NCBI GenBank assembly: GCA_034520965.1
Contig: JAXHMY010000003.1
Coordinates: 224,001-288,000 of the forward strand
DNA length: 64,000 nucleotides
Source of the DNA: Spirochaetia bacterium
GTDB taxonomy: Bacteria > Spirochaetota > Spirochaetia > DSM-16054 > Sediminispirochaetaceae
Direction of reading: 5' to 3'
Below are positions 1 through 64,000 of this stretch, piece by piece. The notes beneath the pieces are model-generated. The model was given only the letters and a program-made list of their open reading frames with translations. It had not been told where the DNA came from and made no database searches. Position 1 is the first letter of the stretch. The number at the start of each line of letters is the position of its first letter. The position numbers and the translations under genes are program-made.

Positions 1-2
1 CG

Positions 3-851
3 AATTTACTCAACCTATTTTTAACGACCTATGTGGAAAATAATAAAACAGATCCCTACAATGGCTATTACCTTTTGATTGTGGCTCAGAATTATTTGAG
101 TGAGGGGGCCGAGCCGTTTGCGGTTCAGTACTTCGAGCGCATATTAAAAAACCATATCGATCTTGAAGTAAATGGAAACACCATCCACTTCATCTGTCTG
201 AAAAATCTCATCCGCCTGGTGGATGAACCTGAATTGAAAGTAAATTACTATAAAAAATTGATCTCACAATTCAGTGATAAAATCGACAATGGCTCCACTT
301 ATTATTTCTTAGCAAAAACCTATGAAGAGTTAGGTGAATGGGACCTCGCAATACAAGCCTATCGTAATTTCCTCGGTCATCCGGAAGCCCGGGTAGCCGG
401 AGTTCCCCATGCGCATGAGCAGGTACGCTCAATGATAGAGTTTTATGATTACCCTAACAAAAACTGGACCATGGAAAGTCTGGATGACCTGGTAAAAACA
501 CTCAAATATGCAATGTGGACTCGTAACTCCCGAACTCTCACCCGCTACCGTGCCAAAGTAAATTTCTTCGCCATTTCTTGGGAAGAAGCACCTACCGAGG
601 CAAATCAGAACTTTCTCTCCGGTTTAGGTGGTTTTATGGGGCAGAGAATTCACTACAACAGAGAACTCGATCGTGATTCCAACACCCGCGAGGCGTATCT
701 CCGAACATGGGGTTGGTCATATCGTATTAAAACCTGGTATCTCTATTTTCGCCGGGTTCACTTCCCAGCCGATCCGGAGATTCACGGCCAATGGGAATGG
801 GCGGGTATATACTTTGGTGAAAAACCGTTTACCGGAACTGATACACCTTAA
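3..851 (+). CDS. TPR-repeat protein, probably 5'-truncated by the window edge
   Basis: The frame is open from base 3 (NLLNLFLTTYVENN...). TPR-like helices, e.g. YYFLAKTYEELGEWDLAIQAYRNFL. Confidence 0.7.
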   Translation, partial: NLLNLFLTTYVENNKTDPYNGYYLLIVAQNYLSEGAEPFAVQYFERILKNHIDLEVNGNTIHFICLKNLIRLVDEPELKVNYYKKLISQFSDKIDNGSTYYFLAKTYEELGEWDLAIQAYRNFLGHPEARVAGVPHAHEQVRSMIEFYDYPNKNWTMESLDDLVKTLKYAMWTRNSRTLTRYRAKVNFFAISWEEAPTEANQNFLSGLGGFMGQRIHYNRELDRDSNTREAYLRTWGWSYRIKTWYLYFRRVHFPADPEIHGQWEWAGIYFGEKPFTGTDTP

Positions 852-885
852 GGCTAGGGCTTACAGAGTCGATAAATGAAGTGAG

Positions 886-1773
886 ATGAATACAATAATC
901 AGACTCGCTGCTTTTTCTCTGTTATTCGGCTTTCTTTTCTGTAGTACCGGATTGAATGCCGCCGAACACTCTCTTTCTACCGGCGACGGAGCAGTTGAAA
1001 GCAGCAGCCAAGTAGACTGGCAAAAGGGCACATTTATTCTTACAGTCAGCTATCGCTCTGATCAGGCAGGAATTCCCTTACCTGGACAGCGCTCGAAGGC
1101 GGAGGCTGCCTTCCGTCGTCATCTTCCCGCTTTGTTTGTAGAAGAAATTTCGAAGGTAAAAATCGACTCCCGCAGAAGCATAGCTAAGGCAATTGTAGAG
1201 TCGCCAACTTTAGCCGCCGAGTTCCAGAAGCTCTCAGCCACTGGAAAAATCGTCTCTTCGTATTTCACCGACAATTTTTCTGAGTTCCGACGCATCTATC
1301 ACTATGACATCTATCCCCAGATTGCCTCAGTATTTATCACACATACCCGCAGCAGCTCGCAGACAGAAGAGCTCACGTATGTGGCCGGCGGCCGCTACTC
1401 CGGTATTGTAATATATGTAAATGACCCTTTGGAAATTTTCGGAACCCACACCAAGGGCAGCCTCGAGCCGGCAATCTTTCCCCGGGTGTATAATGAAAAT
1501 ACTGATCTTCTGATTGATATGCGAATGCTGGACCCGGAGGCCTTAAGGGCAACGGGAATGCTCCGTTATTACCACACCTCCCAGTTAGATGCAATTCAAT
1601 CGCGGGTTGGCGAAGTACCCATGTACGTACATGCCACTGCTCTGTTCGGAGTGCACTCCTCCGACCTGATTGTCTCCCGGCGAGCAGCCCTAAAAATCAA
1701 AGCGAGCCGTCATACCCTCTCGCTTATCAAAGAAGGAAAGATAGCAATAGTCTCAGAAACCCGACTGCGTTGA
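886..1773 (+). CDS. Exported hypothetical protein
   Basis: 295-aa ORF with an N-terminal signal peptide (LAAFSLLFGFLFCSTGLNA). The C-half (GIVIYV...LEPAIFPRVYNEN...DLIVS) resembles LPP20-associated proteins, from recall. Confidence 0.6.
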   Translation: MNTIIRLAAFSLLFGFLFCSTGLNAAEHSLSTGDGAVESSSQVDWQKGTFILTVSYRSDQAGIPLPGQRSKAEAAFRRHLPALFVEEISKVKIDSRRSIAKAIVESPTLAAEFQKLSATGKIVSSYFTDNFSEFRRIYHYDIYPQIASVFITHTRSSSQTEELTYVAGGRYSGIVIYVNDPLEIFGTHTKGSLEPAIFPRVYNENTDLLIDMRMLDPEALRATGMLRYYHTSQLDAIQSRVGEVPMYVHATALFGVHSSDLIVSRRAALKIKASRHTLSLIKEGKIAIVSETRLR

Positions 1774-1817
1774 CTTTACCCCCCTTTCCGGGCTATATAT
1801 CGTAAAGGGAGGTTTCA

Positions 1818-3134
1818 ATGGCTTGTAGGCAAAATAACTTAAAAAATTATTATATATCTCTTCTTGTCATGGCGGGAGCTTTGCTTTTTAGCACATGTTC
1901 AGGAGGTTCAATTGGTTATGGCGTGGTACTTCTTTCTCCCGACACCAATGCTATAGAAACCGGGGCTCTCGTAGAAATAAAAAAAGAGTCCGATATTAGT
2001 GATACGTACACCGTGGGCTACCCCGATTCTCAGGAAACCTATAAAATCGACAGATGGCGCGTTGAGTCTTTTGAGGAAAGGAGCGCCGCTGCATCACGAG
2101 CCGAAGAATATAAACAGTATAAAAATTTGTTTGCCCGCAATTTGCGGGATGGTCTGGCTGTCCGGGAGCAAGCGGATATAAGTGCCGATCGGGTATATAA
2201 ATTACGTAAAGAGCAAGAGTTAAAAATAATTGAGAAGACTGATACACAGGAACAAATCGGAGGTCATGACGGGGTCTGGTATAAGGTAATGACTAAGGAC
2301 GGAACCCAAGGCTACTCCTTCGATTATTATTTGAATGTCTTTGATATCACCGCCGAGCCTGAAGAACAGCAGGGGCCCGACCTGACCATACTCCGAGAAA
2401 CCCTTGAAAAGAGCTTTCATCCCGAGAATTTTAAGGAGATGCAGGAAAAACAACAGATTGATTTGGAACGCTTCAGCTCTGACTACGGCTTATTCAGTGA
2501 TATGGCTACCCAGTCTATTACCATCCGCCTATATAACATGACTCACTCTTTCGAATATGATGAGATAAAACGAATCAATGAGAAGCGCTATGCATTCATA
2601 CCCAGTGAACTTGAAATAATTATTCACTCTGAGGATAGAGTTCAAGCAATATTCAGCCAAGAAGATAAAACCTATGATCCTGCTTTTATTCACATGACAA
2701 ATGAAGAGGTCGCCGAGATACGGGAAACGGAACAGGAACGACGTGCGGAGCTGTATGCCGAACTGGTAAACAGTGGACCTCTGTTCACTAGTAATGCGTA
2801 TGGCGAAATTGAGTTTATGGAAGAGAGACAATTCGTATGGCGCCGTATAGAGCGCTTGGTACCGTCAATAGTTCCGTACAGCTCCTATCGTGAAGGTAGA
2901 GTGAGTATGGAATACTTCTTATCTAGTGAACTCAGGCCCAGCTACACAGGGGTACTATCATTTGTATTTGACCAAGGCCCCGACTCTCCGGTATTTTTTC
3001 TGTACACACTGGAGCAGAATGCACTCCGGCTTGAATATATACCTGAACGCAACATAGAGGAGAAAGTTGTACAGCAACGCAGCTCTTCGCGACTCATCAT
3101 GGCTTTTTTCGGCCAAACTCCGGGTTCTTTCTAA
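1818..3134 (+). CDS. SH3-like domain lipoprotein
   Basis: SD GGAGG; lipobox-like LLFSTC; bacterial SH3-like segment GLAVREQAD...GVWYKVMTKDGTQGY. Confidence 0.7.
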   Translation: MACRQNNLKNYYISLLVMAGALLFSTCSGGSIGYGVVLLSPDTNAIETGALVEIKKESDISDTYTVGYPDSQETYKIDRWRVESFEERSAAASRAEEYKQYKNLFARNLRDGLAVREQADISADRVYKLRKEQELKIIEKTDTQEQIGGHDGVWYKVMTKDGTQGYSFDYYLNVFDITAEPEEQQGPDLTILRETLEKSFHPENFKEMQEKQQIDLERFSSDYGLFSDMATQSITIRLYNMTHSFEYDEIKRINEKRYAFIPSELEIIIHSEDRVQAIFSQEDKTYDPAFIHMTNEEVAEIRETEQERRAELYAELVNSGPLFTSNAYGEIEFMEERQFVWRRIERLVPSIVPYSSYREGRVSMEYFLSSELRPSYTGVLSFVFDQGPDSPVFFLYTLEQNALRLEYIPERNIEEKVVQQRSSSRLIMAFFGQTPGSF

Positions 3135-3140
3135 ACAAAT

Positions 3141-5108
3141 ATGAAAACAATTCAAGCATCGGATATTCAACTCGCGTTTAGCGATCATACCGTTTTAAAA
3201 AACGTCCAACTCACCCTCACTACAAAAAGCCGTGCCGCCCTTACCGGAGGAAACGGAAGTGGTAAATCAACCCTAATGAAAATCATCAGTGGTGATATGC
3301 ACCCTGATATGGGTACCATTGCAGTTCAGAAAGGAACTAGGGCTTCGTACTTACCCCAGAGTGGTAAGAAATTTTCCGGTAACTCCTCCCTCTATCAAGA
3401 GGCCGAAACCGCTTTTTCCGAACTCCATCTGCTGGTAGATGAGAAAGAGCAGATTGGAAACCAACTCAGCAAGGTAACAAGTGATGATAAATATACCCAA
3501 AATCTGCTTGAACGGCAGCACGACATTGAAGAGCGCCTCCTGACAAGCGATTATTACAATCGGGAAAAAGAAATTGAGCAGGTATTAATCGGGCTGGGCT
3601 TTACACGAGCCGATTTCCAGAAAAACTGCGAACAGTTTTCCGGAGGCTGGCAAATGCGTATTGCCCTCGCAAAGATACTGCTCGAACACCCCGACATTTT
3701 GCTGCTGGATGAACCGACCAACTACCTCGACCTTGAAGCCCGCAACTGGCTGGAAGATTTTCTGCGAAACTACCAGGGGGGCTTCTTAATCGTATCTCAC
3801 GACCGCTTTTTTCTTGATAGTACAGTCGACGAGACCTACGAACTCTTTATGGGAAGCCTGCGCCGCTATCCCGGTAACTACTCGGCCTACCAAAAACGGC
3901 GGGAACAGGAGATCGTCGAACTTCAGCAGCAATACGAACGGCAGCAGGAAGAGATAGCCCGGGTCAACGCCTTTGTACAGAAGTTCCGCTATAACGCCTC
4001 GAAAGCAAGCCAGGTGCAGAGCCGCATCAAATATCTTGAGAAGCTTGAACCGATTGAGCTGCCCCAGCATATGCAGAAAATACATTTTTCCTTTCCCCCA
4101 GCCCCTCATTCCGGCAAAAAAGCACTCGAGTTAAAGGACATCAGTAAATCCTACGGTCCTAACACGGTGCTGAACAATCTTTCCCTTGAAGTGCAGCGGG
4201 GTGAGAAGCTGGTGGTAACCGGCGTGAACGGCGCCGGAAAATCGACACTTCTGAGAATCATTGCCGATGTAGATTCTCAATATCAGGGAGAAGTTCGTTA
4301 TGGTGCGGGAGTAACCGCCGGTTATTTCTCGCAGGAACAGCGGGAACTTGAAGAGAGCCCACGTTCAATTATCGATCTCTTTGAGGCCGAGGCACCCACA
4401 GAACTGGTACCCAAACTGCGTAACCTGTTGGGGGCATTTCTATTTCAGGGTGATGATATATACAAACCCATCAAGGTGCTCAGCGGAGGAGAACGCAGCC
4501 GTATAGCGCTGCTGCGGCTGCTTCTGCAGCCTCATAATCTGCTAATCCTCGATGAGCCGACCAACCACTTGGATATTCACTCGAAGGACGTACTCCTCGA
4601 AGCTCTCAAGAAGTTCGCAGGCACATTGGTATTCGTATCCCACGACCGCTACTTTATTGAACACCTGGCTACCCGGGTGCTGGAGCTGGGTACTGAAGGC
4701 CCCCGAAATTTTTCCGGTGACTATCAGTACTATCTGTATCGACTTGAAAAAGAAGCGGCACAGGACGAGCATACAGAGACATCCTCTTCGACTCCTCCGG
4801 AAGCAGCCGCTCCTTCTTTCGACATGAGCAGTGTCGGGTACGAAGAACTCAAGCAGCAAAAAAAGCGCCAGCGAAAACTGGAAGCGGAAGAACAGAAGCT
4901 AGTTGGGATGATGGAAGAGCTTGAGCAAGAACACAGTCGTATTCAGGCCGACATGGCCCTTCCCGAAGTGTATTCGCAGGCAGAAAAAATTACGCAGCTG
5001 CAGAAACGTTTGAACGAAAACGAACAGGAACAGACCCAACTTTCCGAACAATGGGAAGCGATTGCCCTGGAAAAAGAATCACTTGCCAAGGAAGCTCAGG
5101 ATCGCTGA
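3141..5108 (+). CDS. ABC-F family ATPase (translation-associated)
   Basis: Two ABC domains (GGNGSGKST, FSGGWQMR, LLLDEPTN; GVNGAGKST, LSGGE, LILDEPTN), no TM segments, C-terminal coiled coil. Confidence 0.93.
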   Translation: MKTIQASDIQLAFSDHTVLKNVQLTLTTKSRAALTGGNGSGKSTLMKIISGDMHPDMGTIAVQKGTRASYLPQSGKKFSGNSSLYQEAETAFSELHLLVDEKEQIGNQLSKVTSDDKYTQNLLERQHDIEERLLTSDYYNREKEIEQVLIGLGFTRADFQKNCEQFSGGWQMRIALAKILLEHPDILLLDEPTNYLDLEARNWLEDFLRNYQGGFLIVSHDRFFLDSTVDETYELFMGSLRRYPGNYSAYQKRREQEIVELQQQYERQQEEIARVNAFVQKFRYNASKASQVQSRIKYLEKLEPIELPQHMQKIHFSFPPAPHSGKKALELKDISKSYGPNTVLNNLSLEVQRGEKLVVTGVNGAGKSTLLRIIADVDSQYQGEVRYGAGVTAGYFSQEQRELEESPRSIIDLFEAEAPTELVPKLRNLLGAFLFQGDDIYKPIKVLSGGERSRIALLRLLLQPHNLLILDEPTNHLDIHSKDVLLEALKKFAGTLVFVSHDRYFIEHLATRVLELGTEGPRNFSGDYQYYLYRLEKEAAQDEHTETSSSTPPEAAAPSFDMSSVGYEELKQQKKRQRKLEAEEQKLVGMMEELEQEHSRIQADMALPEVYSQAEKITQLQKRLNENEQEQTQLSEQWEAIALEKESLAKEAQDR

Positions 5109-5344
5109 TGAAGTATACCAAGCGCAACCGTCCGATACTGGTAAAAATGTTGTTTCTCTCGCTTTTGATCGGTACTTTTGCATGGGACCTCTTTGAGCGA
5201 CTGCTGAGCTACGCGGAGATGCCCGTGCACATTGCAATTGGTCCGGTTGGTTTTGATCTGCTGGTCATTTCCTGCTATGTGTATCTAAATCCGGGCACCC
5301 TGTTTGGACTTGTGGCAGCAATCGTTCTATTCAGGAGGTTATAA
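5108..5344 (+). CDS. Small membrane protein (DUF4321-like)
   Basis: The ATG overlaps the upstream stop (TGATG). 78 aa, hydrophobic; its stop overlaps the maf start. Confidence 0.65.
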   Translation: MKYTKRNRPILVKMLFLSLLIGTFAWDLFERLLSYAEMPVHIAIGPVGFDLLVISCYVYLNPGTLFGLVAAIVLFRRL

Positions 5345-5940
5345 TGCCTAGCCTTGTACTGGCTTCTAGCTCACCCCGCAGACAGACACTTTTAACTAAT
5401 CTCGGCCTCCCCTTTTCAACGGCCCCCTCCGAGTATGAGGAGCAGTTTGACGATCGGCCGCCCCGTATTCAAGCCCTTTATTTAGCACAGCAAAAGGTTG
5501 CGCACCTCCTCAGCCATTCTCCCGAACACAAAGGCGCCCTGGTACTTGGTGCCGACACCTGCATCGATGTGGATGGGAAGATCCTCGGCAAACCCTCCGA
5601 CCGTCACACCGCGCGTCGGTATCTTCAGCAATTAGGCGGTCGGGCCCACAAAGTTATCACAGCCCTATCCTTATGGGACGGACCCGCTGGAGTGTTCCTT
5701 AACGAGGCCGAAACCACCACAATACAGTTTGCAGCTCTCGATTCCCGTGAAATCGAATGGTATTTGGATACGGAGGAATGGAAAGGAGCAGCCGGCGCTT
5801 ACCGCATTCAAGGCCGGGCAAGCCTATTTGTACACCGTATTGAGGGCTGCTACTTTAACGTCATGGGGTTGCCAATTCACCGCTTTTATGGCATGTTACA
5901 AACTCAGGGATACGATCTTTTTGAAATCGTATCCCCGTAA
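5344..5940 (+). CDS. maf: Maf family nucleoside triphosphate pyrophosphatase
   Basis: LVLASSSPRR, LGADT, ILGKP, AGAYRIQG, FNVMGLP motifs. Confidence 0.93.
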   Translation: MPSLVLASSSPRRQTLLTNLGLPFSTAPSEYEEQFDDRPPRIQALYLAQQKVAHLLSHSPEHKGALVLGADTCIDVDGKILGKPSDRHTARRYLQQLGGRAHKVITALSLWDGPAGVFLNEAETTTIQFAALDSREIEWYLDTEEWKGAAGAYRIQGRASLFVHRIEGCYFNVMGLPIHRFYGMLQTQGYDLFEIVSP

Positions 5941-5945
5941 TCTTC

Positions 5946-6038
5946 CACCGTTAATGGTGAGAAATAAGAGAAGGACCGACGGATGCATAGAGCGAGGTAC
6001 GTTGTACCTCAATGCTGACCGTCCATTTTGAAGGAGGA
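5946..6038 (+). promoter_or_regulatory. Structured rpsB 5' leader (S2/t44-like autoregulatory element)
   Basis: Nested stems GACGG(5978-5982)/CCGTC(6019-6023), GCAT/ATGC and GAGGTAC-GTT-GTACCTC(5994-6010) just before SD AAGGAGG. Confidence 0.55.
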
Positions 6039-6043
6039 CTCGC

Positions 6044-7045
6044 TTGTCTGTAGTAACAATGAAAAGCCTGCTTGAATCAGGCGTACATTTTGGACACCAG
6101 ACCAAACGCTGGGATCCCCGTATGAAGAAGTATATCTTCGCCGAACGTAACGGGATCCACATTATCGATCTGCAAAAGACTATCGTTTCAATTAAAGAGG
6201 CGTACGATCTTATCCGTGAACAGGTAAAAGCCGGTAAATCGGTACTGTTTGTCGGAACAAAAAAACAGGCCCAACAGGCTATTGAGCGCGAAGCTCAACG
6301 CTGCGGCATGTTTTACGTAAGTAACCGCTGGCTTGGCGGAATGCTAACCAACTTTTCTACCATTAAAAAATCGATCCACCGCCTTAAAAAAATTGAGAAG
6401 ATGGAAATCGATGGTACTTTTGAAAGCCTCACCAAAAAAGAGGTTTCCCGTCTTAACAAAGAACGACAGCGCTTAGAGAAAAACTTGGGCGGTATCAAGG
6501 ATATGAAGGAATTGCCGGGAGCAATCTTTATCATCGATACCCGCAAAGAAGGTATTGCGGTAGCCGAAGCGAAACGAATGGGCATTCCAATCGTTTCAGT
6601 TGTAGACACTAACTGTGACCCCACCGATATTGACTACCCAATCCCCGGTAACGACGATGCCATTCGGGCTATTTCCCTGTTTACTAAGGTAATTGCCGAT
6701 GCAGTAATCGATGCTGATAATGAAATCGGAATTCAGATTATTGAAACCCTACAGGATGAAGATGAAACCGAACAGGCCCAGGAGAAACCTCCGAAGCAGG
6801 AAGAAGAGCAGCAGTTCGAGGACTTTGAAACGGTGAGTGTTGGCGAAGTAGTCAAAGATAGTTCAGAAGAAACTGAAGCACAAGCTCCCGAAGCAGAAGC
6901 TAACTTTTCTGCCGAGGAATACTCAAACTACACCCCCGAATCTCAGGAAAAGAAAGAAGAAAAACCTGCCGAGCCGGAGAAAACTCTGGCCGAGGAAACT
7001 GAGAAAGAGCTGTTGGAAGAAGAAGATAAACTCTTCGAAGAATAG
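6044..7045 (+). CDS. rpsB: 30S ribosomal protein S2, with acidic C-terminal extension
   Basis: [40 protein letters not shown] start with SD. Confidence 0.98.
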
Positions 7046-7066
7046 ATTAAATCAAAGGAGATAAGC

Positions 7067-7909
7067 GTGGAAATTAAAGCTGTCGATGTGAAAAAACTAC
7101 GCGATAAAACCGGCGCCGGAATGCTGGATTGCAAAAAAGCCTTGAAAGAGGCTGAAGGAGACTTTTCGAAAGCCGAAAAGTACCTCAAAGAACTCGGACT
7201 TGCCGCCGCTGCGAAACGCAGCGGCCGAGCTACCAATGAAGGTCGAATATTCACAAAAATTGGTGATTCAATAGCAACTGTTCTTGAACTCGCCTGCGAG
7301 ACGGACTTCGTTGCCCGCAATAAAGATTTTATTGCACTTGGAGAAGATATCGCCGATACCATCCTTGCGAAGGGTCTCACAGAGAAGACTCCGGAGCTTG
7401 ATGAAAAGGTGAAAGACACCATCAGCACCATTAAAGAGAACATGGAGCTGCGCCGTTTCACCACAATGCCTATTGCCGAAAAAGAACTGGTGAGTGCATA
7501 TACCCACGGCGAAGGTACAATTGGTGTTTTGGTAAAATTCGAGGCTGATTCACCATCAGTACTTGAAAACGATGCAGTCAAAGAGTTTGCCTTCGATTGT
7601 GCCCTGCACATTGCGGCCTTTAATCCGCTCTTTCTTGACAGAAACAGTGTGAATGCCGCCTATAAGGAAGAGCAGGAAGCCATTTTCCGCAAGCAGGCGG
7701 AAAACCTCGGCAAACCCGAAAAAGTAATTGATGGAATAGTGAAAGGTAAAATGAACAAACATTTTGCAGAAAACTGTCTGCTTGACCAGGGTTTTGTAAA
7801 AGAAGAAAAATTGAGTGTCGCTAAAAAGATGGAAGAAATTGCCAAGCAGGCAGGCGGAAGTCTTAAGCTCACTAATTTTGTATATTATAAAGTTGGTGAG
7901 GAATCATAA
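7067..7909 (+). CDS. tsf: Elongation factor Ts
   Basis: VKKLRDKTGAGMLDCKKAL, ELACETDFVA; follows rpsB. Confidence 0.98.
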   Translation: MEIKAVDVKKLRDKTGAGMLDCKKALKEAEGDFSKAEKYLKELGLAAAAKRSGRATNEGRIFTKIGDSIATVLELACETDFVARNKDFIALGEDIADTILAKGLTEKTPELDEKVKDTISTIKENMELRRFTTMPIAEKELVSAYTHGEGTIGVLVKFEADSPSVLENDAVKEFAFDCALHIAAFNPLFLDRNSVNAAYKEEQEAIFRKQAENLGKPEKVIDGIVKGKMNKHFAENCLLDQGFVKEEKLSVAKKMEEIAKQAGGSLKLTNFVYYKVGEES

Positions 7910-7925
7910 TTTCCGATTTTGATAT

Positions 7926-7960
7926 GACCGCTCGCAGGTAATTCTACGGGCGGTCTTTTT
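7926..7960 (+). terminator. Intrinsic terminator-like hairpin after tsf
   Basis: GACCGCTCG...CGGGCGGTC stem followed by a T run. Confidence 0.65.
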
Positions 7961-7984
7961 ATAAGGAAATATAAGGAGTAAAGC

Positions 7985-8539
7985 ATGCAAACTACAATTA
8001 AGGATGCTGAAAGCAGAATGAAAAAGAGTGTTGCAACGCTGGAAGATGAGTTCAATTCGATGCGTACCGGAAGAGCCTCAGCCTCTCTGTTTGAACGAAT
8101 TAAAGTAAATTATTACGGTCAGCCTACCCCACTTAATCAAGCTGCAACTATTTCCGTACCCGAAGCACGACTGGTTGTAATTCAGCCGTGGGATAAAAGC
8201 CTGTTAAATGAGATTGAAAAGGCGATCCAGAAATCTGAGCTTTCAGTAAATCCCAGCAACGATGGAAAGGTCATCCGAATTCAAATTCCGCCTCTGACCG
8301 AAGACCGCCGTAAAGAACTGGTAAAGTTCGCCAAAAACACCGCAGAACAGAGTCGTGTCGCTGTCCGCAACATACGACGAGATGCGAATGAGGATCTTAA
8401 GAAACAGATGAAAAACGGCGACATCAGCGAAGATGAAGAAAAACGCGGAACCGATGAAGTGCAAAAAATTACCGATACACATATTGAACAGATTAACTCG
8501 CTGCTCGAAGTGAAAGAACAGGAGATAATGGAGGTATAG
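7985..8539 (+). CDS. frr: Ribosome recycling factor
   Basis: MRTGRAS, IQPWD, PPLTEDRRKELVK, RNIRRDAN. Confidence 0.98.
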   Translation: MQTTIKDAESRMKKSVATLEDEFNSMRTGRASASLFERIKVNYYGQPTPLNQAATISVPEARLVVIQPWDKSLLNEIEKAIQKSELSVNPSNDGKVIRIQIPPLTEDRRKELVKFAKNTAEQSRVAVRNIRRDANEDLKKQMKNGDISEDEEKRGTDEVQKITDTHIEQINSLLEVKEQEIMEV

Positions 8540-9264
8540 TGGCTACTGAAGGTCATACTCCACGTAAATCTTCTAAACTACCTCAGCATATCGGTATCAT
8601 AATGGACGGAAATGGCCGCTGGGCCGAACAACGAGGAAAACCTCGAACTTTTGGTCATAGCAGCGGGACTGAAGCTGCAAAACGGGTAATTAAGGCGGCC
8701 ATCGATTTAGGAATCTCCTATATCACCCTATACACATTTTCTACTGAGAATTGGAGCCGCTCAACCAAGGAAGTTAATTTTTTAATGAAGCTTCTGCGGC
8801 AGCATCTGCGCCGGGATTCCAATTTTTATCATTCAAATGAAATAAAAGTATTACATGCCGGTGCATTGGAAGGACTTCCACAAGAGATTCAAAAAGAGCT
8901 GCTCCATGCACAAGAGACTACCAGAGAATATAAGGCCATAACCACTATTTTAGCGATTAATTATGGTGGAAGAGATGAAATTGTGAGGGCGGTAAATAAA
9001 TGGCACAAAAAAATAACTGATCCGGAACAGAAAATTACCATTGAAGAAATAGGCTCCCATCTTGATAATCCGGATGTTCCCGATCCCGACCTTATAATAC
9101 GAACTGCCGGGGAGATGCGATTGAGTAATTTCCTGCTATGGGAAAGTGCATATGCCGAACTCTACTATTCACCCAAACTGTGGCCCGACTGGGATTATGA
9201 AGATCTGGCTGAGGCAGTTGAGCACTATCAAAAACGAAAGCGAAAGTTTGGCGGTACTACATGA
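8539..9264 (+). CDS. uppS: Undecaprenyl diphosphate synthase
   Basis: HIGIIMDGNGRWA, FSTENWSR, NYGGRDEI, DLIIRTAGEMRLSNFLLW. Confidence 0.97.
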   Translation: MATEGHTPRKSSKLPQHIGIIMDGNGRWAEQRGKPRTFGHSSGTEAAKRVIKAAIDLGISYITLYTFSTENWSRSTKEVNFLMKLLRQHLRRDSNFYHSNEIKVLHAGALEGLPQEIQKELLHAQETTREYKAITTILAINYGGRDEIVRAVNKWHKKITDPEQKITIEEIGSHLDNPDVPDPDLIIRTAGEMRLSNFLLWESAYAELYYSPKLWPDWDYEDLAEAVEHYQKRKRKFGGTT

Positions 9265-10106
9265 GTAATTTTGGACAGCGGCTGCTTCTTTTTATTATCG
9301 GACTGCCCCTTCTCCTGGCAATCGTTGTCTTTTTTGATCCATTTATGCACGCGGGATGGGCAGTGGTGGTAATTGTCGTCACCTTTTTGGCTGCCCGCGA
9401 AACGGTACAGTTGTTTACCCCGGCAGTACCACCGCTATACTTCTGGGTACTACCGATTCTTTCGGCCGGTCTGCCCCTAGTGGTATATGTAGAGCTTTTT
9501 CTCGGTTTATCCTTTTCCCTCCTGAACCCTTTACTGATCGTAAGCATCAGCATTATTCTGATATCGGAGCTCTTCAGATGGAAAGCTGACCACCCTCAGA
9601 TGTTTACCCTTAATTCCGTCGGTTTGATTAGTGCGGTGATTTACCCCGGCTTTTTTCTGGTTTTCACCATTCGCTTTTTAGAATTCGATTATCCTCTAGC
9701 CGCCATTATGCTGTTTCTGCTGGTAAACTTCAGTAACGATACCTTTGCCTATATCTTCGGTAAGCTATTTGGTAAAAATTCTCCCCATGTAGTACCGGTG
9801 AGCCCCCGAAAAACGAGAATCGGCTTCTTAGGCGGATTCGCAGGTTCCCTGCTCACCGGCTCGGTATTTTACCTGATAGCTCCCCACATTTTTGCCGCAC
9901 CTTTTCTTTTACTGCTGCCCTTTTTCCTTATTATAGGCTTATGCGCCGATATCGGCGATTTAATTGAATCGGCATATAAACGCGGGGCGGCAAAGAAAGA
10001 CTCCGGTTCTTTAATGCCCGGTCGTGGCGGATTGTTGGACTCTATTGACTCTCTCCTTTTCAGCGCCCCGTTTTTCTATTATATTGGTACAATACTGCTG
10101 AAATAG
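9261..10106 (+). CDS. cdsA: Phosphatidate cytidylyltransferase
   Basis: Multi-TM; DTFAYIFG, SPRKT, GDLIESAYKR...KDSGSLMPGRGGLLDSIDS. Confidence 0.95.
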   Translation: MSNFGQRLLLFIIGLPLLLAIVVFFDPFMHAGWAVVVIVVTFLAARETVQLFTPAVPPLYFWVLPILSAGLPLVVYVELFLGLSFSLLNPLLIVSISIILISELFRWKADHPQMFTLNSVGLISAVIYPGFFLVFTIRFLEFDYPLAAIMLFLLVNFSNDTFAYIFGKLFGKNSPHVVPVSPRKTRIGFLGGFAGSLLTGSVFYLIAPHIFAAPFLLLLPFFLIIGLCADIGDLIESAYKRGAAKKDSGSLMPGRGGLLDSIDSLLFSAPFFYYIGTILLK

Positions 10107-10114
10107 GAAATACA

Positions 10115-11257
10115 ATGGCGATAAAACGGATTATTATACTCGGGGCAACCGGCTCTATTGGTCTTAACAGTTTCGATGTAATCAAGCACTTGGGTTCATC
10201 TTACCAGATAGTCGGAGCCGCCTGTCATACAAATGTAGATAAACTGATCAAACTCGCTGAAGAATTTCAAGTTCCAAACCTGGCGGTCAGTGGTAAAAAA
10301 GTCGACAATGGCCGGATTACTTTTTCCGGCCCCAAGGCAATTCAATCCCTTCTAAAGGAAACCGAAGCGGATATTGTTATAAACGGCATCGCCGGATCAT
10401 CCGGCCTCATGCCCTCCGTATGGAGTCTTCAGCGCGGTTTCGATCTTGCCCTGGCAAATAAAGAAACAATCGTTATGGCCGGACCACTTATTCGCAGTTT
10501 GGCTGCACGAACCGGATCACAAATTCTCCCCGTTGACTCGGAACACTCAGCCATCTTTCAACTTCTGCGCCGTGAAAACCCGGATGAAATAGAAAAAGTG
10601 GTGATAACCGCTTCGGGCGGCCCCTTCCGTAATATTCCCCTCACGGAATTCCCCACACTGACCCTGGAAGATGCCCTTCAGCATCCAACCTGGGATATGG
10701 GAAACAAAATCACTATCGATTCAGCTACAATGGGAAATAAAGGTTTAGAAGTAATTGAGGCTCATCATTTGTTTGACCTAAGCACCGAACAGATTCAGGT
10801 ACTCATACATCCGCAAAGCTGTGTGCACTCACTTATTAAAACTGTTGAAGGCTCATATTACGCACAAATCAGTCATCCGGATATGCGTATTCCAATACAG
10901 AATGCCCTCACCTATCCCCGGCTCACAGCCTCTCCCTTCGGAGAACTGGATTTAACTGATACCGAATTAAGTTTTCAACACCCCGATCCACAGCGATTTC
11001 CTCTTCTTCAGAACGCCTTTCAGGCTATATGCTACGGAGGGGCCTATCCCCTGGCTTATAATGCGGCAAATGAAGTTGCGGTAAAGGCCTTTCAAGAACT
11101 AAAAATACGTTTTATCGATATAGCAGCGGTTGTTGATGCAACCTTGCAAAAGGATTGGTCAGTAACATTTACTGATTTTTCACACATTTTAGAAACCCAC
11201 TCACGGGTATGGACCCACGCAGAAACAGAAGTTCTGCAGCATATGGAGCAAAATTGA
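10115..11257 (+). CDS. dxr: 1-deoxy-D-xylulose 5-phosphate reductoisomerase
   Basis: LGATGSIG, ALANKE, PVDSEHSAIFQ, HPTWDMGNKITIDSAT. Confidence 0.97.
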   Translation: MAIKRIIILGATGSIGLNSFDVIKHLGSSYQIVGAACHTNVDKLIKLAEEFQVPNLAVSGKKVDNGRITFSGPKAIQSLLKETEADIVINGIAGSSGLMPSVWSLQRGFDLALANKETIVMAGPLIRSLAARTGSQILPVDSEHSAIFQLLRRENPDEIEKVVITASGGPFRNIPLTEFPTLTLEDALQHPTWDMGNKITIDSATMGNKGLEVIEAHHLFDLSTEQIQVLIHPQSCVHSLIKTVEGSYYAQISHPDMRIPIQNALTYPRLTASPFGELDLTDTELSFQHPDPQRFPLLQNAFQAICYGGAYPLAYNAANEVAVKAFQELKIRFIDIAAVVDATLQKDWSVTFTDFSHILETHSRVWTHAETEVLQHMEQN

Positions 11258-12621
11258 TGATACTCACTATCATATTAGGAATTATTGGCCTTGGGATTGT
11301 TGTATTCGTACATGAACTTGGGCATTTTGTGGTGGCAAAGGCCTCCGGCATCACCGTTGAGGCGTTTTCCCTCGGCTGGGGAAAAGTTCTCTACCATCGC
11401 ACATGGCGCGGTACCGATTATCGCATAAGCCTGCTGCCGATAGGCGGATACTGTAAAATGAAGGGGGAGGAGCTATTTCGTAAAGCCGTTGCCGATGACG
11501 CAAGCCAAATTCCCCATGAGGAGGGTTCACTGTTTTCTGTTTCCGTGTGGAAACGCATGCTCACCTATGCCGCCGGGCCTTTTTTTAATCTTTTATTTGC
11601 GATTCTGGTATTATCATTAATCTGGTTTAACGGATTCTCCATCAATACCTATGAGAATAAGATTGTACTTCTTTCGGACTACCCCAGCCTCTTCTCCGAC
11701 ACAAGCTACCCAGCCGACCAGGCAGGTTTGCGCACGGGCGATGAAATAGTTTCCATTGACGGGGAGCAGGTTGAAACCTATACCGACATTCAGCAGAAAA
11801 TTGCCCCTTCACCGCGAGAAACTCTATCCATAACAGTTGAACGCAATGACCGACGCATTACCTTAAGTATTACTCCCGAGTTGAACCGCGATACCGGGGC
11901 CGGCCGTATAGGTGTAGCGGCCTGGATAGCACCAATCATCGGACAAGTAAAAGACGGCAGTAGTGCCCAGAATGCAGGACTCCGGGCCGGGGACCGTTTA
12001 GTCGAGGTAAACGGAACTCCAGTGCCCCACTCACTTGCACTTCATGCAGCTATGAGCAATCAATCTTCTAAGCTTGATATTACTTTTCAGCGTAACGGTA
12101 CTAACCGAAGCACTGAATTGATTCCCTTTTACGACGAAAACGGCAATGCCGACCTGGGTATAGCTTTTCGCGGTATTACCCACTCAAGCCCTCAAATGAA
12201 TCCCTTTCAGGCGTTAGCAAGGGGTACCAAGGAAACATTTAGGACATTTGCCCTTACTATCAAAGGAATTGCCCTGCTCTTCTCCGGGGTCGATGTCCAA
12301 AAAGCGGTATCCGGGCCGGTACGCATCACCTATATGGTAGGTGAGATCGCTACGGCAGGCTTCACACAGGGCATTGGAAGCGGCTTTATAAATCTGTTCC
12401 GTTTTTTAAGCTTATTGAGTGTGGCCCTGGCGTTTGGAAATCTGCTGCCGATACCCGCCTTGGATGGAGGTCTGATAGCATTATCGGTGGTTGAAGCGGT
12501 CAAGGGAAGCAGCGTAAAACCTAAGACCTTTTACCGATATCAAACTATAGGATTTGTATTTATTCTCTTAATACTATTCCTAACCACCTTTAGCGACCTC
12601 TCCTATCTTTTTTCTCAGTAA
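11257..12621 (+). CDS. rseP: RIP metalloprotease RseP with two PDZ domains
   Basis: HELGH, GGYCKM, AGPFFN, NLLPIPALDGG. The ATG overlaps the dxr stop. Confidence 0.95.
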   Translation: MILTIILGIIGLGIVVFVHELGHFVVAKASGITVEAFSLGWGKVLYHRTWRGTDYRISLLPIGGYCKMKGEELFRKAVADDASQIPHEEGSLFSVSVWKRMLTYAAGPFFNLLFAILVLSLIWFNGFSINTYENKIVLLSDYPSLFSDTSYPADQAGLRTGDEIVSIDGEQVETYTDIQQKIAPSPRETLSITVERNDRRITLSITPELNRDTGAGRIGVAAWIAPIIGQVKDGSSAQNAGLRAGDRLVEVNGTPVPHSLALHAAMSNQSSKLDITFQRNGTNRSTELIPFYDENGNADLGIAFRGITHSSPQMNPFQALARGTKETFRTFALTIKGIALLFSGVDVQKAVSGPVRITYMVGEIATAGFTQGIGSGFINLFRFLSLLSVALAFGNLLPIPALDGGLIALSVVEAVKGSSVKPKTFYRYQTIGFVFILLILFLTTFSDLSYLFSQ

Positions 12622-12636
12622 AGGAGTATATTAAGC

Positions 12637-13275
12637 ATGAAACGTGATATAGTGTGTCATTGTGGATATACAATGCAGCGGGATCTTCCTGATACTATCG
12701 ACCTATCGGAGGAACCTCAGTTTATTCAGCAGATTCTTGAAGGTGCTTTTATGCAGGTAACATGTGATTCTTGCGGAAAAATACTAAAACCGGAATTTCC
12801 TGTTCACTTTTTAAAGCTAAAAATAGCTGACCAGTTGCTGAATCTTGATTTTATTCCGGAACTTGAACGCAGTCAGTATTTCCTGGATAAAATTGAAACT
12901 ACTGCTCAGCGGGTCGTTATCGGCTACCCGGAACTGCGTGAAAAAATGCTCGTTTCAGCCCACGGTTTAGACGATCGCGCTTTGGAAGTTCTTAAATTTT
13001 TACTGTTAGAAAATGCTCTTGACCACGACTTGAGCGACCATTCCTTCAGCGATCTTTCAATTATACTAAATGCAGTAGAAGAAGATACGCTTAGTTTCTA
13101 TATTTATGGACTCAAGAAAACAGAGGTAGCCGTACCGCGGGTCTCACAGGAACTATACCAAAAAGTAGTTGACGGCTTATCAGCTCGGTTGGACACTGAA
13201 GTGTATGCAGAAATCGTAAGACCACCCTATGTATCAATCAATAAAATTTCAATCGAAGCGGAGGACGATTCGTGA
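12637..13275 (+). CDS. CpXC-like (Cys-pair) domain protein
   Basis: N-terminal CHCG and TCDSCG metal-binding pairs; SD AAGGAG. Confidence 0.7.
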   Translation: MKRDIVCHCGYTMQRDLPDTIDLSEEPQFIQQILEGAFMQVTCDSCGKILKPEFPVHFLKLKIADQLLNLDFIPELERSQYFLDKIETTAQRVVIGYPELREKMLVSAHGLDDRALEVLKFLLLENALDHDLSDHSFSDLSIILNAVEEDTLSFYIYGLKKTEVAVPRVSQELYQKVVDGLSARLDTEVYAEIVRPPYVSINKISIEAEDDS

Positions 13276-15275
13276 AACGTGTATTCATCTTATCACTTGT
13301 GATTATGCTTATCTCAATTTCAGCTGCCTGGACCGACAGCCGGGTTCTTATAAGCACCGGACACACTGAACGCATTAATGAACTAGCCTTTCAAAAATCA
13401 AAGGATACACTTTTCTCAGCCGGCAATGACGGGACCCTGCGCGTGTGGGATATCAACTCAAAAAAGCTTTTATACAAACTCCAAATATCTCATCTTCCAA
13501 TTGAGAAAATTGCGGTACACCCCAGCAAACCTGAAGTTGCACTAGTTAGAACAGACCGTATTAACACCTTTCATTTGAGCGTATGGAACTATAAGACGGG
13601 CAAAGAACTCTACTCTCACAAGATTGAAGAAATTCCGCTCTTCCTCAAATATTCACCCAAAGGAACTTACTTAATTTACAGTCGAACCGACTGGAAAAGC
13701 CTTGTCTTTTTAAGGGCGGACACAGGGCAATTTACTCCGGTTATAGATGAAGGCTTTGGTATTGTCTCAGATGTATTTCTTTCACAATCTGAAAATACAC
13801 TCGTAACCTACAACTCTTCCGGTACTATTCGCTACTGGAATACTGAAACAGGTGAGCAGAAGACTACACCAATTTCAACTATCGCCGACATGAACGAAAT
13901 ACACTTCTCCGGAAACGGCGTATATATGCTCGGACGGAAAGAAAACACCCTTTATTTAGTAAATCTGATAAATGGACAGATTGAAACCCGGAAAAATTTC
14001 GAACGCCTCTATGGATATTCATACAATCCAAGCACAAGTCTAGTTACAACTTATATTACCGAAAACAGCCGTCCCCGCTTCCTCTCTTTTCGTGTTGAAC
14101 AAAATAGCTCTTTACGTCCGGTACAAAGTTCACTCATGGCACCGGATGATATACGCCCTCCCCTGCAATTAATAGGGTCAACCCTGTACTTTTGTAAGCA
14201 GGACGGAAGCATATTAACCCAGTCAGCCTATTCAACTCAACCAGAGACGTTTTCCAGGTCAGTACTTTTGAAAATCTCTGATCTTGGTTTTTCTGAAGAC
14301 AGTATTTATTTGCTAACTGAAAAAAACATTTTATCTTTAAGCTCTAAAGCTTTCACTTCCAAGGGACAGCAAAATGTTGAAAACTCAAACTTTTCCTTTC
14401 TGACCGAGAAGTACCAGAACCCGCTCAACACCGCCGCCGGTATTACAGTTCTCTCTGACAAGCAGTTTTTATTATATCCCGTCGAAGGGCCCTCTAACGA
14501 TCTTTATTTGTTTAATGAAAACCGCTTCCGCAAGCTGAACACTCAACTGAACGGGACGGTACAAGCCGCTGAACGGTACAACGAAGATGTACTCCTGCTC
14601 GAAGAAGGTGGAATATTGAGGATAGTAGATCCAAGGGCGGATGAAGAGCTTTTCAATTATTCATCCTTCGGACTTCAGGGTGCCACCAAGGCCGGTGACG
14701 AAAATATTGTTGTTGCCCGTAATAAAAACGCACTAATTAATACTACCCTGCTTTCAATCAATCCACAAACCAGTGAAACAGTTCCAATACCGGATCGAAA
14801 CCTTCTTACCTTTGTACTCGAATATGATAGTACAACAAGATCGCTGTATTCTCTCGGTTTCGAGGAACGCCGAAATTCTATTCGTACCGTACTCAAAGAG
14901 CATCAGGGACGTAACTATGGTCGGGTAGCAACCTTACTCAGTTATCCCGGAGAGGACAATGAGGCTACCCTGGCGATCGATCCTTCCACATCTCGAGTGT
15001 TTACCTCACTGGGATACGGTGACGTGCACATGTTTACCTGGGACGGTTTCACAACTATGGAGCAGATTGAGCATATACCGCGAAAACTCTTTACCAATGA
15101 CAGCTTGCTCTACTCTTTGAACGGGGATTCTTCGGTATCCGTATGGGATATCAATCGTGGGAATCTGTTGATGACTCTGTATTTGTTTGAAAGTCTCGAC
15201 TGGGCGATTGCCTTCGCCGACGGCAGCTTTTATGGAACCGACGGTGCGGAGCAATGGATACACCAGGCAGATTAA
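13272..15275 (+). CDS. Exported WD40/beta-propeller protein
   Basis: Signal peptide; GHTERINELAF...LFSAGNDGTLRVWD and SLNGDSSVSVWD repeats. Confidence 0.8.
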   Translation: MKRVFILSLVIMLISISAAWTDSRVLISTGHTERINELAFQKSKDTLFSAGNDGTLRVWDINSKKLLYKLQISHLPIEKIAVHPSKPEVALVRTDRINTFHLSVWNYKTGKELYSHKIEEIPLFLKYSPKGTYLIYSRTDWKSLVFLRADTGQFTPVIDEGFGIVSDVFLSQSENTLVTYNSSGTIRYWNTETGEQKTTPISTIADMNEIHFSGNGVYMLGRKENTLYLVNLINGQIETRKNFERLYGYSYNPSTSLVTTYITENSRPRFLSFRVEQNSSLRPVQSSLMAPDDIRPPLQLIGSTLYFCKQDGSILTQSAYSTQPETFSRSVLLKISDLGFSEDSIYLLTEKNILSLSSKAFTSKGQQNVENSNFSFLTEKYQNPLNTAAGITVLSDKQFLLYPVEGPSNDLYLFNENRFRKLNTQLNGTVQAAERYNEDVLLLEEGGILRIVDPRADEELFNYSSFGLQGATKAGDENIVVARNKNALINTTLLSINPQTSETVPIPDRNLLTFVLEYDSTTRSLYSLGFEERRNSIRTVLKEHQGRNYGRVATLLSYPGEDNEATLAIDPSTSRVFTSLGYGDVHMFTWDGFTTMEQIEHIPRKLFTNDSLLYSLNGDSSVSVWDINRGNLLMTLYLFESLDWAIAFADGSFYGTDGAEQWIHQAD

Positions 15276-15321
15276 GCCTTTCTGAGCCTGACTGCATGCT
15301 TTAGGAATGCAAAAGGGGTTC

Positions 15322-15344
15322 AAAAAAATGGGCGCTGCTCGCCC
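15322..15344 (-). terminator. Intrinsic terminator of the rpsF-dnaB-comFB operon
   Basis: Minus strand GGGCG-AGCAG-CGCCC followed by ATTTTTTT, directly after the stop codon. Confidence 0.55.
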
Positions 15345-15641
15345 CTAACCGTGGGAGGGGTTTTTTGCAACCTTCTTAATCGACTCTTCTACCTTGTCTT
15401 TGACCTTCACCCCATAATCGGTACCCTGAAGCGAATGCGCATAAAGGGTTCCCATTAATGAGACTCGGTACATCGGCGGTAAATTGTTAAGGGATAAAGC
15501 GGCCATATCAAGTACACACTCTTCACATTTACAAATATCTGCTGCCCATTCCTGCTCCAACTGATGCTCAAGCTCGGCAAGTACCATTCGTTCTGTTTCA
15601 TTCACCAGGTATTCAAAATTATAGTTTTCTTCAATACTCAT
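15345..15641 (-). CDS. ComFB family protein
   Basis: LVNETERMV...ICKCEECVLDMAALSLNNLPPMYRV signature. Confidence 0.85.
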   Translation of the reverse strand: MSIEENYNFEYLVNETERMVLAELEHQLEQEWAADICKCEECVLDMAALSLNNLPPMYRVSLMGTLYAHSLQGTDYGVKVKDKVEESIKKVAKNPSHG

Positions 15642-15671
15642 GTGCGCTTCACTCCTCTATACAGGTATTCT

Positions 15672-17018
15672 CTATGGTTTCTCATGCGAAAAGGACTCAA
15701 ACTTAGTATAACTTGGCAGAAAGGCCAGTTTGACCGTACCAACCGGACCATTTCTCTGCTTTGCCACCACTAGATCGGTTTCCACATTCCCGGCATTTCC
15801 TTCACGGCTGTCACGGCTATCCTCCCGCTCTCTATGCAGGAATAATACCACATCCGCATCTTGTTCGATAGATCCGGATTCCCGTAAATCAGCCAGTGTG
15901 GGAGGTTTACCCTCGGACTGACGCCCAACCTGGGAAAGACAGATAATCGGTATTTGAAGCTCCCGGGCCAAAGATTTAATTGACCGTGAAATTTCAGCCA
16001 CCTGTTCATGCCGAGGAACGTTGGACTTATTCTCCGGCTCTATCAACCCTATATAGTCAATAAACAGGGCCTGTATATCCTCTTTACTTTTCATTCGCCG
16101 TGCCTGGGCACGTAAATCCAATAGTTTTATATTAGGAGTATCATCAATATACATAGGTGCCTCATAGATCCTACCCGCAGCCTCGGTCAAATTATGGAAA
16201 TCCGCCGGACGCAACATACCTGTTCTCAACTTTTCAGAATTTATCCGCGCTTCACTGGACAGAAGCCGCTGCATCAAGGCCATGTCGGCCATCTCAAGGG
16301 TAAAAAAACCGATCGGCACTTTCCCATGAATGGCCATGTTTGCGGCCATAGTAAGGGCTAACGCCGTTTTACCAACCGAAGGACGGGCTCCTATCACAAT
16401 AAACTCTGATTTTTGAAACCCGCTGGTCATATTATCCAGGTCGGAAAAACCGGTCGGAACCCCCGTGTAGCTGTCTTTTGTATGATACAGCCGTTCAATA
16501 GCTTCAATAGTCTCGGCAATAATATCATGAACGCCGCGGTAGGAATCTGTGTGCTGGCTGTCGGTGATTTCAAATATTCGCTGCTCAGCCTCTTCTATAA
16601 GTACCCGTGTTTCTAAACCCTCGTCGTAAGCCTGGGTAAGCAGTCCGCCGGATATCTTTAGAAGCTGACGGCGTACACTGCGGTCTTTTACAATTTTCGC
16701 GTAATAGGCAACGTTTGCGCTGGTAGGAACTTCATCGGTAAGTGCGGAAATGTAGGTTGTTCCACCACAGGCCTCCAGCTCACCGCCCGCACTTAGACGG
16801 TCGGTAAGCGAGATGAGGTCGATAGTTTCACCACGATTAAAAAGATCTATAATCGCTTTAAATATCTTCTGGTGTGAAGCCGTATAGAAATCATCAGTTC
16901 TTAAATAACGCAGAACTGTAGATATGACATCCCCATCAAGCAGAACCGCCCCAATTGTAGCCTTTTCGGCGTCTACATTATGGGGCGGAACTTTTCCCTG
17001 TCGAGAAAGGGAATTCAT
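15672..17018 (-). CDS. dnaB: Replicative DNA helicase
   Basis: PPHNVDAE, GARPSVGKT, IDYIGL, DLRESGSIEQDAD, AKQRNGPVG; no intein. Confidence 0.98.
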   Translation of the reverse strand: MNSLSRQGKVPPHNVDAEKATIGAVLLDGDVISTVLRYLRTDDFYTASHQKIFKAIIDLFNRGETIDLISLTDRLSAGGELEACGGTTYISALTDEVPTSANVAYYAKIVKDRSVRRQLLKISGGLLTQAYDEGLETRVLIEEAEQRIFEITDSQHTDSYRGVHDIIAETIEAIERLYHTKDSYTGVPTGFSDLDNMTSGFQKSEFIVIGARPSVGKTALALTMAANMAIHGKVPIGFFTLEMADMALMQRLLSSEARINSEKLRTGMLRPADFHNLTEAAGRIYEAPMYIDDTPNIKLLDLRAQARRMKSKEDIQALFIDYIGLIEPENKSNVPRHEQVAEISRSIKSLARELQIPIICLSQVGRQSEGKPPTLADLRESGSIEQDADVVLFLHREREDSRDSREGNAGNVETDLVVAKQRNGPVGTVKLAFLPSYTKFESFSHEKP

Positions 17019-17039
17019 AGGGCTGCTCGTTTCAAACTA

Positions 17040-17726
17040 TTACTCTTCTTTTTCTTCTTCCGGCTCAGCCTCTTCAGCAGCCACTACTGCCTCGGCGGCG
17101 GCCTTTTCAGCACTTTTTTCCTCAGCCGCAGTTTCGGCAGATGCCTCGGTTGCAGCAGAGCTTTCAGTGCTATCCCCTGGGGAAGCTTCTTCCTTGGCAG
17201 CACCTTCTGCTTCCGGCTCTTCGGCCTGTTTTTCAGCCTTCTTTTCTTCAGCTGTTTTCTGCGGAGGCTGCTCCATACCGCTCTGACTCACAACCTTCAG
17301 CTTTAATTCAGCCTCGTTATTCTCGTACAGCTTTACAATAACGGGATAGGTGCCTACCATTTTCACAGATTGACTCTTAAAGTCGATTTTCTTTTTCTCG
17401 ACCTCAATTCCCTCTTTCTGCAGCTCTTCCACGATCATTGCACTTGTAACAGAACCAAACAGCTTTCCACCCTGACCGGCATTCATAGTAATTACTACTT
17501 CCTTGCCGTCAAGTCGCTCCTTAAGGCTCAGAGCCTGCTGCCGTTTATCTTCCTTGCGCTTTTCGATAGAAGCCTTTCGGCTTTCAAAATTGGCAATATT
17601 TTCTTTGGTGTAAGGGAACGCTAACTGTTTAGTAAACAGATAGTTCCGTGCATATCCACGAGCTACATCGCAGATATCTCCCTCCTCGCCAAGGTTATAC
17701 ACATCCTCATTCAAAATGATTTTCAT
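17040..17726 (-). CDS. rplI: 50S ribosomal protein L9, with Ala/Glu-rich C-terminal extension
   Basis: True start MKIILNED at 17726 after SD AAGGAGAG; VARGYARNYL, KLFGSVT. Confidence 0.96.
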   Translation of the reverse strand: MKIILNEDVYNLGEEGDICDVARGYARNYLFTKQLAFPYTKENIANFESRKASIEKRKEDKRQQALSLKERLDGKEVVITMNAGQGGKLFGSVTSAMIVEELQKEGIEVEKKKIDFKSQSVKMVGTYPVIVKLYENNEAELKLKVVSQSGMEQPPQKTAEEKKAEKQAEEPEAEGAAKEEASPGDSTESSAATEASAETAAEEKSAEKAAAEAVVAAEEAEPEEEKEE

Positions 17727-17749
17727 TCTTCTCTCCTTACCAGAAAGTT

Positions 17750-18739
17750 TTATGAGCCCTCTGTAGCAGAGTGACCGGCTCGATAGTGGATCCAGTATTC
17801 CGAGAGGCCTAATAAGGGCACTCCAACAATCAATACCAGGTTCAACCTTGGGGTCAATAGTATAATTACTGCGGAAAAAACAACCAATAGCTGTAATAAC
17901 CGCGATACCCCATGTTGCTGGAATAGTGACTTCATTATCCCTATTCCTTGCATCGCATATACACTCAACAGTATCATTCCGTAGTTCCAAAACAGGAACC
18001 CGACTAAAGGTACACCTACCAATACATCCAGTAGTACACCGAACCACGCCCCGATAAAGGGCCATAGCAAATTCTCAGGTACGGTGAAATGTACCAGATT
18101 GTAAGGCATGCTTCCCTTGCTTCTGCTGTAAATTCCATAAGAAAACGCCCAGCAAGCTGAAAGCATTAGAAAGAAGCTGAAAATGTAGTGCCGTATAAAC
18201 ACTTCCGATATCAACGTATAGAAGCTTTCAGCATCCATCGCCGATAACACTTCAACTCCGTTTGCACCAGCCTCATTTCCACCCAAACCGCCCTGCAGGC
18301 TTTCCAGTATCAGCTTGAATTGCTGTTGTAAGAATTCCATCACCTCTTGATTGCCGGAATAAATTCCGACGATAGGTAAACTTACAAGCAACACTGCCGC
18401 AGTGGCGCTAAGCAGCCGGTACAAGATTCTACCGCGCCCCCAAAAAAGCAGCGCGGCCCCTAAAATCAGGGCTGTAGGATATGCCGCCTCCATCATAAAA
18501 AAGAAACGGCGCAACACCTCATCTTCAATTCCGCGGGTCCGAATAAAAACCTGTACTAATATAGCAAATAGCAATATAGTACCGCTATACAGTACGGCTT
18601 CCGGCCCGCGTTTCAAGCCCAGAACAATAAGCGGTACTGTTATAAGAAAAAACAGTACATTAATTTGGTACAAGAGAAATGCCGCTACGGTGAAAATAGC
18701 AATTTCAGTCCACTCTCTCGGTATCGCTCTTAAATCCAT
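17750..18739 (-). CDS. DUF2232/YybS-like membrane protein
   Basis: Multi-TM ORF between rpsR and rplI, the usual position of this family; YAMQGIGI motif. Confidence 0.75.
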   Translation of the reverse strand: MDLRAIPREWTEIAIFTVAAFLLYQINVLFFLITVPLIVLGLKRGPEAVLYSGTILLFAILVQVFIRTRGIEDEVLRRFFFMMEAAYPTALILGAALLFWGRGRILYRLLSATAAVLLVSLPIVGIYSGNQEVMEFLQQQFKLILESLQGGLGGNEAGANGVEVLSAMDAESFYTLISEVFIRHYIFSFFLMLSACWAFSYGIYSRSKGSMPYNLVHFTVPENLLWPFIGAWFGVLLDVLVGVPLVGFLFWNYGMILLSVYAMQGIGIMKSLFQQHGVSRLLQLLVVFSAVIILLTPRLNLVLIVGVPLLGLSEYWIHYRAGHSATEGS

Positions 18740-18745
18740 CCTTAC

Positions 18746-19153
18746 TTACTGTTTTACAAATGGAAGATAAGCCAATACTCGGGCTCTCTTTATCTCCCGT
18801 GACAGAGCACGTTGGTGCTTTGCACAAGTACCGGTTATTCGTCTTGGTAAAATTTTGCCGCGATCGGTAACAAACCTTCGCAGTTGGTCGGGATTTTTAT
18901 AGTCGGCGACTAATCCCTGAGTACAGAAACGACACACCTTTTTCTTGAAAAAGGGGCGCCTGCCGCCGCCACCGCCGCCACCACGATAAGGACGACTGTC
19001 GCGACTATCGCGACTGTCTCTGTTATCCCGGTTATCCCGGTTATCCCGGTTATCTCTTGTATCACGATTGTCGGCGGGTCTTCGTGGATATTCACTTCCG
19101 GAGGGCTTGTTCTCCGTTGGTTTTGTTTCGTTATTTACGCCTTCTTCAGCCAT
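18746..19153 (-). CDS. rpsR: 30S ribosomal protein S18, with low-complexity N-terminal extension
   Basis: [29 protein letters not shown]. Confidence 0.97.
18992..19072 (-). repeat. 9-bp tandem repeat encoding nine D-[N/T/S]-R units in S18
   Basis: The plus strand shows (GTTATCCCG)x3 flanked by degenerate copies; protein [27 protein letters not shown]. Confidence 0.9.
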
Positions 19154-19185
19154 TATAGTATCTCCTTCAATTTTTCAAAATGGTC

Positions 19186-19641
19186 CTAGAACGGAATGTC
19201 GTCTTCGAATTGCTCCGGACCGCCGGAAAAATTATTTGAATTTTCGCTAGGTCCGTTCTGTGTAGCAGGACGACTATTGTAAGAGGAAGCGGGGGCTTCA
19301 TTTCGATTGCCGCTGGGCCCACCCAGCAACTGCACATTCTGGGCAGTTATTTCAACCTTACTTCGCTGCTGACCGTCCTTTTCCCAACGGTTCTGACGAA
19401 GCTCACCCTGGACGGCAATTTGCTTTCCCTTAGTTAAATACTGGTGAATTGCTTCACCCTGTCGACCCCACAGCACAATATCAAAGAAATGTGCTTCCTC
19501 TTGCCATTGGTCACCGTTTTTTCGGCTGCGATTAAGAGCAATCGAAAACTTACAGACGGCTGTACCGCCCCCGGTGTATTTGAGCTCAGCATCGCGGGTC
19601 AGTCGTCCAACGAGGGTTACTTGATTTATATCGTTGGCCAT
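19186..19641 (-). CDS. ssb: Single-stranded DNA-binding protein
   Basis: NQVTLVGRLTRDAEL; C-terminal DDIPF. Confidence 0.98.
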   Translation of the reverse strand: MANDINQVTLVGRLTRDAELKYTGGGTAVCKFSIALNRSRKNGDQWQEEAHFFDIVLWGRQGEAIHQYLTKGKQIAVQGELRQNRWEKDGQQRSKVEITAQNVQLLGGPSGNRNEAPASSYNSRPATQNGPSENSNNFSGGPEQFEDDIPF

Positions 19642-19659
19642 ATTAAAAACTCCACTTCA

Positions 19660-19941
19660 CTATTTTTCTTTTTTGATGAGAAGATATTTGAGCAGCGGAT
19701 TGGCAAGCCGTAATTCTTCTTCCATTTTGTAGGCACTCTGCGGATCCATTTCGAATTCATAGTAGACATAGTGCCCTTTCGGTCTCTTTTTTACTTTATA
19801 GGCAAGGTCGCGAATACCAAAATCTTCCTTCTTTCCGATTTTAGCTTCGCCCTTTTTCAAGAGCTCTTCTATCTGTTCTTTACCTGTAGAAGTCTCATCT
19901 TCCTCGGTACCGAGGATTGCAGTGAGTTCGTATTGACGCAT
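19660..19941 (-). CDS. rpsF: 30S ribosomal protein S6
   Basis: MRQYELTAIL, FGIRDLAYKV; first gene of rpsF-ssb-rpsR. Confidence 0.95.
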   Translation of the reverse strand: MRQYELTAILGTEEDETSTGKEQIEELLKKGEAKIGKKEDFGIRDLAYKVKKRPKGHYVYYEFEMDPQSAYKMEEELRLANPLLKYLLIKKEK

Positions 19942-19990
19942 GTGGCCTCCTTACGGACGTTTTGATCCACCCTACGGGCGGATAAAGAGG
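19942..19990 (-). promoter_or_regulatory. S6:S18-type leader RNA upstream of rpsF
   Basis: Minus-strand hairpin ATCCGCCC-GTA-GGGTGGAT, then a CCG motif. The 5' CCTCTTT can pair with SD AAGGAGG. Confidence 0.55.
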
Positions 19991-19997
19991 TGGTCAA

Positions 19998-20026
19998 AAA
20001 CTATCATAAGCACTAATCTGTGTCAA
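19998..20026 (-). promoter_or_regulatory. Sigma70-type promoter of the rpsF operon
   Basis: TTGACA-N17-TAGTTT with TG extension on the minus strand. Confidence 0.6.
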
Positions 20027-20057
20027 GTAACAGAACATTTAGACCGACATACTGTAT

Positions 20058-20504
20058 ATGGGACACTGGGTACATTACGAGGACGATATTTTCTTTCTGA
20101 ATGAGAAAATCCGCCTATTGGCGCGCGATCTCAAGCTTCATCTTGATACCGCCTATTTTGCGGAGCACGTGCATCAAGAGCTGATATTTTTTGAGAATAT
20201 GCTCTCCCAATTCTACCGCTCTTTAACCGCAAACCAGGAAATCTTAGAGCGTCCGCGAAACCTCAGGTTTCTCAATAAAACCAAACGTTTGTACTGCAAC
20301 CTGCTGGATGGAATAACCTCCGGCCATACTGCCCCCCACCTTGACCTTTCCTCCCATTTTAATGAGTATAATAATGCACAAATTCAGCAGGAAGAGGAAA
20401 TCTTGAAAATCCGAAGGCTGCTAAATGAAATTATTATGCGGGAAGAACCGGAGGAACTGATCAGCTCTGAAGAGTACAAGTTTTTATTTGACGATCAACT
20501 CTAA
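20058..20504 (+). CDS. Hypothetical helical protein
   Basis: 148-aa ORF filling the gap, divergent from rpsF; no recognised motif. Confidence 0.6.
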   Translation: MGHWVHYEDDIFFLNEKIRLLARDLKLHLDTAYFAEHVHQELIFFENMLSQFYRSLTANQEILERPRNLRFLNKTKRLYCNLLDGITSGHTAPHLDLSSHFNEYNNAQIQQEEEILKIRRLLNEIIMREEPEELISSEEYKFLFDDQL

Positions 20505-20531
20505 GCAACAACACATAATGGGAGGCCCCCT

Positions 20532-22076
20532 TTGAATACCACTACTCTCAATCCACCTATCGAGGAAGAGTTCGGGCGCACACATATCAACCGCTCTCTT
20601 ACTCTCACTATTCTTGACCGCTTTAACAGAGGAGAGTTTGATCACTTTAAACCGATTCAAGTAGAAAGCCTGCCTCGAGTAGACGGCCGGCAGATCATCG
20701 ATATGACCAAGCCGGCTGAATACAAAACCAATTTAGAGGATTACCGAAAAACTATAGGTGAATTACTCCCCGAGGTTTCCGTTCATACATATGGTACCTC
20801 CGAGGCAGGTCGTATACATTTGACTTCTCAAGATCTATATGAGATTGGAATGCAGCTGATGCCCAAGGTTGCCTACGGAATTCTTAACGGGGGTTCGGCT
20901 ACCAGCTACGTTGACGAGAAGAAAAACCGTTCTTTTTCAAACACACTTTTTCATATTACAGCCCCGGTATTTAAGAAGGCCTCCACAGTTTCGCGGGATA
21001 AACCAAAAGGAATTACCCCCGCCTTTATCAACCCGGATGGAACACCCGGGCCAAGCTTCCTTGAATTAAAAATCAGAGCCCTGCTTATCCAGTCGCTGCG
21101 TTATCGCCGTCAATTTGCAGCAGATAGAAATATACAGGGTATTCTCCCCATTTTTCAAATGACCAGCATCTATACGGATTCAAAGGTTACTGAGGCCCTG
21201 CAGGAGTACCGGAGCAGCCCCTATATTGAAACTCTTCTCAATGACCTGAACCCTGCAACTCTCCACCCGTATACCGCCGTCCAACCGCTGATAGCGGCAT
21301 ATACCCACAGCTCGGAGGGACGTCCTAAGGGCTTGTTCACAGAGGCCTGGGGTAAGCCGAACAGCCTGCTGCCGCTTCCCGGCGGACATGGACAGAACTT
21401 TTCAGTTCTCGCACACATTTACCGTGATCTGTACGCCCAGGGTTACAGGTACGCTTATTTGGGAAATATAGATAATCTCGGCAATACCGTTGACCCAACA
21501 AGTATCGCCCTGTTGGCCCTCAGCGGAAAACAGGGTGCCTTTGAGTTCTCCTTTAAAACGCCTGTTGATGTGAAGGGGGGAATACTGGTTAGAAATGAAG
21601 CTGGCAGATTGAATGCCGCCGATATAGGGCCGGCTATATCAGAAGAAGAGCTCCAGCAGGCGGAACAGTCCGGGGCCCCCATTCTGTTTAACTGTGCAAG
21701 CGGAATTTTCGACCTGAAGTATCTGGACGAGCAGCTTGAATATATTTCTACAGAACTCCCTACCCGCTTCTCGGATCAGGACAAGGACGCCGGCCGTTAC
21801 TCCCAGGCCGAACAAATTACCTGGGAAATAATCGGTATGATGGATCGACCGTTGATTTTTGGAGTTCACAAATACGACCGCTTTCTCGCATCGAAATTAC
21901 TAATAGAAAACCTGATGACCAGCGGTATTGGTTTAGACGATCCGGCATACCCACCGGAACTTCATCCCATTGCGAGTAATTTACATAATGGGCTCAAACG
22001 AGCATTGGAAGGGCCCTACGGACTAAAACTTGATCAAAACCGCTGGCTTCCCAAAGCACCGGAGGAGATAGTATGA
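20532..22076 (+). CDS. UTP--glucose-1-phosphate uridylyltransferase-like (UDPGP family nucleotide-sugar pyrophosphorylase)
   Basis: [37 protein letters not shown] motifs; SD GGGAGG before TTG. Confidence 0.8.
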
Positions 22077-22423
22077 ACCCCGAAACAGAACATGAGAACT
22101 TCCTTGAGAGTGTAGATTTTTCTAAGCTGAACGGGCTGGTTCCCGTGGTAACCCAGGATGCCGAGAACGGTGAGGTTTTGATGCTGGCCTTTGCCGACTA
22201 TGAAGCGGTAAAGGCTACGCTGGAAACCGGCTACGCCCATTACCACAGCCGCAGCCGCAGCAGTCTTTGGAAAAAAGGGGCGACCTCTGGTCACCTTCAA
22301 AAGATAGTTGAAATTCGAATAGATTGCGATGACGATACCTTACTGTACAGGGTGCAACAGACCGGGCCGGCCTGTCACACCGGAAATCGCAGCTGCTTCT
22401 ATCGCTCTGTATATCGACCTTAA
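22073..22423 (+). CDS. hisI: Phosphoribosyl-AMP cyclohydrolase
   Basis: [39 protein letters not shown]. Confidence 0.95.
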
Positions 22424-22453
22424 TACCGCTCTGTATATCGTTCTAAAAACATC

Positions 22454-24397
22454 CTAAGAGACAGCAGGCTTGACGATACTAAAGGAGCTTGATATTTGTT
22501 GTTTTAAGGTTTTGGCAATTGAGACTCGGTCTAGCTTGCATTCTTCAATTAACTGCCCTCGACTTGCCTGGGGCAGAAATTTATCGGGGACTCCCGACCA
22601 CCGAAACTGAACCGGCAAGCCCTTACGTAGCAGCATACCGGCAACATACTCACCAATACCGCCCATTACAGCCCCGTCTTCTACCATATACACCTGGGAG
22701 TATCTCGAAATAATTTCCGTCAGATACTCCTCGTCAATTGGCTTTATAAAACGAAGGTTGTACAGATCGACCCCTATTCCGTTCTCCGCACTAATCCGCA
22801 CAGCTTCCTGGGCTTCCTGGAACAGTCCTCCAACCGATATCAACAGGGCATCTGCTCCGTTCTGTTGAGCCATCACTCCGCGACCGAGGGTGATCTCTGT
22901 ATTCAAAAGACCCCGTGTATCGGGGCATGCGGACTTTGGATAGCGCAGCATTGCCGGTGCGTCCCGCTGAAGGGCCCAATCCAGCATCATATCAACCTCA
23001 TTCGCATCACCCGGAGCCAGAAATGTAAGCCCCGGTACACTACGAAAGAGGGGTATATCGTAGAGCCCCTGGTGGGTCTCTCCATCACCTCCTACCAAAC
23101 CGGATCGGTCCATTGCAAACACAACCGGTAAACCAGGTAGTGCTACATCGTGGATCACCTGATCCACCGCCCGCTGCATAAAGGTAGAATAGATAGCGGT
23201 AACCGGTTTTAGTCCGGAAATAGCCATTCCGGCCGAATAGGTAACCGCATGCTGTTCAGCAATTCCCACATCATAAAAGCGATCGGGAAAATGTTCTTTA
23301 AAATAGGATAAGCCGGTACCATCCGCCATGGCGGCGGTTACACCTACAATCCGCTCGTCCTTATCCGCCTGTTTTGTCAGGCTTCCGGCCAGGGCTTCGG
23401 TAAAGCTGACAGAAGGCTTTTTCTCCAGTTTCCCATCGGCCTGAGTAAGGGGAGAGACGCCATGATAGCGGGAGGGATAGCTTTCGGCTAACTCGTACCC
23501 CTTCCCTTTTTGAGTTACCACGTGCAGTAATACCGGCTTTTTAAGCCGTCGCGCATTTTTGAGCGCCTGCCCAAGCCGTGAAAATGAGTGACCGTCAACC
23601 GGTCCAATATACTCAAAACCCAATTCACTAAAAAGAGTCTCCCCCAGAAAGGCCGCTTTGACCGCTCGCTTGAAACGAACAAACAGTTCATACAGCTTGT
23701 AGCCTAAAATGGGAATTCCCTGAATTCCGCGGTCCAGTTTCTCACGCATGTACTGATAGGCGGGTGTTGTAGTGAGTTGACTCACATAGTTAGATAGCTT
23801 GCTCAGGTTTGAGTTCAGAGAAAGTCCGCCGACATTCGGACTGATGGACATATTGTTATCATTAAAAATTATTATAAGATCTTTGCCGAGGTGACCCGCG
23901 TAATTCAAGCCCTCATAGGCCATCCCTCCGGTCAGGGCTCCATCGCCCACCACCACAATAACCTTACCGTCGTCATGGAGCACACGTTTTCCTTCAAGTG
24001 CCCCTATACCGGCGGATATCGAGGTTGAAGCGTGCCCGGTCTCCAGCAAATCGTGAATGCTTTCAGTCCGCTTCGGAAAACCTGAGAGCCCCCCTTGCTG
24101 CCTGATAGTAGAAAACTTATCATTACGCCCGGTAAGCAGCTTATGGGTATAACATTGATGGCCCACATCCCAGAAGAACATATCATGGGGAGAGTTGAAT
24201 TCTCTGTGCATAGCAATAGTTAGTTCAACCACGCCGAGGTTCGAGGCCAAATGCCCGCCGTTTTCCAACACTACACTGATTATGCGCTTACGTATTTGCT
24301 GCGCTAATTGAGGTAGCCTATCTCTGTCCAGCAGTTTCAATTCTTCCGGCGAGCTCACAAAAGACAAAAGGTCTTCTTTGTTTTCATTTATATCCAT
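22454..24397 (-). CDS. dxs: 1-deoxy-D-xylulose-5-phosphate synthase
   Basis: GGHLASNLGVVEL, WDVGHQCY, GDGALTGG, DVGIAEQHAV, GETHQG. Start placed at MDINENK. Confidence 0.97.
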   Translation of the reverse strand: MDINENKEDLLSFVSSPEELKLLDRDRLPQLAQQIRKRIISVVLENGGHLASNLGVVELTIAMHREFNSPHDMFFWDVGHQCYTHKLLTGRNDKFSTIRQQGGLSGFPKRTESIHDLLETGHASTSISAGIGALEGKRVLHDDGKVIVVVGDGALTGGMAYEGLNYAGHLGKDLIIIFNDNNMSISPNVGGLSLNSNLSKLSNYVSQLTTTPAYQYMREKLDRGIQGIPILGYKLYELFVRFKRAVKAAFLGETLFSELGFEYIGPVDGHSFSRLGQALKNARRLKKPVLLHVVTQKGKGYELAESYPSRYHGVSPLTQADGKLEKKPSVSFTEALAGSLTKQADKDERIVGVTAAMADGTGLSYFKEHFPDRFYDVGIAEQHAVTYSAGMAISGLKPVTAIYSTFMQRAVDQVIHDVALPGLPVVFAMDRSGLVGGDGETHQGLYDIPLFRSVPGLTFLAPGDANEVDMMLDWALQRDAPAMLRYPKSACPDTRGLLNTEITLGRGVMAQQNGADALLISVGGLFQEAQEAVRISAENGIGVDLYNLRFIKPIDEEYLTEIISRYSQVYMVEDGAVMGGIGEYVAGMLLRKGLPVQFRWSGVPDKFLPQASRGQLIEECKLDRVSIAKTLKQQISSSFSIVKPAVS

Positions 24398-24531
24398 AAG
24401 AACATCCTTAATAAAGTTTCGTATACCGCTGTGCGGCAACCGAAACAATGAAAATTGCTTTCAGCAATTTTCTTATTAGTACCAATTAAATATAAGGCAT
24501 TATTTTCAAAAATCAATTTGTATAGAAAAAA

Positions 24532-25332
24532 TTATTCCGTTGGTCTAAAAAGAGTAGAGATGAACCTATTGAAAAACTGCAGCAACAGTTCCTGCTGTTT
24601 TTCTGGGGTAAGCGATAAGGTTGAGCCGGCCGTGGCTGTATTTGACTGTTCTTCTGCAGACTGCTGTTCAAGTGTCTGTTCTAGGTTGTCCGCCTCGGGT
24701 GTTGCCGTGGCGAGAGGGGCAGGAGGTTCAGCAGGCTCCGGTTCAGACCGGTTTATATCTTCGACTGTCAAAAACTCCGAGGGCTCCAAGCCGGGGCTGG
24801 TATATTCCAGAACCGCATTGTAAAGGTCTTCGAATTGCAAGACTCCCTGTGAATTTACCGACTCTGCACTCGCCAACCCGCTTATCCGTACAGTTTCAGT
24901 ATTTCCATTTATGGTAACGCTTCGCTGACCTTCAATATTCAACAAACCGTTCTGATCGCGCTCCACTATTCGCACAGGTATTTTAGTTTCAAGTGCATAG
25001 GTACTATCTTCTTCAACCTCGCGCACCGTACTCGAGGAACCTTCCGGTAGAAAAGAGAAGAGAGCCTTCCCTTCTCCTCCGGTAAAACTGAGTTTTCCTT
25101 CCTGTGAATCTACATGGGATGCGCTAAGGGTGAGAGTAGTAGTAGAGTTTATGCCGACAGCAATAATATCGCCGACCTTTAAGGCAGCTCCATCGGCTAT
25201 GTAACCCTTAAAATTTTGGTCCCATAAAGTTTCCCCGTAAAGGGTGAAAGACAGAAATAACAGTGCCGCTGCAAATGCGGCACTTTTTAATGAATACTTA
25301 TATTCCCTGCCTGTACTTATGGGAAACCTCAT
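24532..25332 (-). CDS. FlgH (flagellar L-ring)-like exported protein
   Basis: LW...ALKVGDIIAVGI, IPVRIVERDQNGLLNIEGQRSVTING.TETVRISGL...LYNAVLEY follow the FlgH pattern. The signal peptide has no Cys. Confidence 0.7.
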   Translation of the reverse strand: MRFPISTGREYKYSLKSAAFAAALLFLSFTLYGETLWDQNFKGYIADGAALKVGDIIAVGINSTTTLTLSASHVDSQEGKLSFTGGEGKALFSFLPEGSSSTVREVEEDSTYALETKIPVRIVERDQNGLLNIEGQRSVTINGNTETVRISGLASAESVNSQGVLQFEDLYNAVLEYTSPGLEPSEFLTVEDINRSEPEPAEPPAPLATATPEADNLEQTLEQQSAEEQSNTATAGSTLSLTPEKQQELLLQFFNRFISTLFRPTE

Positions 25333-25333
25333 A

Positions 25334-25423
25334 CTATTTCTTCTTGTGTCGATTTTTCCTTAGCTTTTTCTTACGTTTGTGTGTAGCAATTTTATGGCGT
25401 TTCTTCTTTTTTCCGCAAGGCAC
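25334..25423 (-). CDS. Small basic ribosomal protein bS22 (AURKAIP1/COX24-like), 29 aa; not in ORF track
   Basis: GTG start after SD AGGAG; translation MPCGKKKKRHKIATHKRKKKLRKNRHKKK*. Confidence 0.88.
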   Translation of the reverse strand: MPCGKKKKRHKIATHKRKKKLRKNRHKKK

Positions 25424-25626
25424 AGCAGATCTCCTTCTGTTTCAAGGCGTTTTTATCAGTTTACAACTGGATATTACATCATTAGTACGCAACTATGCGT
25501 AATACGAGTATGCCCTGTTTTAGCCTCTTAAGTCAAGTAGGTACAGCAATTCCAACGTATGCACCTTCCGCGCAACCACATTTATAGTGCTTGAGCTTGA
25601 ATATCAACAATAGTATAGTAGTATTA

Positions 25627-26583
25627 ATGAAAAAGCAGAGGAATGAAATCCAGCTGTACTCGACCGATGATAAAATTAACCGTATCATCAATCAGGAACA
25701 CCTATCTCAAAAGAACCAGTTCTCTCTGCACTTTACCTCAAATGAAGATTTTTTCATAAAGTTACCCCAGCCTATCCAGTTTCCGGGCTTTCCGATTCAC
25801 CATAACATTTCAGAAACAACCCCTTCAGCAGTTTACAAACAGGCATTAGAGACCTTTATGCAGACTGCGGTTGCACAAACCCCCCAAATATTCAACGGTC
25901 TTACCTATTTCTTTGATCCTTCGGATATCCATCGGCCTGGTTTCTTTCATCTTTACCGTGTAAAGGACCAACTATTTCTATATCTGCTGAGAGTGGATCT
26001 AAATTTTCGCACCCATTACGGAGAGATCATAAGCAAGGGCGGGAACGATTCAACCCACACTTACCGAAGCAGTGCGCTCTTCCTGGAAAACGACATCATT
26101 CCGCTGTCTTCTTTGGGAGAAGCAGAACATCGGGTACACTCGTTCTTTATTGAACAACACCTCTCGGACACCTGGATTGGTGAATACGGAAAAGGCTATT
26201 TCGTTCAGGGTATCTGGATTGACAGGGAACTTACAAAGTTTTTTTCAAAGCTTTTCCTCCCTGAGCACAAACGAACCTATCCCTATTATCCCTTTCCCTG
26301 CAAATACCAGACTATTTGCCATTCCGTACTCGACTTTTCACCGGAGGGGCGGACAAAACACCTGAAGTTGCTGTACCAGGCGCGAGCCTTCCTGCAGCCC
26401 CATTTCGAGGACATTCAGCAGACCCTCACACAAAATGATTTTTCCGAGGAACTGCCCCTGTTTCGAAAGCTCAAACAGAAAATTTCAAACCGTTGGCAAG
26501 ACGTATGGACCCCCCTTAAAATCAGTACCTACTTGAATGAGCAGGATATGAAGGAGTTTCAGATTGATTTCTACCCTGAATGA
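25627..26583 (+). CDS. Hypothetical protein
   Basis: 318-aa ORF from ATG 25627, overlapping the murD start; no recognised family. Confidence 0.65.
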   Translation: MKKQRNEIQLYSTDDKINRIINQEHLSQKNQFSLHFTSNEDFFIKLPQPIQFPGFPIHHNISETTPSAVYKQALETFMQTAVAQTPQIFNGLTYFFDPSDIHRPGFFHLYRVKDQLFLYLLRVDLNFRTHYGEIISKGGNDSTHTYRSSALFLENDIIPLSSLGEAEHRVHSFFIEQHLSDTWIGEYGKGYFVQGIWIDRELTKFFSKLFLPEHKRTYPYYPFPCKYQTICHSVLDFSPEGRTKHLKLLYQARAFLQPHFEDIQQTLTQNDFSEELPLFRKLKQKISNRWQDVWTPLKISTYLNEQDMKEFQIDFYPE

Positions 26584-27961
26584 TATTCACGGTTTAAAAA
26601 CAACCATTATGGGCCTAGGTTTGCACGGTGGAGGCATTGCCTCCGCCCGTTTTTTTGCAGAACACGGGGCCCATGTTACGGTAACAGACCTGCGGGATGA
26701 ACAAACCCTCTCACCCAGCCTGGAAAAGCTTGCGGATCTTCCAATAAGGTACATCCTGGGGCGGCATGAGAATGAAGATTTCACAACGGCCGACCTGGTG
26801 ATAAAAAACCCCGCGGTACCCCGTAAATCCAAGTATCTGCAGCTCGCCCGTCAGGTCGAAACAGATATATCCGTTTTTTTACGATTGAACAAGCGGCCCC
26901 TAATTGCCGTTACCGGAAGCAAGGGAAAATCTACCACCGTGTCGGCCCTGCATCAAATAATGAAAGCAGCCGACCCTCGGGTACTTCTGGGCGGTAATAT
27001 TACCGTCTCGCCGCTTACCTTTCTCGAGGAGTGTCTCTCCCCCTCGATCAGTCCGGTTATCCTTGAACTCTCTTCGTGGCAGCTGGCCGACATCCAGCCC
27101 ATTACACTGCTGCAGCCCCGCATAGCCGTAATAACTAACATTTTGGCCGACCATCAGAACAGTTACGAGAATATGCAGGAGTACGCCGCGGATAAAGCCC
27201 GGATTTTCGCTGGTCAGGACGCACAATCCCCCAGTATCTGCTTTTTTGATGATTCCTATGGCCCGTGGTTTGCAGAGAACACGCCCGGACAGCCGATGTT
27301 TTATTCTGCAAAACCCCTGCCAGAAAAAATGGGAAACGGGGCTTTCCTGGAGGCAGGAAAGGGATATTACCGGGCTAATAATAAGCTGCATGAGATAATC
27401 CCGGAGCACGTAAACGTTGCCGGTGTACATAACCGCTTAAACTTGCTGGTGGCAGCTTTAATTGCTACTCTTCAGGGAGTGCCGACAAAAATAATCCACC
27501 GTGAAGGGGCAGCTTTTACCGGAATCGAGCATCGTATGGAGCTGGTGGGAGTAATAGGCGGGGTACGCTGGTACAACGACAGTGCAGCCACCATACCGGA
27601 TGCCACTGCAGCGGGGCTGCAAAGTTTAAAAGGCAAAATACATCTGATTGCCGGGGGAACCGATAAACAGCTCGACTTCTCACCGCTGAATGCAGCCTGG
27701 AGCCTCGCTGCATCAGTCCACCTTTTGAAGGGAAGTGCGAGTGATCATATGCAGAAAGCGTTAACGCAACAGCACGTGCCCTTCTCGGGCCCCTTCGACA
27801 ATCTGCGCAGTGCGGTTCTCTCTGCCCGCTCAGCAGCATCCCCCGGCGACGCAGTACTCTTCTCGCCCGGCAGCACCTCCTTCGGAATGTTCTTAAATGA
27901 GTTCGACCGCGGACGGGTTTTTAAAGCGCTGCTTGAGGAGTTGAAAGAGTTGAAGGAGTAA
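26564..27961 (+). CDS. murD: UDP-N-acetylmuramoyl-L-alanine--D-glutamate ligase
   Basis: MGLGLHGGG, AVTGSKGKSTT, LELSSWQL, EHRME, NDSAAT, LFSPG. Confidence 0.95.
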   Translation: MISTLNDIHGLKTTIMGLGLHGGGIASARFFAEHGAHVTVTDLRDEQTLSPSLEKLADLPIRYILGRHENEDFTTADLVIKNPAVPRKSKYLQLARQVETDISVFLRLNKRPLIAVTGSKGKSTTVSALHQIMKAADPRVLLGGNITVSPLTFLEECLSPSISPVILELSSWQLADIQPITLLQPRIAVITNILADHQNSYENMQEYAADKARIFAGQDAQSPSICFFDDSYGPWFAENTPGQPMFYSAKPLPEKMGNGAFLEAGKGYYRANNKLHEIIPEHVNVAGVHNRLNLLVAALIATLQGVPTKIIHREGAAFTGIEHRMELVGVIGGVRWYNDSAATIPDATAAGLQSLKGKIHLIAGGTDKQLDFSPLNAAWSLAASVHLLKGSASDHMQKALTQQHVPFSGPFDNLRSAVLSARSAASPGDAVLFSPGSTSFGMFLNEFDRGRVFKALLEELKELKE

Positions 27962-28017
27962 AGTGCTCAGGGTGAACTTGATCGGTGACGTAACCGGCGG
28001 GCTCGGCCGGCGCTTTT

Positions 28018-29028
28018 TTAGTTTCTTCGCTTTTTCATTTTTTTGTAGTAAAATTTCCGGGCTTTTTCAACCTGTCTAAACAGAGCGTACCTGACGGGCG
28101 TTATCGGCACGTCGTAGGTTCCAGGACGGTGAACTACCCGGCCGCCAAAACCGGTCTTAAACCGGTACAGTCCGTGCATGGGATGCTCGGGGTCATCGGC
28201 GGGGGGTATTCCGAACAGGTCGTATTCTGCACAGCCGGAGTTTTTGGCTAACCTGATCGCTTCCCACTGCACCGCGTAGGAGGCCATCAAATTGCGCTTA
28301 CGGTTAGAGGAAGCTCCGTACATATAGGTAGCCCTCCGACCGTAGATGCCGACAATGATACCGGCCAGCAGCTCCCCCTCATGACGGGCGCTGACCAAGT
28401 TCAGCTGCGGTCCCTCAGTGCCTTGCGCTTGGGATAGTTCTAATAAGCTGTGGTAGTAGTCGTAGCTGTGAATTTCAATCTGGTCCCGTTCGGCTGTTTC
28501 GCGGTAAAGTTCGTACCACTCCTGCAGAAACTCATCCGGTTCCAGCCTGGTTTCCACCCCTTTCCGTGCGGCCAGCCGAATATTGTAGCGCGTTTTGCGC
28601 TTCATAGCCTGCAGCAGCTGTTCCTCCTCAGCTTCAAGGGAGAGAACTACCGTGCTGGGAGGTTGAATATCCATGGCCGCCTTCTGGGCCTTGGGTATTC
28701 CCCACTCTGCTAAACGCAGCGGAAGCTCCCAGGCAATGTCGTAACGGACCGCCAGGGTGCCTGAAGGTAGATACTTCGGCAGTTCCCCCGCCAGCTCTCC
28801 CAGTAATGCTTGCCGCTCTGGAGCTAAGGTCGAGAGGGGATGCGGCACATAGGCCAGCGAAACTCCTCCGGGCAGCCTGCGAAGCAGGACCAGCAGTGGA
28901 TGTCCCTGTACGGAAAAGCTATGCGCCTGCCATCCAAAACGCGATTTGAAGTCCCCCCAGAAGGGGGATTGAAGAAAATTTGAGCCCTTTGGCAGGTTCT
29001 CGGATTCAACCGGTTGAATAACTCCCAT
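28018..29028 (-). CDS. femX: FemABX family lipid II aminoacyl (glycyl) transferase
   Basis: FLQSPFWG, KRKTRYNIRLA, YMYGASS, YDLFGI, GLYRFKTGFGG. Confidence 0.85.
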   Translation of the reverse strand: MGVIQPVESENLPKGSNFLQSPFWGDFKSRFGWQAHSFSVQGHPLLVLLRRLPGGVSLAYVPHPLSTLAPERQALLGELAGELPKYLPSGTLAVRYDIAWELPLRLAEWGIPKAQKAAMDIQPPSTVVLSLEAEEEQLLQAMKRKTRYNIRLAARKGVETRLEPDEFLQEWYELYRETAERDQIEIHSYDYYHSLLELSQAQGTEGPQLNLVSARHEGELLAGIIVGIYGRRATYMYGASSNRKRNLMASYAVQWEAIRLAKNSGCAEYDLFGIPPADDPEHPMHGLYRFKTGFGGRVVHRPGTYDVPITPVRYALFRQVEKARKFYYKKMKKRRN

Positions 29029-29037
29029 TAAATCGTA

Positions 29038-31266
29038 TTAACCGACTTTTCCCTGTACCACTGTTCCGGTAGTAACCGGTTTCCCGTTGACCGTCAGGGC
29101 AGCAGAGCCGACCATAACAGTATTATCTTTTACGCTAATGGGAATCTTAAAGAAGTCGTCGATTTTTAGTTTTTTCGGCGCAGTTTCCGGTAGAGAATAC
29201 CCCTCCAGAGCCGCACGAGTTCCCGGAACCGCTTCATCGACAAACAGTACCTCTACACTACTATGATCTTCGTCACCGGCCTTCTCTGCTGCTAACAGCA
29301 TTCCCTGGCTCTTTACACCGCGCAGCTTGGCAGGCTTTAGATTGTAGACCAGAATTATATTTTTATTCAGCAGTTCTTCCTCTTCGTAAATAGGTACGAG
29401 ACCGCTCACAATCTGTCGCTCTTCTTCATCCCCCGCATCGATGGTTTCGATATACAGTTTATCGGCTTCCGGGTGCCGTTCGACGGCGGTAATTTTTGCA
29501 ATCCGCAGATCCACCGCTTCGGTAAACTGCTCTTCAAGACTCTTTTCCGCCTGTCCTTCAGTTTTTGCTTTCTCTGTCTCTTCCATTGCCTTCCTCTCCT
29601 TCTCTTTCTCAGCCCGATCCGCCTGGCTGCCGGCAAAGCGCTCGCGCAGTCCCTTAATGAGGTCATCCTCCAGCCGCTCGAAGAGTATCTCCGGAGAGCT
29701 TATCTTTTTAAGACCCGAGAAATCTCCAATAACTTCCCATGTAGCCCCTTCCTGGCCAAGAAAACGCAATATTCTGGCGGATGTTTGGGGAATATACGGC
29801 TCTATCATCACCGCTAAATCACGCACTACATAGGCCAGTTCCATCAGCAGGCGATCTGCAGCCTCCGGATCGGTTTTCCGGGTCTTCCAAGGTTCGCCAG
29901 CTTGAAAACGGCGGTTCCCGTAGGAGGCCAGGGCGAATATTTTACGAAACCCCTGCCGCAGCTCAGCTCGTTCCATTGCTGCAGTAATTTCCGCTTCGCG
30001 GGTTTTTACTTCCTGTACAAAGTCACCCTCCGGTTCAACCTGGGGCACCTCGCCCGCTTTAAATCTGCCGATAAATGACAGGGTTCTATTTACCAGGTTG
30101 GCCAGGTTTCCAATCAGTTCACCGTTTACTTTCTCCTGAAAGTCATCCCAGGTAAAAACAGCATCCGAGCTCTCCGGCCGGTTATAAAAAATGTAAAAAC
30201 GCCACACGTCCGCAGGAATACCAGTATCTTTGGCGTCGTTTCCGAATACGCCGACGCCCTTGCTCTTGGAAAACTTCCCGCTTTCGTAGTTCAGATATTC
30301 GGTGGACGACATATGATGCAGCATGGTCCAATTCTCACCGGTAGCCAGCAGGGAAGAAGGGAAAATAACCGTATGGAAGGGAATGTTGTCCTTGCCGATA
30401 AACTGATACAGCTCGACATCCTCGGGACTCTTCCACCAGGACTCCCACTCAGCGGTCAAATCCTTGGTAATTGAGATATACCCAATAGGAGCATCAAACC
30501 ACACGTAAAAAACCTTGTCTTCAAAGCCCTCTTTCGGTACCGGGATTCCCCATTTTAAATCACGGGTAATCGCCCGCTGTTTTAGTCCGTCCCGGATCCA
30601 GCTTTTCGTCATTTGAATTGCGTTTCGCGCCCAGAAACCGTCCACCGAGGCCTTATCCATCCATGACTGAAGCTTTGGAAGGATTTCCGGTAAGTTCAAA
30701 TACAGATGTTTGGTCTGCTTCAAAACGGGAGCGGCCCCGCAGGTGCCGCAGCGCGGTTGGATTAGATCGGTTGGATCAAGCAGTTTCCCGCAATCCTCAC
30801 ACTGATCACCCCGGGCTTCCTCGTAGCCGCAATGCGGACAGGTACCCCGCACAAAGCGGTCGGCCAAAAAGCGCCGGCAGCTGTCACAGTACAGCTGCTC
30901 GATAGTCGCCTCGCTGATATACCCGTTGGCATCCACCTTCTTAAATATATCCTGAACAATTTCAGTCTGTTCCGGACGTGAGGTGCGTCCGAAATGATCA
31001 AAATTAATATCAAACCACTTGTAGATATCGTCGTGCACCACAAAATACCGGTCGCACAGTTCTTTGGGGCTTATTCCCTCTTCAAGGGCTTTAGTCTCCG
31101 TGGCGGTACCATACTCATCTGTACCGCAGACGTAAAGGGTTTCATACCCGTTGCTGCGGCAATACCGCGCAAAGACATCCGCCGACAACACCTGGATAAG
31201 GTTACCCAGATGGGGAATATTATTTACATAAGGAAGGGCCGAAGTTATCAGTCGTCTCTTTTTCAT
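29038..31266 (-). CDS. metG: Methionine--tRNA ligase with C-terminal tRNA-binding domain
   Basis: TSALPYVNNIPHLGN, Zn knuckles, YVWFDAPIGY, KFSKS, C-terminal EMAP-like domain. Confidence 0.98.
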   Translation of the reverse strand: MKKRRLITSALPYVNNIPHLGNLIQVLSADVFARYCRSNGYETLYVCGTDEYGTATETKALEEGISPKELCDRYFVVHDDIYKWFDINFDHFGRTSRPEQTEIVQDIFKKVDANGYISEATIEQLYCDSCRRFLADRFVRGTCPHCGYEEARGDQCEDCGKLLDPTDLIQPRCGTCGAAPVLKQTKHLYLNLPEILPKLQSWMDKASVDGFWARNAIQMTKSWIRDGLKQRAITRDLKWGIPVPKEGFEDKVFYVWFDAPIGYISITKDLTAEWESWWKSPEDVELYQFIGKDNIPFHTVIFPSSLLATGENWTMLHHMSSTEYLNYESGKFSKSKGVGVFGNDAKDTGIPADVWRFYIFYNRPESSDAVFTWDDFQEKVNGELIGNLANLVNRTLSFIGRFKAGEVPQVEPEGDFVQEVKTREAEITAAMERAELRQGFRKIFALASYGNRRFQAGEPWKTRKTDPEAADRLLMELAYVVRDLAVMIEPYIPQTSARILRFLGQEGATWEVIGDFSGLKKISSPEILFERLEDDLIKGLRERFAGSQADRAEKEKERKAMEETEKAKTEGQAEKSLEEQFTEAVDLRIAKITAVERHPEADKLYIETIDAGDEEERQIVSGLVPIYEEEELLNKNIILVYNLKPAKLRGVKSQGMLLAAEKAGDEDHSSVEVLFVDEAVPGTRAALEGYSLPETAPKKLKIDDFFKIPISVKDNTVMVGSAALTVNGKPVTTGTVVQGKVG

Positions 31267-31373
31267 AACTACAGACTATAGGTTCTTGTCTGCCTTCATG
31301 TCAACCGGACCGAACAACCTGATTGCCCTAGTAGCAACAGGCTGAACGGCCCGAAAAACTTAGCTTAGAAGGT

Positions 31374-32987
31374 TTAATACACCGGTTTCAGGCCGGTTTG
31401 GAAGTGCCGCAGCCGCAGCTCAGCCCCCCGGGTAATTTCAACCTTCGGAATTTTATCTCGGTTCCGGTACAGTTCGCTCACCGCAGCCACCGTATAGTCG
31501 ATATGCTCGCGGCTGTAGGCGTTCCTGGGAATGGCAAAGCGCACCAAGTTCAGAATTCCCTTTCGCTGTTCTTCATTCTTTTGGTCCCACTCAAAGGCAA
31601 AGGGTCCTAATTCACAAGCCCGGATGCCGTAATTTCGCAGCAGCTCAATGGTAAACCCTACTCCCCCGAAATCGTCTATCTTCATGTCGGAGCCTTCAAA
31701 GAAGCGGTTCATGTCAAGGTAAATCGCGTGGCCTCCCGCCGGAAGCACCACCGGGACTCCCTCTTGTGCTAATTTTCCGGCTAACAGACGGGTCTGACCA
31801 ATACGGTCATATAGATACGACTGATCGACTACCTCATTCAATCCTACAGCCAGGGCCATGATATCCCGCCCGCTTAAAGCGCCATAGGAGTCATTGCCGA
31901 ACCAGACTATCTGTTTTTCCTTTAACCGTACTCCTACATCCTCTTTGACAGTAGAAAACCGTTGCACAAACTCCCCTTTATCGCGGAGAAACAAACCTCC
32001 ACCGATATTGGAAAGCCCGTCTTTCTTTAGGCTGATGCTAAAACCGTCGGCCAGAGAAAACATCTCTTGTACAATGCTGCGGATAGACCGCTTCTTGTAT
32101 CCCTTCTCAAACTGTTTGATAAAAGCTGCATTCTCAGCAAAGCGGCAGGCATCAAAGAACAACGGAATATCGTACTTCTTAGCCAGCTTGTGTACCGCTT
32201 TTATGTTCTCAAGGCTCACCGGCTGGCCGGCAACTGTGTTATTGGTGATTGTCAGATAAATCACCGGAATATTCTCACGCCCCTTCTCCTTGAGAAAGGC
32301 TTCCAGACGCTCAAGGTCCATATCCCCCTTAAAGGGATTTTCGCTGTCCATTTTTTCCCACGGAAACTCTTCCAATACCCCCGGCTTAAACATGTTCACC
32401 GGTTCAATTCCATTCGCGGCGATATTTGCGCCGGTGGTATCAAAATGGCCGTTGTTAGGAATCCAGTAGGCTTTGCCCGGACCGTTCATTTCGTCCAGCA
32501 CCTCCCGAATAGTGCTGAACAGCAGGTGTTCGGCTGCTCGACCTTGAGGGGTAATAAAGGCATTCGGTCGGCTCAGTTGGTTCGCCCCGGCGTTGACAAA
32601 GCCCCCCTCCTCCTTAGTCAGATACACCTCGTCCATCAGTTTCTCTACATCCTTCTCACCTGACAGGATCAGCTTAAATGCTTCCCGGGGAGAATCACCC
32701 CGTTCAAAGGTGTCACGGATGCTGTCCAACAGTACAAAATAGCCCTTGTTTCTTCCGTAAGATTCATCGCCGTGAAACAAAGCCGCCCATTGGAGCTCAC
32801 TCATGGCGGTACTGCCGCTGTCGGACAGGTAATCCAACACCAACAAATCCGCGGGAAAAGAGAACATATTGTATTCAGTCTCCCGCAGGGCACGCTCACG
32901 CTGCTCAAGAGTGACGTCTTTGATATTGCGAATCACATGGGATTTATGTGCAGGTACTGGCACTCCCAGTTCATTCATCGATTTCAT
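31374..32987 (-). CDS. tnaA: Tryptophanase-like PLP beta-eliminating lyase
   Basis: LDYLSDSG, QGRAAE, HFDTT, TITNN..GQPVS, DACRFAEN, SLKKDG (PLP Lys). The C-terminal LRHF is tryptophanase-type (TPL has LRFF). Confidence 0.8.
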   Translation of the reverse strand: MKSMNELGVPVPAHKSHVIRNIKDVTLEQRERALRETEYNMFSFPADLLVLDYLSDSGSTAMSELQWAALFHGDESYGRNKGYFVLLDSIRDTFERGDSPREAFKLILSGEKDVEKLMDEVYLTKEEGGFVNAGANQLSRPNAFITPQGRAAEHLLFSTIREVLDEMNGPGKAYWIPNNGHFDTTGANIAANGIEPVNMFKPGVLEEFPWEKMDSENPFKGDMDLERLEAFLKEKGRENIPVIYLTITNNTVAGQPVSLENIKAVHKLAKKYDIPLFFDACRFAENAAFIKQFEKGYKKRSIRSIVQEMFSLADGFSISLKKDGLSNIGGGLFLRDKGEFVQRFSTVKEDVGVRLKEKQIVWFGNDSYGALSGRDIMALAVGLNEVVDQSYLYDRIGQTRLLAGKLAQEGVPVVLPAGGHAIYLDMNRFFEGSDMKIDDFGGVGFTIELLRNYGIRACELGPFAFEWDQKNEEQRKGILNLVRFAIPRNAYSREHIDYTVAAVSELYRNRDKIPKVEITRGAELRLRHFQTGLKPVY

Positions 32988-32999
32988 AGTGTCTGCTCC

Positions 33000-33380
33000 T
33001 TAAATAGCTGCAATGCCGTCAATTTCGATATCTGCACCCAAGGGTAGTTTTGCAACCTGGTAGGCACAACGGGCAGGATAATCACCTGAGAAAAAACTGC
33101 CGTAGGCTTCGTTTACCCGTTTAAAATCGCCCATATCCTGCAGAAAAATAGTCACCTTCAACAGACGGTCAAGAGAACTTCCGGCTTCTTCCAAGATAGA
33201 CTTAAGGTTTTCCATAGCCTGTCGGGTTTGATCTTCAATACTCTCGGCCACAATCTTTCCCTGTGCCGGATCAAGAGGCAGTTGACCCGATACATAGACT
33301 GTATTGCCCCAGGCTACCGCCTGCGAATAAGGACCGACCGCCGCCGGTGCCTTATCTGTGTAAATTACTTTCCGTTCCAT
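33000..33380 (-). CDS. ridA: RidA family enamine/imine deaminase
   Basis: APAAVGPYSQA, VSGQLP, YPARC (catalytic Arg), IEIDGIA. Confidence 0.93.
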   Translation of the reverse strand: MERKVIYTDKAPAAVGPYSQAVAWGNTVYVSGQLPLDPAQGKIVAESIEDQTRQAMENLKSILEEAGSSLDRLLKVTIFLQDMGDFKRVNEAYGSFFSGDYPARCAYQVAKLPLGADIEIDGIAAI

Positions 33381-33620
33381 GTACTCCTCCTAAAAAAATA
33401 TTATTACTGTAATCCAAGCTTCCGGTGTGCTTAGGTATACAGTTTTTCTCTGTCCTTTTCTCCAAGCATAGCTTCTCTGAAACAATGTTAATTCCGTTTT
33501 TAATGTTGAAAGAGGTCTCCATCAACTTCGCAAAACTTTTAATACATTTTAGCACATTTCTATAAGCAGTCAAATAGTTAGCAAAGAAGTATGCAGGAGA
33601 TTAAAAAGCAAAAGAAGGCG

Positions 33621-36326
33621 CTATTTCAGGGTTAAGTTGAACACGCCGTCCCAGCTTTCAGGGGGTGCCTTTTTCTTGAACTTGTTGCATCGACTAAGGT
33701 AAAACTGTGCAGGTCCGTCTTCCGGTTTGACCATTAGCACCTGACTAAAAAGCCCCTGTGCCGTGTCATAGTCACGCTGCTCAAAGGCCTCCAGACCTTC
33801 TTCAAAAATTTCCAAAGCTTCTCCCACATCCGGGTCAAGCTCACTCCTCTCATCTATCAGCTCGTACAAACGCACCGCCTCCTTTATGCCGACAACCCGA
33901 ACTCTGTCCAATTTTCTGCCTACAAACTCTCCGCCGGCTTCGAGAAATGTGGGTTCACTCGCCAGAATCCACGTTCCATACTGCTTGTTCACTCCCTCCA
34001 GCCGGGCAGCCAGATTTACCGAATTTCCCATGATGGTATAATCCATCTTGCGTACCGTTCCCATATTTCCCACTACCATTTCACCGGTATTTATGCCTAT
34101 CCGGGTAAAAACCGGCACCGGAGACAACCTTTCGGAAAGAAAGCGACTGTTCAGCTCCTCTTCCGCTTTTTTCATCCGTATTGCCGACCTGCAGGCTCGC
34201 GCCGCATGATCGGCGTAGTCAAGTGGAGCCCCAAAAAAGGAGATAATTGCATCACCCTCATATTTATCGATGGTTCCCTTCTGCTCTAAAATTACGTCAC
34301 TCATCTCGGATAAATACTGGTTCAGCAAACTCACCAGCTCAGTTGGATCAAGCTGCTCTGAGATAGTCGAAAAGCCCTTTACGTCGGTAAACAGGGCGGT
34401 CATATGCTTTTTGTCTCCACCGAGGGACAGCTTGTCCGGATCAGAGAGTAACTCGTTGATAACATCAGTCGATAAATAGTGACTGAAGGCGTTCTTAATG
34501 TACACCCTGTCCTTCGAAGTCTGAAGAAACTGAATCGCAGTCAGAAGTAAAAAGGTAAAAAATACGGAAGAGATCGGTATCAGAGGCGGTAAATATACCC
34601 CAGTTGTTACAAACGCACCCAGGTCCGCAGCAACAATCACCAATAAAAACAGAACACCAAAGAGCAGGGAATGAACCGGCACCATCCGTCTGATCACCAG
34701 AGTCACCAACAGTGCGGCAAAAAGTCCTATAACCATCGAATACCATTCGGGAAGCTCATCAAGAAAGTTCTCTTGAAGAATAGTATTTGCCAAAGAGGCA
34801 TGGGTACCTACGTTCATGTACTCTTCGTCGAAGGGAGTGACCCCGATATCTGTGGTGGAGGTACCCACAAAACCAATGATAATGAAGGAATCGGGAATAG
34901 CCTCGGATAGGCGCGCCCGTGAGGATGCGAGGTTTTCCTGCACGTCCCTCGCGGCCGAAAAAACTTCGGGAATCTGGCCCCTTATTTCCCGGTACTCCTC
35001 CGCCGTCTGCTCATCCAGTTGACCAGAGGAGAGTATCCTGCCTATCTCAGAATCGATGGAAGACTCCGCCGGACCCTTCAAGAAGGCCTCGACCCCGGGA
35101 AAAAACATACGACGTACTTCAATGTACTCGTCCATCAATTCTGGATCTCCCCCCTCCAGTACCTCCTGTTTGATATCTTCCGCATAATTATAGGCATCCA
35201 TAAGTGGAAAATCCCCTTCGTGGTATGCAAGATAGCCCGCCTCTTCCATTATATTCAAATTTTCAATTAATCGCTGTTCAAGCTCGCGGTTATATACCAG
35301 TTCGTAGTAACTAAGGTGGCGAAAACTCTCTTCATAGCTCTCTTGCGGCCAATTGATCAGCACGTGCTGTGTCTCGGTGAGGGGTATCCTTATATCCTTC
35401 GTTCCTCTATCCGGATGCTCGGCATCCCTCAGAGTAATAGCATGCTTGTCCAACTCTACTTCCGGATTCCCCAGCCACTGCAACAGAGGTGCAAAAGCCA
35501 GTTGCGGAAGATATTTGCCCTCGTATTCTATCAGCAGGTCTATCCGTCGCCGCACCCCGTCCGGGTCGACCTTTACGTTGGGAAAACCCGCACCCCGGGC
35601 CCGGCTCAGAATTGGGTAGATCGCAGGCCGTATCCCTTCTGCTTTGCGCAGTCCGGGATTCTCTCCCGCTACCTGTGTAAGGGCAACATGCTCCTCGGCG
35701 TATTCTATAAGGGTTTCATTCACCGAGGTATCTTCCTCGGAGAGGGCGGATGTGGTAAAAAAGCTTCTCCCGTTCAAGTGAGCCATTTTGCCGAAGTAGG
35801 CATCGTTATCCCGCTCTATATCCCGAACCTTTGCAAGCAGCGTGCTTCGAGAATTTTCGGTAAGCTGCTGCAGATCATCAATATAGCCTTCAGCCTCATC
35901 CAGGGGAATCTGCCCGGCCGCCAGGGCATTGAAAAGTGCGTCGATGTTATTTTGTACCTCTCGAAACTCCTGTTGAAACAGCTCGGGAATCTCCTTGCGT
36001 AAAACCTGTGAGTTGACCCCCAGGGGACTCTCCTCGGTATACTCGATATCAAAGACTATATGCCCGGCATCGAACTCCCGTAAAAGCAGCAGGCCGTTGG
36101 CCATAATGTCCCTGCTCCAGGGCCACACCCCTACCTCGGAAATAGCTAAATCGTCCACATCAAGCAGCAGCAGACGTTCATCCTCCTCAATTTCCGGTCG
36201 AATGGCCAGAAAAAGATCGTACAACCTGTTTTCAAAGGTCTGATAAACCGGCAGATAGCTTATAAGCGAAAACAGTAGAGTAATTAGTACGGGAATAAAA
36301 AAAATATATAAAGTTTTACCGCGCAT
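33621..36326 (-). CDS. CHASE2-domain class III adenylate cyclase
   Basis: CHASE2 motifs (WPWSR, FDIEY, DPDGVRRR, GTHASLANTIL), 3 TM helices, then the cyclase domain FTDVKGFS, DKYEGD, DYTIMGNSVNLAARLE (Lys/Asp, ATP-type), and a TPR-like tail. Confidence 0.92.
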   Translation of the reverse strand: MRGKTLYIFFIPVLITLLFSLISYLPVYQTFENRLYDLFLAIRPEIEEDERLLLLDVDDLAISEVGVWPWSRDIMANGLLLLREFDAGHIVFDIEYTEESPLGVNSQVLRKEIPELFQQEFREVQNNIDALFNALAAGQIPLDEAEGYIDDLQQLTENSRSTLLAKVRDIERDNDAYFGKMAHLNGRSFFTTSALSEEDTSVNETLIEYAEEHVALTQVAGENPGLRKAEGIRPAIYPILSRARGAGFPNVKVDPDGVRRRIDLLIEYEGKYLPQLAFAPLLQWLGNPEVELDKHAITLRDAEHPDRGTKDIRIPLTETQHVLINWPQESYEESFRHLSYYELVYNRELEQRLIENLNIMEEAGYLAYHEGDFPLMDAYNYAEDIKQEVLEGGDPELMDEYIEVRRMFFPGVEAFLKGPAESSIDSEIGRILSSGQLDEQTAEEYREIRGQIPEVFSAARDVQENLASSRARLSEAIPDSFIIIGFVGTSTTDIGVTPFDEEYMNVGTHASLANTILQENFLDELPEWYSMVIGLFAALLVTLVIRRMVPVHSLLFGVLFLLVIVAADLGAFVTTGVYLPPLIPISSVFFTFLLLTAIQFLQTSKDRVYIKNAFSHYLSTDVINELLSDPDKLSLGGDKKHMTALFTDVKGFSTISEQLDPTELVSLLNQYLSEMSDVILEQKGTIDKYEGDAIISFFGAPLDYADHAARACRSAIRMKKAEEELNSRFLSERLSPVPVFTRIGINTGEMVVGNMGTVRKMDYTIMGNSVNLAARLEGVNKQYGTWILASEPTFLEAGGEFVGRKLDRVRVVGIKEAVRLYELIDERSELDPDVGEALEIFEEGLEAFEQRDYDTAQGLFSQVLMVKPEDGPAQFYLSRCNKFKKKAPPESWDGVFNLTLK

Positions 36327-36508
36327 CCGTGCCCCCTACGTACAGTAGCAATTCGTTAAAAAGTTTATGTTGCGTTTGTTTATAAGCGTAGTATAATTGG
36401 GGTATACCAAATTGTACACATTTTATAGTGAATAAGCATCTAAAAAAGATTGGCTGACCGCAAACTTAGTGCCTTTACTTAATAGCCAACCATGACTATG
36501 GAGGTTCT

Positions 36509-36973
36509 ATGAGAAAAAAGCTCTGTCCGCATCTTTTAGTCGGCTTTCTTTTTGTCCTTTCCGTTTCTCATCTTTGTGCTCAGTCGAACGAAACCCTCGA
36601 CCGCTTTTTAGCGCAGGAAAGGGCCGTGTTCGGATATTCGGCCTATATGGTTCTGACTGCAGCAGGAGAACTGCCGGAGGAGGCTTCCCCGGAGGAGGCG
36701 GCTGCGGCGGTAAGCCGGATGGGATGGAAGAACAGCTTGTCGGCAAGTGACGATCTCATCAACTTAGGAGAGTATTCCTACTTGTTAATGAAGGCCTTCG
36801 ATGTACGCGGTGGCCTAATGTACACGCTGTTTCCCGGCCCCCGGTATGCCGCCCGGGAACTGAAGTACCTGCAGTGTATTCCCGGTAAGTCCACTCCCGG
36901 ACGGTCTATAAGCGGTACCGATGCGGTTCAAATTCTCGGTCGTGTTTTAGAGTGGAAGGAGGAGCGCTCATGA
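36509..36973 (+). CDS. Exported hypothetical protein
   Basis: SD GGAGG, signal peptide ending LCA-Q; 154 aa. Confidence 0.7.
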   Translation: MRKKLCPHLLVGFLFVLSVSHLCAQSNETLDRFLAQERAVFGYSAYMVLTAAGELPEEASPEEAAAAVSRMGWKNSLSASDDLINLGEYSYLLMKAFDVRGGLMYTLFPGPRYAARELKYLQCIPGKSTPGRSISGTDAVQILGRVLEWKEERS

Positions 36974-38268
36974 AAACCCGTGTTTCTGCCATAGGGGGCT
37001 TAATCCTGCTATTCTTCTTTTTAACCCCTCCCTTATTTTCCGAAACTGTAACCGACTGGGGAGGTTTTTTGCAGAGCACCAGCAGGGCTGCCATTCAACC
37101 GGAATACGAGTTTGACCAGGCTGTGCAAACAGGCCTTTGGCTGAGTACCGATTTTTCTGATAATTTCGGTCTCTATGCCCGGGGATCCTACATTTACAAT
37201 GAAGACCGTCCGTATTTTGCAGATATAGAGAACCTGTATGCCCGTGGGAGCTCACTGCTCGGCTCAGAGGGTGAGGAATATCTTGTTCGCTACTCCCTGG
37301 GCAGATTCCGTTTTTCCGAGTTTACCGGCTATGTACTTAACCACAACCTGGACGGTTTTCGGCTGAACTTCGAACTGCCGGCCCTCTCTTTTGAGGCCTC
37401 CGCCGGTTACACCGGCCTTACCTTTGTGCCGAGTTCATCCATATTAGTTACTCAGAGCGATTTCGACCTGCAGGAAAATGTAGCTGATCACGGGTATGAG
37501 CTTAGCTCCCCAAAGCTCATTGAAACCCTGAAAATGACTATTCCCGCAGTTGCCTTTGAGCAGGAGCTGATTCTTAACGTAGTGCTTCAGCAGGATCTGC
37601 AGCCGGAAGAAAACTTTACAAACACGGATGACCGTATACACAGTGAACACATCGGGTTCGGATTACGGGGTGGTCTTGCGCCGTCGCTGTACCAGAACCT
37701 GTTTCTTTACCTGAACCGCGGCCACGGCAAATACGCTACCGCGGCATCGTTGTTTGGCGGCGGCCTTAGCTACTACAATCAGGACTTCCTTTTTACCAGA
37801 GTTCGAGTAAGGGGGCTCTACTCCTCAGGAGATAACGATTACAACTTCTTTTACGGCGGGTACGGGGGAGAGAGAATTTCCAGCCACTTTATTACACTGT
37901 CCTCCTCTCCTCAATTCGGAATTGTTTTTTCCCCTCAAATTGGAAATATGTCCCTTGGTGAGATATCATTTTCTATGAGGCCTTTCTCCAAGACGAATAG
38001 CCGTATCCTTGAAAAGTTCCAAACAACCTTGGCGGCAATTACCTTCTTTAGAAACACCGGAGGAGTTATTTCGGAAGCGGGCATCGACCTTACATCCGAT
38101 AAATCGTATCTGGGAAGCGAAATTGACCTGTCCTTGCAATTCAGGCCCCTTTCCGATGTGGGCATAACCCTTTCCGGAGGCTTATTTTTTCCGAACGAAA
38201 AAGTTTTCATGGAAGCCTATGACAACATGAAGTCGGTGGCCCGCCTTGATGCTTCTTTCAGGTTTTAA
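36970..38268 (+). CDS. Putative outer-membrane beta-barrel protein
   Basis: Signal peptide, alternating amphipathic beta strands, C-terminal ARLDASFRF ending in Phe. Confidence 0.7.
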   Translation: MKTRVSAIGGLILLFFFLTPPLFSETVTDWGGFLQSTSRAAIQPEYEFDQAVQTGLWLSTDFSDNFGLYARGSYIYNEDRPYFADIENLYARGSSLLGSEGEEYLVRYSLGRFRFSEFTGYVLNHNLDGFRLNFELPALSFEASAGYTGLTFVPSSSILVTQSDFDLQENVADHGYELSSPKLIETLKMTIPAVAFEQELILNVVLQQDLQPEENFTNTDDRIHSEHIGFGLRGGLAPSLYQNLFLYLNRGHGKYATAASLFGGGLSYYNQDFLFTRVRVRGLYSSGDNDYNFFYGGYGGERISSHFITLSSSPQFGIVFSPQIGNMSLGEISFSMRPFSKTNSRILEKFQTTLAAITFFRNTGGVISEAGIDLTSDKSYLGSEIDLSLQFRPLSDVGITLSGGLFFPNEKVFMEAYDNMKSVARLDASFRF

Positions 38269-38281
38269 AGTGAGGATCAAA

Positions 38282-38971
38282 ATGAGAGAATATAAAACAA
38301 TACCAATTATTTTGCTGCTTATTGCTGTGCTTCTGTTGCTCGCCGCACCGGTCTACTCGGTGAATGCAGTAATAGAGGAAACAAAGGGCAAAGTAGAGCT
38401 CAAAGCCATCGGGGGCAGCTGGCGGAAAGCGGAAGTCGGTATGGAGATTGGGCTCGGAACCACCGTTTCAACGGGTTTTAATGCCAACGCGAAAATTGCT
38501 ATCGGTGACACCGTACTGGAGGTAAAACCGCTTACCCGCATGGAGTTGGAGGAGTTAATAGAGAAAGAGGGGACCATCGACACCGAACTCAACCTAAAAG
38601 TCGGCAAGATAAAGGCAAATGTGCGTTCCTCCGCAGGGCTTCAGAACAACTTCAAGCTGCGCAGCGCCCAATCTACCGCAGCGGTGCGCGGTACGGTTTT
38701 TGTATACGACGGGTACACCTTAAGTGTGGAGCAAGGGCGAGTATCCCTAAGCAACAAGCTCGGGCAGGTACGCTCGGTAGGCAGTGGCGAACAGAGCAGT
38801 ACCGACGGCTATTCCGTACCTTCTCATGTGGAGGATGCTATTTCTTCGGTTTTTAATCTTGATCCCGGCGCGTTGGATGAGGATGCGGTTGTGGAGTTTT
38901 TAGAACAAGAGTATCCCGAATATGCAACCTTAATTCTTAAGCTGTATTGGGATTTTGGAGGAGTGGAATGA
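38282..38971 (+). CDS. Exported FecR-domain protein
   Basis: Signal peptide; GTTVSTGFNANAKI, LNLKVGKI, STAAVRGTVF, LSVEQGRV. Confidence 0.85.
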   Translation: MREYKTIPIILLLIAVLLLLAAPVYSVNAVIEETKGKVELKAIGGSWRKAEVGMEIGLGTTVSTGFNANAKIAIGDTVLEVKPLTRMELEELIEKEGTIDTELNLKVGKIKANVRSSAGLQNNFKLRSAQSTAAVRGTVFVYDGYTLSVEQGRVSLSNKLGQVRSVGSGEQSSTDGYSVPSHVEDAISSVFNLDPGALDEDAVVEFLEQEYPEYATLILKLYWDFGGVE

Positions 38972-40338
38972 ACAAGCAGAATTTCAATTTTGGCCGGAGA
39001 ACTTATGCACGTCCCGCCGCAGTACTTATTATGTTCCTGCTGCTGAGTGTTGTTTCTTGTTATGTAGAACCCCGGGCCGGGGCAACGGTTACTCCCCACC
39101 TTAGCTTCACGACTGCCTCGAGGGGCTTTGGAGATGTGCTCGGCAGCATAAAGCTCGATATTACCGGGCCCGGTATTGACCAGCAGTGGTTCTTCTCTGA
39201 GGAGGAGGACAGTATCGTCATTTCCCTGCCCGAGGCTGATAATGTGCGCTTTGAGGTTGAAGCCCAACTGGATACCCTGGGCGGCACCTACACCGGCCCC
39301 GTACTCTCCTACGGCGGCGTCCTGTATGCCGACCTGGTTGCTGGAAAGTCAATCAACCTAAACTTCAACATGGGCCCCTACGAAACCAAAATACTGGTCC
39401 CGGATTATTCTTTAAGTAAGTTAATACAGTTGAAAAACATGTCTATAAGTGAAAATAATCCGGTTTCTCCTGATTGGGAAGAGTCCGACCTGTCATTTTT
39501 CGAACTAGGCGCTCCATGGGATATAGAGATAGATAACTTGGGACAAATATGGATAGCTAGCGATAATTCGCTAAGTGCAATATACGAAGTACCAATAACT
39601 TATGACGAGTCAGAGTTACCTGAACTTTTGAATATTTACACAACTCCTATTTATTCACTCGCCTTCGACCGCCAAAATAACTACTTGTATTATATTCTTG
39701 ATGAGGGAAATTCCTTTTATAGCATCAATAGGATTACAACTGATTTTGATATATTAGACGTAGCTATTACCGATATTACAGAAATCAGTTCTACTGTCGT
39801 TTCTGCTACTAATACAATTTATCCATTTGGATTAGCAGTAGATGATGAGGGGTTTATCTATTTTACCGTTAATGTTGGGTCTACAACACCTCAATGGAAC
39901 CTCTATAAAATACATCCTGATTCACCGGATACAATAGAAGCATCTACCACAGAAATTACTACCAACCCCGATGCATCTCCTTACGACTATCCCGACCTAC
40001 TCTACAAGGAGGGGCATATATATGTGACGAACCGGGCAGGGCCCGACGGAGAACAAATCCTCAAACTGAACAAAGACCTTGTGCTGGTGGGCAGCTTCGG
40101 AGTTGCTGCAACTGAATTAGGAACCACTGTAGAGGGCGAGTTTTTCGGCCCTTCCCGCTTCCTTGCTTCTACCAACAAGAAAATCTATGTGATTGATGAA
40201 GCTATCGATGCACCTATAGGAGATATTACCTCAAATGAGACAATATGAAGTGACCCCCGTGTTTGCAAAATCGTGGATTAGCCTGCAAAATGGTAAAAAC
40301 ACAATGGCAAACACGCCACATACAAACAGGAGGCCACT

Positions 40339-41436
40339 ATGAACAGTGTAATTTATGTAGGAATGGATGTCCACAAGGAGACGGTATTCATCGTCGGGTA
40401 TAAGAATGGCGAACAGGTCCCATCGATAGTCGTTCAGAAGAAAAACAGGGAAAGTGAGCTGCGCAAATATTTTAAGAAGCTCCAGGAAAAGGGTGAGCTT
40501 CTGTGCTGCTATGAAGCAGGGCCAAGCGGTTACAGTACCTATCGGATGCTCGAAGGTATGGGCATTGCCTGTCTTGTTGCAGCCCCGGGACTGATTCCAA
40601 AAAAACCATCAGAGCGAATAAAAACCGACAAACGGGACGCCGACATGCTTGCCCGTAATTTGCGTTCCGGACAGTTGACAGGGGTTCACATTCCCACCAG
40701 AGCCGATGAGGCGGTGCGTGAGTTTCTGCACGTCAGGGATGATTACAAAGACGAGCAGAGACGCTACAAGCAGAAAATTCTCAGTCTTCTGCTTCGTCAT
40801 GGTCTGATCTACCGTGATGGGGATAATTGGACAGGAAAACACCGACTGTGGATTAAGAAAGCCATCGCAGAGCTCAACTCATTGCAGAAAGAGACTGTAA
40901 AGGAGTACCTGGGGCATCTGGACTACATCACTGAAAATATTAAACGAATCGACCAGCGCATTGAAGCCCTTGCCTCTGAAGGGCGCTATAGGGAAAAAGT
41001 GAAAAGGCTGATGGCCATTAAGGGGATTGGAACCTTTACCGCGTTATCAATCATTGCCGAAATAAGTGATTTTCGGCGATTTGCCAAGCCCTCGCAGTTC
41101 ATGAGTTATCTTGGTTTGGTACCGGCTGAACACTCCAGTGGAGAACGTCGTCGTCAGAACGGTATTACAAAATCAGGAAATAAGCGTTTGAGGCGCCTGT
41201 TGGTAGAAAGTGCCTGGCATTGTCGCACCTATGATCCCTCCTCAAAGCGACTGATAAAACGAAGACGAGAAGTAGATCCTCAGGCAAGAGCGTATGCCGA
41301 TAAAGCAGGGAAAAGACTTTCGCGGCGATATCAGCACCTTCTGTTTACAGGAAAACCTTCACAGAAGGTTGCTACGGCAGTTGCACGTGAGCTTTGCGGT
41401 TTTATTTGGGGAATAATGAGAGAACAAACAACGTAG
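40339..41436 (+). CDS. IS110 family DEDD recombinase/transposase
   Basis: VGMDVHK, CYEAG, KTDKRDA (DEDD), KGIG..TA, YLGLVPAEHSSG (catalytic Ser), GNKRLRRLLVESAW. Confidence 0.97.
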   Translation: MNSVIYVGMDVHKETVFIVGYKNGEQVPSIVVQKKNRESELRKYFKKLQEKGELLCCYEAGPSGYSTYRMLEGMGIACLVAAPGLIPKKPSERIKTDKRDADMLARNLRSGQLTGVHIPTRADEAVREFLHVRDDYKDEQRRYKQKILSLLLRHGLIYRDGDNWTGKHRLWIKKAIAELNSLQKETVKEYLGHLDYITENIKRIDQRIEALASEGRYREKVKRLMAIKGIGTFTALSIIAEISDFRRFAKPSQFMSYLGLVPAEHSSGERRRQNGITKSGNKRLRRLLVESAWHCRTYDPSSKRLIKRRREVDPQARAYADKAGKRLSRRYQHLLFTGKPSQKVATAVARELCGFIWGIMREQTT

Positions 41437-41456
41437 AGGTTTAACTGAGTTTTGAA

Positions 41457-41667
41457 ACCGAGGGGTAGAATGGATAGAGGAATACGAGAAGAAGCGAAGG
41501 AGAATCCTCGAGCTATTCTGAAGGCCCTCTTTTTGGTAGGAGGAATCCTTGAATTGAGACAGAGGCAAGCTCCCGACGATTACATTGCACTGCAGGTAAC
41601 CAATCCGCGAATATCAGTCTGTACATCGACGGTTGCATGTATTCCTCTATCTTTTTCTCCTCTCGGT
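41457..41667 (+). ncRNA. Candidate bridge/seek RNA in the IS 3' non-coding region
   Basis: Perfect 13-bp stem GATAGAGGAATAC(41473-41485)/GTATTCCTCTATC(41639-41651), extended by ACCGAG/CTCGGT. It encloses two stem-internal-loop arms whose loop strands match the element junctions. Confidence 0.7.
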
Positions 41668-41857
41668 CTTATAAAGAAGGGGGTACTATAAACTTTTACT
41701 ATAGAATACTTGACAAGGGTCACAACATATCAGAATAGTAAGTTTTGATACCGACTTCGGCGGGTGGGATACATATATGCCGCAGGGCGTGGACAATGTC
41801 GACATTTTTAGCTTCTATTATTAAATGAACTAATAGAGTTACCATATAGTCTTTTCC

Positions 41858-41890
41858 ACCGCGGTACCTTAGGGGCCGCGGTTTTTTCTT
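41858..41890 (+). terminator. Intrinsic terminator after the lipoprotein remnant
   Basis: ACCGCGG...CCGCGGT stem followed by a T run. Confidence 0.7.
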
Positions 41891-42000
41891 GCCTTTTTCG
41901 GTCGCTTTATTCATTAATAGAAAATTACCTTGACTCACCCCACCTCTGTAAGTACCCTTAAAGAGAGAATCTTTTTAAAGAATCAAACAAAGGAGGACAT

Positions 42001-42984
42001 ATGTCCGAACGTGACGTATCACCACCGGGACTACCTTTTTCGATAAAACCGAAATTTATAGTAACCGTGGTAATTATAGTTGTGGTCATAGCCGTGGTCA
42101 TGTCGAGTTTCTTCGTCGTTGACCAAACTGAGCAAGCAGTAGTGCTTAGGTTCGGTAAGGTGAACAGAATTGTCGGCCCGGGCCTGCAGTTTAAGGTTCC
42201 CCTGGGAATCGAAAAGAACTACAACGTAGCGACCCAGAGAGTTCAAAAAATGGAGTTTGGCTTTCGCACCCAGCAGGCAAGTATCAATACCACCTACTCC
42301 GGCGCCGACTTCCCCGAAGAGTCGATTATGCTGACCGGAGACCTTAATATAATCGATGTCGAATGGATCATTCAGTATCGGATAAGCGAGCCTGTAGATT
42401 GGCTGTTTAATGTGGAGTTTCGAGAACAGACTCTACGCGACATAAGCCAGTCGATTATCAATCAGCTGGTAGGCGACCGGGCGATACTGAATGTAATCGG
42501 TTCAGAACGAGCAAGCATCGAGCAGCAGGGCCAGGACAAAATGCAGGAGCGCTTTGACGATTACGGTCTTGGTGTCACGGTTACCACGGTCAAACTGCGA
42601 AACATCGTACCTCCGCGGGGCGAAGTACAAGACGCATTTGAAGACGTAAACCGTGCTGTTCAGGATATGAACCGTTTTATCAATGAAGGAAAAGAGGCTT
42701 ACAACCAGGAAATACCGAAAGCCCGCGGCCAGGCCCAGCAGCTGATTCAAGAAGCCCAGGGATATGCAGCCGAACGTGTAAATAATTCAGAAGGTGATGT
42801 AGCCCGCTTTGTATCGGTCCTCGACCAGTATGAGTTGAGTCCCGAGGTAACCCGCACCCGTCTCTACATCGAAACCCTTGAAGCGCTCTTCCAGGAAGAA
42901 GAAGGTACCGACCTGATCGACCGGGGACTGGAGAACTTTATTCCCTTTAAAGGCCTGCCGACAGCACAAGGAGGCACACAGTGA
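42001..42984 (+). CDS. hflK: FtsH protease modulator HflK
   Basis: N-terminal TM, SPFH domain, MLTGDLNIIDVEW, VQDAFEDV, PEVTRTRLYIETL. Confidence 0.95.
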   Translation: MSERDVSPPGLPFSIKPKFIVTVVIIVVVIAVVMSSFFVVDQTEQAVVLRFGKVNRIVGPGLQFKVPLGIEKNYNVATQRVQKMEFGFRTQQASINTTYSGADFPEESIMLTGDLNIIDVEWIIQYRISEPVDWLFNVEFREQTLRDISQSIINQLVGDRAILNVIGSERASIEQQGQDKMQERFDDYGLGVTVTTVKLRNIVPPRGEVQDAFEDVNRAVQDMNRFINEGKEAYNQEIPKARGQAQQLIQEAQGYAAERVNNSEGDVARFVSVLDQYELSPEVTRTRLYIETLEALFQEEEGTDLIDRGLENFIPFKGLPTAQGGTQ

Positions 42985-43973
42985 AAAAATTAGTAACAAC
43001 TTTAGTAGTGCTGCTTATTATCGTGGTAGTATTCGTGCTCCTAGGCCCGTTTTACATTGTAGAACAGGGTGAACAGGCCGTTGTAACCCGCTTTGGTAAG
43101 ATAGTAACTACAAATGTCAATCCGGGCCTCAAGTTTAAAGTACCGGTTATCGACAACGTAGTAAAATACTCTAAAAAAATACTGAGTTGGGACGGAGATG
43201 CACAACGGGTGCCTACCGCGGAAAACCAGTTTATCTGGGTTGATGCCACGGCCCGCTGGAAAATTGCCGACCCCCAGAAGTTTTACGAGGCGGTTTCTAC
43301 CCTTGAACAGGGCTGGGCCCGGCTTGACGACGTTATAGATTCGACCATCCGTACGGTCATTACCAGCAACAATCTGCGGGAAGCAGTCCGTAACACCAAC
43401 ATCATCAACGAGATGGAGGCCACCACGGAAATTCTGCAGCAGCAGGATGAAGAGGTGGACGAAGAAGAGCTTCGTGAGCTGACCCAAACTGAGAGATCGT
43501 ATGAAACAGTGAATCGGGGTCGTGAAGAACTCTCCCAGGAAATGTTCGAGTTAGCGGCTGAATTAACCCCCGACTACGGCATTGAGCTGGTTGATATCAT
43601 CATGCGTCAAATACGCTACTCCGACGACCTTACCGAAAGTGTCTACAGTCGTATGATTAAAGAGCGAAACCAGATCGCCGAAGCATACCGCTCCTACGGA
43701 CAGGGGAAAAAGGCCGAGTGGCTTGGTAGACTTGAAAACGAACGTAAAACAGTCCTCTCGGAAGCGTACCAGGAGTCTGAGGGTATTCGCGGTGAGGCCG
43801 ATGCCGAGGCAACCCTGATCTACGCTGAGGCTTATGAGCAGGACCCGGAGTTCTTTGAGTTCTGGCGTTCGATCGAATCGTACCGCAAAACCATACCCAA
43901 GTTTAAGAAAACCCTTACCACCGACATGGACTACTTTAAGTATTTGTACAATGAAGACGGAACTGTCGAATAA
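42981..43973 (+). CDS. hflC: FtsH protease modulator HflC
   Basis: SPFH domain, RMIKER, EADAEAT.IYAEAY.QDPEFFEFWRS; coupled to hflK. Confidence 0.95.
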   Translation: MKKLVTTLVVLLIIVVVFVLLGPFYIVEQGEQAVVTRFGKIVTTNVNPGLKFKVPVIDNVVKYSKKILSWDGDAQRVPTAENQFIWVDATARWKIADPQKFYEAVSTLEQGWARLDDVIDSTIRTVITSNNLREAVRNTNIINEMEATTEILQQQDEEVDEEELRELTQTERSYETVNRGREELSQEMFELAAELTPDYGIELVDIIMRQIRYSDDLTESVYSRMIKERNQIAEAYRSYGQGKKAEWLGRLENERKTVLSEAYQESEGIRGEADAEATLIYAEAYEQDPEFFEFWRSIESYRKTIPKFKKTLTTDMDYFKYLYNEDGTVE

Positions 43974-43997
43974 TCCGGCAAAAATCGCATAAAGTGG

Positions 43998-44035
43998 CCG
44001 CGGGAACCGAGTAATCGGAACCCGCGGTTTTTTTT
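43998..44035 (+). terminator. Intrinsic terminator after hflC
   Basis: CCGCGGG...CCCGCGG stem followed by 8 T. Confidence 0.8.
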
Positions 44036-44041
44036 GGACAC

Positions 44042-45811
44042 TCACCCCTCAAATCGTCGGTGCCCCAGCTCTATTAAGTCCGCCAGCCCCAGTCGCAGTA
44101 TCTCCAGCTGCGATCCATCGCCCTGCAGCAGTTCCTGCAGCTTATTTACCTCTATCTCCCACTGCCGGCGGTACTTTTTGTGGGTGAATTTTTTTAGAAT
44201 GTGGAGTACTTTCTTCTGATACCGGCGTCGCTGGGCCTGGGTGTCGGCGCTGCACATGAGCCGGCGCACCACATCCAGCTCTTCCAGCCGGTCACCGCAG
44301 GCCGCCTCTTCCAGCAAAGCTTCGATCCGTTTCAATTCTGATGCTGAGAGCTTCTGTAATACATCTATCTGCGGAATCTCATGAAAGCGATATAAATTCT
44401 CGGTAGCCAACCACCCCCAGCCTTCGTTGCCCGCAAGCAGAACCTCAGCACCCCGGGTCACAAAGTTTTCGCAGAGCCGCTCCGGTACAAAAGAAGCCTG
44501 CAGCAATGCCTGGATGCGGTGAGCAGGCAGGAACCGGCCAAGATCCGGCTGACAGAAGACAGTTCGGGTGGAACTCAGCTTCTCCCGATTCCTCCCACTT
44601 TCACTGCAGCGCTCCACTACAATTTGAAACTCCGTGTTATAGGTACGGCGGTTCATGCTCTGCCGGCCGCCGCGGTAGGTTATATAATCCAGACTGTGAA
44701 TCTCCACTCGGCCGGCCCCGCTGAGAATCTCCATCAGCTGCTCCATGGGGATAATCCCCTCGCTGTTATAGCTGAGTACCAACCAACGGGCATCCGCAGC
44801 TTCCAGCACATCCCGCAGTGCCTCGGGGGCGCGTGCCCGTGAACAGAAATCCGAGCGGGTTGACTGCCAGTCCGGCCGTATCCCGGCCTTTGATACTAAT
44901 CTTCCGTCCGCCCCGATTCCATCATTTACCGGGGGAAAATCCCACCGCGCAATAGTGTTGAGCAGGTGGTAGTTGCTGCCGTACTGATGGATGTTATAAG
45001 GGGGGTCTAAATAGCAAAGGTCGCCACTGCGACGAGAGAGGAACTCGGCGGCATCCAACTGCTGCACTTCGCATTCGGCGGGGCCCTCTATCAGCACAGG
45101 ATATTCAAGCTGCATCGGTGCCATGATACGCCCCAGGGCATCACGGCTGTGACCGCCAAAGCCCTTGTGGTAGGCTTTGAACACTCCGGAGGTATTCACA
45201 TGAGTGGCCGCCTGATACAGCAGCAGGGCCAGCAGAAGCTCGTGTGCCCTGCCCCCCTCCGGAAACCACCGGTCTATATGCTCCCGTACCAGATCGATAA
45301 ACAGGGCATTCTCCCGTGTGTAGAACAGACGCTCGGTACGATAGTCTGCCTCCGCAGTGGAGGCCGGAGCGTAATGACGGCTGATCAAAGGCCGCTGCGG
45401 CTGTTTTAAGGATCGATTCCCACGCCTGCTCCGTGAATCGGGCTGCAGTGTATTAAGTTCGTCAAGGACATTTTTCAGGCCGCCAAAATCAGAAAACAGC
45501 TCCTCCGCTTGAGCAGGATTCAAGGTAAGGTGAGCGGTGTTAATGACCTTCGAATACTCCTCCCAGTCGTTGGCCGCTACCTGTAAACCCATCTGGCGAA
45601 CCATTCTGGCTACCGCTCCACTGCCGGCAAAGGGGTCGAGAACCCGGGTAATAGGGTGCTGTTCATTGAGCCGGGAGAAGATGCGGTATAAAAACCCGAG
45701 GATGCGCCTTTTGTTGCCAATGTAGGCAATTAGCTGGCGAGTAAGATAATCTGTAGAAACAAAGGCCCCATCACTTGTCGAAAGGCTGAGGGCCTGATAC
45801 CATTCCGGCAT
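44042..45811 (-). CDS. Orphan N6-adenine DNA methyltransferase (D12 class) with C-terminal extension
   Basis: YIGNKRR, LDPFAGSG (motif I), NDWEEYS, VNTSGVFKAY, YLDPPY (motif IV), YGSNYHLLN, LSYNSEG. Confidence 0.88.
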   Translation of the reverse strand: MPEWYQALSLSTSDGAFVSTDYLTRQLIAYIGNKRRILGFLYRIFSRLNEQHPITRVLDPFAGSGAVARMVRQMGLQVAANDWEEYSKVINTAHLTLNPAQAEELFSDFGGLKNVLDELNTLQPDSRSRRGNRSLKQPQRPLISRHYAPASTAEADYRTERLFYTRENALFIDLVREHIDRWFPEGGRAHELLLALLLYQAATHVNTSGVFKAYHKGFGGHSRDALGRIMAPMQLEYPVLIEGPAECEVQQLDAAEFLSRRSGDLCYLDPPYNIHQYGSNYHLLNTIARWDFPPVNDGIGADGRLVSKAGIRPDWQSTRSDFCSRARAPEALRDVLEAADARWLVLSYNSEGIIPMEQLMEILSGAGRVEIHSLDYITYRGGRQSMNRRTYNTEFQIVVERCSESGRNREKLSSTRTVFCQPDLGRFLPAHRIQALLQASFVPERLCENFVTRGAEVLLAGNEGWGWLATENLYRFHEIPQIDVLQKLSASELKRIEALLEEAACGDRLEELDVVRRLMCSADTQAQRRRYQKKVLHILKKFTHKKYRRQWEIEVNKLQELLQGDGSQLEILRLGLADLIELGHRRFEG

Positions 45812-47372
45812 GACCGGAAAGAGACTAACAGCTTTACTTGCAAAGATCAATATAATTGAACAACACGGACCTTCCGATCCACCGATTACCGACCTTGTCT
45901 ATGACAGCCGCGAGGTACAGCAGGGCAGCCTGTTTTTTGCCTTGAAGGGGCTGCATAGCGACGGCCACGACTACATAGAAAAGGCGCTTGCCCAAGGTGC
46001 TGCAGCAGTGGTCCACAGCGATCCCCTTCCCCGCTACGCCCGGGGTGTGGCTTACCTGCGGGTAGAGAACAGCCGCAGGGCTATGTCTCCAATTGCCTGC
46101 AGCTTTTACGATGATCCCTCTTCAGAAATGACGATTATCGGGGTAACCGGAACCGACGGAAAAAGTACTACCAGCTACTTTATCCAGCAGCTGCTGCAGT
46201 TAAGCGGCAAACCCGCGGGGCTGCTTACTACAGTTCAATTTGATTTAGGCCGGGGAGCAGAGAAAAACTATCTGCGCCAATCAACCCCCGAGGCCACCGA
46301 AATACACCGGCTCCTGCGCGCCATGCGGGAGAATGGTTGCACCCACGCGGTGGTCGAGGCCACCAGCCACGGCCTCTCGCCCCTGAACAACCGCCTTGGG
46401 GATGTAAAGTTTGATGTAGGGGTACTCACCAACATCAGCCACGAACACCTGGAGTTTCATAAAACCCTCGAACGGTATATCGACGACAAGGCAAATCTGT
46501 TTCGGGCTCTTCCGCCGGAGACGGGCATTGCCGTTATCAATGCCGAGGAGCCCCACCGTCAGGCCTTTATCGATGCCGCCGCCTGTCCCGTGTATTTCTA
46601 TGGAATAAGCCCGGGAGCACAAGAGCCCCCGGGAACAGCCGACCTCACCGCCTCGGAGATTGAAGAGAGCCCGGCGGGGCAATCCTTCTTTATCAGCCGT
46701 AAAACAAGTGCTGCAGACACTGCAGAAGAACCGATTCAAACCCGTGTTAAGCTGCCCCAACCGGGCCGTTTTAATGTGGAAAACAGCTTAGCCGCTTTGC
46801 TGGCCCTAGGGCATCTGCCCGGAGAATCCCTGCAGTCCTATTTTCCCCTCATTGCAGAACTCAAACCTATCAAAGGACGCATGGTGCCGGTGGATGAAGG
46901 CCAGCCCTTTCAGGTTATTGTCGATTACGCCCACACTCCCGGCTCATTCCGCAAATTGTTTCCTGCCCTGCGTGCCCAAGTTGATACAGGCAAACTTATT
47001 GCTGTCTTTAGCTCCGCCGGCGAGCGAGATATTGAAAAACGCAGCCAGTTAGGCGAAATTGCCGCTGCCTACTGTGATATCATTGTGCTGGCCGATGAAG
47101 ACCCCCGCGGAGAGGTTCCGCTGGATATTCTGGAAGATGTAGCCGCCGGCTGCGGGTCTATGCAGCGGGAACATGAGCTATTTTTAATAGAGGATCGGCC
47201 TACGGCAATTCGCTACGCATTTACACTGGCGAACAAGGGTGATTTGGTAGTACTATTAGGAAAGGGCCACGAGGGCAGTATTATATATGCGGATGGCCCC
47301 ATCCCCTGGGATGAGGAAACAGTTGCTCGGGAGCAGCTGCGCCGGCTCGGTTACAAGCCCCTTAATCAATAA
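45810..47372 (+). CDS. murE: UDP-MurNAc-L-Ala-D-Glu--diamino acid ligase
   Basis: YDSREV, GVTGTDGKSTT, STPEA, EATSHGL, VDYAHTP, DEDPRGE, GKGHE. Confidence 0.95.
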   Translation: MTGKRLTALLAKINIIEQHGPSDPPITDLVYDSREVQQGSLFFALKGLHSDGHDYIEKALAQGAAAVVHSDPLPRYARGVAYLRVENSRRAMSPIACSFYDDPSSEMTIIGVTGTDGKSTTSYFIQQLLQLSGKPAGLLTTVQFDLGRGAEKNYLRQSTPEATEIHRLLRAMRENGCTHAVVEATSHGLSPLNNRLGDVKFDVGVLTNISHEHLEFHKTLERYIDDKANLFRALPPETGIAVINAEEPHRQAFIDAAACPVYFYGISPGAQEPPGTADLTASEIEESPAGQSFFISRKTSAADTAEEPIQTRVKLPQPGRFNVENSLAALLALGHLPGESLQSYFPLIAELKPIKGRMVPVDEGQPFQVIVDYAHTPGSFRKLFPALRAQVDTGKLIAVFSSAGERDIEKRSQLGEIAAAYCDIIVLADEDPRGEVPLDILEDVAAGCGSMQREHELFLIEDRPTAIRYAFTLANKGDLVVLLGKGHEGSIIYADGPIPWDEETVAREQLRRLGYKPLNQ

Positions 47373-47391
47373 ATTATCAGGGAGAGACAGT

Positions 47392-48486
47392 ATGGATACA
47401 TCACGGATTGGTATTTTATTCGGCGGAAAATCAGGTGAGCACGAGGTGTCCCTGAGATCGGCGGCCTCGGTATTTACCCACATCGACAAGGATAAATTTG
47501 AGCCGGTACTAATAGGCATCGATCGTGACGGCCGCTGGTATCTGCAACCTGAACCTCGCGTGTCGGAAGATGGAGCGAGCCTAGAGCTGAACCCCGATCC
47601 GAACTTTCTGGTAAGTGTCCTGCCGGGACAGGGGCTGTGGACCGGCACCGGCCGGCTTGAATTAGCGGCGGTATTTCCGGTACTGCACGGAACTTTCGGC
47701 GAAGACGGCACAGTTCAGGGCTTACTTGAAGTGGCGGGCATTCCCTATGTAGGGGCCGGTGTGTTAGGCAGCAGCCTTGGTATGGACAAGGCTATGGTAA
47801 AACGGGTGTGGCTTGAGGCGGGGTTGGCGACTATCCCCTTTGTGGAGGTTCACAATCGTGAACTTGAAAGCGCTACCACCCTGTCGGCGCTGTTCGACCG
47901 AATTTTAGGGCGCTTCGACTTTCCTCTGTTTGTAAAACCCTCCCGCTCCGGCTCATCAGTCGGAGTTAGCCGCACCACTAACCGGACCGAACTGCAGACC
48001 GCCCTGCATACAGCCTTTCAGTTTGATACGAAAGCCCTGGTTGAACCGGAAGTGACCGGCCGCGAGGTTGAATGTTCGGTCGTGGGTAATCAATACCCGG
48101 ATGCATATGCGGTAGGCGAGATTGTCCCGACCCACGAACACAAGTTCTACGATTACGATGCGAAGTACCTGGACCCCGAAGGAGCACTGCTGAAGGTTCC
48201 TGCACAGCTGCCCTCCGAGACTATCGCTGCAGTCCAGGAACTGGCGGTAGCAGCTTATGTGAGTGCCGATGCTGAAGGCTTTGCGCGGCTGGACTTCTTT
48301 GTAACCGAAGAAAACAGTGTGGTCCTGAACGAAATCAATACCATACCCGGCTTTACCAGCATCAGTATGTTTCCTAAACTCTGTGAGCACACCGGACTGA
48401 GCTATCCGAGCCTAATTACTACCTTGATTGAATTGGGTATTGAGCGGTATCAACAGCGAACTGCCCTTCACTACACCCGCGAGTAA
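47392..48486 (+). CDS. ddl: D-alanine--D-alanine ligase
   Basis: FGGKSGEHEVS, FPVLHGTFGEDG, GSSVGV, FYDYDAKY, NEINTIPGFT. Confidence 0.96.
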   Translation: MDTSRIGILFGGKSGEHEVSLRSAASVFTHIDKDKFEPVLIGIDRDGRWYLQPEPRVSEDGASLELNPDPNFLVSVLPGQGLWTGTGRLELAAVFPVLHGTFGEDGTVQGLLEVAGIPYVGAGVLGSSLGMDKAMVKRVWLEAGLATIPFVEVHNRELESATTLSALFDRILGRFDFPLFVKPSRSGSSVGVSRTTNRTELQTALHTAFQFDTKALVEPEVTGREVECSVVGNQYPDAYAVGEIVPTHEHKFYDYDAKYLDPEGALLKVPAQLPSETIAAVQELAVAAYVSADAEGFARLDFFVTEENSVVLNEINTIPGFTSISMFPKLCEHTGLSYPSLITTLIELGIERYQQRTALHYTRE

Positions 48487-48487
48487 A

Positions 48488-48519
48488 CCTCTACCAGTGG
48501 TCGCCTCTACCAGTGGTCG
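48488..48519. repeat. Perfect 16-bp tandem duplication
   Basis: CCTCTACCAGTGGTCG at 48488-48503 and 48504-48519. Confidence 0.95.
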
Positions 48520-49016
48520 TAAGACAGCAGTTGATCGAGGGGTCGACGCTCGCGCTGCAGGGGTGTTTCCTCGGCATACCCTAACAGCAACAGCGCCACC
48601 ACCCGCATTTGATAGGGAACCGTAAGGATCTGTCGAACCCGTTCCTCATCGTAGGTGGTAATTGTGTGAGCTCCTAAGCCTTCAGCCCGTGCCTGAACCA
48701 TCATGAAGGCCAGGGAAATGCCGATATCAATCGGGTAGGCAAGTTGGCCGTTGGGCATTTTATAATCTACGTTTGTAGTGCACACTGCAATTATTACAGG
48801 AGCTTTCCCAACGTGTTCCTCCATATAGGCGGCAGAATAAATCTTCTCTCGCACATCCGTCTTTCGCACTGCAACCAAGCGCCAGGGCTGGCGGTTTTTG
48901 GCTGAGGGAGCCCTCTGAGCAGCAGAAACAATACGGTCAAGAGATTCCTGGGGAATATTGTCCGGTTTGAAATTGGAGATGGTTACCCAGTCGGATATCT
49001 CTTTTAATACTTCCAT
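48507..49016 (-). CDS. Nitroreductase family protein
   Basis: AAQRAPSAKNRQPW, ARAEGLG, LLLGYA. Confidence 0.9.
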   Translation of the reverse strand: MEVLKEISDWVTISNFKPDNIPQESLDRIVSAAQRAPSAKNRQPWRLVAVRKTDVREKIYSAAYMEEHVGKAPVIIAVCTTNVDYKMPNGQLAYPIDIGISLAFMMVQARAEGLGAHTITTYDEERVRQILTVPYQMRVVALLLLGYAEETPLQRERRPLDQLLSYDHW

Positions 49017-49091
49017 ACGCCCTCAATTCTATATGTATAATTTCAAATAAAGCTTGACTTGAAAACAGTAATTCTCGTAAGGTGAATTTAG

Positions 49092-51332
49092 ATGTTAATG
49101 AAAAGAATTGCGTTCATCACTGTATTAAGCCTACTCTTACCGCTCACCATTTTGGTGGCGTTACCATTCCCTTCATCTTACCATACATTAGAGGATATGC
49201 ACACCTTTTACAAAAACTATCCCCGTTTTGAAAATAGCCAAAATGAAAAACAGACATTCAACTACATTATCAATGAACTGGATAAAAAAAATATAGATTT
49301 TCGACGCATAGATTTGGGCGGGTTTGAAAACTTTCATTCCTTTTCGTCGATAGTTGAGGCCAACTTTCAAGGAACAACAGATAATGATCTCTATTTTATT
49401 TTTCCCGTAAACCATCCAATGGATGCTGCTCAGGTGAAGAGCGGAGCCGCCGGCCTTACCCTGGCCCTTCAGCTCTGCAGGAGCCTATCTGAAATGAACC
49501 TTACACAGAATGTTCATGTGCTTTTTTTGGGAGCCGAATACGGGCGCTCGGATGAGTACAAACTTGGAACCCGGGCCTTTCTGGAAGAATACCACTCCGA
49601 AACCCCTTCACAGGTACTCTATTTCACCATCCCCACGTCGGACTTTAAAATCGAACTACGGGCAGCCGGCAGCGGGATCGTGTCACCTGCGTGGTTTGTA
49701 GAGTACACAAGCAATTCACTTCTAAGAAATCAAGTAGCTTTCCAATTTTCAACAATCCGCTTCAACCTGTATCAAATGGGTCTTAATGAAACTACCACGC
49801 GGATAGATCCTTATCTGGACTCGAACCTGCCCTCCCTTCACCTATTCGGGGAACCGATATCGGAAGATTCGGCCGCGGCGGAGGAGCACACAAATATCGA
49901 TGAGCTTCACAGCTTCCTGATAAATTATGTAAAATCCTACCCTGAGGAAATCCCGGACCAGTGGGACAGACATTACATTCTATATAAACTGGGTACGTAT
50001 ACACAGCTCATTCCCGAGTTCTCTTATATTATTATTATCTTGGCCTTATTTGCCGCGGTGCTTCTCTACCCCTTTTTTCGCCGAAAACGGTTCTACCGCT
50101 ACCTAGGCTCGATGCGGCGCAATGGCTGGGTGCTCCCGATAATTTTAGCGTTAATGTTTTTTTACCTGCTCCTGGCCACGATAGTGCTGGAAGGCATTGC
50201 CCTTTACCGGCAGTATAACTTGCTGTGGCAGCAACAGCCCTTTTTGCTGCTGCTGTTGAAGATCAGTATTGCCGGTTTTTTGTTTGCCCTTAGCCACAGG
50301 GTTACCACCCCGTTTCACTTTACCCGACTTCGAGGAAGCTTTTATTCCGCTGCGGGTCTATTTTTCTTACTAGTCAATGTGCTGATTCTTACCACATATA
50401 ATCTCTCCCTTACTCTGTACGGCGCAGCAATTTTTATATTGGGATTCCTATTTACAGTCGTTCGGCGTCGGCTTACCAAACTTATATATTTGATACTGTC
50501 AATTGTCTTTATCATTGGTATCCTGCTTACAATCTTTCAAACCGGTACAAGTCGCGCTGTTTACCTTATTTTGCTCTCCCGGGTACAGGGCAACCTGTTG
50601 ATCGCTTTTCACATGCTGCCCTACATGCTGTTTATCCTGCGCTTGAGAGTTCTGTACCATCACCCTGCTCAATCATACACCCGGCGCATAACCTTGGCCT
50701 TTGACTTGCTTTTTGGAACACTGAGTATCGCACTTTTAGTATACCTGCTGTTTTTCTACTCCCTCAGCCCCGGCAGCCGCCGCCCCCTGCAGGTGTACGA
50801 ACAGATCGATGCCATCCGGAACCACCATACTTTGAACTTCGAAAGCAGCGAGCCCTTAGGCTTCTTCACGTACGGCAGCTCCCCACTGGCCACTGCTAAA
50901 GAGAACGGCCAAGCAGTGGAGGTTGAGAGTGATAACCGGGAGACCCGCAAAGAACTGCCCTTTCAAGATCCTCTGTTGGATGTTACTATCGACAGCCGGG
51001 ATTTTTTGGGGCGCACAACCTACCAATTAGGGATTACAGCTCCCTTTCCGATCGAGGATCTGCAGGTAACTCTCTCTTCAGAGGCGTCGATTACCCTATA
51101 CGATTCCGATTTTCCTGTTTCGCCCCTCCGCGACCCCAACACCTTGCAATTTCATATCGGCAGATTCCCAAGCAACCCCTTTAGTTTCACCTTTACAGTA
51201 CCGGAAGAACTGAAGGGGGTACTAAAAATAGCGGCAGAGGTGTATTCCCTGCCTTATACTACTCAGCTCGACCGCAGCCGTTTCGATATTGAGTACCATC
51301 TAAAGGCGATTCAATCTATCCCCCTTAATTGA
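49092..51332 (+). CDS. Membrane protein with a degenerate M28-peptidase-like N-domain and multi-TM region
   Basis: Signal peptide; SGAAGLTLALQL...VHVLFLGAEYG resembles the M28 fold; about 8 TM segments follow. Confidence 0.55.
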   Translation: MLMKRIAFITVLSLLLPLTILVALPFPSSYHTLEDMHTFYKNYPRFENSQNEKQTFNYIINELDKKNIDFRRIDLGGFENFHSFSSIVEANFQGTTDNDLYFIFPVNHPMDAAQVKSGAAGLTLALQLCRSLSEMNLTQNVHVLFLGAEYGRSDEYKLGTRAFLEEYHSETPSQVLYFTIPTSDFKIELRAAGSGIVSPAWFVEYTSNSLLRNQVAFQFSTIRFNLYQMGLNETTTRIDPYLDSNLPSLHLFGEPISEDSAAAEEHTNIDELHSFLINYVKSYPEEIPDQWDRHYILYKLGTYTQLIPEFSYIIIILALFAAVLLYPFFRRKRFYRYLGSMRRNGWVLPIILALMFFYLLLATIVLEGIALYRQYNLLWQQQPFLLLLLKISIAGFLFALSHRVTTPFHFTRLRGSFYSAAGLFFLLVNVLILTTYNLSLTLYGAAIFILGFLFTVVRRRLTKLIYLILSIVFIIGILLTIFQTGTSRAVYLILLSRVQGNLLIAFHMLPYMLFILRLRVLYHHPAQSYTRRITLAFDLLFGTLSIALLVYLLFFYSLSPGSRRPLQVYEQIDAIRNHHTLNFESSEPLGFFTYGSSPLATAKENGQAVEVESDNRETRKELPFQDPLLDVTIDSRDFLGRTTYQLGITAPFPIEDLQVTLSSEASITLYDSDFPVSPLRDPNTLQFHIGRFPSNPFSFTFTVPEELKGVLKIAAEVYSLPYTTQLDRSRFDIEYHLKAIQSIPLN

Positions 51333-51365
51333 CACCGCCTGTACCTTAAAGTAGGATTGTAAACT

Positions 51366-53687
51366 ATGAAAAGACACCGATCACTTTTTTTTGCTGTTAT
51401 AGCCATACTCTGTACTGTAGTACCAATATGGTCCATTTCGATTGTTGATACTCCCCTGGGAAATGATTTTTCTCAACTTTTTCCTGAACTCTCCGAGGGA
51501 TACATCGACCTAAACTCAAACGGATCTATGGACCGCCTTGAGGATATGGATGAAAAGGTTTCTGAATCTCTGGTTCAGGATGGGGTTCTGCAAGTGCAGG
51601 AAGTACTGGATTTTATTATTGAACAGTTCCGCTTTTTCCCGGTTGCCAAACTGGAGGAAATTCAAACTGTTTTATCCGAGGCGGAGGGGCAAATTGCCGA
51701 AATAATTGCACTTTCCTACGAAATGCGCATGTCCGAGGTAATTGAACAGAAGCGCGAGTTCGGGGCCGACGACCTATACCTCACCCCCTCTGCCCTGCGC
51801 AGGGCGCACGAGGAAATGTCCGGCTATATCGCAACCATGCTGCATGCATACAAGAAGGAAGAGCAAGAGTATGTGCAGCAGTTCTCCGATGCCCGGGAGA
51901 GCTTGTTTTCAATGATAGAGGCCGGGTATCCCCTGCCTCCAATCGGCACCGAGGACCGCAATTTACTGGTAAGCGCGATGGTTCACACCATTCTTTCCAA
52001 TGGTGAGGAAAACCAGCAGCGAGTCAAGGCGGCTATCAATACCCTCGGACGTATGCAGGCGGAAAGTTCCCTGCCGTATCTGACAAACTTGCTCGACTCC
52101 ACCGCCTATCAGGCCGCAGCGGCCGCGGCGCTTGGCGAGATCGGCAATACCCAGGCCCGGTCTATCCTTATGTCTGCACTCAAAACTTCCGAACCCGGCG
52201 AATACCAGTATTCCCTGATTCGGGCAGTGGGCAAGGTCGGCGGCGAGGAAAGTGCCGAATACCTACTCTCCATACTCCCGGATACTGAGGCCCAAGAGGG
52301 TGAACAAGAGGGCGAAACTGCCGTTCCTGAGAAGAAGGAGGCCACTATCGTAAAATCCCTGGCGGATCTTGCCTCTCAGGGCAGCCGCAACCGTAAAATA
52401 TTCACGGTACTCTCGGACTACCTCTCCCATGAATCTCCGGAAATTCGAGGAGTAGCAGTTGAAGGTATAGCCGGTTTCGGGGCCCGAATGGCTACTAGCG
52501 AACTGCTTCCCCTGCTGAAGGATGAACCGAACGAAAAGGTAAAAATTACCCTGGTTCGCAGCTTAAATGCACTGAACGATGCCTCCACTATCCCCACCTT
52601 CATTAACATATTAGATGAACCCAGCACCTCAAGTACGCTCAAACAAGAGATTATACGGGCGGTGGGGATGAACGATAACGGGTCGCGGGGAGTGCCCTCG
52701 ATTATTACATATCTCAACGATGAAAATCAGGAGGTGCGCACTACAGCCCGGCAGGCCCTGCTTAACCAATACCAACGGGATTCCAAAACCGTTATCTCGA
52801 ACCTAAGCCGCAGTGTGCTGGAGTCGGAGGACAGTCTGTTCCTTGAACAAGCCACCTCGATAATTGCAGAAGTTGCCGATGAGGCGGCGCTTACTACCCT
52901 GCTGAGAATGCTTGAGACCCCGTATCCGGAGGTACTCAAAAACGTAACCTGGGCTTTCTACCGCATACGGCCCCAGGGGAACGCCCGGATTGTAGGTGAA
53001 ATACAGAAACTGGTGACCAGCGAAACTCAACCGGTACAAGTGCGCATCAATGCAGTAAGGGCTCTGGGGGCAATGCGAACCGAGAATGCCCAGCTCGAAG
53101 TTTACAAGACCCTGTTGACCACCCTCAAACTGCGGGCTCCCGAATACTCAATGCTTCGCTACTATGCGATCGATTCTTTGGCCCAGCTCTCCGCAGACCA
53201 GCCGGAAGTGATAGATGCGCTGCTGCAAAGCGCCTCGCCCGGAGAAGAACAGCACCTGCGACTTGCAGCCCTGCAGGCTCTTAGGTCAATTGGCGCCATG
53301 GATGCTGAGGCGGTTAGTACAGTTGCGGGAATGGCAAAACGCAGCAAAAACATCGAAATAATGACCGAGGCGGTACGCCTATTGGGTGATGCCGGATCTG
53401 ACGAAACCGTCGGAATTGCCGGTACTGTTCTTGAAAACACCCAGGACAGTGGAACTTATACTAAAATTGCCTACGCCCTCTCTCGCCTTGAGAATGATGC
53501 AGCGGTGGAGCTGCTGATAGACATGGCCGCCGGATCGGACCAGGAAGGCTTTATCCTGGGACTGCTTAGGGAGGTAAAACCCTCTCTGTTAAGAACTGTC
53601 GTACAACGCCGCCGGCAGACCGAATCGAACCAGGAGGTACAGCAAGTACTGGATAAGCTTGAAACATCGCTAACTACCGGTCTATAA
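51366..53687 (+). CDS. Exported HEAT-repeat protein
   Basis: Signal peptide; repeated VKAAINTLG / AAAAALGEIG / VRINAVRALG / RLAALQALRSIG units. Confidence 0.8.
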   Translation: MKRHRSLFFAVIAILCTVVPIWSISIVDTPLGNDFSQLFPELSEGYIDLNSNGSMDRLEDMDEKVSESLVQDGVLQVQEVLDFIIEQFRFFPVAKLEEIQTVLSEAEGQIAEIIALSYEMRMSEVIEQKREFGADDLYLTPSALRRAHEEMSGYIATMLHAYKKEEQEYVQQFSDARESLFSMIEAGYPLPPIGTEDRNLLVSAMVHTILSNGEENQQRVKAAINTLGRMQAESSLPYLTNLLDSTAYQAAAAAALGEIGNTQARSILMSALKTSEPGEYQYSLIRAVGKVGGEESAEYLLSILPDTEAQEGEQEGETAVPEKKEATIVKSLADLASQGSRNRKIFTVLSDYLSHESPEIRGVAVEGIAGFGARMATSELLPLLKDEPNEKVKITLVRSLNALNDASTIPTFINILDEPSTSSTLKQEIIRAVGMNDNGSRGVPSIITYLNDENQEVRTTARQALLNQYQRDSKTVISNLSRSVLESEDSLFLEQATSIIAEVADEAALTTLLRMLETPYPEVLKNVTWAFYRIRPQGNARIVGEIQKLVTSETQPVQVRINAVRALGAMRTENAQLEVYKTLLTTLKLRAPEYSMLRYYAIDSLAQLSADQPEVIDALLQSASPGEEQHLRLAALQALRSIGAMDAEAVSTVAGMAKRSKNIEIMTEAVRLLGDAGSDETVGIAGTVLENTQDSGTYTKIAYALSRLENDAAVELLIDMAAGSDQEGFILGLLREVKPSLLRTVVQRRRQTESNQEVQQVLDKLETSLTTGL

Positions 53688-53699
53688 AGTTTTGGTATT

Positions 53700-54926
53700 A
53701 TGGAAAGGGTGATTTTTCATGTAGATATGGATGCCTTCTACGCCGCTGTGGAGCAGCAGGATAATCCTGAACTGCGAGGTACACCGGTTATTATCGGGGC
53801 CCGTCCGGGCACTCGCGGGGTCGTTTCCGCCTGCTCCTACGAGGCCCGTACCTACGGTGTGCGTTCGGCGATGCCCATCTCAGAGGCCTACCGCCGCTGC
53901 CCCCACGGCAATTTTCTTCCCGGCAGGATGGGCCGTTACCAGGAAGTGAGCCGCGGTATAATGTCTATGTTTGAAGAGTTTACACCGGAGATCCAGCAAA
54001 TATCAGTGGATGAGGCATTTTTGAATATGACCGGTACGGAACGGCTGTTCGGCACCCCTGAAGAGGCGGCGGCTCTTATAAAAAGACGGGTCACCCAAAA
54101 CACCGGTCTGATTATTTCTATAGGTATTGCCGCCAACAAGTTCTTAGCCAAACTGGCCTCCGACTATGACAAACCCGACGGTCTTCATAGAGTTCAGGCG
54201 GGACAGGAAGAGCAGTTTATCGACAGCTTGAAACTGGGAGACCTTTGGGGAGTCGGCAAGAAGAGCCTTGAGCGGCTCCACGAATTGAATATCACCACCC
54301 CCCAGGAGCTGCGACAGATAAAAAAGGCATCCCTGTGCCGCTTATTCGGAAAAGCCGGCGGTGAGTATCTTCATCGTGCCGTCCGTGGAATAGATCCGGG
54401 TATTTTACAGCAGGAAACCAAAAGCCAATCAATTTCTGGAGAGGTAACCTTCGAGCAGGATACCCGCGACCCGGAAGTAATAAAACAGGTGATTCTCGAT
54501 CTCTCCCACCAAATCATGTTTCGCCTGTTAAACTCGGAAAAAATCGGTTACACCGTATTTATCAAAGTCCGTTTAAGCGACTTTTCCACCACCACCGCGC
54601 AGAAGCGGCTGCGGCGCCCCCTCTATTCGGCGGAAGAGCTCTTTAGCGTTGCCCACTCACTGCTGCAAAAGCGCTGGAGCCGGCAGCAGGAGATCCGCCT
54701 GATCGGCGTGGGAGTCTCAAGCGTATTCACCGCCGACAAGCAGCCGGAGCAGCAGGAGCTCTTTTCCGACCCCTACGACCGACAAAAAAAAGTGGAAAAA
54801 GTGGTCAACTCTATCCGGTCAAAGGGCAGCCGGATAGAGAAGGCCAGTTTGCTTGATGCGGTACCCGAAATGAAAAAACGCGAAGAGAAGCGGTTCTCCA
54901 GCCGAAGCGACGAAGCTCAAGAATAA
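53700..54926 (+). CDS. dinB: DNA polymerase IV
   Basis: HVDMDAFYAAVE, SYEARTYGV, SVDEAF, NKFLAKLASDYDKPDG. Confidence 0.96.
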   Translation: MERVIFHVDMDAFYAAVEQQDNPELRGTPVIIGARPGTRGVVSACSYEARTYGVRSAMPISEAYRRCPHGNFLPGRMGRYQEVSRGIMSMFEEFTPEIQQISVDEAFLNMTGTERLFGTPEEAAALIKRRVTQNTGLIISIGIAANKFLAKLASDYDKPDGLHRVQAGQEEQFIDSLKLGDLWGVGKKSLERLHELNITTPQELRQIKKASLCRLFGKAGGEYLHRAVRGIDPGILQQETKSQSISGEVTFEQDTRDPEVIKQVILDLSHQIMFRLLNSEKIGYTVFIKVRLSDFSTTTAQKRLRRPLYSAEELFSVAHSLLQKRWSRQQEIRLIGVGVSSVFTADKQPEQQELFSDPYDRQKKVEKVVNSIRSKGSRIEKASLLDAVPEMKKREEKRFSSRSDEAQE

Positions 54927-54929
54927 ATC

Positions 54930-55841
54930 TTAACCCCACTCAGACAGAAAAGCCTGTGCCTCTTCAAGATTATCTTTTTCGCTGGGCAGTAGTGTATATT
55001 TACCTTTCAGCTCATCCACAATCCATTCCATAATTGCACGTGCCTCTTCCCGGTCGGACATACCCTTCACACCGCTGCGGCTATAGGGTTGAGACTTTGC
55101 AGGATCGAAGGCAGCAGTAAAGTACTTATACCGCTCTACCGGATCACTGGCCTCGGAAAAGTCATCGGCCATTTTACGCGCCTCTTTTTGTCGCTTTCGG
55201 CTGTTCCAATCGCGTTGGTAGAGGTGGTCACCGAGTTTCAGATAGTAGGAGTATTTGGTTTTATCGCCCCGGTAGGCATCTATTGCCCGCCGGCTGTAAG
55301 AAACGGCGTACTCCTTATTTCCAAATGAAATTAGTTTTGGCACCGAAGCATACAGCATGCCCAAGACGTAGAAAGAATCGGCATGGGCGCTGTCGCTGCG
55401 CACGGCCCGTTCAATGTCGTCTCGCATCGGACCGGCTTTCATAAGACTATTTAACACACCCTTGGTCTGGCCCCAGCGCCCAATATTCGAACCCCGCCAA
55501 TAGTAGGCGTGGTGATTATCGTCGTCGTACTCCAGTGCCCGGTTCGCCAGGGCCTCCCCTTTTTCGAACTCTTCAAGCAGTTGGTCTGCGGATGCACCAT
55601 TTCGCTCTGCTTCATCCGCCAAATTAAGGGTAGTGCGTGAGAGACGCCAATACAGTTCCGCCTTTTCAGCATTTGAGCTAACAAGCTGTTCCGCCTTCTT
55701 TAGAACTTCCGCGGCTTCTTGGTGCTGTTCAGCCTTATACAGCTCATCAGCCTGTTCAAATAGTTCGCCGGCACTTGTTTGTGCCCATCCGGCAGCACTG
55801 ATGCACAGCAGCAGCACCATTCCAATACTCAACGTTCGCAT
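54930..55841 (-). CDS. Exported TPR protein (TatT-like)
   Basis: Signal peptide; ELYWRLSR, AYYWRGSNIGRWG, YVLGMLYASVP TPR helices. Confidence 0.65.
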   Translation of the reverse strand: MRTLSIGMVLLLCISAAGWAQTSAGELFEQADELYKAEQHQEAAEVLKKAEQLVSSNAEKAELYWRLSRTTLNLADEAERNGASADQLLEEFEKGEALANRALEYDDDNHHAYYWRGSNIGRWGQTKGVLNSLMKAGPMRDDIERAVRSDSAHADSFYVLGMLYASVPKLISFGNKEYAVSYSRRAIDAYRGDKTKYSYYLKLGDHLYQRDWNSRKRQKEARKMADDFSEASDPVERYKYFTAAFDPAKSQPYSRSGVKGMSDREEARAIMEWIVDELKGKYTLLPSEKDNLEEAQAFLSEWG

Positions 55842-55852
55842 TCGACGCCTCC

Positions 55853-56383
55853 TTAAATTGTGACAACTTTGTCCGGAGAAATCTCTTCAAGAAAGATTTC
55901 CTGGTAACGGCCTGAATCCTGAGGTACAGGCTGGTCCGGAATATATACCTTTGAAAAAAAATGCAGTACATCCAACATATCGTCCATACTGTTGGTGAGT
56001 GTATAGCGATAGTAGCACTTATACTTGTTTAGAATTTTACGCCAATTCTTATCCATTACCAATTCGGGGTCGGTGTCATGCCTAAGCTTCGACCGTAAAC
56101 CGCCGTACCAGGCCCTGGAAATACACATTCGCCGGATACGTTCGTTCTCGTCCATATAATAAAGCTCAAAAATACCGGCCATCGCCGGCACATGCCTGAC
56201 TATATCAAATTTTTCAGCCTTGCGAAGGGGTGACCAGAAAACCGTGTAGTAGACCTGTCCGGACTCCTCCAGTTTCGCTACATGTGGGGGAACTTTACGC
56301 ATCTTTTCCGGCATATAAACAGCAACTCCTTTGGCCCCATTCTTACCCAGCCGCGCCGATATTGCAAGCCCCTCTGTTTTCAA
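55853..56383 (-). CDS. Hypothetical protein (start uncertain)
   Basis: ORF co-oriented between zwf and the TPR gene; no recognised motif. Confidence 0.55.
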   Translation of the reverse strand: MKTEGLAISARLGKNGAKGVAVYMPEKMRKVPPHVAKLEESGQVYYTVFWSPLRKAEKFDIVRHVPAMAGIFELYYMDENERIRRMCISRAWYGGLRSKLRHDTDPELVMDKNWRKILNKYKCYYRYTLTNSMDDMLDVLHFFSKVYIPDQPVPQDSGRYQEIFLEEISPDKVVTI

Positions 56384-56410
56384 TTTTCATTTTAGCAATT
56401 CATTCAGTGT

Positions 56411-57928
56411 TCATTCAGTGGTCCAGAAGCGCTCATCCTTTTTAATTAAGGCTTCCGCCCCCTGGGGGCCCCAACTGCCCGGAGGGTAGAACTCAACACA
56501 CTTACACTCCTCCCACCAGGATACAAAGGGGTCGGCAAACTCCCAGGCAGCCTCGACTCCGTCCTGTCGTACAAACAGGGACTGGTCGCCGGCTAGACAA
56601 TCCCGCAGGAGCCTCTCATAGGCCGATACGTAGGTTCTGTCAAAGTAATCGCTGTACTTAAAATCCATATTGACGGGAACAATCAAATTGCTTGATTCCG
56701 GGTATTTTACCCCAAGGAGAAAGCTGATCTTCTCCTCGGGCTGAATAGTCAGCACCAGCCGGGAGGCATCCAGGGGTTTGCAATCGTCCCGGAATAGTTT
56801 AAGCGGAGGCTGGCGAAAGCGAATTACCACCTCGGTCACCCGTCGCGGCAGCCGCTTGCCCGTTCTTACATAAAAGGGAACTCCCGCCCATCGCCAGTTG
56901 TCGATATGCAGCTTAGCTGCAAAGTAGGTGGGCATAGTGCTTTTTGGGTCAACGTTTACCTCTTCCCGATAACTCTTTACCTGTTCGCCGTGCAGCTCCC
57001 CGCCGCGGTACTGACCTGCCACAGAGACATCCCCTACATCCTGGTACGCTGTTGGGCGGAGGGAACGCATTACCTTTACCTTTTCATCGCGAACCTGTTT
57101 GGAGTTAAACTCCGCCGGGGGCTCCATTGCAATTAAGGCAAGTACCTGCAGCATGTGGTTTTGAAAAATATCACGGATGACTCCGGTTTTCTCGTAAAAC
57201 CGACCTCGTCGGCTTACGCCGATATCTTCCGCTACGGTAATCTGAACACTGTCGATGAAATTACTGTTCCAAAGGGGCTCAAACACACTGTTAGAAAAAC
57301 GAAAAAAGATAATATTCTGAACCGTCTCTTTCCCTAGGTAATGATCCATACGAAACACCTGATCTTCACGAAAAGCACGATTCACCGTCCTGTTCAACTC
57401 CAGTGCGGTAGCCAAGTTTTTTCCAAAGGGCTTCTCAATGATAATCCGGCTCCCCTCACCCGCAGTCGGCAGTTTTGAATCGGCTATTTGCGAGATAACC
57501 TGCTGATACAAAGAACTGGGTATCGAAAGATAATACAGCACGTCCATCTGATACTTGTTGCTTTTTACACGCACCAGCTGCTCCAACTGGTTGTAATGCT
57601 CCTCCTGTTCAAAATGGCCGTACGAGAATGAGAGATGAGATAAAAAGTCTTTAATGTGCTGTGTTTCCGGAGTTCCTACCTCGTCGGAGGCTTCTATGCT
57701 CTCCTTCACCAGCTTACGGTAGGTTTCATCCGTCAAATCCTGACGGCCAAAACCGATAATTTCAAAATTGTCCGGCAAGTTACCCCGCTGGTGCATAGAG
57801 AAAAGAGTCGGCAGCAGCTTCCGAAGGGACAAGTCCCCCGCCCCGCCAAATATGACAAACACGAAATCCGTTATGTGTGCGAAATCTGAACTGATATCGC
57901 ACTGCTGCAGTTGTTGCCCCTCACTCAT
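56411..57928 (-). CDS. zwf: Glucose-6-phosphate dehydrogenase
   Basis: [41 protein letters not shown]. Confidence 0.97.
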
Positions 57929-58568
57929 AATATGTCTCTGAAGATTCAATTATTACACGCTTTTCACGTAAGTCGGCCAACCGCTGTTCAGCAAAACCGG
58001 CGGGAACATCCACCGGTCGGCTCAAGTCCTCCATTAGTATAGTCATATATCCTAAGCGCCGGGCATCCAGGGCGGTAAAATACACACACCAGTCCAAGGC
58101 CAGCCCCACTAGATACACCTGTTTTATTTCAAACTCCTGCAAATACCCGTGCAGTCCGGTAGGGGTGGTGCCGTCATTTTCAAAGAAGGCGGAGTATGAA
58201 TCAAGCCCCACTTGCGCGCCCTTATGCAGAATAAGATCCAGAAACCTTTGATCCAGCTCAGGATGCAGAGCCGCGCCTTCACTACCGGCCAAGCAGTGCA
58301 CCGGCCACAGGTTCTGCTGCAGTCCGTCGGCTTCCACCACTTCATACTCTTTGTGACCTTCATGCTCCTGGGCAAAGGATACATGATGCGGAGGATGCCA
58401 GTCGGCGGTTGCCACAACTTTATGAAATAGACTGCGCTGCGGCTCAACCTTGCTCTGAAGCAAGGTATTAATTGGGCTTATTATTTCATCTCCTCTGGCA
58501 ACGGCCATCGAACCGCCGGGGCAAAAATCATTTTGCACATCGACAATAATCAAAGCGCTTTTACTCAT
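57921..58568 (-). CDS. pncA: Nicotinamidase/pyrazinamidase
   Basis: [38 protein letters not shown]. Confidence 0.93.
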
Positions 58569-58586
58569 GTTATTATCCCTCCTCAT

Positions 58587-58973
58587 TCACTCTTGTTTAG
58601 AACCCAGCATGGCGGTAATTTTCCCGATTAGCGCTTTTTCGGTAATCGGCTTATGGATAACCCCATCCATCCCGTGCTGCATTAGTTCATCAATTAGTTT
58701 TTTCTCTGCATAGGCGGTCAACCCTAATATAGCAGTCGGGCTTCGCTCCTGTTTCTGTTCTATGGAGCGTATTTCTGCTGCAGCACGCTTCCCATCCATA
58801 ACCGGCATTTTAACATCTAAAATGATTATATCAAACTCATGTTTCTCCACCAGATCAACGGCTGCCTGCCCGTTGGAAGCCTCGTCGACTATCCATCCGT
58901 TAGTGGTTAAAATAGTTTTTATAAACAACCGGTTAATTCCCTCATCATCAGCTATCAATATCCGTGTACTCAT
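58587..58973 (-). CDS. Single-domain response regulator (receiver)
   Basis: LIADD, ILDVKMPVMDG, LTA, KP. Confidence 0.9.
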   Translation of the reverse strand: MSTRILIADDEGINRLFIKTILTTNGWIVDEASNGQAAVDLVEKHEFDIIILDVKMPVMDGKRAAAEIRSIEQKQERSPTAILGLTAYAEKKLIDELMQHGMDGVIHKPITEKALIGKITAMLGSKQE

Positions 58974-59145
58974 ACCATAACTATAAGAGATGATTTTTAC
59001 CTACGCTATACTTAAACTCTTATTAATGTGCTCACCTGCACCTTATGACCGCTACATTAATTACTTTTTTTGTAATGTTTACCCAAATTAGCTCTTTGCG
59101 ACAGTCCTCAGATATTGTATAGTGGGAATTGAAAGGATGTACACA

Positions 59146-60384
59146 ATGAATAAGATCAATATACCTGCCGTAAGGGCAGATTTTCCGGTTCTCTCATCCC
59201 AGATGAAGGGTCATCCCCTCGCCTATTTTGATAACGGGGCCACAGGTCTCACACCGCTGCCGGTAATCAACGCAATCGAAAACTATTACCGCAACTCCTC
59301 ATGCAATATCCATCGAGGAATCTACGAGTTGAGCGAGCAGACCACAGAGCAGTTCGAATCAAGTCGTGCCCACATAGCGGCTTTTCTCAATGCAGCCTCG
59401 GAGGAAGAGATTGTCTTTACCCATGGCGCCACCGAATCGATCAACACCGTAGCCTACGGCTGGGGGGATCAACACATTCAAGCGGGTGACGAGATTGTTA
59501 TTACCGAGATGGAGCATCATGCCAACCTGGTTCCCTGGCAGCAGCTGGCCGCAAGAAAATCAGCTCACCTGAAATTTATTCCAATCGACCCAAAAACAGG
59601 GCTCCTGCAGCTGGACAACCTTGAGCAGATTCTTACACCGAAAACAAAACTGTTGGCTGTAAGCGGGATGTCCAATGTAACCGGGGTAGAGAATCCGCTG
59701 CCGCGGCTGATAGAAGCGGCCCGGGCTGTAGATGCACTCGTGCTGATCGATGCCGCACAGTACGTGGTTCATGCAGAGGTGGATGTACAGAAACTCGATG
59801 TCGACTTTTTAGTATTCTCCGGACATAAACTGTATGGACCAACGGGAATTGGTGTACTTTATGGAAAGCGGGAAGTTCTGGAAAGCATGTCTCCGTTCAT
59901 CAGCGGCGGAGATATGATTTTAGATGTCAAAAAGGAACATAGTACTTTTCGTGAGCCCCCGTATCTTCTTGAAGCCGGAACTCCCAATATTGCCGGAGCT
60001 CTGGGGCTCTCGGCGGCAATTACCTATATCAATGGTATAGGCATGTCTGCAATTCAGGATCGAGAGAAAACACTGATGGAGTACGCCCTGCAGCGGGCAG
60101 AAGGGATAGACGGAATGCATGTGTACGGTCCCCTCGATACCTCGCAGCAAGGATCTGTTCTCTCCTTTACCATCGACGAAATACACCCCCACGACCTGGG
60201 TACGGTACTCAACGAACATGGGGTAGCGGTGCGAGCCGGTTTTCACTGCGCCCAGCCCTATGTAGAAGCAATGGGCAGCCATGGAACCGTTCGAGCTACT
60301 TTTTCCTTTTACAATACTGAAGAGGAGATTGACCGGCTTTTTGTAGCAATATCAAAGGGAATTCAACTGTTTAAAAATTTTTAG
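59146..60384 (+). CDS. sufS: Group II (SufS-type) cysteine desulfurase
   Basis: YFDNGAT, MEHHAN, FSGHKLYGP, EAGTPN, RAGFHCAQP. Confidence 0.92.
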   Translation: MNKINIPAVRADFPVLSSQMKGHPLAYFDNGATGLTPLPVINAIENYYRNSSCNIHRGIYELSEQTTEQFESSRAHIAAFLNAASEEEIVFTHGATESINTVAYGWGDQHIQAGDEIVITEMEHHANLVPWQQLAARKSAHLKFIPIDPKTGLLQLDNLEQILTPKTKLLAVSGMSNVTGVENPLPRLIEAARAVDALVLIDAAQYVVHAEVDVQKLDVDFLVFSGHKLYGPTGIGVLYGKREVLESMSPFISGGDMILDVKKEHSTFREPPYLLEAGTPNIAGALGLSAAITYINGIGMSAIQDREKTLMEYALQRAEGIDGMHVYGPLDTSQQGSVLSFTIDEIHPHDLGTVLNEHGVAVRAGFHCAQPYVEAMGSHGTVRATFSFYNTEEEIDRLFVAISKGIQLFKNF

Positions 60385-61482
60385 CACAAGCGGCGGGCTG
60401 GGAAGGTTTACCTCCCGGGTGCCCGCCGACTGCTTAGCTGCACATTCAGGAGGAAACAGGTTCTCCATGAAAAACAGCAGCAGAAAACAGAGAGCCCCTG
60501 CAACCAGGGGAGTAGTAGCCCAGCCGGCACCTATTTTAGCCAACAGTTTGTAGCGTATATTCTGCATTCCACGAGCAAAACCGATACCAACCACAGAGCC
60601 AACTACCGCCTGCGAGCTCGATATGGGCACTAACGGCAGGGCCGGCAGTCCCGATTGTACCAGCCAGTCATGCAGCCCCTCTGAGGCAAATAAAAACAGG
60701 ACTATCCCGGAGGAGAGCACCACAATAAAGGCAGTAATGGGAGAAAGCTTAAAAATATCCGACCCTACAGTCTCCATAACCCGCTTAGAATAGGTAAAAA
60801 TTCCGGCTGAAATAGCCATCCCTCCTAATAAAAACAGCATCTGCGCTCCACTAAACTCCAAACCGGCCAAAACAGTTATATCCGGAAACGGACTGATCGG
60901 CACAAAGACTCCCATTACGTTACCGATATTGTTAGCCCCCAGGCTGTACGCTCCAAAGGCCCCACTAATGATAAGAGCTATCCGGGTATACAGGTCTCTT
61001 CGCATAATATGGATACTGAGATGCTTGATAAGAAAACGAATAAAATAAAACAGAATAAAGCCGATCACCGCCGCTATGATCGGGCTAAGCACCCAGCTTG
61101 TAAGAATATCGATAAGGACAGTATAATCCACCGCATGGCCGGCATATATATTCCATCCCAGAATACCACCCACAACAGCCTGACTGGTTGATACCGGCAG
61201 ACTAGCACGGGTCATAAAGAACACACTCAAAGCCGCCGCAAGAGTTACGGTAAACGCACCGGGAAGAGCGGTAATCGCCCCCAAACGTCCCAGAGTTCCC
61301 GCCGCTCCGGCTCCCGCATACACCGCCCCCGCTATCACGGCGATGCTGGAAATAGCTGCGGCAAGGGTAAAGCGCACCATCCTGGTCGCAACGGCGGTAC
61401 CAAAGACATTGGCTGCATCATTGGCCCCGAGCGACCATCCCAGAAACAGGCCGCCGGACAGAAATAACAAGAGCGATCCCAA
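60352..61482 (-). CDS. pit: PiT family inorganic phosphate transporter
   Basis: GANDAANVFGT, LPVSTSQ, GANNIGNVMG, PISSSQ. Confidence 0.92.
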   Translation of the reverse strand: MGSLLLFLSGGLFLGWSLGANDAANVFGTAVATRMVRFTLAAAISSIAVIAGAVYAGAGAAGTLGRLGAITALPGAFTVTLAAALSVFFMTRASLPVSTSQAVVGGILGWNIYAGHAVDYTVLIDILTSWVLSPIIAAVIGFILFYFIRFLIKHLSIHIMRRDLYTRIALIISGAFGAYSLGANNIGNVMGVFVPISPFPDITVLAGLEFSGAQMLFLLGGMAISAGIFTYSKRVMETVGSDIFKLSPITAFIVVLSSGIVLFLFASEGLHDWLVQSGLPALPLVPISSSQAVVGSVVGIGFARGMQNIRYKLLAKIGAGWATTPLVAGALCFLLLFFMENLFPPECAAKQSAGTREVNLPSPPLVLKIFKQLNSL

Positions 61483-61530
61483 AGCAGCCTCCCGATAAAA
61501 AAAACGATTAAAGGATTACCGATTAAAAAA

Positions 61531-62181
61531 TCAGAGGCTGCGTTTTACCGCAGCCACAGAAATACGCTCGCACACGGCCTGTGATTCATCCGATAAACTG
61601 GCTACATAAGTGGCAAAATCGCGAATATGCATGCGCTCGGCAAGCGTCGGCAGTTCTTCGGAGGAAAAAACCTTCCGCTTAATCAGCTCTTCTATCTTAT
61701 CCGCCTCATGTTCGTAGAAATACACTTTGTGTACATAATCATTGATAATCTCGCTGTCCCTAAAAAAGGCTCTGGCAGCTTTCACCGTAAAATCGAGGGC
61801 ATTTTGAGAAGTCATTACCAGCTCTTGAAAATCCTTCTTTAGATCCTCCGATATACTGGGCCGCTCAATATCAATCTGAAATACGACTTTTTTGGTTGTA
61901 TCGATTACATTATCGATGTTTTCCAATACGTTCAGCACGTCACCCCTGGATTCAGGAATGAGCATCTTAGAGTACAATTTATGGCGAATCTCACGGCGCA
62001 GCACATCGGAGTCGGATTCCAGTTCGGCAATCTCATCGATACGAGCATGAAATTTCTTTTCTTCACCTTCCAGATATTCCCGCAGTGCTAAGCCGAATAA
62101 CAGCCCAGCCTTCGAAATATTATCGAGAAAGTTGTCGATATCTGCTATCAAATATGCGGTTTGCTTGAATAATTTGCCCAT
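61531..62181 (-). CDS. DUF47 (PhoU-like) Pit accessory protein
   Basis: ELESDSDVLRREI, EHEADKIE; upstream of pit; start MGKLFK after SD GGAGGG. Confidence 0.88.
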   Translation of the reverse strand: MGKLFKQTAYLIADIDNFLDNISKAGLLFGLALREYLEGEEKKFHARIDEIAELESDSDVLRREIRHKLYSKMLIPESRGDVLNVLENIDNVIDTTKKVVFQIDIERPSISEDLKKDFQELVMTSQNALDFTVKAARAFFRDSEIINDYVHKVYFYEHEADKIEELIKRKVFSSEELPTLAERMHIRDFATYVASLSDESQAVCERISVAAVKRSL

Positions 62182-62363
62182 CACACACCCTCCGCCATCT
62201 TTATTCTGAAGGCCAAAATACCAGTTTATCCCAGGTAATACTGGTTTGACAAGAATAGATTGAAGCAAAAGATTGACACACGACACATGAGTAGCGGCGA
62301 TGTTCTTTATTTAAACATTTAAGTATGCTATTATTGGCCTCAATATCCAGAAAGGGAGATATT

Positions 62364-62903
62364 ATGAATATTTGCGTTTTTTGTTCTTCTAGCGACTCGA
62401 CTCCATTCATATACAAAATTGCCGCCGAAGAATTGGGGCAGCAGATAGCCACCCGCGGACACAGCCTTGTATTTGGCGGAGGCAATGTAGGTCTGATGCG
62501 TGAGGTTGCCCAGTCTGCATTGCAGTCCGGTGGAAAGGTTATTGGTGTGATTCCGGAATATTTACGTTCGAAGGAACAGCGGTTTGACAAAGTGGACGAG
62601 CTCATCATTACAGACACCATACACGAGCGGAAGGCATTGATGATAGAAAAAGCCGATGCCTTTATCGTTCTACCCGGCGGATGGGGCACGATGGAAGAAT
62701 TCTTTGAAATCGCCGCCGCAAAATTTCGAGATAACGACCCGCGAACAATTGCCATGCTGAACACTGCCGGCTTTTACAACCAACTGTTCGCTTTCTTTAA
62801 TTTCCTGTCCCATGAAACTTTCCTTAGCCCCCAATGGCGTGACTCTTTTTATATAAGTGAAAAAGTGTGCGATATACTTGATTATATCGAGAACAACAGC
62901 TGA
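62364..62903 (+). CDS. LOG family nucleotide phosphoribohydrolase (TIGR00730-like)
   Basis: ICVFCSS, FGGGNVGLM, HERKALM, PGGWGTMEE. Confidence 0.92.
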   Translation: MNICVFCSSSDSTPFIYKIAAEELGQQIATRGHSLVFGGGNVGLMREVAQSALQSGGKVIGVIPEYLRSKEQRFDKVDELIITDTIHERKALMIEKADAFIVLPGGWGTMEEFFEIAAAKFRDNDPRTIAMLNTAGFYNQLFAFFNFLSHETFLSPQWRDSFYISEKVCDILDYIENNS

Positions 62904-62920
62904 ACATACTGGAGCACAAA

Positions 62921-63283
62921 ATGGCTAGGATCTTAGTAGTAGATGACGAAGTGTATATACGCGAGCTCATAAAGAAAGCTCTCAATTTCCGCGGACATAC
63001 AATCGTAGATTTCGATAACGGTATAGATGGAATCAACTATGTAAAAAATAACCCAGTTGATGTGGCTATTATCGATCTGGTGATGCCCCTAAAGGGAGGA
63101 ATAGAGACACTTATTGAGATAAGAGATACAAATAGAAATATAAAAATTATTGCTATCTCCGGGAAAATAGAGACTAGGGCCGATGCAATCCAAGGTTTAG
63201 CTCAGCAATTTAATGTAGATCGGGTGCTTTCAAAGCCCTTCGATGTCGATGAAATAATTCAGATTGTTGAGGACCTAATATGA
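62921..63283 (+). CDS. Single-domain response regulator (receiver)
   Basis: LVVDDE, IIDLVMP, ISG, KPF. Confidence 0.9.
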   Translation: MARILVVDDEVYIRELIKKALNFRGHTIVDFDNGIDGINYVKNNPVDVAIIDLVMPLKGGIETLIEIRDTNRNIKIIAISGKIETRADAIQGLAQQFNVDRVLSKPFDVDEIIQIVEDLI

Positions 63284-63840
63284 CCAACTTAAGGGAAACC
63301 GTAGCTGCCGCCGGCTTTACCGCTTTAATTGCTATCGGAGCTTATATATCCATACCAATTGGACCGGTACCGATTGTATTGCAAAATTTCTTTGTACTTC
63401 TAAGCGCATTACTGCTTGGAAGCAGAATCGCCCTCTCAAGCGTGTTTGTTTATCTGTTTTTGGGAGCCCTTGGATTGCCGGTATTTGCCGGGGGAACCGG
63501 AGGCATCGGCCATTTTTTCGGTCCAACCGGGGGGTACTTAATAGCGTATCTTCCAACGGTAGTGATTACCGGTCTCATTGCCCGACGACCTGTACACAAG
63601 GCCGTTTCGACATTGAATCCGGCATTCATGCAATTCATTGCACTGATAGCCGGTACATTGTGTATCTATCTAATAGGGGTACCATGGCTTAAATTTGCCA
63701 CTCAAATGAGCTGGAAAGCGGCTATCGGGGCCGGTGCAGTACCCTTTATCCTTGGAGACCTTTTGAAAGTTGTAGTTGCATTTTTAATCGGCCGTACTTT
63801 TTCCGCCAGGGTGGATGAATTTTTACAAGTGGAAAAATAA
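63280..63840 (+). CDS. bioY: Biotin ECF transporter S-component
   Basis: PVPIVLQ, GLPVFAGG, GPTGGYL, PFILGDLLK. Confidence 0.93.
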   Translation: MTNLRETVAAAGFTALIAIGAYISIPIGPVPIVLQNFFVLLSALLLGSRIALSSVFVYLFLGALGLPVFAGGTGGIGHFFGPTGGYLIAYLPTVVITGLIARRPVHKAVSTLNPAFMQFIALIAGTLCIYLIGVPWLKFATQMSWKAAIGAGAVPFILGDLLKVVVAFLIGRTFSARVDEFLQVEK

Positions 63841-63842
63841 GG

Positions 63843-64000
63843 GTGCCCGACAATTTAATTATTGAAGTACAAGATCTTACCCACTCCTTTCTCGATGGTA
63901 CAGTGGCACTTCGAGGAATTAACCTGACTATAAATCAGGGCGAGTTTATACTCTGCGCAGGACGAAACGGTTCAGGCAAAACGGTATTTTCACGTCACCT
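63843..64000 (+). CDS. ECF/ABC ATPase (BioM-like), partial at window end
   Basis: GTG start; IEVQDLTHSF.DGTVALRGINL..., Walker A GRNGSGKT; directly after bioY. Confidence 0.85.
   Translation, partial: MPDNLIIEVQDLTHSFLDGTVALRGINLTINQGEFILCAGRNGSGKTVFSRH

Follow-up and report, generated by a model that had tools for sequence, protein, structure and literature searches.

An IS110-family element interrupts a host gene

The window, a stretch of 64,000 nucleotides from a Spirochaetia bacterium (assembly GCA_034520965.1, contig JAXHMY010000003.1, positions 224,001 to 288,000), contains an insertion sequence at 40240–41733, 1,494 bp long counting one AG core. The element breaks a host gene and carries an intact recombinase gene followed by a region from which a guide RNA is predicted. 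The locus is laid out as follows.

38947–40237, + strand: interrupted host gene without a Pfam family, broken near its 3′ end (ORF list; homologues)
40233–40237, + strand: left target flank AAATG, common to all three genomic copies (copy comparison)
40238–40239, + strand: AG core at the left junction (copy comparison; single core from empty MITE sites)
40240–40338, + strand: short left end, 99 bp, from the left junction to the recombinase start
40243–40256, + strand: left subterminal inverted repeat, 3 bp inside the core, 12/14 against the right repeat
40339–41436, + strand: intact IS110-family DEDD recombinase, 365 amino acids (PF01548 and PF02371; NF033542)
41457–41667, + strand: predicted bridge/seek RNA with a long closing stem and two arms (fold, covariation, covariance model)
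41717–41730, + strand: right subterminal inverted repeat, 1 bp inside the core, 12/14 against the left repeat
41732–41733, + strand: AG core at the right junction (copy comparison)
41734–41738, + strand: right target flank AATAG, common to the three copies (copy comparison; loose contig end at 41738)
41732–41824, + strand: severed last 30 codons of the host gene (homologue comparison)

In a profile search the recombinase matched NF033542 at 252.6 bits (cut-off 140), and it has the PF01548 and PF02371 domains, the DEDD residues and the serine that characterize the IS110 family. Residues D10, E59, D97, D100 and S267 are kept in 34 homologues and aligned to IS621, and the serine lies within a G--P----SG motif. 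The roles of these residues are presumed from IS621.

The right end of the element is 297 bp long and contains 41457–41667. Relatives have similar ends, with medians of about 100–102 bp on the left (47 relatives) and about 303 bp on the right. A short left end and a long right end holding the RNA is the layout of the IS1111 group, and the 14-bp subterminal inverted repeat, identical at 12 of 14 positions, falls within that group's range of 7–17 bp. Repeats of at least 10/14 were present in 47 of 47 clusters with both ends, partly by selection (the relatives' right ends were those giving the best match between repeats, and a single locus with 6/14 was left out). Neither this repeat nor the further genomic copies of the element had featured in the original prediction, which was made from the window's letters. 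The source genome holds three full copies and one fragment. All three copies begin after AAATG-AG and finish before AATAG, once the noisy end of the C9 copy is corrected with a contig of run X1. The nearest named relative locus is in a Spirochaetales genome. The fragment, 156 bp at G000 C2:545716–545869, comprises the gene end and the first RNA half, cut at 41552, and abuts other DNA; a loose end in run X1 bears this out.

Both strands of loop 1 covary with the target flanks

We gathered 139 loci of relatives, of which 133 remained after dropping 5 duplicates and 1 without a match. A right end was called in 95 of the 133 and both ends in 72; after removal of two loci with non-credible ends, the final set comprised 93 loci in 58 clusters at 90% identity. 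The predicted guides of loop 1 are as follows.

41511–41519, + strand: 5′ target guide AGCTATT-CT, complementary to the core and right flank on the top strand (covariation)
41552–41561, + strand: 3′ target guide (AA)TTG-AG, identical to the left flank and core, pairing with the bottom strand (covariation)

The 5′ guide had been placed at 41513–41521, as the reverse complement of 41730–41738. That match is exact, and its last two letters, GA (41520–41521), pair with the element's own end. At 41511–41519 the guide matches the MITE site described below at 9/9 positions and the window's own flank at 7/9; by chance, this 9-mer would occur 0.54 times over the two strands of the 64 kb and about 0.001 times in a 211-nt single strand. 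For the 3′ guide, the reported 9/10 match of 41552–41561 to 40233–40242 was reproduced. The ACA that follows it equals the first bases of the element, an arrangement that would be handshake-like. The base after the core on this strand is A in 58/58 clusters.

When every RNA column was scanned blindly against every flank position, the six best of 8,208 tests fell on the two guide strands of loop 1. We then counted agreement, using nothing but the RNA and the element end to place the core. The 5′ strand agreed with right-flank positions 1–5 in 207 of 265 cells (53 of 58 clusters), compared with 84.2 ± 8.1 and a maximum of 118 in 20,000 shuffles. The 3′ strand agreed with left-flank positions 1–3 in 107 of 132 cells (44 of 58 clusters), compared with 47.8 ± 5.3 and a maximum of 73 on shuffling. 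Clustering at 80% gave 156/195 for the 5′ guide (57 shuffled) and 79/99 for the 3′ guide (36 shuffled). Left-flank positions 4–7 covaried weakly or not at all (13/44, 24/44, 7/44 with 25 G·T, and 20/44), and left-flank position 3 is mismatched with the guide in all three copies of the element.

The relatives are not independent, and cluster and pair tests lessen but do not remove the effect of kinship. There were 36 different 5-mers among their 5′ guides. In 25 sister pairs with differing 5′ guides, taken from a transposase tree in which 79 of 81 elements were placed, the guide fitted its own flank better in 21, worse in none and equally well in 4. One relative, L034, with 97% amino-acid identity, differs by one letter of the 5′ guide, and the matching flank letter has changed too. 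The original prediction had named loop strands invariant across homologues with unrelated flanks as contrary evidence; both strands instead covary with the flanks, position by position. By covariation we showed that the predicted loop 1 spells both sides of the insertion site, its 5′ strand being complementary to the core and about 5–7 bases to the right, and its 3′ strand identical to about 3–5 bases to the left plus the core. This is the behaviour of a structured RNA with a target loop.

The position of the core in the 5′ loop strand varies between members, with three main registers, and the 3′ strand has a single register. A move of the core to GA where a member's right flank begins with A, which we also considered, is unsupported, since the registers of the 3′ guide and the donor stay in place.

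Loop 2 spells one end of the element

41611–41617, + strand: 3′ donor guide ATATC-AG, repeating the right end of the element (covariation with the right end)

This strand is identical to 41727–41733, as first noticed in the window, and it also covaries with the element end. At the variable position, strand and right end agree in 57 of 58 clusters, and in 8 of the 9 cases in which that letter is not C, which occur in several branches (shuffle mean 0.43, maximum 4). These comparisons show the predicted 3′ strand of loop 2 to spell the right end. The second donor guide fits poorly, a caveat already attached to the original prediction. Its 5′ strand fits the left end only over ATTG (41584–41587). 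Among relatives, a full match of this strand to the left end occurs in 2 of 47 clusters, and most of the others match over ATTG alone, although ATTG and the left end have changed together in L084. Past the core, the letters of loop 2 do not track the target; together with the varying positions of the core in the loop, this leaves the IS621 handshake pattern half present.

The poor fit of the 5′ donor strand could also mean that loop 1 is a true target guide and arm 2 mainly a protein-binding scaffold, with the ATATCAG copy secondary and the element ends read by the protein through the subterminal repeats. Those repeats are long in all 47 two-ended clusters, partly by selection, and a short seekRNA suffices for ISEc11 according to the accessible text of PMC11187229. 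Such a division of labour is possible but unlikely, given a 3′ donor strand that tracks the right end even in most of its departures from C, and the joint change of ATTG and left end in L084.

The two-arm fold is conserved

The predicted RNA has the following parts.

41457–41485 with 41639–41667, + strand: closing stem, about 29 bp (fold)
41499–41573, + strand: arm 1, predicted to bind the target, with an 11 × 11 nt internal loop (comparative analysis)
41499–41502/41570–41573, 41506–41509/41562–41565 and 41521–41524/41547–41550, + strand: arm-1 helices (comparative analysis)
41574–41631, + strand: arm 2, predicted to bind the donor, with helices 41574–41580/41625–41631 and 41591–41596/41605–41609

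All strings quoted in the original prediction were found at their positions, including the 13 perfect base pairs of the closing stem (41473–41485 with 41639–41651). The region 41457–41667 folded at −77.2 kcal/mol (z = −4.27), and none of 200 shuffles was as good; the median z in relatives was −3.25 (first 30 of the 58 representatives). The single-sequence minimum-free-energy structure retains the closing stem and arm 2, whose stem is present as proposed except for one A·A mismatch within it. Arm 1 is drawn differently in that structure, and the proposed drawing of it was recovered by comparative analysis.

We aligned 46 of the 58 representatives, setting aside 5 that carry long inserts and 7 whose protein identity is below 43%. 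The helices originally proposed were paired in 90.3% of cells, and 12 of their 24 pairs had double changes, a level reached in none of 500 shuffles. Slid structures were 33–49% paired. The innermost arm-1 helix was only 72% paired, in part through alignment register. By these comparisons the predicted two-arm fold is conserved. A covariance model of the 46 sequences gave 29 matches across 37 sources, including IS1533-like loci and ISEc45, and no match in IS4321 (L153). A search of 40200–41950 for terminator-like matches on the + strand returned none, and Rfam had no real match to 40000–42100 (best E 0.8). Among the 150 of 450 candidates that were scored in the genome, whose assembly is 86% complete, there were no solo guide RNAs, only the three copies.

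Because the region is known here from sequence alone, and its opposite strand also folds significantly (z = −2.9), the guide might act in cis as DNA, as in IS200/IS605-like elements, or the flanks might have been copied into the element, with no RNA in either case. However, one-sided G·U-type changes fit the helices of the + strand, the guides lie 170–220 bp inside the end within a conserved two-loop fold, and members of the family were shown to use RNA in the accessible parts of PMC11208160 and PMC11187229; we consider both readings very unlikely. The stem does follow the stop codon, and the matches in one copy are short, but a transcription terminator or mRNA-stabilizing hairpin with chance flank matches has a negligible probability, being refuted by the covariation over 36 guide 5-mers, the sister pairs and the blind scan; the empty terminator search also speaks against it. 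We conclude that 41457–41667 is, with high probability, the bridge/seek guide RNA of an intact RNA-guided IS110-family element that has the IS1111 layout and belongs to the IS1533/ISEc45/ISCARN28 branch.

Candidate promoter motif, RNA run and circle joints

41710–41715, + strand: TTGACA, 18 nt before the end, candidate −35 box of a circle-junction promoter (motif; conservation)

TTGAC occurs 16–20 nt before the element end in 52 of 58 clusters. Among 22 listed runs, one is RNA, from a relative, and its contigs are of low depth. A contig of this run spans 41439–41681 at depth 5.7, with pieces of the transposase at 3.6–3.7 and neighbouring host genes higher; we give these depths no weight because contigs hide ends, strand and level, and DNA may be present. 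There was no circle joint among the contig joints of four runs, and such contigs cannot prove absence. In the window, TTGACA forms a promoter-like site with the right flank (41710–41739, 18-nt spacer). This site faces an hflK/hflC-like pair at 42001–43973, with Band_7 in the first ORF; the intervening DNA holds a G+C hairpin and T run at 41857–41887.

The preferred target is the end of a MITE

The left flank common to the C2 and C9 copies is a dispersed repeat found at 65 places, 32 of them of at least 100 bp. It is a MITE of 136–144 bp with ends CAGC(G/A/T)ATTCT, two long inner palindromes and 9-bp duplications, which are intact in 15 copies. We take the CAG ends and 9-bp duplications to recall the ISMae2 group. 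Examples in G000, out of at least 32 near-full copies, are the following.

C2:217479–217620: MITE
C1:103548–103689: MITE
C3:302276–302419: MITE

Among further genomes, the MITE end motif was present in 3 of 9 from the genus and in 0 of 7 from other genera. A search for an autonomous parent of the MITE found none with a matching 9-bp duplication within 6 kb or 3 kb, and one match on a viral contig (L151). At G000 C1:911664–911681, two MITE ends joined back to back form an 18-bp perfect palindrome, a minimal derivative flanked by apparent 9-bp duplications.

Two of the three genomic copies of the element lie inside the terminal repeat of a MITE of about 142 bp. On C2, an intact 9-bp duplication encloses MITE and element together (1,636 = 142 + 1,494 bp), and empty MITE copies carry one AG. 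This length and the single AG of empty sites establish insertion with a single core, and the MITE copies have no target duplication beyond these 2 bp. The empty sites also bear out the AG/CT core proposed at the outset. The C2 and C9 insertions are clean, and they are not one locus, as each lies in its own MITE copy with its own duplication. The reading frame at the window site had raised the idea of a target with two AG and an element with none, which the MITE copies rule out, as do empty alleles with 7 bases between the flanks.

The genome has nine unoccupied AATGAGAATAG sites, of which six are MITE ends, so that sequence alone predicts two-thirds of insertions to fall in MITEs. The commonest perfect target of the predicted guide in the genome was shown by sequence comparison to be the terminal inverted repeat of the ~142-bp MITE. 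The original prediction had read the target from the window; that site is a looser, genic copy of the preferred one, the MITE end AAATG-AG-AATAGCT. One of the three copies lies in a gene without a hairpin, so insertion does not require the MITE hairpin (n = 1). A single letter separates the three repeat variants, and it corresponds to guide position 41514. This position is T here, A in L034 and G in contigs of runs X3 and X21, which do not show the right flank.

Five bases are missing at the window copy

Homologues of the interrupted gene in 9 of 16 family genomes run about 30 residues further. Uninterrupted alleles of relatives have 7 bases between the flank motifs (L145; joints in X3 and X21), compared with 2 after a clean insertion; 5 bases are therefore missing at the window copy, which a clean single-core insertion does not explain. 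The codons to either side suggest an ancestral host allele with two AG five bases apart. The loss may have arisen from two guide strands acting on different cores, or a tandem-repeat unit may have slipped out afterwards. An assembly error is unlikely, as contigs of run X1, which may be the assembled sample itself, cross both junctions without differences. We found no case of a deletion upon insertion like this one in the accessible parts of recent mechanism preprints.

The gene run at 36509–40248 includes a FecR-domain protein (38246–38971) and two proteins without a Pfam family. It lies downstream of the point where an adenylate/guanylate-cyclase-like gene begins on the opposite strand (33621–36326, by motif only).

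Other targets and defective copies among relatives

In 7 of 43 clusters, the rejoined flanks resemble the start of an integron attC site (AAC, 5 bases, GTT), going by the attC consensus. These loci (L071, L074, L075, L082, L083, L087 and L101; also L020, L026, L029, L031 and L033 of G286) look like a second, independent attC-targeting branch beside ISKpn4/ISPa25. The right side of the G286 copies ends in AA, and the guide reads TT there. IS1533-like copies in G077 (L015, L027, L030 and L032) have a common right flank that is AGCCTGTC-like and continues as the conserved end of some other repeat or element; the target of IS1533 was left unresolved in the accessible text of PMC11187229. Two defective relatives are candidates for movement in trans. 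One, L003 (G006:C32), is located in a short MITE, with arm 1 and half of arm 2 deleted between two AATCC(T/G)CG motifs. The other, L001, keeps both ends and has lost most of the gene and the whole RNA.

Proposed mechanism

By analogy with IS621 and ISEc11, the element would circularize, and its joined ends would create a promoter (TTGACA, 17 nt, GACAAT) driving transcription of the recombinase and the RNA. The RNA would be processed and then bound by the recombinase, with loop 1 opening the target and loop 2 the joined ends. The RuvC-like DEDD sites and the conserved serine would cut beside the cores and exchange strands, giving insertion in one orientation without duplication beyond the core. 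Recognition of the subterminal repeats by the protein probably compensates for the weak left-end guide. In loop 1, the bases that follow the core may have a handshake role, to judge from the accessible text of PMC13626964.

A bolder proposal is that the branch is a mechanistically distinct bridge recombinase, with a donor loop for one end, a multi-register 5′ guide, split AG cores 5 bp apart whose use removes the intervening bases, and guides drifting between three MITE repeat variants. We regard this combination as rather doubtful. Its split-core component is suggested by the 5-bp loss at the window copy. If true, the guide drift would document the evolution of a guide in step with another mobile element.

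Comparison with known systems

The suggestion that the recombinase is possibly uncharacterized holds for this element and, as far as bench work goes, for its clade. It does not hold for the RNA class, its 3′ location, the strand order or a predicted RNA for ISCARN28, which are already in print. The guidance mechanism has been known since 2024, and the element is very probably a well-supported new example of it, not a new system. A literature search that left subscription papers mostly aside found no bench tests of the IS1533/ISEc45/ISCARN28 branch.

The closest named kin are IS1533 (Leptospira), ISEc45, ISCARN28 and ISSfr2 (ISfinder, IS110 family), all of which differ from the element in guide and target. 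ISEc45 is the best named protein match (44% over 98%). Loci L014, L015 and L126 (42%) share end motifs and, by eye, read like the IS1533 protein in the available supplement of PMC11187229, in which IS1533 is counted as IS1111 family. With the covariance model, the 3′ ends of these three IS1533-like loci scored 75–85 bits and that of ISEc45 30–38 bits. ISCARN28 has, by eye, the same protein motifs as our recombinase, and it is one of six elements with a predicted bridge RNA in the legend of Extended Data Fig. 10c of PMC11208160. On protein comparison the recombinase belongs with IS1533/ISEc45; at less than 50% protein identity to named members, the element is new.

The IS1111 layout is described in the accessible parts of PMC11208160 and PMC11187229, the former predicting bridge RNAs in 93% of IS1111 elements, many with atypical donor loops. 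ISEc11, ISKpn4, ISPa11, ISPst6 and IS4321/IS5075 (accessible text of PMC11187229) likewise have a 3′ non-coding region and subterminal inverted repeats. Their seekRNAs place the complement of the top strand before the match to the bottom strand, the same order as here, and natural reprogramming between close relatives is reported there as well. IS4321/IS5075 also targets the terminal repeat of another mobile element, as far as the accessible account goes, and its protein is only 25–27% identical over 76% of the protein. The tight IS1111 protein cluster in that source is 330–350 amino acids long, compared with 365 here, and our recombinase lies outside this narrow IS1111/ISEc11/IS4321 cluster of full-length relation.

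IS621 and IS622 (ISCro4), as covered in the accessible parts of PMC11208160 and PMC13626964 and in PDB 8wt6 and 9t56, have the same DEDD and serine recombinase, the same order of target loop then donor loop, and a CT/AG core in all guide strands; their loop-1 3′ strand likewise continues with donor-like bases. Protein similarity to IS621 is only E 2e-8. Whereas their RNA is 5′, here it is 3′ and the polarity of the guides relative to the gene is reversed. The element further differs in its long subterminal repeats, in the ~29-bp stem closing the whole RNA and in its one poorly fitting donor strand. A TIGR-Tas assignment was rejected, as NF052498 scored 36.3 bits (cut-off 100) and there is a single RNA inside an insertion sequence and no TIGR array.

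The IS1111 of Coxiella likewise prefers dispersed palindromic MITE/REP sequences, with 20 of 21 copies in QMITE2 in the accessible text of PMC5896051, and ISPpu10 has a stem-loop target (10.64898/2026.03.19.712850, in part), with a role for the hairpin there that the copies here do not indicate. In contrast to both, the site here is the terminal inverted repeat itself, spelled by the predicted guide, and one copy lies outside a hairpin. RNA guidance, a 3′ RNA and homing into MITEs or terminal repeats are thus already known biology. New here are the MITE-end insertions of this element, the 9/9 match of its predicted guide and the relatives' guide letters that match other variants of the repeat. 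The element adds a cleanly mapped, intact set of recombinase, guide and target with natural single-letter reprogramming between 97%-identical relatives. As published orthologue screening was limited to the IS621-like clade in the accessible part of 10.1101/2025.05.14.653916, the element and the 58-cluster guide table offer material for testing a different scaffold.
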